A DNA stretch of 36,289 nucleotides, taken from NCBI GenBank assembly GCA_017453725.1, contig JAFTEJ010000072.1, forward strand, positions 1-36,289, given 5' to 3'. The position numbers and the translations under genes were made by a program. This document shows, piece after piece, positions 1 through 36,289 of this stretch; positions within the stretch are counted from its first letter, which is position 1; the number at the start of each line of letters is the position of its first letter. Origin of the DNA: Clostridia bacterium. Lineage in GTDB: Bacteria > Bacillota > Clostridia > Oscillospirales > RGIG8002. The notes under the pieces are model-generated. The model did no database searches. It was not told the DNA's origin and saw only the letters and a program-made list of their open reading frames with translations.

Positions 1-591
1 GGTGTTCTGCGACGAACTATAAGACAGACTCGTCAGATCGAGCTTATAAATCAAATAATAACTGCTGGCGCTTTTAGCGGATATGCCCGCGGAAGCGGTT
101 ATAAAGGTCTTAAACTTGCTGCTGGCGAGAATGACGTTAGCGTTCTTCTCTCCGAGAGCCTCATAAAACGCCTGGTTACCGGCAATCTTGAAATAGAGCG
201 CCTTCTTATTCGACAGCTCGGCGTTTCCGAAAGGATTGACGTCGTCTATCAGGGTCGATATCGCTCTGATAGTAGCGGTCTTAGCGGTCGACAGATAAAT
301 ATGGTTATAATTGTCGCTCGAGTGACCGCCCTTTTCAGCGGAAGTAGTCGCGGTAAAGACTACTCTGCCGAAATCGTCCTTCGAATAGGAAACGTTAGAG
401 GCGTTATGCGCGGCGTCCAGATAGCCGTTGTTGCACATCTGGGACTGCTGCACCTGCTCAAGCGTGTACTGGTTGATGAACGGGATGTGCATCTGCACTT
501 CCGTGGCGGCGGAGACGTTGAAAACAACTACGCCGCTGAAGAGCGCCAGTACCATCGCGAAAGCAAGCAGTGAACTAAGGATTTTTTTCAT
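1..591 (-). CDS. 5' part of a secreted multidomain surface protein, paralogue of the genes at 1490-7285 and 7989-11843; runs off the left edge of the window
   Basis: Not in the ORF track because it is truncated; translated by hand: MKKILSSLLAFAMVLALFSGVVVFNVSAATEVQMHIPFINQYTLEQV...LIDDVNPFGNAELSNKKALYFKI..., in frame to position 1. SD-like AGAGGAAG upstream. First 22 aa are identical to the signal peptide of the 1490-7285 protein. Confidence 0.9.
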   Translation of the reverse strand, partial: MKKILSSLLAFAMVLALFSGVVVFNVSAATEVQMHIPFINQYTLEQVQQSQMCNNGYLDAAHNASNVSYSKDDFGRVVFTATTSAEKGGHSSDNYNHIYLSTAKTATIRAISTLIDDVNPFGNAELSNKKALYFKIAGNQAFYEALGEKNANVILASSKFKTFITASAGISAKSASSYYLIYKLDLTSLSYSSSQNT

Positions 592-856
592 TTTTGTGCT
601 TCCTCTTTTCTTGATGAATTTTTCGCGTGATCGGGTTTGATTTGACTGAACATAGGTTTCGATCGGATGCTTTTTTCGCGCCGATGGGTGGCGGCGTTCA
701 TCCGACCATTTTCGCATCACTCCTCCTTGATACTTGATTTTATATACATTTTTTCGCTGCTGAAATTGAAAACTGTGCGGCGAAATTATCGGACGGCAGC
801 GTGTTTTGCACCTTACTCCTCACAAAAACACTACCACCCCGTATATATACGCTGGT

Positions 857-886
857 ATTATAACAATTCGTACACAATTTTGTCAA
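857..886 (-). promoter_or_regulatory. sigma70/sigmaA promoter TTGACA-N18-TATAAT with extended -10 TG
   Basis: Minus strand reads TTGACA (886-881), 18 bp, TATAAT (862-857) preceded by TGT; AT-rich tract upstream; points to the CDS starting at 591. Confidence 0.8.
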
Positions 887-1029
887 GAGTTTTAGCGAAA
901 AAGAGTAAAATTTATATGCTTTTTTAACATTTTTCACTCATTGCGACGTATGTGCGGATTGTAACCAGCAACGGAACGGCGGGGATTTCCCGCTTCTATC
1001 AGGCGTACGCAAAGCCGCCCGCGCAAGCC

Positions 1030-1354
1030 GTAGGGGCGATTTTAATCGCCCGCCGGCGTGCAGCTGCTCGCGCAAGCGAGCATCATAACTGCCGCCGCAG
1101 GCGGCATCATAGTTGTAAACTCTAAACTGATTGAGTTTAGAGCTTAGAGTTATGATCGCCCTACGGGCGAGTTGTGAGTTCGCATACGGCGAACGCTGCG
1201 CCGCCTGCGGCGGCGACACCTCATCCGCCCCTTCGGGGCACCTTCCCCTCAAGGGGAAGGCTTTCCGACGCCCACTTCGACCGGGGAAGGCTTCCGACGT
1301 CAGCCTTTCCCTCCCTCAGTCGCCTGCGGCGACAGCTCCCTCGTCTGAGGGAGC
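1030..1354. repeat. Cluster of REP-like palindromic elements of several families
   Basis: GTAGGGGCGATTTTAATCGCCCG (1030-1052); TCATAACT...AACTCTAAACT/AGTTTAGAGCTTAGAGTTATGA heptamer palindrome (1083-1155); CCTCATCCG...CCTTCCCCTCAAGGGGAAGG (1211-1273, second copy 12512-12589); CTCCCTCAGTCG...CAGCTCCCTC-GAGGGAGC (1311-1354, related inverted copy 12128-12186). Confidence 0.8.
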
Positions 1355-1391
1355 TCCCCGTGCGCCCTGCTTCCCTACCCCGCGCGGTGAC

Positions 1392-1426
1392 AAAAACGCG
1401 GAGCCGTCCGAAGACGACTCCGCGTT
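1392..1426 (-). terminator. Rho-independent terminator of the 1490-7285 gene
   Basis: Minus strand AACGCGGAGTCGTC-TTCG-GACGGCTCCGCGTT-TTT, about 65 bp after the stop codon. Confidence 0.8.
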
Positions 1427-1489
1427 CAGCGGTATTATTGCGTATACCTTTGCGTTCGGCTCGCGCCTCGCGCTTTCGTGAGCGTCCCC

Positions 1490-4400
1490 TTACAGGGTGA
1501 CGTTCTCTACGATCAGCAGTCCGTCCTCGTTGACGGTGCCCGTATAGTTGGCGGGCTTGTCGCCTACGAAGAACCAGGTGCTGTAGTTCTCGCCGGCGCG
1601 GTTGATGCCGACGTAGGATGTGACGGTCACTCCGCCCGTGTACATATCAGCGATCTCTTCGCCGTTATAGGTGAAGTATACGCGCTTGAAGAGTACGAGC
1701 TTCTTGAGCGCGGAGTTATCCTTGCCGGAAGCGCGGAGCAGCGACTGATACGCGGGCGCGGTGTAGGAAATCGTCTCAACCTGCATCTCGACGCCGGGCA
1801 TAAAGTTGCCGATAACGGTCAGGCCGTTGACGTCGGAGAAGTACTTCTCGGTGTAAGCCGGAGCGTTGACGGTCAGGGCGATCTCGGCTTCGATGCCTTC
1901 ATAGAGGTCGACGAAGTCGGCGTCCGGAGTGAAGGTGACCGCGAATACGCTTTCGCTCTGAGCAATAAGCGGAACGACGTCCGGAGTTACCCAGGCCCAG
2001 GTGCCGGTCACGATGCCGGTATCGGCGTCCGTAAGGGCGGACTCGCCGATGGCCTGCGGATAGGTGATCGCGGCGGCGGTCGGCAGGACGTAGTTCTTGA
2101 TTATGCCCTTGCCGATGGTTCCGGTCGCGTCACTGTCGACCGTGTCGGAGGCGACGCCGGAAACGAGCTTCGCGTAGATCGTGGTGCCGATCTCGTCGGC
2201 GGTCAGCTCGTAGGTCTCGCCGGTGCCGAGCTTGTCGCCGTCGGCGTTGTACCACTCGATGGCGTAGTTCGTGCCGATGAGCGCCGGGATGTCCGCGACG
2301 GTGGCGGTCAGGGTCTCGGTGTATCTCTCAACGCCGCTGATCGTAACGGAAGCGTCGCCGAAGGTGGTCTTCGTCGTCTTCGCCGTTACGGTCGTGGCTT
2401 CGGAAGCGATGTGGTCGTCGGTGTCCTTGATGCGGACGGAGATCTGATACTCCGTGTCGGCTGCAAGGTCTTCGAAGACGTTGCTGTCCTGCCACTCGCC
2501 GGTGCCGAACTTATACTCGGCTTCTTCGATAGCGTCGATGGTTATGGTGCTGTCGGTAGCGGTGTAGGTCACGGTGGGAGCGGCGGGCTTATCGATGATC
2601 CTCTTGAGGACCTTCGCGGCGGCGTCGATGGCGGCCTGGTCGGCTTCGAGGTTGTAGTAAGCCTCAACACCGGCGGCGATTTCCGCGGCCCACAGGGTGG
2701 CGTCGATGGCCTTGACGGCGTCGATGTTCGCCTTGAGGGCGGTGCGGTCGGCGGCGGTGAAGCCGTCGAGGATCGCCTGGACGGCGGCGGTGGCGTCGAG
2801 GACGTCATCGCGGTCGACGGAGGTCTTCGTCGCGGCGGCGGCAGCCAGAGCTTCCGCGTATCTGTTCTCGTAGTCATAAGCCTGAACGGCGGCTATGACA
2901 GTGTCGAGAGCGGCCAGATCTTCGGGGGTGGAGGGGTAGATGCCCTTGTAGCCCTTCATATCGGAAACGGTAATGGTCGTGCCGTTGTCAACGCCGTAGG
3001 CTTCGATGATGAAGACGATGGCGTACTCGAGCTCATTCTGAGCGAATACGTTGGACCACCAGGCCTTTTCAAAGGCGCTGAACGGGATGTTGATGTAGCC
3101 GTCAGCGGCAACGTATTCAGGCTTGATGTTAAGCGCGTACATCTCTCTGTGTCCGGAGAAGGGAGCGCTCGGCGCGCAGTTGGAGAGACCGATAAGCACT
3201 CTTTCCGCCTTGCCGCCGGTCACTTCGAGCTTGAAGCGGATACCTTCGGCCTTGGAAAGTCCGGCAACGTTCAGCGCCGGATAAGCGCCGTTTTCTTCGG
3301 GCTGCAGGGTCTGGCTGCGGTCCATATTCTTCCAGCCCATCGACTTGCCGGCGAAGTCGGCGGTCGCGGTCATGGAGAAGCTGCCGTCAGCGGCAAAGGT
3401 GGTGTTGTTGGAGAAGTCGCCGGCGTTCCAGACGTTCGGTCTGTTCAGACCGTCGCCGATGGAGTCGCAGAGCTTGTTGCTGTTAGCGGTGACGGTGGCG
3501 TTGACAGCCTCGGTCGTCCAGCCTTCCATCAGGTTGCCGGTGACGGACTTGATATCGGGATACTCGAGAGCGGCGATAGCTGCGCGTGTGGCGTCGAGGT
3601 CGCCGGAGTTGACGGCGGTCTGCAGCGCAGCCCAGCTGTCAGCACTGTAGTTGGATTCCCACAGATCCGCAACGAGATCAGCGGTGGTAAGAGCTCTGTA
3701 GCCCTTGACATCGGAGATCTTTATCTCGGTGCCTTCGGCAGCGCCGTAAGCTTCAACGATAAAGACGATGACGTTCTCGAGCTCGCTCTGCGCAAACGCG
3801 TTGCACCAGAAGGCTGCCTCGAAATAGCTGAACGGGATGTTGATATAGCCGTCAGCAGCGACGTATCCGGGCTTGATCTTCATCGCGTACATCTCTCTGG
3901 TCGTGTTAGAGCAGTTGGAGAGACCGATGAGGATTCTATCGACGGGCTTGCTGGCCTCGAGCTTGAAGCGGATGCCTTCCGCCTCGGAGAGTCCGGCAAC
4001 GGTCAGCGCCGGATAAGCGCCGTTCTTATTGGGCTGCAGGGTCTGGCTGCGGTCCATATTCTTCCAGCCCATCGCCTTGCCCGTGAAGTCGGCGGTCGCT
4101 TTCATGGAGAACCAGCCGTCGCCGGCGGTGAAGGTGGTGTTATTGGAGAAGTCGCCGGCGTTCCACGCGCCGTTGATGTTGAGGCCTTCGCCGATGGAGT
4201 CACAGAGCTTGTCGCTGTTCGCGGTGACGACGGCGTTGACAGCCTCGGTCGTCCAGCCGGAGAAGAAGCTGCCGGTGGTCGCGATGGTCTCGTAAGGAAC
4301 GAGCTTAGCGATGGCGGCGTCACGCGCTTCCTTGGTCTTCGCGACAGCGAGGGCGGCTTCGTAGGCGGCCCAGCTCTCGGCGGTGTAGTTGTATTCCCAG

Positions 4401-7285
4401 ATGTTGGTGATCAGCTCGTCTTCGATGTCGAAGTCTCTGCCGGAGTAACCGTAAACGTCGGAGATCTTGACGGTCGTGAACTTGGATACGCCGTAAGCTT
4501 CAACGATGAATACGATGACGTCCTCGAGCTCGCTCTGAGCGAAGGAGGAGGTCCACCAGGCGTTCTCGAACACGCTGAAGGGGATGTTGACGTAGCCGTC
4601 AGCCGCGACGTATTCGGGCTTGACGTTGATCGCGTACTGCTCGCGGACGAACTTGGAGCAGTTGGACAGACCGATGAGCAGTCTTTCGACGGTGCCGTCC
4701 TCGACCTCGATCTTGAAGCGGATGCCGTCGGCCTTGGAGAGTCCGGCGACGTTCAGCGCCGGGAAGGCGCCGTTATCGGCGGGCTGCAGGGTCTTGCTGC
4801 GGTCCATATTCTTCCAGCCCATGGACTTGCCGGTGAAGTCGGCGAGAGCCATCATGGAGAACCAGCCGTCGCCGGCGGCGAAGGTGGTGTTGTCGGAGAA
4901 GTCGCCGGCGTTCCATACGTTGGGCTTGTTAAGGCCGTCGCCGATGGAGTCGCAGATCTTGCCGCTGTTCGCGGTGACGACGGCGTTGACGTCCTGCGTC
5001 GTCCAGCCGGAGAAGAAGCTGCCGGTCACGGGCTTCGTGTAAAGCGGGACAAGGGCGTCCTTCGCGGCGATGAGGGCTTCCTTATCGCCCGCGGCGGCCG
5101 CGGCCTTCAGAACCGCCCAGCTGTCGGAGGTGTAGTTGTACTCCCAGAGATCGCCGACGTAATCGGAAGGATCGAACGCCTTGTATCCGGTGAGGTCGGA
5201 GATCGTGAGGGTGGTGCCTTCGGTCACGCCGTAGGCTTCGACGATGAAGACCTTGACGTCCGCGATGTTCTCAGCGGTGAAGGCGTTGCCCCACCACGCC
5301 TTTTCAAACGCGGTGAAGGGTATGTTGATGTAGCCGTCGGCGCCGAAGTACGCGGGAACGAGATTGAGAGCGTACATTTCCTTCGCGCCGCCGGTGGGGC
5401 CGCAGTTGGAGAGACCGATGAGCAGACGCTCATAGGAGCCGCCCTCGCTGACGTCCAGCTTGAAGCGGATGCCCTCGCCGTTCTCGATGCCCTCAGCGTT
5501 GAGCGCGGGATAAGCGCCCGCGGAAGCGGTGTTCATCGTGTTGCGGTCGAGGTTCTTCCAGCCCATGGACTTGCCGGCGAAGTCGGCGGTCGCGGTCATG
5601 GAGAAGTTGTTTTCCGCGGCGAAGGTGGTGTTATCGGAGAAGTCGCCGGCGTTCCATACGTTGGGGGTGTTCAGACCGTCGCCGATGGAGTCGCAGACCT
5701 TTTCGGGGTTGGCGACGACAGGCACGTTGACGTTGGCGGTGGTCCAGCCCTGCATCATGTTGCCGGTGGTGACGTCGATGACAGCGGGCTGAAGGTCGGT
5801 AACGGCGGCCTCTATCGCGTCCTCGTTACGGGTCGAAACGGCGTCCTTGACGGCAGCCCAGGATTCGGGAGTGTAGTTGGCTTCCCAGAGATCGTCGGTC
5901 GGATCGTAGACGGACTTTCTGAAGAGCTGCATATCGGAGACGACGAATCTCTTCCATTCCGTGTTGCAGCCGCCGCCGACATACTGGAGGATCATATTGC
6001 CGTAAAGCTGGGTCGTATTGGCGTACTGAGAGAGGACCTGATCAGCCCAGCCGCTCTTCATATCATTGAAGTAGAAATACAGATAGCCGTCGGCGTAGTT
6101 CGGGAACATCTCGCCGGAGGCGCAGCTGTACTCGGCTATGAAGGTGGGGTACCAGGTGTTGCTGAAGGACTTCTCATTGGAACCGACGAGCTTCAGGCTG
6201 ACGGTGACTCTGCCGTGGCCGTCCCAGCTGTAGGTGACGGGGTCTCCGCCGCCGGTAGCGGTCGTGGAGATACCTATGCGGATACCGTCCCACTTCTGCA
6301 TCTCGCCTATCGCCTTGTAATCGCCGAAGACGTCGCCGTTCTGCTGCTTGGCGGCAGTGTCGGTGTTCGTCTGGGTGGACCACTGCTGGGTCCAGTTGTT
6401 CGGCTTATAGTCCTTGGTCGGGAGCAGGCCGTGAGTGGAGTTGCCCCTCATAACGCCGGCCTTGTCATAGAACTGGAGCGCGGTGCCGGTGGCGCCGGTT
6501 TCGGCGAGCGCGACGGCGTTGTTCGCGTCGAGGTTAGCCTGAGTCCAGTCGTTGAAGCCGGGCAGATCCTGATACTCATAGAGATCGGCGATGCTGCCGT
6601 TTCTGACGTAACCCTGAAGATCGGAGAAATAGACGGTCGTCGGAGCGGCGTACATCAGGAAGGATATACCGTTGATCTTGTTCAACTCGGTGGAACGAAG
6701 CTTCTCGGTATTCGTCGTGCTGGCTCTGGTGAGGCGGCCGAAATCGATGACGTTATAGCCTTCGCTGTCGAGCTCGGGCTTGCCTCTGTAGCGCCAGTAG
6801 TTGCCCCAGCCGCTGGCCTGGACGATGAATCTGTATTCACCGTAAACGCTGACGGGCTTGCCGTCGGCGTCGGTCAGCTTGAAGCGGATACCGTTCATCT
6901 CGCCGAGCGTCTTGGTTCCCTCAACGGGAGTCCAGGGGTTGACAGACAGAGTCGCGCCACTGTTGTATTTGTAAGTGACGATCGACTGAGTGTACTTCTG
7001 GTTGTTGGCGGGGTTTGTGGTAAGCTTCAGCTCGCCGGGCTTTTCGGTCAGCTCGAGTTTGCTGGAAACGGCGTTGTAAACCGCGCCGTTAGCATAGCCG
7101 ACGTTGCCGGAGAGCGTGTCGAGCTCCGCCTGAGTGGTCTGCGTGAAACCGGTCAGGTCGAAGTAGTCGTACGTTACCAATGCGTTGGGGTCTTCAATAG
7201 CGGCGGAAGTATTGAACAATACGACTCCGCTGAAGAGGGCGAGCACCATCGCAAAAGCAAGCAGTGAACTAAGGATCTTCTTCAT
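1490..7285 (-). CDS. Large secreted surface protein (~1931 aa): signal peptide, 2 divergent plus 4 near-identical CBM-like modules with FIVAR-like helical linkers, FN3/Ig-like stalk, unassigned C-terminal domain
   Basis: ORF 1490..7330; start moved to ATG 7285 (SD AGAGGAAG, then signal peptide MKKILSSLLAFAMVLALFSGVVLFNTSAA). Repeats contain GIRFKL, YINIPFxxF and ISDxxGY (CBM11/CIA30-like pattern). Linkers YTxxSWAAL. PAAPTVT...YQISVR is FN3-like. Confidence 0.9.
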   Translation of the reverse strand: MKKILSSLLAFAMVLALFSGVVLFNTSAAIEDPNALVTYDYFDLTGFTQTTQAELDTLSGNVGYANGAVYNAVSSKLELTEKPGELKLTTNPANNQKYTQSIVTYKYNSGATLSVNPWTPVEGTKTLGEMNGIRFKLTDADGKPVSVYGEYRFIVQASGWGNYWRYRGKPELDSEGYNVIDFGRLTRASTTNTEKLRSTELNKINGISFLMYAAPTTVYFSDLQGYVRNGSIADLYEYQDLPGFNDWTQANLDANNAVALAETGATGTALQFYDKAGVMRGNSTHGLLPTKDYKPNNWTQQWSTQTNTDTAAKQQNGDVFGDYKAIGEMQKWDGIRIGISTTATGGGDPVTYSWDGHGRVTVSLKLVGSNEKSFSNTWYPTFIAEYSCASGEMFPNYADGYLYFYFNDMKSGWADQVLSQYANTTQLYGNMILQYVGGGCNTEWKRFVVSDMQLFRKSVYDPTDDLWEANYTPESWAAVKDAVSTRNEDAIEAAVTDLQPAVIDVTTGNMMQGWTTANVNVPVVANPEKVCDSIGDGLNTPNVWNAGDFSDNTTFAAENNFSMTATADFAGKSMGWKNLDRNTMNTASAGAYPALNAEGIENGEGIRFKLDVSEGGSYERLLIGLSNCGPTGGAKEMYALNLVPAYFGADGYINIPFTAFEKAWWGNAFTAENIADVKVFIVEAYGVTEGTTLTISDLTGYKAFDPSDYVGDLWEYNYTSDSWAVLKAAAAAGDKEALIAAKDALVPLYTKPVTGSFFSGWTTQDVNAVVTANSGKICDSIGDGLNKPNVWNAGDFSDNTTFAAGDGWFSMMALADFTGKSMGWKNMDRSKTLQPADNGAFPALNVAGLSKADGIRFKIEVEDGTVERLLIGLSNCSKFVREQYAINVKPEYVAADGYVNIPFSVFENAWWTSSFAQSELEDVIVFIVEAYGVSKFTTVKISDVYGYSGRDFDIEDELITNIWEYNYTAESWAAYEAALAVAKTKEARDAAIAKLVPYETIATTGSFFSGWTTEAVNAVVTANSDKLCDSIGEGLNINGAWNAGDFSNNTTFTAGDGWFSMKATADFTGKAMGWKNMDRSQTLQPNKNGAYPALTVAGLSEAEGIRFKLEASKPVDRILIGLSNCSNTTREMYAMKIKPGYVAADGYINIPFSYFEAAFWCNAFAQSELENVIVFIVEAYGAAEGTEIKISDVKGYRALTTADLVADLWESNYSADSWAALQTAVNSGDLDATRAAIAALEYPDIKSVTGNLMEGWTTEAVNATVTANSNKLCDSIGDGLNRPNVWNAGDFSNNTTFAADGSFSMTATADFAGKSMGWKNMDRSQTLQPEENGAYPALNVAGLSKAEGIRFKLEVTGGKAERVLIGLSNCAPSAPFSGHREMYALNIKPEYVAADGYINIPFSAFEKAWWSNVFAQNELEYAIVFIIEAYGVDNGTTITVSDMKGYKGIYPSTPEDLAALDTVIAAVQAYDYENRYAEALAAAAATKTSVDRDDVLDATAAVQAILDGFTAADRTALKANIDAVKAIDATLWAAEIAAGVEAYYNLEADQAAIDAAAKVLKRIIDKPAAPTVTYTATDSTITIDAIEEAEYKFGTGEWQDSNVFEDLAADTEYQISVRIKDTDDHIASEATTVTAKTTKTTFGDASVTISGVERYTETLTATVADIPALIGTNYAIEWYNADGDKLGTGETYELTADEIGTTIYAKLVSGVASDTVDSDATGTIGKGIIKNYVLPTAAAITYPQAIGESALTDADTGIVTGTWAWVTPDVVPLIAQSESVFAVTFTPDADFVDLYEGIEAEIALTVNAPAYTEKYFSDVNGLTVIGNFMPGVEMQVETISYTAPAYQSLLRASGKDNSALKKLVLFKRVYFTYNGEEIADMYTGGVTVTSYVGINRAGENYSTWFFVGDKPANYTGTVNEDGLLIVENVTL
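2945..5900 (-). repeat. Four tandem intragenic repeats of 735-750 bp (245-250 aa); a fifth copy lies at about 10000-10740 in the next gene
   Basis: The Trp codon of GWTT recurs at 5744, 5003, 4253 and 3518 (spacings 741, 750, 735) and at 10557. Shared blocks CDSIGDGLNxxNVWNAGDF, GKSMGWKNMDRS, IGLSNC, DGYINIPF, IVEAYG. Confidence 0.95.
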
Positions 7286-7530
7286 AATTGCTTCCTCTTT
7301 TCTTTCATAAAATTTCGCGAGTTTGATCACGATTAAAGACTGAATAATTGACGGATCCCCGTCGGGTGTGACGGCTCCACCGTCAGCCGTGCTTCATTCA
7401 CTGTCCTCCTTACCGTAATGGGACCGAGCGCTTCGCCCGGTCAAGAAAACGGCAAAACGCCGCGCTTTGAGCCGGATCGAAACCGCGTTTGGGTATAGTA
7501 ACACACATTTTCAGTCTACTATATACTCGT

Positions 7531-7559
7531 ATATTATCACATTGTTTTCGTTTTGGCAA
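7531..7559 (-). promoter_or_regulatory. Probable sigmaA promoter TTGCCA-N17-TAATAT
   Basis: Minus strand TTGCCA AAACGAAAACAATGTGA TAATAT, AT-rich upstream, at a distance from the start codon similar to the promoter at 857-886. Confidence 0.6.
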
Positions 7560-7682
7560 TACTTTTTAAAGAAAAATGCAAATTTTTTTCTTTGATTTTT
7601 CACAGAAACTATTTATCGGGATTCGCGGATTATCGGGATTCGCGGAAATCAACCGGCGTAACGCCTGAGCCCGGAGAACCGA

Positions 7683-7899
7683 CAGGCGATTGATAACCGC
7701 CCCTACCCGCAACGCGAAGCGCGTCTGTCATTCCGAGGAGCCGCGAACGCGCCGACGAGGACTCCCCTTCCCTATACAGAATACAGACTTCCTGCGTATG
7801 ACGGGGGATCCTTCGGCGGCAAGCCGCCTCGGGATGACAGAAACACACGCCCGCTGTCAGGCGGATTTCGCTTCGAACGCAAAGGCGTTCGAAGCGAAA
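7683..7899. repeat. REP/REPIN-like palindrome cluster
   Basis: GTAG-type REP on the minus strand (7683-7706); TGTCATTCCGAGG...(7726-7767) inverted against ...CCTCGGGATGACA (7803-7839); 29 bp identical to the copy starting at 12059; perfect hairpin TTTCGCTTCGAACGC-AAAG-GCGTTCGAAGCGAAA (7866-7899). Confidence 0.8.
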
Positions 7900-7929
7900 A
7901 AAGGCGGGGCGTCCGAACCGGACGCCCCG
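7897..7929 (-). terminator. Rho-independent terminator of the 7989-11843 gene
   Basis: Minus strand CGGGGCGTCC-GGTTC-GGACGCCCCG-CCTTTTTT. Confidence 0.8.
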
Positions 7930-7988
7930 AAAGGAGAAATTAGCTGCCTCCCCGCAAACGCATCTAAGCAGGGAAGTGAATTATTCAA

Positions 7989-10900
7989 TTATGCGATGTC
8001 CGCAACAAAGCCGCTGACGGAAATCACGCCGTTGGCGTCGACAACGCCCTGCGCACTCATGACCTCGCCGTCGGCGAAGAACCAGACGGTGTAGGTCTCG
8101 CCGGCGCGGCTCGGGCTGAGCTGAGCGCTGAGGGTCAGCGTGCCGGCGTAGCAGCGGCTTTCGAACGTAACGCTCTTGAAGAGGACGAGGTTGTTGCCCT
8201 CGCTGTCTCTCGCGGCGCGGAGCAGCGCAAGGTAGGAAGGCTTGCCGGCCTTGACTTCCTCAACCTTCACAACGGGGTCGATGCCGATATAGAACTCGCC
8301 GGTCAGCGAGATTCCGGAGGCGGCGTCAGCCACGGTGCATTCCTCGGTGTTGCTCGCGATGACGACCGTGACGTTAACGGTGACGGTCTTGTAGCACTCG
8401 GCGTCGGCCGGAGTGAAGACTGCCGCGAAGGTGCTGCCGGACTGTTCCGCGTCGGGAATCAGATCCGGATCGGCCCAAGCCCAAGCGCCTTCGACGCTCG
8501 CTTCGCCGCCGATGAGCTGCGCGGAGCCGAGCTTGTCGCCGATCATAATGGTAACGTCGGCGGGGTTGACGGAGATGACCGGAGTCGCCTTGTCAATCGC
8601 GGCGGTGGGTTCGCTGACGAGCGTTCCCTCGTAGTTCGCGGCGGTGACGGAAACGGTCAGGGCCGTGCCGATGTCGCTCGCGACGACGGTGTATTCGGAG
8701 CCGGTGCCGACTTCCTCTTCGCCGTTGCTCCAGACGTATGTCAGCTCGCCGGGCTCGTCGCCGATGCCGGTGACTGCCGCGGTCAGGGTCGCGCCGAACA
8801 CGGCTTCGCCCTCGATTGCGACTTCACCCGTAACGGGAGCCTTCGCGGTCTTTACGACCAGCGGCGTGGACGGCGCGGAGGGGTTGTATCCGCCGATGGC
8901 GGCGACTCTCGCGTAGAAGGTGTATTCGGTGTTGGCTTCGAGTCCGGTATACTCGGTGACGCCGGACCACTCGCCGTCCTCGCCCATTCTGTATTCGATG
9001 CTGTCGGGACCGAGATTCAGCGTGATGCTGTTATAGGTGACCGAAGCGACGGTCGGAGCCGCGGGGGCTTCCGGAGTCGCGGCGGCAACGAGTCCCGCGG
9101 CGGCGTCCGCGATCTGAGCGGCGGTGGCGTCCTTGTTGTAGTAAACAGTCATAGCGTCGGCGTATCCGTCGAGGCCGAGGTCCTTATACTGAACGAGCGC
9201 GGTCTTCAGCGCGGCGCGGTCGATGCCTTCGTAGAGGATGACCTGCCAGCCGTAGATGTCCTTGTTGACGTTGGCGTAAAGCTCAAAGACGCCGTACTTC
9301 GCCTTTTCCCTGATCTGCTCCTTGGTCCAGTCGCCGTACCAGTCGCCGTTACCGCCCTCAACGATTTCATCCATATAGTAGGTGAAGTAACCGTCGACGT
9401 ACTGCGGCAGGTGCTGCTTGGTAAGCATACCGCTCCAGTTCTCTTTGCCGACGCCGTCCTTATAAGCGATGGCCATCTGATCCAGCTTGTTGGTGACGGC
9501 GTTCTCGACCTGGAATCTGAACGCGATAATATCGTTGAGCGTATAGCCGCCGAGCATAGCGATGAGGTCTTTCCCATCAAAGGATTCAACCCTACCGAAA
9601 TAGCAGTCAAACTCGTTGAAGCCGGTAGTCAACGGGTCGACCATCTTGGCGGGAACGAAGCCCCAGCTTCCGTTGGTAAGCGAATACTTCATTCCTCTCT
9701 CGGTCTTGACGAAGATGCATCCGCCCTTGTCGTACGCCGGGAACTGATCCATTTCTTCCTGAGTGAAGATGCTGAAGCCGGGGACGTCGACGATCGCGGC
9801 GTCGGGATCCTTGTAGCCGTAAAGAACCTCAAGGATTCTATCGGTCATCTCTTCGTAATCGGAGGTATAGTTCGCGGCGAGCGAAAGCTCGGCAGCCTCC
9901 GCAACGAGGGCGGAATATCTGCCGTCGATATCGAACGCCTGCAGCATGGCAACAGCGGCGGCGAGCTTCTCAGCGTCTTCGGCGGTGGCGTTGTTGAGTT
10001 CCTTGTATCCGCGGAAATCGGAGAAGGTGATGGTCGTTCCGTCTTCGACGCCATAGGCTTCGATGATGAGAACGATAGCCAGATCAAGGTCGTCCTGTGT
10101 GAAGGCCTTGCCCCACCACGCCTTCTCGAAGTAGCTGAACGGGATATTGATATAGCCGTCTTCGGCTACGAATTCGGGCTTGATGCGGAGCGCGTACTGC
10201 TCGAACGAATGTCCGGCGCAGTTGGAGAGACCTATCAGGATTCTCTCAACGGAGCCGTCGGCTTCGAGCTTGAAGCGGATGCCGTCCGCCTTGGAAAGCC
10301 CGGTCGCGTCAAACGCGGGATAGCCGTAGTTGGCTTCGGTGGCGAGCGTTCCGCTGCGGTCCATGTTCTTCCAGCCCATCGACTTGCCCGCGAAACTGTC
10401 AAGCGCGGTCATGGAGAAGTTGTTATCCGCCTCGAAGGAGGTGGTGTTGGTGAAGTCGCCGGCGTTCCAGACGTTCTCCTTGTTCAGGCCGTCGCCGATG
10501 GAATCGCAGAGCTTGACGCTGTTCGCGTCAACGACGTCATTGACGGCAGCGGTCGTCCAGCCATCGAAGAAGTCGGCGGTCGTGCTCTTTGTGGGCAGCG
10601 CGACGAGGCCGGCGTAGGCGGCGTCGAGGAGCACTATCGCACCCGCGGCGTCTTCATCATATATAGCCCACGCCTCGTCGATGGCGGAAAGGAGCGCTTT
10701 GTAGCTCTTCGTGGTGTAGTTGTACTGCCACGCGTTCACGCAGGCGTCAAACGCGGAATATACGTCTTCGTCGGCAAGCTCTTCAAGGATGAGCATTCTG
10801 ACGACTTTGATGTGATAGCGCAGCTCGTCGAGCGTGGCGTTCGGATTCGTATAAGCCGAATCGGCGGCGCTGACTTCACTGTAATGCGCGTAGCCGGAAT

Positions 10901-11843
10901 CGAAGAAGTCGAGATTGTCCGCCATCGTAAGCAGGGCGTCGAGGTCGGTCTTCGCCTTCTCGTAGCCGAACTTGATCTCGTCGATCGCGTCGTTCAGTCT
11001 CGTGGTGATCGCGTCGATTTCGGACTGAGTGTGGCTCTCGGCGTTCTTGTAGGTATCCTCGGCGGTCTCGATGAGGGAGGCGGTGAACTCCGCCTTCTTC
11101 GCGGCCTGGATGGCTCTGCCTAGCTCGGCGCTGTCAACGCTGCCGTAAGCGTGGAAATCGTCGATGTAGAAGGAAAGGCGCTTGCCGGCCATAGAGGCGG
11201 TGTTCTCAAATCTGATCTGGAACTGATCGATTCCGCCGTAGTAGGTATCGGGGATATCCTGGCAGTCACGCCACCAGCCGCCCGCGGCATCGCCGCCGAC
11301 GAATGTAGTGCCGTACCAACCGGTTTTTGCCCATTCGACAACGTAGTAGTCGCCTTCCCTGTCGGCGGCTCTGAAGTCGATGGCGATCTTCTTCGTGGAG
11401 CTGCCGAAGCAGAAGCTGATGCTTCCGTTGAACGCGACGTCGCCGACGTTGACTATCTTGAATTTGAAGCCGAGCTTGTTGGAAAGATCAACGTCGCCGA
11501 AGGGAGAGAGCCCGTCGATGAGGACGTTCTTTCTCCACTGATCGTACTTATCGGCAGTGGCCATATTGCAGTTGTATCCGCCGTAAGCGTCACCGGTAGC
11601 CGGAACGGTAACGTTGAAGATCGTGTGACCTTCTTCGTCCTTCGTAAACTGCCAGTCGCTGCCGTACTCATAGTTGTCCGAGACCCTCTTGGCCATACGG
11701 TCCATCTGAGCGGGCGTGTACTGATTGAAGCCGGGCATCGCCATTTTCACGTATTCGACTGCCGAAGACGTGAAAAGCACGAGTCCGCTTCCCATTGCGA
11801 GCAGCATTGTAACCGCAAGCAATACGCTGAGTAGCTTTTTCAT
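7989..11843 (-). CDS. Large secreted surface protein (1284 aa), paralogue of 1490-7285: three CBM-like modules, FIVAR-like helices, FN3/Ig stalk, same C-terminal domain
   Basis: SD AGGAGG; signal peptide MKKLLSVLLAVTMLLAMGSGLVLFTSSA; one copy of the GWTT...IEAYG repeat; PEAPAAPTV...YTFYARV FN3; C-terminal LLRAA..LVLFK..RAGETYTVWFF matches the paralogue. Confidence 0.9.
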   Translation of the reverse strand: MKKLLSVLLAVTMLLAMGSGLVLFTSSAVEYVKMAMPGFNQYTPAQMDRMAKRVSDNYEYGSDWQFTKDEEGHTIFNVTVPATGDAYGGYNCNMATADKYDQWRKNVLIDGLSPFGDVDLSNKLGFKFKIVNVGDVAFNGSISFCFGSSTKKIAIDFRAADREGDYYVVEWAKTGWYGTTFVGGDAAGGWWRDCQDIPDTYYGGIDQFQIRFENTASMAGKRLSFYIDDFHAYGSVDSAELGRAIQAAKKAEFTASLIETAEDTYKNAESHTQSEIDAITTRLNDAIDEIKFGYEKAKTDLDALLTMADNLDFFDSGYAHYSEVSAADSAYTNPNATLDELRYHIKVVRMLILEELADEDVYSAFDACVNAWQYNYTTKSYKALLSAIDEAWAIYDEDAAGAIVLLDAAYAGLVALPTKSTTADFFDGWTTAAVNDVVDANSVKLCDSIGDGLNKENVWNAGDFTNTTSFEADNNFSMTALDSFAGKSMGWKNMDRSGTLATEANYGYPAFDATGLSKADGIRFKLEADGSVERILIGLSNCAGHSFEQYALRIKPEFVAEDGYINIPFSYFEKAWWGKAFTQDDLDLAIVLIIEAYGVEDGTTITFSDFRGYKELNNATAEDAEKLAAAVAMLQAFDIDGRYSALVAEAAELSLAANYTSDYEEMTDRILEVLYGYKDPDAAIVDVPGFSIFTQEEMDQFPAYDKGGCIFVKTERGMKYSLTNGSWGFVPAKMVDPLTTGFNEFDCYFGRVESFDGKDLIAMLGGYTLNDIIAFRFQVENAVTNKLDQMAIAYKDGVGKENWSGMLTKQHLPQYVDGYFTYYMDEIVEGGNGDWYGDWTKEQIREKAKYGVFELYANVNKDIYGWQVILYEGIDRAALKTALVQYKDLGLDGYADAMTVYYNKDATAAQIADAAAGLVAAATPEAPAAPTVASVTYNSITLNLGPDSIEYRMGEDGEWSGVTEYTGLEANTEYTFYARVAAIGGYNPSAPSTPLVVKTAKAPVTGEVAIEGEAVFGATLTAAVTGIGDEPGELTYVWSNGEEEVGTGSEYTVVASDIGTALTVSVTAANYEGTLVSEPTAAIDKATPVISVNPADVTIMIGDKLGSAQLIGGEASVEGAWAWADPDLIPDAEQSGSTFAAVFTPADAECYKTVTVNVTVVIASNTEECTVADAASGISLTGEFYIGIDPVVKVEEVKAGKPSYLALLRAARDSEGNNLVLFKSVTFESRCYAGTLTLSAQLSPSRAGETYTVWFFADGEVMSAQGVVDANGVISVSGFVADIA

Positions 11844-11904
11844 AATTCTCCTCCTAAAACTAATATAGTCCTTTTGACAGTATCACTTCTGACACTATAT
11901 GGTG

Positions 11905-11933
11905 ATTATATCACATTATTTTAACATTTACAA
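11905..11933 (-). promoter_or_regulatory. sigmaA promoter TTGTAA-N17-TATAAT (TG-extended)
   Basis: Minus strand TTGTAA (11933-11928), 17 bp, TATAAT (11910-11905), about 60 bp upstream of ATG 11843. Confidence 0.75.
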
Positions 11934-12058
11934 CACTTATTTTCAAAGATGATAGAAATATTTTGTAAAATTCGCACATCGCAACACGGAAAGCTGTGTT
12001 TTCGGCATAGCCGCGGCGCGGAAGCGGCAGCGCGGTTGATTCGGCAGGCGGAACCGTC

Positions 12059-12589
12059 CTGTCATTCCGAGGAGCCGCGAACGCGCCTATGAGGAATCCA
12101 CCGGGCAAACGCAGGGCGTTAGGTCTTGGCTCCCTCTGAGGAGGGAACTGTTGAGACTTGCTCCGCAAGTCACGACTGATGGAGAGATAAAGTCAAGCCG
12201 CGATTTCTGCGCGGAGTTTCAGCAGAAACCCGACCGAACGCACCCACGTCTGTCATCCTGAGCGGAGCGACCGCAGAGAGCGCAGTCGAAGGATCCTGAA
12301 GGTAACGGCATTGTAAAAGAAAAAGTGCGCATATGAAAACGTGAGTTGACCTTTCGCTTTCTTGTGCACACTCTTTGTTTTTGTTGTTGCTTTTGTCGGC
12401 GTGCTTCTGCTTTTGTCGGCTAACTTTTCCTTTACGGATCGCTCGTCTTTAAGATCCTTCGACTTCGCGGGCTTCGCCCGCTCCGCTCAGGATGACAGAC
12501 GCCGACTTCGTCGGCGACGCCTCATCCGTCACTCGCGCACTACGTTCGCTCGTGCCGCCTTCCCCTCAAGGGGAAGGCTTTCGACGCCC
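12059..12589. repeat. REP/REPIN-like cluster including a TGTCATCCTGAGC inverted doublet
   Basis: CGTCTGTCATCCTGAGCGGAGCG...AGTCGAAGGATC (12247-12295) is inverted against GATCCTTCGACT...CGCTCCGCTCAGGATGACAGACG (12453-12501) around a ~157-bp spacer; further elements at 12059-12099, 12128-12186 and 12512-12589 match copies at 7725, 1311 and 1211. Confidence 0.85.
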
Positions 12590-12618
12590 GCTCGCATAAG
12601 CAAGGAAGCGGCGCCTTT

Positions 12619-13172
12619 AGGGCGTGCAAATCAGGGATACGCCGGTCTTAAAAAGGATCTTTTCGCGCCGGTCTGCGTTGAAAGCGCTCGGAAACGGCTG
12701 CTGGCCGGCGAGGACAATACGCCTGATAAACGAATAAATCCGGTGCTTTCCGGTTTGTCGTCCTCGGCGGGCGTCAGCCCGCTGTCGTCCTCCGCGCCGG
12801 AAACCCCTCTGATTTCTATCGTTTTCAGGTGCGGAGCAGTTTTGAAAGACGAGAATTATTCTCAGCCGAAGCCGCAAAACGCAGGCAACCCTTCGGTTGT
12901 CAAGGCTTTGCGGCAAAAGATGGGGATAATTCTCCCTTTCAAAACCGTGTTGTCCTCACCGGCAATCAGCCACCAGTATTCCTTCACGCTTTCGCCTTGC
13001 CCGACACAAAAATCTCTCTTTTTAAGATGCGAAGCAGTTTTGAACGAGATATTTATCGTTCAGGCAAAACAACAAAACAGCGGTCATACTTGATGTATGA
13101 TCGCTGTTTTTTGTGAAGCTTGGGCGGGAAATAGCCGTTCAAAAACCGACTTATCCATGATTTGCACGCCCT
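12619..13172. mobile_element. Non-autonomous MITE-like or structured element with 28-bp terminal inverted repeats and nested internal inverted repeats
   Basis: Left end AGGGCGTGCAAATCAGGGATACGCCGGT vs right end (reverse complement) AGGGCGTGCAAATCATGGATAAGTCGGT, 25/28 match; TTT on both flanks; no credible coding capacity. Mobility is inferred, not shown. Confidence 0.6.
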
Positions 13173-13207
13173 TTTGCCGACACAGCGTTAAAAGAACGGT
13201 GAAATCT

Positions 13208-13231
13208 AAGGGCCGTCGATCGACAGCCCTT
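13208..13231 (-). terminator. Hairpin, probable terminator of the 13276-17550 gene
   Basis: AAGGGCCGTCGATCGACAGCCCTT palindrome about 45 bp after the stop; U-tract is weak. Confidence 0.55.
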
Positions 13232-13275
13232 CGATTTTGTAATTATTCGGTCAAGCAAAACTCATCCGTAAACTC

Positions 13276-16200
13276 TTATCGCGGAAGGGTTATAAGACCG
13301 ACCGCCGCGCGAAGAATATAAAGCGCGTCGCCCACGGTCACTTCGCCGTCTTTGTCAATATCGCAGCAAGCGATCATATACGGCGTCTCTTCCTTTATCT
13401 TAGCGGCGATACGCAGGGCGGCCAACGCGTCCGAAACGGTGATTACGCCGTCGCCGTCAGGGTCGCCGAGGACCGCGACCGGGCCCGCGTTGACGGTGAA
13501 GCCGATCGTGATCTCTTTATCGCGGTTGGTAACCTTAAGAACGTATTCGCCCGACTCGCTGACGGTTACTCCGGATCCGACGGACACGCCGTTGAGCTCT
13601 CCCCTGCCGACGTCCCAGGTGATAGTGACGGGCGCGTCATATACGCCGCCGTCCTCAACGCCTGTAACTATGGGCATTTCCGCTTCATCCTGATACGCGA
13701 CAAGGTCGTAATAGTAAACGCCGGTGGTCGTTTTGCCCGCGCCGGTGACGCCGATTATCTCCAACTTTGAAAGGTCGAGCCTTTCGTCTCCGCTGACGCG
13801 CACGAAATCCTTGAACGGCGCGGTGATTTCAGCTTTGTCGGCGCTTATCGATCCGACGTTGAACTTATAGAGCGTATCCCCGTTCTCGCCGGTATAGCCG
13901 ATAAGAATATCGCTGTCGTTGACGTCCTTGGTGGAATAGGTCTTGAATTTCAGCCCGGTATAATCGGTCATGTCGGCGACAAACGGGTTCTTGATAACTT
14001 CGTCTCCGACCTTGTTGCTGAATTCCCACTTTGTGCGCGTTGAGTATACGCAGAGGGCGTTATGGGTAACCCCGGCGTCGGTAACGTCGCGCATCGTGGC
14101 GCGGCAGGTAGTGACGGTCATAAGCGACGTATCCGAAGTCTGCCACGGCTTGAAACCGAAGATCTCGTTATCCTTGAGCGCGACAGCGCAGCGGACCGTT
14201 CTCGCGGCTGCGTCAACGTCCGCCTGATCGGCGGTGTATATCCTCGCGAGTTTCTTATACTTGTTCCTGACGCTTTCGAGGACTCCCCACGAACGGGCGG
14301 AATAATCATCGGGATCCGCCTCGGACGCGGCGAGAAGCGCGGCTTCGAGCTCCGAAACGTCAAGGCTTCCGGTGCCGAGATCCCAGCAAAGCGTATTCGC
14401 CTTCGCGTGGAAGGTTATGCCGTAAACCTTCGTGCCGTCAGCGGCGAAAACGGCGTCATGAACGGCGTTGCACTTCTCCTGTCTGCCGTTGAGAGTGCGG
14501 AGGTATTCGCCGTTCGCGGTGTAAAGTCTGCCGTAGCCGTCAAGGCTCATCAGAAGTATCATCTTGCCGTCCGGAGACCAGCGCGCCGTCGGAACGGCCT
14601 GCATAAAGCCGCCCATTACCGAAACGAGCTTGCCGGAGACGGCGTCAAAGAGTCTGCCGCCGTCGGCGCTTCCGCTGACAAGCAGCCTCGTTCCGTCCGG
14701 CGAGAACTCGCAGGTGCGGATCGAAGCGGAACTGACGTTCGCGGCCTCGTACTTCATCGTCTTGCCGGCGACGTCGTAAACGAATATTTTTCCGCCCTCG
14801 TCGGTCGTTGCGAGCAGCGAGCCGTCCGGAGACCACGCAAGGCCTCTGGCGCAGCGGATATGATCGCTGAAGGAGGCGTATTCGCTCAAGGCGCTGCCGT
14901 TTACTATATTGTATATGATTATCTTCCCGTTCGCGCAGGCGGCGGCAAGCTTGGTGCCGTCCGGCGAAAGCTTCAGGGTTCTGACGTTGCTGCCGGTAAA
15001 CGGGCCTTCGGTCACGGCGCCGCTCGAGGCGTCCATAATATACAGGTATTGCGATACGTCCTTTGAGGGAATAATGCCGGCGTTATCGCCCTCATTGGTG
15101 ATCCTGCCGCCCGCAAAGAGCTTACTGCCGTCCTGATTGAACGCGACCGCCTCTACGTAAAGGTTAGTGGATCTGCCGGTACTGAGTCTCCCGAAGGCGG
15201 GATTCGACAGCACGACGACGTACCCGCCGCGGGACGCCACGGCAAGCTTGCTGCCGTCGTTGCTGAAAAGAAGCTTGGAGATCTCGTTATATCCGCAGCC
15301 GTTACTCCTGAGCAACGAGCCGTCCGACGCGTCGGTGAGGTACGCCGTTCCCCTGTCCGCCGAAGCGACGTATTTGCCGTCCGGAGAGACGTCGAGAGCG
15401 CACATCCAGTTGCTGCCGGTGACCGCTTTCGACGGAGTAAGGATCTCGTCGTCATACGCGGTGACCTCCGAAATCTCGCCGGCGCGTTTGTAAACGCGGA
15501 CGTAATCGACGTACATAAACGTTTCGGCAGCCATATCGCTGTAGACCTGATTGCTGCCGGGTCCCTTGACGGAAACGTTAAGTATAAGATAGTGCGGGTT
15601 ATCGCCGAAGCCCCAGCGCAGCTCGTCGGTCTTCAGCAGCATCGACATATAAAGCATTCCGTCGATATAGCTTCTCGCCTGCGTTTCGTCCCATTCGACC
15701 GTGTAGGTATGATAATCATTCGAGTATTTTTCCTTGTTCTCGTTATATATGGTCGTTCCCTTCGCGGCGTGGATCATATAATCGTTGCTGGTATCACTGC
15801 CGTAGAGGTTGCCCTGATAGGTGAACCAGTGGTTCGTCGCGTAAACCGCGTAAGCGTCGCTGGAGTTATCGTTTATATCGTATTCGACCATATCGAGCTC
15901 TCCGTTGTACGGCCAGTTGCCGTACTGCCCCATCGCCCAGAACGCCGGCCACGAACGTTTGCCGTCCGTCATCTTGGCTCGCATCTCGATCTTGCCGTAG
16001 GTCACGCCGTAGGTGCCTTCGGTGTCGATCCACGCGGATGTGGCGTGATATCCGTTATATTCCTCCTTGGCGGTCCTTATAACGAGATTGCCGTCCTGGA
16101 GGTAAAGGTTGTTTGCGTCGTCGCGGTGATACTGCGGTTCGGTGTCGCCTCTCGTGTGCCCGACGGCGGGGATCCACTTTGTACGGTCAAGCGACGTGCC

Positions 16201-17550
16201 GTTGAACTCGTCACCCCAGACCTCGACCCATTCATCGGAAATGCACTTATAGACGTCCCACTCATAAGCGGAGCTGACGAGCGCGGGATTTCCGCTACTG
16301 ATACCGAGATACTTGCTGCCGCTCTTGAAGACGAATCTGCCGTTGCTTACGGTCACGGACCATTTCTGATAGGAATTATCTAGATCCTCGTTGTGCTCGA
16401 GCGTAAGCTTTCCGTTTTCGATAATACCGAGCGTCCTGTCGCGCGTCATACAAGCGGAGGTACCCTGGTTGATGAGCTTATAATCGCCGCTGCGCAGCTG
16501 CTTGTAGATCTGCCACTGCTGGGTCACGTCGCAGCCGTTGCCGACGCTCATCGAAAACGACTGGTCAGAAGACGTCCAGTCGAGTCTGGTGCTCGACGCC
16601 TGCTTTTTGAAGACGGTTTCGGTAAGCTCCGGTCCCCAAGTGACGACCTTTCCGGTCGCGGGATCGGAAATCTTATACACGTGGTCGTTATCGATCTCGC
16701 TGAGCGCGGTGACCTTCACTTCTTCATAAACGCGGTCGTCTCTCTCCACCGTTTCGGCGAAGGCGTTGACGCCGGAAATGTATACGCTCGTTCCCGGAAC
16801 GCCCGAAACTCCGAATCCGATGCGGTTCATAGCGCCCGAAAGGTCGATCTTTGAATCGGGAGTCGTCACTTCCGGATAGAATATCTCCCACGGGATATAA
16901 ACGTAGCCCTCTTTCGTGACAGGGACGTCGTAAACCGAAAGCAGCTCCTCTGTTCCGGCGTTAAGCTTGCCGACGTAGACCTCCAACCCGAAAATTGCCG
17001 AATAATCGCTCGCGGAAAGCCATATCGCCAGACCGTCAGTGAAGTACATCTCGACGCCGAACGGCGAATAAGCGCCGTCCTCGCCGGGAGCGTTGAAGAA
17101 GGTGCCGTAAGCATCGTCGAGCGTAAGCTTCAACGACTGCGCGGCGCCCGGCGCTTTGACAGCCGTTGTCAGCTCGGCGGCAACGGCAAATCCACGCATA
17201 CTCGCTATCTGCCCGGCCGTCCACTTATCGACGCCGTTGATATCCGTTCCGCCGGAAAGCTCCATAGGGATAAAGCCTTCCATAGCGGCGACGAGGGTTT
17301 CGTAAGCGCCGTCTATCTCGATCTGCGAAGCGGAGTCGTCGATGATAACGGCGTCTGCGGCAAGGAGCTTGCCGTAAAGATACTTTCTCGTCTGCTCGCT
17401 TCCGCCGGAGAAATAAAGCTCGCGAGCTTCATTCAGCTTTTGCTCAAGCTCCGCCTTCGTCGTTGAGGCGGACGCGCTGAACGTGAGTGTTCCGGCAAAA
17501 ATGCCGGCGATCATACAAAAAAGGATAAGTGCCGATATTAGCTTCTTCAT
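13276..17550 (-). CDS. Secreted GH16 glycoside hydrolase: FIVAR, CBM-like, ricin-type (CBM13-like), GH16, WD40 propeller, FIVAR, CBM-like, Ig-like, dockerin
   Basis: Signal peptide; QQWQI/QKWSV ricin motifs; WGDEFNG, WPAFW, catalytic ELDMVE (15883-15900), YVDYVRVY; repeated (F/W)SPDG blades; duplicated Ca-loop GDPDGDGVITVSDAL...DIDKDGEVTVGDAL; SD GGAGGT. Confidence 0.9.
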   Translation of the reverse strand: MKKLISALILFCMIAGIFAGTLTFSASASTTKAELEQKLNEARELYFSGGSEQTRKYLYGKLLAADAVIIDDSASQIEIDGAYETLVAAMEGFIPMELSGGTDINGVDKWTAGQIASMRGFAVAAELTTAVKAPGAAQSLKLTLDDAYGTFFNAPGEDGAYSPFGVEMYFTDGLAIWLSASDYSAIFGLEVYVGKLNAGTEELLSVYDVPVTKEGYVYIPWEIFYPEVTTPDSKIDLSGAMNRIGFGVSGVPGTSVYISGVNAFAETVERDDRVYEEVKVTALSEIDNDHVYKISDPATGKVVTWGPELTETVFKKQASSTRLDWTSSDQSFSMSVGNGCDVTQQWQIYKQLRSGDYKLINQGTSACMTRDRTLGIIENGKLTLEHNEDLDNSYQKWSVTVSNGRFVFKSGSKYLGISSGNPALVSSAYEWDVYKCISDEWVEVWGDEFNGTSLDRTKWIPAVGHTRGDTEPQYHRDDANNLYLQDGNLVIRTAKEEYNGYHATSAWIDTEGTYGVTYGKIEMRAKMTDGKRSWPAFWAMGQYGNWPYNGELDMVEYDINDNSSDAYAVYATNHWFTYQGNLYGSDTSNDYMIHAAKGTTIYNENKEKYSNDYHTYTVEWDETQARSYIDGMLYMSMLLKTDELRWGFGDNPHYLILNVSVKGPGSNQVYSDMAAETFMYVDYVRVYKRAGEISEVTAYDDEILTPSKAVTGSNWMCALDVSPDGKYVASADRGTAYLTDASDGSLLRSNGCGYNEISKLLFSNDGSKLAVASRGGYVVVLSNPAFGRLSTGRSTNLYVEAVAFNQDGSKLFAGGRITNEGDNAGIIPSKDVSQYLYIMDASSGAVTEGPFTGSNVRTLKLSPDGTKLAAACANGKIIIYNIVNGSALSEYASFSDHIRCARGLAWSPDGSLLATTDEGGKIFVYDVAGKTMKYEAANVSSASIRTCEFSPDGTRLLVSGSADGGRLFDAVSGKLVSVMGGFMQAVPTARWSPDGKMILLMSLDGYGRLYTANGEYLRTLNGRQEKCNAVHDAVFAADGTKVYGITFHAKANTLCWDLGTGSLDVSELEAALLAASEADPDDYSARSWGVLESVRNKYKKLARIYTADQADVDAAARTVRCAVALKDNEIFGFKPWQTSDTSLMTVTTCRATMRDVTDAGVTHNALCVYSTRTKWEFSNKVGDEVIKNPFVADMTDYTGLKFKTYSTKDVNDSDILIGYTGENGDTLYKFNVGSISADKAEITAPFKDFVRVSGDERLDLSKLEIIGVTGAGKTTTGVYYYDLVAYQDEAEMPIVTGVEDGGVYDAPVTITWDVGRGELNGVSVGSGVTVSESGEYVLKVTNRDKEITIGFTVNAGPVAVLGDPDGDGVITVSDALAALRIAAKIKEETPYMIACCDIDKDGEVTVGDALYILRAAVGLITLPR

Positions 17551-17588
17551 AATTTACCTCCCGTTTAATTATGACTCATATATCAATA

Positions 17589-17618
17589 CCGGCGCGTACC
17601 CGCGAAGGCACGCGCCGG
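17589..17618 (-). terminator. GC-rich hairpin between pknB and the GH16 gene (weak terminator or stability element)
   Basis: CCGGCGCGTACC-CGCGAA-GGCACGCGCCGG immediately after the pknB stop; no clean U-tract. Confidence 0.45.
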
Positions 17619-17626
17619 AGCCGACC

Positions 17627-19546
17627 TTAATTGAAATTAAAGCTGACCGTACCGTTATCGAAATTGACCTTTCCCTGCCTGATGACGTCTTCGTTAATCT
17701 TGAAGACCCACTCCTTCGTTCCGCTGTTGCCCTTGAAGGTCACTTGGATGCCGTTCTTCACAAGGTCGGAATTGTAGTTGACGTCTACGAGGCGGAGCAC
17801 CGACTCTTTCTCGCCGGATTTCTCTTTGACGGTGTAGATGTCAACGTTGAAGCTCGTATAATCCTTGTATATCTCAGGAACATCAAATGTGAACGGCACC
17901 TGCTTTATCACAAGCGTACCGTCAGAGATAGTCAGGTCGACCTTGTCGCCCTGATTGAGGGTACCCTTGTCCGGATTTTGGGCTATGACAGTGCCGGCGG
18001 CTTTTTCGGAAGCGGCGGTAGTCACAACGCCCTTGTCAAGTCCCGCGTCCTTCAGCTTCTTCTCCGCTTCGGACTCGGTCAGACCGATGACGTTGACGAC
18101 ATCAACGGGACTTACGGAAGGACCGGTGCTGACGTATACGGTTATCTCTTCACCGATCTTGACCGGGGTGCCGCTTTTCGGATTAGTGCCGATGACAAGC
18201 CCTTCGGGCACGTCGTCGTCCGACTTCTTTTCTTCGACACAGGTGAGGTTGGCCTTCTGTATTTCAGCTTTTGCCGCCTGGAACGAAAGCTGCGCGACGT
18301 CCGGGACCTCGACTTTCTGAATGCCCTTGCTGACGGTCAGATATATGCGGTAACCCTCAGTGTTGACCTCCGTGCCGTCCTTTGGCTGCTGCGAAATTAT
18401 CTGCCCTTCCTCGTATTCATCGCTCCAGACCTTGTTCTGCTCCACGAAGACGAACTTGTTCGTATACTGCGTATCGTTGACAACGTCGCTGTAATACTTA
18501 CCCTTGAAATCGGGTATCACGACGGCGTTGTCTCCGCCTCCCGAAGCGATAAGAACGACGAGCACGACCGCGACAATGACGAGCACCGCGGTTATCGCGA
18601 TGAGTATGGGAACAAAGGAGGGAACCTTTGAACCCTGCTTGTCGGTCTGGGGCTTAATCTTACCGAAGTAACGCGTCTTGGCGGAATCGTCGGTCAGATC
18701 GTAGTCAAAAACAACGTCGGGATCGTTCTTTACCGCCTGGATATCCTTCATCATATCCGCGGCGGAAGCGAATCTCTTTTCGGGCGCTTTTTGCATCGCC
18801 TTCATTATGATCTGATCGACGCCTATCGGAATGGTATCGTTGATTATTCTGGGATTGTCCGGCTGTTTCTGGACGTGCTGGAGCGCGATGGAAACCGGCG
18901 TATCACCGTCAAACGGGAACTGCCCGGTCGTCAGCACATAGAATATCGCGCCGAGCGAATATATATCCGCCTTGAAATCCGTCTCGTTGCCGGACGCCTG
19001 CTCCGGACTGATATAGTGGACAGAGCCGAGCGCCATTTCGCTCATGGTCTTCGTATCTACCGAAGCCATACGCGCAATGCCGAAGTCCGTGACCTTGACT
19101 GTGCCGTCTTCGAGCAGCATTATGTTCTGCGGCTTCAGGTCGCGGTGGACCACTCCCCTCTCATGGGCGTGCTGGATGCCCTTGAGGGTCTGCTCCATAA
19201 TGGCGATCGCATCGTGCAGAGGGAGCACCTTTTTAACGTCTATATACTGCTGGAGCGTTATGCCGTTGATATACTCCATAACGATATACTGCGGTCCGTC
19301 GCCCGAACCTACGTCGTATATGCTGACGATATTGGGGTGCGAGAACATTGCTATCGCTTTAGACTCGTTCTTGAAACGGCGGCGGAACTCCTCATCCTCC
19401 GCGAATTCGTCCTTGAGTATCTTAACCGCAACGTTTCTCTCCGCGAAGCGGTCATAAGCCTTGTAGACGATAGCCATTCCGCCGACGCCGATGACCTCGC
19501 GGATCTCGTATCTGTTGTCAAGTCTTACTCCGAGATATTTATCCAT
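17627..19546 (-). CDS. pknB: PASTA-domain Ser/Thr protein kinase (PknB/PrkC/Stk1)
   Basis: IGVGGMAIVY, VAVKIL, HRDLKPQN, DFGIAR, YISPEQ; transmembrane helix; three PASTA repeats; follows the phosphatase gene. Confidence 0.97.
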   Translation of the reverse strand: MDKYLGVRLDNRYEIREVIGVGGMAIVYKAYDRFAERNVAVKILKDEFAEDEEFRRRFKNESKAIAMFSHPNIVSIYDVGSGDGPQYIVMEYINGITLQQYIDVKKVLPLHDAIAIMEQTLKGIQHAHERGVVHRDLKPQNIMLLEDGTVKVTDFGIARMASVDTKTMSEMALGSVHYISPEQASGNETDFKADIYSLGAIFYVLTTGQFPFDGDTPVSIALQHVQKQPDNPRIINDTIPIGVDQIIMKAMQKAPEKRFASAADMMKDIQAVKNDPDVVFDYDLTDDSAKTRYFGKIKPQTDKQGSKVPSFVPILIAITAVLVIVAVVLVVLIASGGGDNAVVIPDFKGKYYSDVVNDTQYTNKFVFVEQNKVWSDEYEEGQIISQQPKDGTEVNTEGYRIYLTVSKGIQKVEVPDVAQLSFQAAKAEIQKANLTCVEEKKSDDDVPEGLVIGTNPKSGTPVKIGEEITVYVSTGPSVSPVDVVNVIGLTESEAEKKLKDAGLDKGVVTTAASEKAAGTVIAQNPDKGTLNQGDKVDLTISDGTLVIKQVPFTFDVPEIYKDYTSFNVDIYTVKEKSGEKESVLRLVDVNYNSDLVKNGIQVTFKGNSGTKEWVFKINEDVIRQGKVNFDNGTVSFNFN

Positions 19547-19549
19547 TCA

Positions 19550-20275
19550 TCAACCCTCCATTGAATTACCGCTTATCACGACCGCGGTGGCATTGTCCGT
19601 TCCGCCGCGTTCGACGGCAAGAGCGATCATACCGTCGACCGCTTCGTCGGGAGGTTTCTCCATTAACCCGGCGAGCTCGCTGCCGTCGACCAGGTTCGTG
19701 ACTCCGTCGGTGCAAAGCAATATGGAATAGTTTTTCGGCAAATAGTATTCGGTGTAATCCGCTTCGATCTCCGCGGCAACCCCGAGCGCACGCGTTATAA
19801 GGTTTCTGTTAGGATAGCTTCGCGCCTGATCCGGCGTCAGCTCGCCGCTTTCCAGCAGCTCCTGAACAACGGAATGGTCGCGTGTGAGCTGCTCAAGCTC
19901 GGTACCGTTGAACAGGTACGCACGCGAATCTCCCGCATGGACAAGATAGAGCGTACCGTCACGCACCGCGGCGGCGACGATGGTCGTGCCCATACCTTCG
20001 AGGGAATCTACTTCTTTTGATTTTTCATAAACAGCATAGTTCGCGGCGTCTATCGCGGAAAGAAGCACGTATTTCAGATCGGCGTTCTTCTCGGCGACGG
20101 AAACCCGCTTTGCAACGATGTCCGCGGCTATATCCGACGCGACTGCGCCGCCGTTGGCACCGCCCATTCCGTCACAAACAACGGCGTAGGCGAAGTTCTC
20201 GCCCTCGCCCATTATAAAGGCGTCCTGGTTTTCCTTCCGGACAAGCCCTATGTCGCTTGCTCCGTATACCCGCAC
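19550..20275 (-). CDS. stp: PP2C-family Ser/Thr phosphatase (Stp1/PrpC)
   Basis: DIGLVRKENQD, VCDGMGG, GMGTT, GDSRAY, CTDG, GGTDNAT. Confidence 0.96.
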   Translation of the reverse strand: MRVYGASDIGLVRKENQDAFIMGEGENFAYAVVCDGMGGANGGAVASDIAADIVAKRVSVAEKNADLKYVLLSAIDAANYAVYEKSKEVDSLEGMGTTIVAAAVRDGTLYLVHAGDSRAYLFNGTELEQLTRDHSVVQELLESGELTPDQARSYPNRNLITRALGVAAEIEADYTEYYLPKNYSILLCTDGVTNLVDGSELAGLMEKPPDEAVDGMIALAVERGGTDNATAVVISGNSMEG

Positions 20276-20290
20276 GGCACATCACTCCTT

Positions 20291-21337
20291 TCAAGCGTCC
20301 GCACGCTCTTTTTCATTATCGTAACGCAGCCTGAGCTGTCCGCAGGCGGCGTCTATATCTGTTCCGAGCTCGCGTCTGACCGTCGCGCTTATATGCTCGC
20401 GTTCGAGCGCGTTCAAAAACGCCCTCATACGCGCCGGGGACGGTCTCTCCCACTCGCACTCCTTCGAAGGATTCAGCGGTATGAGATTGACGTGCGCCAT
20501 TATCCCGCGCAGCTTTGAAGCGAGCTCTCTCGCGTTTTCATCTGAATCGTTGATCCCTTTTATCAGCGTGTATTCGATCGCGACACGGCGTTTGGTGTAG
20601 TCCGCGTATTCTTTCACTTCCGCAAGCAGGTCGCTCATCTTATACTTCGCCGCGACCGGCATTATCCGGCGGCGGATCTCGTCGTTCGGGGCGTGGAGCG
20701 ATACCGAAAGCGTCAGGCCGAGCCTCATTTCACGAAGCTGTCTGATACGCTCGACAAGCCCGCAGGTCGAAAGAGATATTCCCCTGACGCTCAGCCCGAG
20801 GCATCGCTCGTCGGTCGCCATCGCGATAAACGCCGTCACGTTATCGAAGTTATCAAGCGGCTCGCCGGTGCCCATCAAAACCACGTTTGATATTTTAACA
20901 CAAAACTGTCTTTCTGTAAAGATTATTTGGTCAAGCATTTCCGAAACAGTAAGATTACGCTTCAAGCCGCGCTTTGTCGAAGCGCAGAAGCGGCATCCCA
21001 TCCGGCAACCCGCCTGAGTGGAAATGCATACAGTGCTGCCGTGCTTATACTTCATAAGCACCGTTTCGACGGCGTTGCCGTCCGCGAATCCGTAAAGCAG
21101 TTTCGCTGTTTCTCCGTCGGACGACACCTGCGAGCGCAGTATCTCCGGACGAGAGATGAAGAAGCGGTCGGCAAGCCTTTCGCGAAGCTTCGCGGAAAGA
21201 TTCGTCATTTCCGAAAAATCAGCGACCCTATCCTTGTAAAGCCAGCGGAAGACCTGCGCAGTACGGTAGCTTTCGCATCCTTCGGCGGCAAGGATCTCGG
21301 CGAGCGCGTCAAATGTCAATGATTTTATATCCGTCAT
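20291..21337 (-). CDS. rlmN: 23S rRNA m2A2503 radical SAM methyltransferase
   Basis: CISTQAGCRMGCRFCAS, MGTGEPL, SLHAPN, DIDAACGQL. Confidence 0.97.
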   Translation of the reverse strand: MTDIKSLTFDALAEILAAEGCESYRTAQVFRWLYKDRVADFSEMTNLSAKLRERLADRFFISRPEILRSQVSSDGETAKLLYGFADGNAVETVLMKYKHGSTVCISTQAGCRMGCRFCASTKRGLKRNLTVSEMLDQIIFTERQFCVKISNVVLMGTGEPLDNFDNVTAFIAMATDERCLGLSVRGISLSTCGLVERIRQLREMRLGLTLSVSLHAPNDEIRRRIMPVAAKYKMSDLLAEVKEYADYTKRRVAIEYTLIKGINDSDENARELASKLRGIMAHVNLIPLNPSKECEWERPSPARMRAFLNALEREHISATVRRELGTDIDAACGQLRLRYDNEKERADA

Positions 21338-22638
21338 ATTTTTACCATTCTCGCAACGAAAAATCCGTCGGTGCCGTTCAGGTCCGGGCGAAGAGTGACG
21401 CGCCAGTCCTCACCGCCGTCCGGCAAAAGGAACGGCGACGGCGTAAAATCGCCGTTGTTCGCAAGGAACGCTTCTATGACCGCCTCGTTCTCCGCACGGA
21501 GCAGCGTGCAGGTAGAGTAAACGAGCGTCCCGCCCTTCCGCACGCAGCGGGCGGAATTTTCGAGTATCGCGGATTGTATGCGAGGCAGTTCCGAAACGTC
21601 GGAGGCGCGTTTGCGGCGTATCTCCGGCTTCTTCCTTATAACTCCGAGCCCCGAGCATGGAACGTCGCAAAGCACCCTGTCAGCCTCCGGGAGCACGCCG
21701 GTCGACGCGTCGCGCACCGCGGCGGTAAGTATCGTTATGCCGAGCCGTTCCGCGCCTTCGCGGATAAGCCCGAGCTTCTTTTCGCTTAAGTCAAAAGAGC
21801 GAAGCTCACCCTCGTTATTCATCATCTCCGATGCGGTAAAACTCTTGCCTCCCGGTGCGGCGCACACATCATAGACGCGCTCGCCCGGGCGCGCGGCGAG
21901 CACTCCGCAGCAGAACGCGGACGCTGCGTCCTGCACGTGGAACAGCCCTTCGCGGTAGGCGGCCAGCCCATCGACGCTCCCCGTTCCGGAAAGCGTCAGC
22001 ATTTCGGGGATAAAAGGGTGTTTTTCAGCTTTGACTCCGTCCGCCTCGAGCCTATCAGAAAGCTGCGCGGCGTCGGTTTTCAGCGTGTTGGCTCTTACGG
22101 TCAGCGGAGGTCTCCCCTCCGACGCGGCGAGTATCGCTTCCGCGCCGGCGAAGCCGTATTCGTATATCCATTCCTCAGCGATCCAGCTTTCAACGGAGTA
22201 TCGAATAGAAAGGTAACCGGCGGGATCCGCTTCCGCGTCCGGCAGGACGCTTTCCCCGCGGTGGCGGTCTATGTTGCGGAGCACCGCGTTGACAAAGCCG
22301 CCGGAGCGGCTGTCCACCGACTTCGCGAGCTCGACGCCCTCGTTTATCGCGGAATACGCGGGTATCTTATCGCAAAAGAGTATCTGATATGCGGAAAGGC
22401 GCAGTATCACCGAGATTTCCGGGCGGAGCTTCCCTTTTTTCGCCAGCTCGCGCCGTATATACGCGTCGAGCAGCGACTCGCGCTCAAGCGTTCCGTAGAC
22501 TATGCTCGCGGCAAGCGCGGCGTCCTGAGCGGAAAGCGCCGACGCCTTTATCTCCGCGTCGAGAGCGCGGGGCGAGAACGCGCCGTTCAGCGAAACCGCC
22601 TTCAGCACCCTGAAGGCGCACACACGCGCTCCGGTCAT
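21334..22638 (-). CDS. rsmB: 16S rRNA m5C967 methyltransferase (RsmB/Sun)
   Basis: NusB-like N-terminus (GFVNAVLR), VQD, CAAPGGK, DVPCSGLG, YSTCT. Confidence 0.96.
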   Translation of the reverse strand: MTGARVCAFRVLKAVSLNGAFSPRALDAEIKASALSAQDAALAASIVYGTLERESLLDAYIRRELAKKGKLRPEISVILRLSAYQILFCDKIPAYSAINEGVELAKSVDSRSGGFVNAVLRNIDRHRGESVLPDAEADPAGYLSIRYSVESWIAEEWIYEYGFAGAEAILAASEGRPPLTVRANTLKTDAAQLSDRLEADGVKAEKHPFIPEMLTLSGTGSVDGLAAYREGLFHVQDAASAFCCGVLAARPGERVYDVCAAPGGKSFTASEMMNNEGELRSFDLSEKKLGLIREGAERLGITILTAAVRDASTGVLPEADRVLCDVPCSGLGVIRKKPEIRRKRASDVSELPRIQSAILENSARCVRKGGTLVYSTCTLLRAENEAVIEAFLANNGDFTPSPFLLPDGGEDWRVTLRPDLNGTDGFFVARMVKI

Positions 22639-23336
22639 CAGTCGCTTCTCCTGCCGAATATCATCAGCAAACGCAGGATGTTCATCAGCGTCACGAAGAA
22701 CGCCGCGACGTAGGTCATTGCGGCGGCGGTCAGCACTCTTCTCGCGCCAACCGCTTCCGTATCCGAAAGCGTGTTATGCTCGCGTATGGCCGCCATTGCT
22801 CTCCGGGAAGCGTCGAACTCGACCGGCAGCGTTATAAGCTGCACGAACAAGCCCGCGAAAAGAATTATAAACGCGGCCTTGAAAAGAATCATACTCGCGT
22901 TTTGGTTCGAAATCAGAACGGAGATTATCAGCAGCGGTATCGGCAGCCAGGAAACGAACTGCGTTATCGGAATAACGAAATTACGTATCCGCAGCGGAAA
23001 GTATCCGATGTTGTGCTGAACGGCGTGCCCCGCCTCGTGCGCGGCTATGCCGACCGCCGCAACGGAATCCCTGTCAAAAACCCCGGCGGAAAGGCGTATC
23101 GCCTTCGACTTGGGGTCGTAGTGGTCTCCGCTGTTGTTCTGCAGGCGCTCGATGCGCACATCGTAAATGCCGTTGGCGGAAAGGATCGCCTCCGCCATTT
23201 CTTTGCCCGTTACTCCTCTGGCTGTGCGCACCTGCCCGTATTTGCTGATAGCCGAATTGACGACTATCTGCGTGATGAGCATAAAAATCAGCGCCGGAAC
23301 CACAAGAATTATATACCAGCTGTCAATATACCACAT
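22638..23336 (-). CDS. Membrane zinc metallopeptidase (YugP-like)
   Basis: DHYDP, AAHEAGHAVQH, TLPVEFDASRRA, AAAMTYVA; start moved to ATG 23336 behind GAGGAG. Confidence 0.92.
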   Translation of the reverse strand: MWYIDSWYIILVVPALIFMLITQIVVNSAISKYGQVRTARGVTGKEMAEAILSANGIYDVRIERLQNNSGDHYDPKSKAIRLSAGVFDRDSVAAVGIAAHEAGHAVQHNIGYFPLRIRNFVIPITQFVSWLPIPLLIISVLISNQNASMILFKAAFIILFAGLFVQLITLPVEFDASRRAMAAIREHNTLSDTEAVGARRVLTAAAMTYVAAFFVTLMNILRLLMIFGRRSD

Positions 23337-23340
23337 ATAA

Positions 23341-24258
23341 TCACTCCTCGTTGAAAATCGGATGTCCGCGAAGGTACGCGGCGGAGTCCATACGTTTTCC
23401 GCCCTCGCCCTGTACTTCATTCAATAACACTTCTATGCCGTCTCCGCAGGCGACGGCGATCGAGCCGTCTTTTTCATAGGCTTCGCCCGCGGGGCGCACG
23501 GTCGTTTCGCCGACCGCCGCTTTGTAGACTTTCAGTTTGTTTCCTTTTATATCGGCGCGCGCAACGGGGTTCGGGTTGAGCCCCCGCACGAGATTGACTA
23601 CGCTCGCGGCGCTCTTCGTGAAATCAATGACCGCAGCTTCCTTTGAAATCATTGGCGCGTAAGTGGCTTTGCTCTCATCCTGCTTTATAGGAATTATCTC
23701 ACCCGCGTCAAGCTTTATAAGCGTTTCCGTAAGCAGTTCGGCGCCGACGGGAGCGAGCGCTTCGAAAAGCTCGCCCGCTGTCATTTCCGGCGGTATTCCG
23801 ACCTCGCGCACGGCGAGCATATCGCCCGTATCCATACCCTCGTCAAGCTGCATAATCGTCACCCCTGTAACGTTTTCGCCGTTGACAATAGCTGTTTGTA
23901 TAGGAGACGCGCCTCTGTACTTCGGCAGCAGCGACGCGTGGACGTTCACGCAGCCGAGGCGCGGAAGCGAAAGCAACGACGGCGGCAGTATCCTGCCGTA
24001 GGCAGCGACGACCGCGACGTCGGGAGAATACTTTTTGAATATCTCGTCGCCCTCGCCGCCACGGAGCGAAAGCGGCTGATACACCGGAAGCCCGACGCTT
24101 TCAGCGTAGGTTTTTACCGCGCCGGGAATGACCTTGTTTCCGCGTGCGTTGACTCTGTCCGGCTGCGTTATGACGGCGCAGACGCCAAAGCCGCGTTCGA
24201 CAAGCTCTTTCAGGGTGACGGCGGCAAAGTCCGGCGTGCCCATAAATACTACTTTCAA
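23341..24258 (-). CDS. fmt: Methionyl-tRNA formyltransferase
   Basis: FMGTPDFA, TQPDR, NVHASLLPKYRGASPI, MDTGD; TTG start. Confidence 0.97.
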   Translation of the reverse strand: MKVVFMGTPDFAAVTLKELVERGFGVCAVITQPDRVNARGNKVIPGAVKTYAESVGLPVYQPLSLRGGEGDEIFKKYSPDVAVVAAYGRILPPSLLSLPRLGCVNVHASLLPKYRGASPIQTAIVNGENVTGVTIMQLDEGMDTGDMLAVREVGIPPEMTAGELFEALAPVGAELLTETLIKLDAGEIIPIKQDESKATYAPMISKEAAVIDFTKSAASVVNLVRGLNPNPVARADIKGNKLKVYKAAVGETTVRPAGEAYEKDGSIAVACGDGIEVLLNEVQGEGGKRMDSAAYLRGHPIFNEE

Positions 24259-24263
24259 GCGTA

Positions 24264-24746
24264 CTACTCCTTTTTGTCGCCCTTCAGCTCGTCCGGCTCA
24301 AGCATACGCAGAACACAGTCGATGAAGAGCTTTCCGTCAAGATGGTCTACCTCATGGCAAACAGCCCTCGCGGAAAGTCCGCTGACGGAGTACTTTACCT
24401 TTTTGCCCTCTAAGTTCAGAGCCTCAACGGTAACGTTCATAGGTCTGCTCGTGATGCCGTATTCGCCGGGGTAAGAAAGGCATCCCTCGATGTCCTCCTG
24501 ATGGCCGGACGTCTTTTTGATAACAGGGTTTATAAGCTCGACGACGCCTACGCCTTCGAGTTCTACAACGACTACGCGGCGGAGCACTCCTACCTGCGGA
24601 GCGGCAAGTCCGACTCCGTTGGCGAGCGCCATCGTTTCTTTCATGTCCTCGACGAGGGTGGCTATCCTATCGTCGATCTTTTCGACCTCGCGGGCGCGCT
24701 TGCGGAGCGTTTCGTCTCCGAATTCAATTATCTGCCTTACTGCCAT
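24264..24746 (-). CDS. def: Peptide deformylase
   Basis: GVGLAAPQVG, EGCLS, CHEVDHLDG. Confidence 0.97.
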   Translation of the reverse strand: MAVRQIIEFGDETLRKRAREVEKIDDRIATLVEDMKETMALANGVGLAAPQVGVLRRVVVVELEGVGVVELINPVIKKTSGHQEDIEGCLSYPGEYGITSRPMNVTVEALNLEGKKVKYSVSGLSARAVCHEVDHLDGKLFIDCVLRMLEPDELKGDKKE

Positions 24747-24767
24747 TTTGATTTCCTTTCAATTCAT

Positions 24768-27700
24768 TCAAAACCGCGCCGCGGCACGCATTGTCAACAG
24801 CACGTCGGAAACCGTCAACCTGCCGTCGGAATCCATATCCATCCTCTCGACGGTGTCGATATCCGTGTTGGTGATACCGAGCGAAATGCGAAGCATCAGT
24901 ATCGCGTCGGTGATTCCCACCTGTCCGTCCCCGTCTATGTCGCCGCGAATCAGCTCCACGAACACGCAGGAGGCGTTCCCGGCGCAGAACGTCTCGGCGC
25001 AGCTTCCCTTTTCCCCGTAAATCTTCACGTTACGAGCCGCGAACGCGTCGTCGGCGCAGTAGGTCAAAGTCGACGGGAAGCGCAGCTTTTCGACCGGAGC
25101 CGTACCGAACGCGTCGGATTCAATCCGCTCGACCCCCTCGCGGAGGATAACCTCTCTCAGAGCGCGGGTGCTTCCGCAGATACCGCCAGGCACAGTCTTC
25201 ATACCGCTGCCGATAACGAGCTTGCGCAGACCGTGGCACCAGTCGAAGGCGTCTTCGCCGATAAATGTCACGGAATCGGGTATGACAAGCTCGGTAAGCT
25301 GCTTGCAGCCGTGGATCGATTCTCCGGCGATGTATTCGAGCCCATCCGGAAGTATAAGCTCTCGCAGCGACCAGAAATTGCGCAGCGCGTCCCTTTCAAT
25401 ACGCTTAAGGGTGGAGGGCAGCGTTAAGGTCATATTCCTGGCGTAGTTGCCCATATTGCCGAACGCCGCGACGCCTATCGTCGTCACTGGACAGCCGCCG
25501 AGCGTTTCGGGAACGACAATGTTTCTGTCGGTACCGCGGTAGCCGGTGACAGTCGCTTCCCCGTCAGAGATCGTATACAGGAAATCGCAGTCATATGAAG
25601 CTGATTCCGGTCCGGCTTCGCCGTCGACGCTCCAGCGGTGGAGCGCTTTCGGGAAGGTATATGTGGTCGCGTAAACGTATTCGCCGTCGGGCGAAAACTT
25701 CATTGAGAATACCTGCCCGTTTTGCTCGGTCATCGATGTAACGAGCGTGCGGCGGTAATTGCCGTCCGAGTCGTAAATCTTTATCCTGCCGTCGTAGCTC
25801 GCAACGGCGATCCTGTCACCGGACGGCGAGAACTCCGCGATAGCCGCCGTCTGCGAGAATCCGCCGAGGAGCTTCAGCAGCTCGCCGCTTTCGGCGTCGT
25901 AAAGGCGGGCGCAGTTATCGGCGGAGTTGACCAGCAGCTTTTTATCGTCAGCCGAGAAGCGAACGGAGGTCACGCTCGGCTTCTTCACGGTGTTCATTTT
26001 TTGTATGAGAGTTTTATCGGCGACGCTGAAGAGGTATATCTCGCCGCCCTCGTCCGTCACGGCAAGCATTGATGAATCGGACGAAAAGTCGACTCCGCGA
26101 ACCTGCGCGGCGCCGCAGTTCAGATGCGAGATCACGGAGAAGGTTTCGGTTTCGAGCAGAACGCATCTGCCGTCGAGCAGCGCGATCGCCAGCAGGCCCC
26201 CATCGTCCGAAAGCGCCATTCCCCTGCCCTCGCCGCCTATATCGGTCTCGTATTTCAGCGTGCCGGTCGAGACGTCGAACACGCGCATACAGTTAAGGCT
26301 GACAACGCTTCCGTCGAACTGGTTTCCGGCGCCGTTATGCGCCGCCCTCGCGGGCATATCGGCGGTTATGAGCCCGGTCCCGTCCTTCGTAAACAGCAGC
26401 TTGCTGTGGCAGACGGTGCCGTTGCATATACGCATCGGGGGCGCTTCGTAATCCGACGTATCGTAAATCAGTATCGTTCCGACAAAGTCGGCGACCGCGA
26501 GCTTCGAGCCGTCCGGCGAATACTCGATTGCGGAAAGGATATGCGACGGGAACGCAGTCATCATATGCTTCTGCAGACCGGTCGCGGCGTCTTCGATGAA
26601 AATGTAGCCCGTGCCGTCCGCAATCGCTATTTCGCTGCCGTCGGGAGAGAGCGCGAGCGGCATTTCGTTATCCCAGTCGTGCGAACGCGCAACAAGATCC
26701 GCCGCGGTGGAGGTATAGATCGTTTCCGGCGTCGTTTCGTCGGGAACGTAATCGCAGGCCGTTTCGCGCTTGCTGACGGTTATCCTGTCGATGTAATACA
26801 GATATTCTTCCGGGTAATCCTTGCCGGGAGTGAGCGTTCCGTCATTTTCACCCTGAATCCAGTTGTCGAGGATGATGAAATGCGGGTCGTCGCCGAAGGC
26901 GTACTTATCTTCGTTCGCTTTCGGATTGTGCGAGGCGTAAAGCATTCCGTCGAGGAACCAGCGCATCTGGTCGTTCTCCCATTCGAGCGCGAAGGTGTGG
27001 TAGTCTTCGCTGAACGGAACGCGGTTTTCGTTATAAAGCGTTCTGCCCTCCGACGTATGCGTTCCTCCGGTGGTAGTCCAGTGGCGCGTTCCGAAAAGGT
27101 ACGCGTCCGCGTCCGCCATCCCCTCGTTGCTTATCTCCATAACGTCGATCTCGCCGTTGCCGGCCCAGAGCGTCTCGTTCGCAAGAAGCCAAAGCGCCGG
27201 GAAGGTCCCGTAGCCGTGAGGAAGACGGGCTCGCATCTCGATCCTGCCGTAAGAGAAGGAATACTTGCCGGCGGTGTCGACCATTCCCGCGGCGGCTGCG
27301 TATCCGCCGTAGTCGCCTATATCGGCGCGGAGCACGAGGTTGCCGTCTTCGATATAAACGTGCTCGTCGTCGCCGACGTTTATAACAACGGCTTTATCGG
27401 TTTGCAGATGTCCGTCGGAGCGGTTCCACTTCGATTCGTCGAGCGTATCGAAATCGTCCGTCCAGTCGTCAATCCAGCCGGGCTCGCTTATACGCGCTAT
27501 CGTGAACTGCTTCGCTCCCGACGTTACGGCGGTCGAACGGACGCGGCGTCCGGAATAGGTGATAGCTCCGGCGTTTCTTATTACAAAGGTAAAGTATCCG
27601 TTTTTATACTGGATCGCCCACTCCTGCCTGAGGTTGTTCAAATCGACGTTGTCAGCGACGAGCTCGTTTGACGCGTTGGCGCTCCTTATGGTAAGAGCCG

Positions 27701-28031
27701 ACGCGCAGTATTTGTTTATTACCCTGTATCGGTTGTGAAGTGAAGGATCGCTGACAATCTGCCACTCCTGGTGCTTATCGCCGTCGACGGGATCGTCGAG
27801 AACAAGGGTCCCGTCCGGGTCTTTCTCCGCGTAGGTCAGCGCCCTGCCGTCGGCATCGTAGATTTTATAGTAGCAGTCCGGTGAAAAACCCGGCTCCGTA
27901 AGGACAGTTTCCTCATATCCGGTGTATCCCGCCCGTTCGACGCTTACCGTTTCGGCGGAAACAACGCCGGACGGAAGCAGTCCCGCGACGATAAACAGCG
28001 ATATTATTATTGCCGTCAGTTTCTTCATCAT
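24768..28031 (-). CDS. Secreted GH16 glycoside hydrolase: ricin-type, GH16, WD40 propeller, BspA-type leucine-rich repeats, dockerin
   Basis: Signal peptide; QEWQI/QEWAI; WTDDFD, FPALW, catalytic EIDVME (27135-27152); SPDG blades; LxIPDSVTFIGEDAF repeats; GDIDGDGQVGITDA...DMDSDGRLTVSD. Confidence 0.9.
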   Translation of the reverse strand: MMKKLTAIIISLFIVAGLLPSGVVSAETVSVERAGYTGYEETVLTEPGFSPDCYYKIYDADGRALTYAEKDPDGTLVLDDPVDGDKHQEWQIVSDPSLHNRYRVINKYCASALTIRSANASNELVADNVDLNNLRQEWAIQYKNGYFTFVIRNAGAITYSGRRVRSTAVTSGAKQFTIARISEPGWIDDWTDDFDTLDESKWNRSDGHLQTDKAVVINVGDDEHVYIEDGNLVLRADIGDYGGYAAAAGMVDTAGKYSFSYGRIEMRARLPHGYGTFPALWLLANETLWAGNGEIDVMEISNEGMADADAYLFGTRHWTTTGGTHTSEGRTLYNENRVPFSEDYHTFALEWENDQMRWFLDGMLYASHNPKANEDKYAFGDDPHFIILDNWIQGENDGTLTPGKDYPEEYLYYIDRITVSKRETACDYVPDETTPETIYTSTAADLVARSHDWDNEMPLALSPDGSEIAIADGTGYIFIEDAATGLQKHMMTAFPSHILSAIEYSPDGSKLAVADFVGTILIYDTSDYEAPPMRICNGTVCHSKLLFTKDGTGLITADMPARAAHNGAGNQFDGSVVSLNCMRVFDVSTGTLKYETDIGGEGRGMALSDDGGLLAIALLDGRCVLLETETFSVISHLNCGAAQVRGVDFSSDSSMLAVTDEGGEIYLFSVADKTLIQKMNTVKKPSVTSVRFSADDKKLLVNSADNCARLYDAESGELLKLLGGFSQTAAIAEFSPSGDRIAVASYDGRIKIYDSDGNYRRTLVTSMTEQNGQVFSMKFSPDGEYVYATTYTFPKALHRWSVDGEAGPESASYDCDFLYTISDGEATVTGYRGTDRNIVVPETLGGCPVTTIGVAAFGNMGNYARNMTLTLPSTLKRIERDALRNFWSLRELILPDGLEYIAGESIHGCKQLTELVIPDSVTFIGEDAFDWCHGLRKLVIGSGMKTVPGGICGSTRALREVILREGVERIESDAFGTAPVEKLRFPSTLTYCADDAFAARNVKIYGEKGSCAETFCAGNASCVFVELIRGDIDGDGQVGITDAILMLRISLGITNTDIDTVERMDMDSDGRLTVSDVLLTMRAAARF

Positions 28032-28065
28032 TGATTTCCTCTTTATCAGACGCGGTCCGCCGCAT

Positions 28066-30513
28066 CTATTCCGGATTTATCTCCGCGGTGACCGAAACGC
28101 CCGAAAACGCCCTGCTTCTGTTTATCGTCACAAGCAGGTCGCCCAGGAATGCGCGGAAACGTTTTCCGTCGCGGCATTTCAGCATCAGGCGGAGCTTATG
28201 CCGTGAGGAAAACTTTGTTATCAGCTCCCGGTTCGGGCACATAACGCGGATCGGAAGCTGCGGATACCTTGATTTTATCATCGAGCAGATGAGCTCGTAT
28301 AACTGTCGCGATGCCCGCTCGCAGAGCTCCTCGCCCGCGGCGCTGACATTCAGCACGCACATATCGCAGAACGGCGGATAAAGCATCTGCTTGCGTATCA
28401 GTATTTCGTCTTCGTAAAACGCCTTATAGTCCTGCCCGGCGCCGAGCTTAAGGATCGGGTGGTTAGGAGCGTAGGTCTGAACGACCGCTCTGCCCGCCTT
28501 ATGCCTGCCGGACCTACCGATGACCTGCGTCATCATGGAGAACGTGCGTTCGTCGGCGCGGAAGTCGGTGTCGAACAGCGAAGCGTCCGCGGAAAGAACT
28601 CCGACGAGCGTTACGTTCTCAAAGTCCAGCCCCTTGGCGACCATCTGCGTACCGAGAAGTATGTCGTATTTGCCCTTCCCGAAGGCCGAAAGCATGCGCG
28701 AGTGCGATTCCTTCGAGGAGGTCGTGTCCAGGTCCATACGCAGCACGCGGACGCCGGGAAGCGCCGCTTCCAGCTCTTCAACCGCCTTCTGGGTGCCGGA
28801 ACCGCGATAATGCACCGTCGCCGTTCCGCAGGTCGGACAGACCTCCGTATATTCCTTCGACGCTCCGCAATAGTGGCACATCAGGCGCTTGTTCGCGCTG
28901 TGATATGTCAGCGGAATGTCGCAGTTATCGCATTTGAGCGCCTCTCCGCACTCGGAGCAGACGCCTGCTGTATTGTATCCCCGCCTATTGAGCAGAATTA
29001 TGGACTGCTCGCCCTTTTCGGCGTTCGCCTGAAGCTCGCCGAGCAGCAGCCGGCTTATGCAGGTCGCGTTGCCGTCAGCCGCTTCGCCGCGCATATCCGC
29101 CATATAGACTCCGGGAAGCCGGTTATCGCCGTAGCGTTCGTCCAGCTCAAAGAGCGAGTATCTGCCGGTCTTCGCGTGGTAATAGGACGAAACCGACGGA
29201 GTAGCGGACGCAAGCAGGAGCAGCGCGTTGTTCCCGGCGGCCAGGAATTTCGCAACGGATTGCGCGTGGTATCTCGGCGATTGCTCGGAATAATATGAGG
29301 AAACCTGTTCCTCGTCGATTATTATGAGTCCGATGTTTTTCAGCGGAGCAAAAATCGCGGAACGCGTTCCGACGGCAATCTTCGCGGCGCCGGATTCGAG
29401 TCTGCGGTATTCGTCCATACGCTCGCCGACGCTCAGCGCGGAATGTATGACCGCGACGATGTCGCCAAACGCGGCGCGGAAGCGCCGAACGGCCTGCGGC
29501 GTAAGCGTTATCTCCGGAACGAGCATTATCACGTCCCTGCCGTCGGCGACCGCCTTTTTCGCAAGCTCGATGTAGATGCCGGTCTTGCCGCTGCCGGTAA
29601 CGCCTCTCAAAAGCGCGCATTTAGGCTCGTCCGCTTCATAAAGCGCCGCGAGCCCGTCATAGACCTCACGCTGTCTTTCGGTCAGAACGAACTTTTCGCC
29701 GGTCTTCTGCGATTTTTCGGGAGTGCGGTCTATCCGCTCGCGGTAGACGGCGATCAACCCCTTCTTTTCAAGGGTTTTCAGCACGCCCTGAGTGACGCCG
29801 GTGTAGTAGCAGACGTCCTTCAGCGTCGCGGAGCCGTTTTCCAGCAGAAAACGGACGACGCTTTTGCCCTGTTCGGACAGTAGCTTCGTGAGCAGAAGCT
29901 CCTCCGCCTCGTCGGGCGAAACCCGCAGGCGGCAGCTGCTTCTTACGGCGTCGGCTCCGAGCCGCTTTGAAGCGGTCTCGCGGAGGATTATCCCCTCCTC
30001 GCAGAGCAGGTTAAGCGCCGCGACGTCGTGGAACACCCCTGCCTTCGATACGAACGCGGCGACGGAAACCGGCTTTTTCGCGGCGGCGATGATGTCGTAA
30101 ATAGACCGTTCCTCGTCGCTCATAACGTGGTCCCCGTCATAGGATTCGTTCACGGAGTACGCGTCGTACAGCCTGTAGTTGAGCCCTGCGGGAAGTATCG
30201 CGCGGACGGCGTCGAAAAAAGTGCAGAAGGTGGTTTCCTTCAGATAGCGCACCAGCTCGAGCTGCGCGTCGGACAGTATCGGCGAAGCGTCAAGAAGCGC
30301 AGTAAGCGGCTTTATCTTCGCCACGTCCGAGGAGTCGGACACCTCCATTATGATACCCTGACGCTTGCCGCTCGATCTGCCGAACGGCACGATCACGCGG
30401 CATCCAACGTCGGCGCTGTCCGCTATTTTCGGCGGCACGCGGTAGTCATACAGCTTATCCATGCCGAACGTCGCGCCGTCGACTGCAACTTTCGCAAACT
30501 TCAGGCTATCCAA
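28066..30513 (-). CDS. priA: Primosomal protein N'
   Basis: GVTGSGKT, VPEITLTPQ, DEEQ, SATPS, CxxC zinc motifs, GTQMVAKGLDF; likely TTG start at 30513, which avoids overlap with rpoZ. Confidence 0.96.
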   Translation of the reverse strand: MDSLKFAKVAVDGATFGMDKLYDYRVPPKIADSADVGCRVIVPFGRSSGKRQGIIMEVSDSSDVAKIKPLTALLDASPILSDAQLELVRYLKETTFCTFFDAVRAILPAGLNYRLYDAYSVNESYDGDHVMSDEERSIYDIIAAAKKPVSVAAFVSKAGVFHDVAALNLLCEEGIILRETASKRLGADAVRSSCRLRVSPDEAEELLLTKLLSEQGKSVVRFLLENGSATLKDVCYYTGVTQGVLKTLEKKGLIAVYRERIDRTPEKSQKTGEKFVLTERQREVYDGLAALYEADEPKCALLRGVTGSGKTGIYIELAKKAVADGRDVIMLVPEITLTPQAVRRFRAAFGDIVAVIHSALSVGERMDEYRRLESGAAKIAVGTRSAIFAPLKNIGLIIIDEEQVSSYYSEQSPRYHAQSVAKFLAAGNNALLLLASATPSVSSYYHAKTGRYSLFELDERYGDNRLPGVYMADMRGEAADGNATCISRLLLGELQANAEKGEQSIILLNRRGYNTAGVCSECGEALKCDNCDIPLTYHSANKRLMCHYCGASKEYTEVCPTCGTATVHYRGSGTQKAVEELEAALPGVRVLRMDLDTTSSKESHSRMLSAFGKGKYDILLGTQMVAKGLDFENVTLVGVLSADASLFDTDFRADERTFSMMTQVIGRSGRHKAGRAVVQTYAPNHPILKLGAGQDYKAFYEDEILIRKQMLYPPFCDMCVLNVSAAGEELCERASRQLYELICSMIKSRYPQLPIRVMCPNRELITKFSSRHKLRLMLKCRDGKRFRAFLGDLLVTINRSRAFSGVSVTAEINPE

Positions 30514-30526
30514 GGCGTTCTCCCGT

Positions 30527-30718
30527 TCAGTGCTTGATCTTGGTCTTGCCGTCGGCAAAGTCTCTGACGGCGATCATCATGGGGCTTTCTTCGAGGACTT
30601 CTTCCTTGTCCTTCGCCTCGCTGGCGATCTCGCGGGCGCGTTTCGCCGCCGCGATAACGATGGAATAGGCGTTGTCGCCCTCCTTCGTCAGTTCACCGAT
30701 TGCCGGATGAAGCATCAT
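30527..30718 (-). CDS. rpoZ: RNA polymerase omega subunit
   Basis: YSIVIAAAKRAREI; lies directly after gmk. Confidence 0.93.
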   Translation of the reverse strand: MMLHPAIGELTKEGDNAYSIVIAAAKRAREIASEAKDKEEVLEESPMMIAVRDFADGKTKIKH

Positions 30719-30759
30719 AATTTTCTCCTTCTTTCTTTGAATGTTGTATTTGAATAATA

Positions 30760-31338
30760 CTATTCCGCTTTCGCACGGGCGGACTCTATAGCCGCGCCCA
30801 GATCCGCCGCCGCCTGTTCAACTGTGTCGCTGACGACGACGTAGTCATATTCGTTTGCGCGTTCCATCTCGACGGCGGCTCTCGCCATACGCCGATCGAT
30901 GACTTCGGCGGTTTCGGTCCCCCTGCCTTCGAGCCGGCCGCGCAGCACCTCCATCGACGGCGGCTTGAGGAATATCAGCACCGCTTCCGGATAACGCTCC
31001 CTGACCTGAAAAGCGCCGTCGATCTCGATATCGAAGACGACGTCTTTCCCCTTCTTTATCGCGGAAAGCACCGGCTTGAGCGGCGTTCCGTAATAATTGT
31101 CGTTATAGACCGTATGCTCGAGCAGTTGTCCCTTCGCAAGCATTGTCTCGAACTTCCGGCGGGTAACGAAATAGTAGTCGACGCCGTCACGCTCGCCGGG
31201 GCGCGGCGCGCGCGTCGTCGCGGAAACGGAAAACACGCAGTCGCTCCGATCTTTCATATACTCGGCGAGTATGGTGCTCTTGCCGCAGCCGGACGGACCG
31301 GAAAAAACAACGAGCAGGCCGTTTTTATTATTCCTCAT
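30760..31338 (-). CDS. gmk: Guanylate kinase
   Basis: SGPSGCGKST, SATTRAPRPGERDGVDYYF, YYGT, RLEGRGTE. Confidence 0.97.
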   Translation of the reverse strand: MRNNKNGLLVVFSGPSGCGKSTILAEYMKDRSDCVFSVSATTRAPRPGERDGVDYYFVTRRKFETMLAKGQLLEHTVYNDNYYGTPLKPVLSAIKKGKDVVFDIEIDGAFQVRERYPEAVLIFLKPPSMEVLRGRLEGRGTETAEVIDRRMARAAVEMERANEYDYVVVSDTVEQAAADLGAAIESARAKAE

Positions 31339-31585
31339 TGCCCTCTTCTTCCTCCATACTTATCCTCGCGGCGATTGTTTCCGGCGCGACCGCCGACAGA
31401 ACGCCGTGCTCGGAATCGGTGACGACGACCGACTTGGTGCGCCTGCCGCAGGTGGCGTCGATGAGCAGTCCTTTTTCACGCGCTTCGGCGACGAGCCGCC
31501 GCGTCGGCGCGGAGACGCCGCCGAGCACCGCGACTACGCGGTCAGCGGCGAGCATATTGCCGTATCCGATGCTGATAAGTCTCAT
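31328..31585 (-). CDS. remA: RemA (DUF370) family regulator
   Basis: LISIGYGN, LIDATCGRRTKSV, LSAVAPETIAAR; conserved position between yicC and gmk. Confidence 0.92.
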   Translation of the reverse strand: MRLISIGYGNMLAADRVVAVLGGVSAPTRRLVAEAREKGLLIDATCGRRTKSVVVTDSEHGVLSAVAPETIAARISMEEEEGNEE

Positions 31586-31601
31586 TCGGAAAACCTCCGG
31601 T

Positions 31602-32486
31602 TTATTCTATATTCTGTATCTGCTCTCTGATCTTCTCGATTTCGGCCTTCACGTCGATGACGATACCGGTTATCTCCATATCGCTGCACTTGGAGCCGAT
31701 CGTGTTGATCTCCCTGTTCATTTCCTGAACGATGAAGTCGAGCCGCTTGCCGACCGGCTCGCCGCCCGACGCCTTCATCGCGGAGCCGAACTGCGCTATG
31801 TGGCTGCGCAGACGGACGATTTCTTCCGTGACGTTGGTCTTGTCGGAGAAGACAGCCGCTTCGGTAAGCAGTCTGCCCTCGTCGGGCTGGACGCTCTCGA
31901 GCAGTTCCTTTATGCGGCGTGAAAGACGCTCGTAGTATTCGCGGTTCAGTTCCGGAGCGCGCGCCTCGATCCTGTCGACAAAGCCGGAGATCAGCGCGAG
32001 CCGTCCGACGATGTCCTCCGCGAGCTTGGCGCCCTCGGTGCGGCGCATTTCGTTATAGACGTCAAGCGCCTGACCGACGACGGCGAACACGTCCGCGGAA
32101 AGCGCGTCCGCATCCTCCTCGGCGTCGTCGACGATGAAGACGTCCGGGAAGCGCGAGACCGCCGTGGCGGAAATGTCGTCGCGCAGCCCGTGCTTCGCGA
32201 TCATTTCCTTGAGCGCGGCAAGGTAGCTTTCGAGCAGTCCGTCGTTAAGGCGGACGCGCGCAAGGCTACCCTCGCTCTGGCGCACGGTGAGATACGCTTC
32301 TATCTTGCCGCGCGATATGCGCTCGCGCACAAGCTTTTTCAGCGGGTCCTCAAGGAAGCCGTACAGCTTCGGGATCCTGCTGTTGAACTCAAAATATCTG
32401 TGGTTGACGGAGCGGATCTCAAAAACGATCTCGCGTCCGTTCACGGAGGCCTCGGCTCTGCCGAAGCCCGTCATACTCAATACCAT
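31602..32486 (-). CDS. yicC: YicC/YloC family endoribonuclease
   Basis: SMTGFGR, RSVNHRY, RGKI, GKRLDFIVQEMNREINTIGSK, EKIREQIQNIE. Confidence 0.96.
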   Translation of the reverse strand: MVLSMTGFGRAEASVNGREIVFEIRSVNHRYFEFNSRIPKLYGFLEDPLKKLVRERISRGKIEAYLTVRQSEGSLARVRLNDGLLESYLAALKEMIAKHGLRDDISATAVSRFPDVFIVDDAEEDADALSADVFAVVGQALDVYNEMRRTEGAKLAEDIVGRLALISGFVDRIEARAPELNREYYERLSRRIKELLESVQPDEGRLLTEAAVFSDKTNVTEEIVRLRSHIAQFGSAMKASGGEPVGKRLDFIVQEMNREINTIGSKCSDMEITGIVIDVKAEIEKIREQIQNIE

Positions 32487-32558
32487 TCTGTATTATTCAC
32501 TCCTTTGGAATTCCGACGACCATAAACCGGCACAGTAATCCATAATATGAGTAATATA

Positions 32559-32586
32559 ATTATAGCACATTTTAAAGAATTATCAA
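32559..32586 (-). promoter_or_regulatory. Probable promoter of the yicC...pknB operon, TTGATA-N16-TATAAT (TG-extended)
   Basis: Minus strand TTGATA (32586-32581), 16 bp ending TGC, TATAAT (32564-32559). Confidence 0.6.
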
Positions 32587-32609
32587 GTCTTTTCTTATGA
32601 ATTATTGCG

Positions 32610-32641
32610 AAAAGCGCCCTTCCGAGCGTGCGGAAGGGCGC
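32610..32641 (-). terminator. Rho-independent terminator after rlmH
   Basis: Minus strand GCGCCCTTCCG-CACGCT-CGGAAGGGCGC-TTTT. Confidence 0.85.
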
Positions 32642-32662
32642 GTATAAGGCTGTGCCGAAGCA

Positions 32663-33142
32663 TTATTTATGGTATTTCGCGCCGGCGGAAATAGAAAAGG
32701 CACGGTATATCTGCTCAAGCAGCATCACGCGGAAAAGCTGATGCGGAAAGGTCATCTTCGATACCGAAAGCCGCGCGTCGGCGCTCCGTTTAACGTTCTC
32801 CGATATGCCGTGAGAGCTGCCGACGACAAAGGCGATCTTTCCCTTCCCTTCGGCGGAAAGGCGGTCTAGCGCGCGCGAAAGCTCCTCCGAGCTTTTCTGT
32901 TCGCCCTCAACGCACATGGCGACGACGTAACACCCCACGCACGCTTTGGCTATCGCCTCGCCCTCTTTTTCAAGCGCGGCGGCGATCTGCGCTTCAGACG
33001 GGTTTTCCGGCAGACTGTGCTCGGCGAGCTCCGCCACCGTAAGACGGCAGTAGCGCGAAAGCCGCTTGACGTATTCGGCGCAGGCGGCGGAAAGCCAGCT
33101 TTCCTTCAATTTGCCCACGCAGACGAGCTTGACGCTTATCAA
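32663..33142 (-). CDS. rlmH: 23S rRNA pseudouridine-1915 N3-methyltransferase
   Basis: VGKLKE, FVVGSSHG, SKMTFPHQLFRVMLLEQIYRA, KYHK; 4-bp overlap with pncB. Confidence 0.97.
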   Translation of the reverse strand: MISVKLVCVGKLKESWLSAACAEYVKRLSRYCRLTVAELAEHSLPENPSEAQIAAALEKEGEAIAKACVGCYVVAMCVEGEQKSSEELSRALDRLSAEGKGKIAFVVGSSHGISENVKRSADARLSVSKMTFPHQLFRVMLLEQIYRAFSISAGAKYHK

Positions 33143-34590
33143 ATGTTATACTGCTCCTTTTCCAGAATATCATGCTTGATGTCCCAAATGCGCTGCGACA
33201 GGTCGACGTAGTAGTTATGGGGGTTCTCGAAGCGGGTGACCTCGCCCCAGAGGGTGTCGATCTGCTCGGCGCAATACTTCTTTATGCTGTTGATGTCCGG
33301 AAGCTTATAGACCAGCCTGCCGCCGTCGAATATACGCTCGGTTATGAGTCTCGCCCTGAAGTTCGTGACGATCTTGCGCTTCCAGGTGAAGTCGGGGTCG
33401 AAGATCTCGTACGGCTGCGTATCGTCGATCGTTTCGTCGTAAGCCGTCACGACGTCGGCGATCGCCTTGCCGGTGTCGCGCTCATATAGGCGGTAGACTT
33501 TCTTGAAGTAAGGCGTGGTGATCTTCTGCGGATTCTCGCTTATCTTTATTTTCGGGACTATCTCGCCGTTTTCCTCGACCGCGCAGAGCTTGTAAACGCC
33601 GCCGAATACAGGCTCCGTCTCGCTTGTCACAAGGCGTTCGCCGACGCCGAAGAAGTCTATCTTAGCTCCCTGCATAAGGGTATCGCGTATTATGCGCTCG
33701 TCGAGGGAGTTGCTGACGACGATTTTGCAGTCGGGGTATCCCGCCGCGTCAAGCCGCTGACGTATCTTTTTCGTCAGGTAGGCGATGTCGCCGGAGTCGA
33801 TGCGCACACCGAGCGGGCGCTTACCCATCGGGACGAGGACGTTATCGAACGCCTTTATCGCGTTCGGCAGTCCGCTTTTCAGCACGTTATAGGTATCGAT
33901 GAGCAGCACGCAGGCGTCGGGGTAGGTCTCCGCGTATGCGGCGAAGGCTTCGTATTCGCTGCCGAACATCTGCACCCAAGAATGCGCCATAGTGCCGGAG
34001 CAAGGTATATCGAACTGCTGCGCCGCCATCACGTTCGAGGTGTTCGCGCATCCGGCGATGTAAGCGGAACGCGCCGCGAAAAGCGCACTGCTCGTGCCGT
34101 GGGCGCGGCGCGCGCCGAACTCGCTGACGGCTCTGCCGTCGGCGGCGCGGACGATGCGGTTCGCCTTCGTCGCGATGAGCGACTGGTGGTTTACGAGCAG
34201 CAGCAGCGCGGTTTCAAGAAGCTGCGCCTGCGCGACCGGGCCGCGCACCGTCACGAGCGGTTCGCCCGGGAAGACCGGAGTCCCCTCCGGTATCGCCCAG
34301 ACGTCGCAGACAAACTTGAAGTCGCGCAGATACTCGAGGAACTCCGCGGAAAAAATATTCTGACCGCGCAGGTAGTCTATATCTTCGCCGGTAAAGCGCA
34401 GATTGGAGATATAGTCCACTACAGACTCCAGCCCCGCGCAGACCGCGAAGCCGCCGCCGTCGGGTATCCTGCGGAAGAACGCGTCAAAATACGCGGTCTT
34501 TTCGCCGAAGTACTTGAGGTATCCGTTCCCCATCGTCATCTCGTAAAAGTCCGTGAGCATAGAGATATTTGGCATTCTGTCGTTATTCAT
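33139..34590 (-). CDS. pncB: Nicotinate phosphoribosyltransferase
   Basis: LTDFYEMTM, EFGARRAH, GTMAHSW, LIDTY, VRIDSGD, GGVYKL. Confidence 0.96.
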   Translation of the reverse strand: MNNDRMPNISMLTDFYEMTMGNGYLKYFGEKTAYFDAFFRRIPDGGGFAVCAGLESVVDYISNLRFTGEDIDYLRGQNIFSAEFLEYLRDFKFVCDVWAIPEGTPVFPGEPLVTVRGPVAQAQLLETALLLLVNHQSLIATKANRIVRAADGRAVSEFGARRAHGTSSALFAARSAYIAGCANTSNVMAAQQFDIPCSGTMAHSWVQMFGSEYEAFAAYAETYPDACVLLIDTYNVLKSGLPNAIKAFDNVLVPMGKRPLGVRIDSGDIAYLTKKIRQRLDAAGYPDCKIVVSNSLDERIIRDTLMQGAKIDFFGVGERLVTSETEPVFGGVYKLCAVEENGEIVPKIKISENPQKITTPYFKKVYRLYERDTGKAIADVVTAYDETIDDTQPYEIFDPDFTWKRKIVTNFRARLITERIFDGGRLVYKLPDINSIKKYCAEQIDTLWGEVTRFENPHNYYVDLSQRIWDIKHDILEKEQYNI

Positions 34591-34613
34591 AACGCCGCCT
34601 CCTGTTCAATACT

Positions 34614-34642
34614 ATTTTAACCCCTCGGCGGCATAATTGCAA
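34614..34642 (-). promoter_or_regulatory. Probable promoter of pncB-rlmH, TTGCAA-N17-TAAAAT
   Basis: Minus strand TTGCAA (34642-34637), 17 bp, TAAAAT (34619-34614), followed by SD AGGAGG. Confidence 0.65.
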
Positions 34643-34742
34643 GACATTATTTATCCAACCGAAAAATTGCATAAATAATCATATGCTCTGTGGAGAAAAA
34701 AGCGCAATAACACGATTCCGTCAGCCGCGTGCGAAAAAAGTA

Positions 34743-34771
34743 TTGACAAATACCGCGCCTGATTCTATAAT
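34743..34771 (+). promoter_or_regulatory. Consensus sigmaA promoter of asnA, TTGACA-N17-TATAAT
   Basis: TTGACA 34743-34748 and TATAAT 34766-34771, 80 bp upstream of the asnA ATG. Confidence 0.9.
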
Positions 34772-34850
34772 CCAGAATATACAAAAATATAATGGCGGAT
34801 TGTTTTGAGTCCGCCGCTGACACCGAAGCACACGAAAAGGAGCAAAGAAA

Positions 34851-35858
34851 ATGAGCAGAATACACATCCCGGCGGGCTACGCCTCCGCCCTCTCCCTCTA
34901 TGAAACGCAGACCGCGATCGGACTTATCAAAAGGGTCTTTGAAGATAATCTCTGCTCCGCGCTGAATCTCAAGCGCGTTTCAGCGCCGCTTTTCGTCGAT
35001 CCCGCGACGGGGCTCAACGACGACCTCAACGGCGTCGAGCGCCCGGTGCTTTTCGATATTCCCGAAACCGGCGGACACGCCGCGGTCGTACACTCGCTCG
35101 CAAAGTGGAAGCGCCTGGCGCTTTACGAATACAGCTTCCCCGCCGACGAAGGGCTCTGCACCGATATGAACGCCATTCGCCGCGACGAGACGCTGGATAA
35201 CCTCCACTCCGTCTACACCGACCAGTGGGACTGGGAAAAGGTCATCACCCGCGAGGAAAGAAACGTCGATTACCTCAAAAACACCGTTGCCGCCGAGGTC
35301 GCCGCGATATGCGACACCCTCGATTTCATAAAATCAAAGTACCCGTCCATTACCCTGACGCTCGACCGCGAGGTCGCCTTCGTCACCACGCAGGAGCTCG
35401 AGGATATGTATCCCGATTTTACGCCGAAACAGCGTGAGAACGCCTTCCTGCGACAGCATCACACGGCTTTCATCATGCAGATAGGCGACAAACTCGCTTC
35501 CGGCGAAAAGCACGACGGACGCGCTCCCGACTACGACGACTGGAAGCTGAACGGCGATATTATGTTTTATAACCAGCTGCTCGACTGCGCGTTTGAGATT
35601 TCTTCAATGGGCATACGCGTCGACGCCGTTTCGATGGACGAGCAGCTCAAAAAGGCGAACGCCGACGAGCGCCGCCGCTTCCCCTTCCACAAAATGGTGC
35701 TCGACGGTACGCTGCCGCTGACGATAGGCGGCGGCATCGGACAGTCGCGGCTTTGTATGCTGCTGCTTGAGAAGGCGCACATCGGCGAGGTACAGGTCTC
35801 CGTATGGGACGCCGACACCGTCGCCGCATGCCGCAAGCACAGCGTAAAGCTGCTCTGA
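34851..35858 (+). CDS. asnA: Aspartate-ammonia ligase
   Basis: LNDDLNGVERPV, VHSLAKWKR, DQWDWE, HDGRAPDYDDW, TIGGGIGQSRL, HIGEVQ. Confidence 0.97.
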   Translation: MSRIHIPAGYASALSLYETQTAIGLIKRVFEDNLCSALNLKRVSAPLFVDPATGLNDDLNGVERPVLFDIPETGGHAAVVHSLAKWKRLALYEYSFPADEGLCTDMNAIRRDETLDNLHSVYTDQWDWEKVITREERNVDYLKNTVAAEVAAICDTLDFIKSKYPSITLTLDREVAFVTTQELEDMYPDFTPKQRENAFLRQHHTAFIMQIGDKLASGEKHDGRAPDYDDWKLNGDIMFYNQLLDCAFEISSMGIRVDAVSMDEQLKKANADERRRFPFHKMVLDGTLPLTIGGGIGQSRLCMLLLEKAHIGEVQVSVWDADTVAACRKHSVKLL

Positions 35859-35873
35859 CGGAAAGGAAAAACG

Positions 35874-36289
35874 ATGGATAATTACAACGACATACCCGGG
35901 CTTTTCGGCTCCAGGGTGTTCAACGATACGACGATGCGCGAACGTCTGCCTAAAGACGTTTACGACGCGCTTCACAAGGCGGTCGCCGAAGGGCGCGAGC
36001 TCGACAAGGCGGTCGCCTCCGCCGTCGCCTCCGCGAGGAAGGCTTGGGCGATCGAGAACGGCGCGACGCATTTCACGCACTGGTTCCACCCGATGACCGG
36101 CGTCACCGCCGAAAAGCACGACAGCTTCATCACTCCGCAGCCGGACGGCGGAGTAATTATGGAGTTCTCCGGCAAGGAGCTGCGCCGCGGCGAGCCGGAC
36201 GCCTCCTGCTTCCCCTCCGGCGGCCTCCGCGCCACGTTTGAGGCGAGGGGCTATACCGCGTGGGACCCGACCTCCTACGCCTTCCTGAA
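35874..36289 (+). CDS. Glutamine synthetase type III, N-terminal part, truncated by the window edge
   Basis: Translated by hand: [18 protein letters not shown]...[23 protein letters not shown]...[29 protein letters not shown]; SD GAAAGGA; starts 15 bp after the asnA stop. Confidence 0.93.

Follow-up and report, generated by a model that had tools for sequence, protein, structure and literature searches.

A 554-nt self-pairing element from a Clostridia genome is probably two related mobile repeats, one nested in the other

Several kinds of small bacterial repeat fold into hairpins or seek them out as targets. For some hairpin-forming MITEs, such as Correia, we know of no cognate transposase. 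REPs are 20–40 nt long, carry a conserved 5' tetranucleotide and are linked to a single-copy Y1 gene; the REPIN doublet folds as a hairpin in single strands, and REP hairpins are the sites at which the IS3-family elements IS1397 and ISKpn1 aim their insertion. IS200/IS605 elements by definition have neither terminal inverted repeats nor a target duplication, and the definition of their PATEs adds an orientation linked to replication. The review PMC10969869 describes pneumococcal and like repeats as small non-coding sequences present in many copies, which end in inverted repeats and are flanked by short target duplications; their transcripts are predicted to form stable stem-loops, the repeats occur in clusters and within one another, and some resemble terminators. 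In PMC2817692 a REPIN is a mobile doublet made of two inverted copies of a palindromic unit, and PMC12288879 describes the IS110-family element ISPpu9 as targeting extragenic palindromes, either in the loop or in the body.

The window analysed here is a stretch of 36,289 nt from Clostridia bacterium (assembly GCA_017453725.1, contig JAFTEJ010000072.1), whose genome is a 1.64-Mb bin that is 75% complete. The element under study occupies 12619–13172 and is small, non-coding, multicopy and nesting, as are Correia/NEMIS (Neisseria), RUP, BOX and SPRITE (S. pneumoniae), ERIC and bcr1. An earlier note, made from the sequence alone, had described this stretch as a nested hairpin element with a repeated four-way junction, and every feature it named was found in place. 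The outer stem (12619–12646 with 13145–13172) forms 25 of 28 pairs, the mini-hairpins TGCGAAGCA and TGCGGAGCA lie at 13028–13036 and 12830–12838, and the junction repeat (12822–12846 versus 13020–13044) is identical at 22 of 25 positions. The RNA minimum-energy fold of the + strand has −273.3 kcal/mol, compared with −184.0 ± 6.2 kcal/mol for 100 dinucleotide shuffles (z −14.4), and the − strand gives z −13.1; on neither strand did any of the 100 shuffles equal the element. DNA parameters, with only 20 mononucleotide shuffles per strand, gave z −16.8 (+) and −19.6 (−), so that folding both strands, as the note had advised, places z at about −13 to −20. The DNA minimum-energy fold of the + strand contains both mini-hairpins, and arms B, C and D taken as isolated sequences are hairpins of 107–108 nt with energies of −45.7, −51.5 and −53.5 kcal/mol, respectively. 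The 554-nt self-pairing element is thus confirmed as real. Four ORFs overlap it, none with a Pfam family, and it therefore has no coding capacity.

The same genome carries seven further full copies on other contigs (C19, C22, C29, C56, C70, C79 and C100) that are 268–306 nt long, 92–97% identical and un-nested. They correspond to positions 1–75 plus approximately 356–554 of the window element, which is the sole 554-nt copy in the genome. Where arm A is interrupted in the window these copies read ..CGGAATAC-ATACA-GTATTCC.., and the 5' half of this arm (12646–12695, − strand), as far as 12693, is joined directly to its 3' half (12972–13027, − strand). Between the two halves the window copy holds an insert of 276 nt (12696–12971) with an arm / mini-hairpin / arm layout of its own and its own 26-nt inverted ends, which are 85% complementary; its borders are marked by AC at both 12694–12695 and 12972–12973. 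Stand-alone relatives of this nested unit, at about 77% identity, occur in genomes G003 and G001 (among them L029/L047 and L036) and also in G002. One of them (L029, in G003) lies between a promoter-like sequence and a start codon, and another (L036, in G001) has AC on both sides exactly as in the window, AC/AC flanks being present in two of three copies of this family-2 unit. Because the un-nested copies do not contain 12696–12971, and because the insert has its own ends and stand-alone relatives, we place a family-2 unit in the tip of arm A of a family-1 unit. We consider it likely that the window element represents two related mobile repeats, both non-autonomous and members of a single superfamily, of which one has come to lie inside the other. 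The idea of a mobile element nesting in itself, raised in the earlier note, is upheld in the form of two related units, one inside the other.

Other loci bear on the history of this composite. Parts of the insert survive elsewhere, those of its right end in C100 and C19 and its left joint in C135 and at a locus in G001; these remnants imply that the composite itself multiplied and then lost internal parts. In the sequence of events that we propose, a family-2 unit would first have inserted into a family-1 unit, at the tip of its arm A, and the composite would then have spread as a composite, with partial internal deletions following (C100, C19). That one unit lies in the arm tip of another is consistent with a preference for hairpin tips. 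The genome also has half copies and a 60-nt stub consisting solely of ends, and the left terminal sequence of the window element recurs at 31 places in it when up to 4 mismatches are allowed.

The basic unit of about 277 nt comprises an outer stem of 26–27 bp, which is the paired terminal inverted repeats, an arm of about 108 nt, a 9-nt mini-hairpin and a second arm of about 108 nt. The palindromic mini-hairpin, TGC-GNA-GCA, is the centre of symmetry, and since there are no gaps between neighbouring helices, the fold of a single strand is a four-way junction. In the outer unit the two strands of the outer stem, P1, are 12619–12645 and 13146–13172, the central mini-hairpin is TGC-GAA-GCA (13028–13036) and the second arm is arm D (13037–13145, + strand). 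In the nested unit the corresponding parts are arm B (12722–12829, − strand), which occupies the position of arm A, the mini-hairpin TGC-GGA-GCA (12830–12838) and arm C (12839–12945, + strand). The interior of the unit contains a conserved helix, TTTTTCGYYCA/TGGGCGGAAAA. By eye the tip of arm D resembles a terminator, with a 16-bp stem followed by T6; a simple terminator scan called none of the arm tips, that of arm D included.

A covariance model, R1, comprising the mini-hairpin and one arm, was built from arm D only, using a 25-sequence alignment. The consensus has 37 pairs, 26 of which show compensatory changes. R1 matches arm D (13025–13156) with 108.8 bits on the + strand versus 26.3 bits on the − strand, and arm C (12827–12956, + strand) with 95.1 bits. 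In both the window's family and the complete genome G041, arm A matches R1 on the opposite strand with 36–60 bits, the matches overlapping at the mini-hairpin; no opposite-strand match from R1 was obtained for arm B. The matches of arm A show the unit to be a pseudo-dyad, two anciently duplicated modules inverted around the mini-hairpin with tails that pair as the outer stem, and the two arms are thus inverted homologues, ancient copies of one module.

Each arm prefers the opposite strand, arm D the + and arm A the −. The arm D alignment has 67 G.T versus 8 A.C cells, and of its 25 sequences, 23 have the more stable fold on the + strand under RNA parameters and all 25 under DNA parameters; the consensus energy of the module is −22.6 on + versus −10.1 on −. 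For arm A the − strand gives the better fold in 17 of 20 elements, and this despite limits chosen to favour the + strand. The earlier note had left the functional strand open on the grounds that wobble-compatible mismatches occur on both strands. Such mismatches are indeed found on both, because the arms prefer opposite strands, and the ambiguity drawn from them is answered by that same preference.

The dimensions of the unit are nearly fixed. We examined 28 elements of many genera, of which 24 could be delimited: unit length was 273–280 nt in 16 of these 24, arm A measured 104–112 nt in 21, and P1 was 25–27 nt in most. The tail from a conserved TCAAAAC to the end of the element is about 24–27 nt long. 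Terminal sequences fall into several unrelated types (GGGCG.., AGCCACTCC.., GGCTG.., GCCGTAAG.. and GGCATCAG..). The arm interiors, said earlier to differ, do so only in part, as arm length, helix layout and several sequence blocks are kept across genera. A plain DDE-type MITE would not be expected to conserve its interior so deeply and in so strand-specific a manner, and a MITE reading leaves this without an explanation. The middle base of the mini-hairpin (13032) is A, C, G or T among eight copies that are otherwise 92–97% identical, and public runs show A>G and A>T at this position. We rejected a hypervariable loop base as a unique feature, since it is one of 8 columns among 280 with three or more bases. 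The tRNA-like look of some tails (GTTCGAATC) was also dropped; a tRNA/tmRNA search in 20 loci found none.

The element is multicopy in all three sister genomes of the genus, and the four genomes together have dozens of copies. The earlier note had named numerous copies sharing the junction as support for its claim, and the search of this genome and its relatives returned them. An exact-pattern scan of the species genomes with the 16-nt junction found at least 120 stretches, most of them chance matches because only 15 bases are specified. Among the matches listed, from Clostridia and Oscillospiraceae bins, TCAAAAC lies at a constant +109 to +116 nt in 20 of 28 candidate loci. The order was sampled with 151 genomes from 96 genera; at E ≤ 1e-6, R1 matched 48 of these genomes and 34 of the genera, with copy numbers among the 151 genomes ranging from no match at this threshold to at least 22; in the complete 2.6-Mb genome G041, which has at least 27 elements, it gave 42 matches. 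Rfam 15 at the gathering threshold had no match in the window and no relevant match in the loci scanned (20 homologous loci, 23 loci in all), and the best sub-threshold match of the element in E-value mode scored 18.8 bits versus a threshold of 130; the element matches no Rfam family. Searches of plasmid and phage collections with blastn gave no match, and 64 pattern matches in viral contigs reduced to only 2 weak partial R1 matches. We found no description of the family in a limited, open-access full-text search of the literature. The family to which the element belongs is large, occurs in Clostridia of rumen and gut, and appears not to have been described before.

Some further observations were made during these searches. 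One viral contig (L295:2470–2590) contains, between genes of a phage-like contig, a miniature version consisting of a short hairpin, TGCGAAGCA, then GTTTTGACACCT...AGGTGTCAAAA and a T run (R1, 35 bits), which may be a minimal relative of the junction. Many copies in the sister genomes stand at contig ends with about 140 nt of repeat; a recombination point there was considered and rejected, and these ends are read as assembler k-mer overlap. Two doublets 6 kb apart in G120 were likewise rejected as a composite transposon, as ordinary genes lie between them.

An empty site was found for one copy. The filled site on C100 of the window's genome reads ..aaatcccgctgcTTT[306 nt]TTcacagcgggattt (..cccgctgcTTT[306 nt]TTcacagcggg..) and the empty site in G001 (contig C71) reads ..gaatcccgccgaTTTcacagcgggattc (..cccgccgaTTTcacagcggg..). 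This exact pair, of the kind that the earlier note had recommended looking for, shows that the loop of a terminator hairpin was entered with a net gain of the element plus TT. The flanks of other copies agree. When the pairing between the left and right 20-nt flanks was compared with that of mismatched left/right controls, 8 of 13 family-1 copies lay past the 5th percentile, as did 8 of 11 family-X copies in G041, and the same dinucleotide stands on both sides in 10 of 13 (TT) and 8 of 11 (AA), respectively. Most copies split terminator stems at their hairpin loops. In the window the putative duplication is TT at 12617–12618 and 13173–13174. Loci C29, C22 and C56, and the flanks of the relatives' copies compared with the window's genome, yielded only non-orthologous terminators or contig breaks and no further empty sites. 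As two further attempts met non-orthologous terminators, the 2-bp target duplication is advanced tentatively, from one site together with the flank statistics.

Copies with other end types have TA flanks and lie in AT-rich spacers; TA was seen in end types Y, Z, L057, L200 and L201, and the window's families have TT and AC. Seven TA-type units (L057, L069, L059, L111, L200, L201 and L036, flanks read by eye) precede a ribosome-binding site and start codon by 10–50 nt, a well-folded module facing the gene, and one unit sits between a TPP riboswitch and its gene. At G041 loci L178, L181, L183 and L185–L188, Y and Z units often abut with a common TA between them (..GATGCC-TA-GCCGAAAG..), which suggests repeated insertion at TA beside an existing unit. 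A locus in G001 (L038:480–720, contig C75) holds a truncated composite copy followed by an intact terminator whose left half, AAAAACGCCGCGTCTTT, also stands at the left border of the copy, so that a 17-nt piece of the target hairpin is duplicated. At another locus of G001 (L216, contig C39, about 100631–100717), orthologous to the insertion locus of C29, the terminator reads AAAAGGCGCGCCCT-TT-GGGCGTGCCTTTT; its stem halves resemble the right and left ends of the family-1 element joined by TT, a likeness that may be chance or a relic.

The conserved junction may be recognised by a protein, as the earlier note had supposed. The search that it recommended for transposase genes carrying the same ends found none, and IS30, Y1, IS630 and IS1182 transposases do not co-occur with the element. 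Element-positive genomes made up 6 of the 24 carriers of IS30, 15 of the 42 with Y1, 3 of the 6 with IS630 and 6 of the 26 with IS1182 among the 151 genomes, which is no enrichment over the base rate of 48/151. The four genomes of the window's genus have no match to IS30, IS630 or IS1182, and Y1 is present in one of them (G001). No R1 module lies beside any of 46 transposase loci of the four families, 6 of them Y1. The window's genome has no pair of element ends more than 700 nt apart and none enclosing a gene, and the complete genome G041 has no DDE_3 gene, nor any gene between module-bearing ends apart from secondary IS200-like insertions. These transposase negatives are weak, as most of the genomes are metagenome bins in which insertion sequences are poorly assembled.

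Under our proposal the units would be moved in trans by a transposase that makes a 2-bp staggered cut. The flanks are TT in family 1, AA in family X, AC in family 2 and TA in the other end types. The enzyme would read the conserved junction and arms, not the fast-changing ends, acting at a fixed distance of about 26 bp, and in the GGGCG/AGCC end types it would pick hairpin tips.

Alternatively, the mobile form could be single-stranded DNA, as with IS200/IS605 PATEs or REPIN-RAYT, and the enzyme of the HUH/Y1 kind; it would read the folded arms and the GNA mini-hairpin and insert the unit into hairpin loops exposed on single strands. The strand-specific folding with G.T pairs speaks for such a route, above all the + strand preference in 25 of 25 sequences with DNA parameters. 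GNA triloops are stable in single-stranded DNA, the targets are hairpin loops, the tail between the conserved helix and the end of the element is constant in length, and Y1 genes exist in the order (42/151). An IS200-like element even occurs within the repeats of G041, where it is inserted in arm D of 3 of 16 X copies (L197:4795–5552, which is G041:C1:2395794–2396551, and also L210 and L211), with a like insertion in another species (L061). It is 758 nt long, encodes a Y1 TnpA with a DHIHML motif, the frameshifts of which may be homopolymer errors of the assembly, and the three copies within X share one insertion point in arm D, which on the opposite strand directly follows the tip hairpin and TTTATTT. 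As a parent of X it was rejected: 7 of its ten copies lie outside X and its ends are its own and different, which makes it a secondary visitor that favours arm D. The absence of Y1 enrichment among carriers (15/42 versus 48/151) and of modules beside the six Y1 loci also speaks against movement in single strands, as do the 2-bp direct duplications and terminal inverted repeats, neither of which an IS200/IS605 element has. With dnaA at 2.15 Mb and the terminus assumed to lie opposite, 6 of the 16 X copies in G041 are co-directional with the replication fork and 10 are not, a lack of orientation bias that argues against an IS200/IS605-like route. Of the ssDNA-folding mobile element proposed at the outset, mobility stands; the duplications, the inverted repeats and the missing fork bias weigh against movement as single-stranded DNA, which we regard as improbable.

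A bolder variant gives the four-way junction itself the working part in a new transposition system. The arms and GNA mini-hairpin would then serve as a folded-DNA or RNA scaffold, and a structure-specific enzyme, probably encoded by the host or a phage, would cut about 26 bp away whatever the end sequence and paste the unit into hairpin tips, including those of its own arms. If true, this would explain together the free ends and frozen interior, the lack of a travelling classical transposase, and the nesting; we offer it as a speculative possibility with a rather low chance of being right.

A large structured RNA was the other alternative raised at the outset. The unit of about 277 nt would in that case be a functional structured RNA, or an outward-facing RNA pair, kept by the host as a terminator, stabiliser or 5'-UTR device, with its mobility secondary or past. 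The covariation of 26 of 37 pairs with strand-specific G.U pairs is in keeping with this, as are the fixed geometry across genera, the seven TA-type units upstream of ribosome-binding sites with the module facing the gene, and the unit between the TPP riboswitch and its gene. Units were also found in contigs of two RNA libraries, one a 280-nt contig over 12683–12962, which is the nested unit, and another with the un-nested form, joining 12693 to 12974 via TACATA; such contigs are no proof of transcription, because DNA carry-over is possible and they give no strand or transcript-end information, and stretches that they leave uncovered are uninformative. The filled and empty sites are difficult to reconcile with a host-kept RNA, and the same is true of near-identical copies at unrelated loci alongside truncated forms (halves and 60-nt stubs), of copy numbers that within one order reach at least 22 in some genomes while others have no match at E ≤ 1e-6, and of one unit nested in another. 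The unit also matches no Rfam family. We judge this reading to be unlikely, slightly more so than the two just discussed. A chance or locally generated palindrome, for instance by replication slippage, with no family behind it, has nothing in its favour beyond the palindromic nature of the stretch and is refuted by the shuffles (0/100 fold as well), the dozens of copies in the four genus genomes and the homologues in 48 of 151 genomes of the order.

The nested mobile repeats are best compared with bacterial MITEs. They are small and gene-less, with terminal inverted repeats, a fixed-length duplication (from one empty site) and dispersed copies showing insertion polymorphism, and of the definition only a known parent is missing: no insertion sequence with the same ends was found in the window's genome, in the complete G041 or at the 46 transposase loci. 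The element is, accordingly, an unusually constrained variant of bacterial MITEs. Unlike in hairpin MITEs, the arm pair, GNA mini-hairpin and outer stem covary and are constant in length in at least 34 genera although the ends are of unrelated types, insertion is into the loops of terminator hairpins, and the duplicated dinucleotide depends on the family (TT, AA, AC or TA). In comparison with IS630/Tc1-mariner MITEs (Correia- or RUP-like), TA flanks occur here only in other end types, IS630 is found in only 6/151 genomes and DDE_3 is absent from G041. Palindrome-aimed insertion is shared with IS1397, ISKpn1 and ISPpu9; those are autonomous elements with transposase genes and proteobacterial REP targets, whereas the units here are gene-less and enter intrinsic terminators of varied sequence. 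The inverted doublet of palindromic units and its single-strand hairpin fold recall REPIN-RAYT, but the modules are arms of about 108 nt (about 135 nt with tails), direct 2-bp duplications are present, and Y1 genes neither flank nor co-occur with the element (15/42; 6 Y1 loci without a module). Subterminal hairpins and a strand-specific fold are features in common with IS200/IS605 PATEs; all three traits that define PATEs were tested here, and none holds. What sets the element apart from MITEs is the frozen, covarying and strand-specific interior with variable ends, the fixed dimensions and the insertion into terminator loops.

The repeat is widespread and abundant in uncultured rumen and gut Clostridia, where it breaks assemblies and occupies terminators and 5' leaders. 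It can mimic structured-RNA genes, and the model R1 would help to clean annotation and non-coding RNA screens. Two uncommon traits are joined in it: it inserts at hairpin tips, and strong, strand-specific selection on structure acts on its interior while the ends vary. This makes it a tractable case for studying how a transposition machinery can read DNA or RNA shape as opposed to end sequence. It also permits asking whether such units replace the terminators they split.

The surroundings of the element in the window were also inspected. On one side the neighbouring gene (7989–11843) encodes a protein of 1284 aa with no Pfam match at E ≤ 1e-4, and on the other the gene next to the element (13276–17550, − strand) encodes a 1424-aa protein with matches to GH16, a WD40 propeller and dockerin. 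Other repeat families lie beside the element at 12040–12600, in the same 1.4-kb spacer. Blocks 12244–12340 and 12444–12520 have as many as 46 further occurrences in this genome, incomplete as it is, and are also abundant in the sister genomes, and the stretch 12230–12618 folds at −177 kcal/mol. The region 12040–12600 is a cluster of different miniature repeats adjoining the element.
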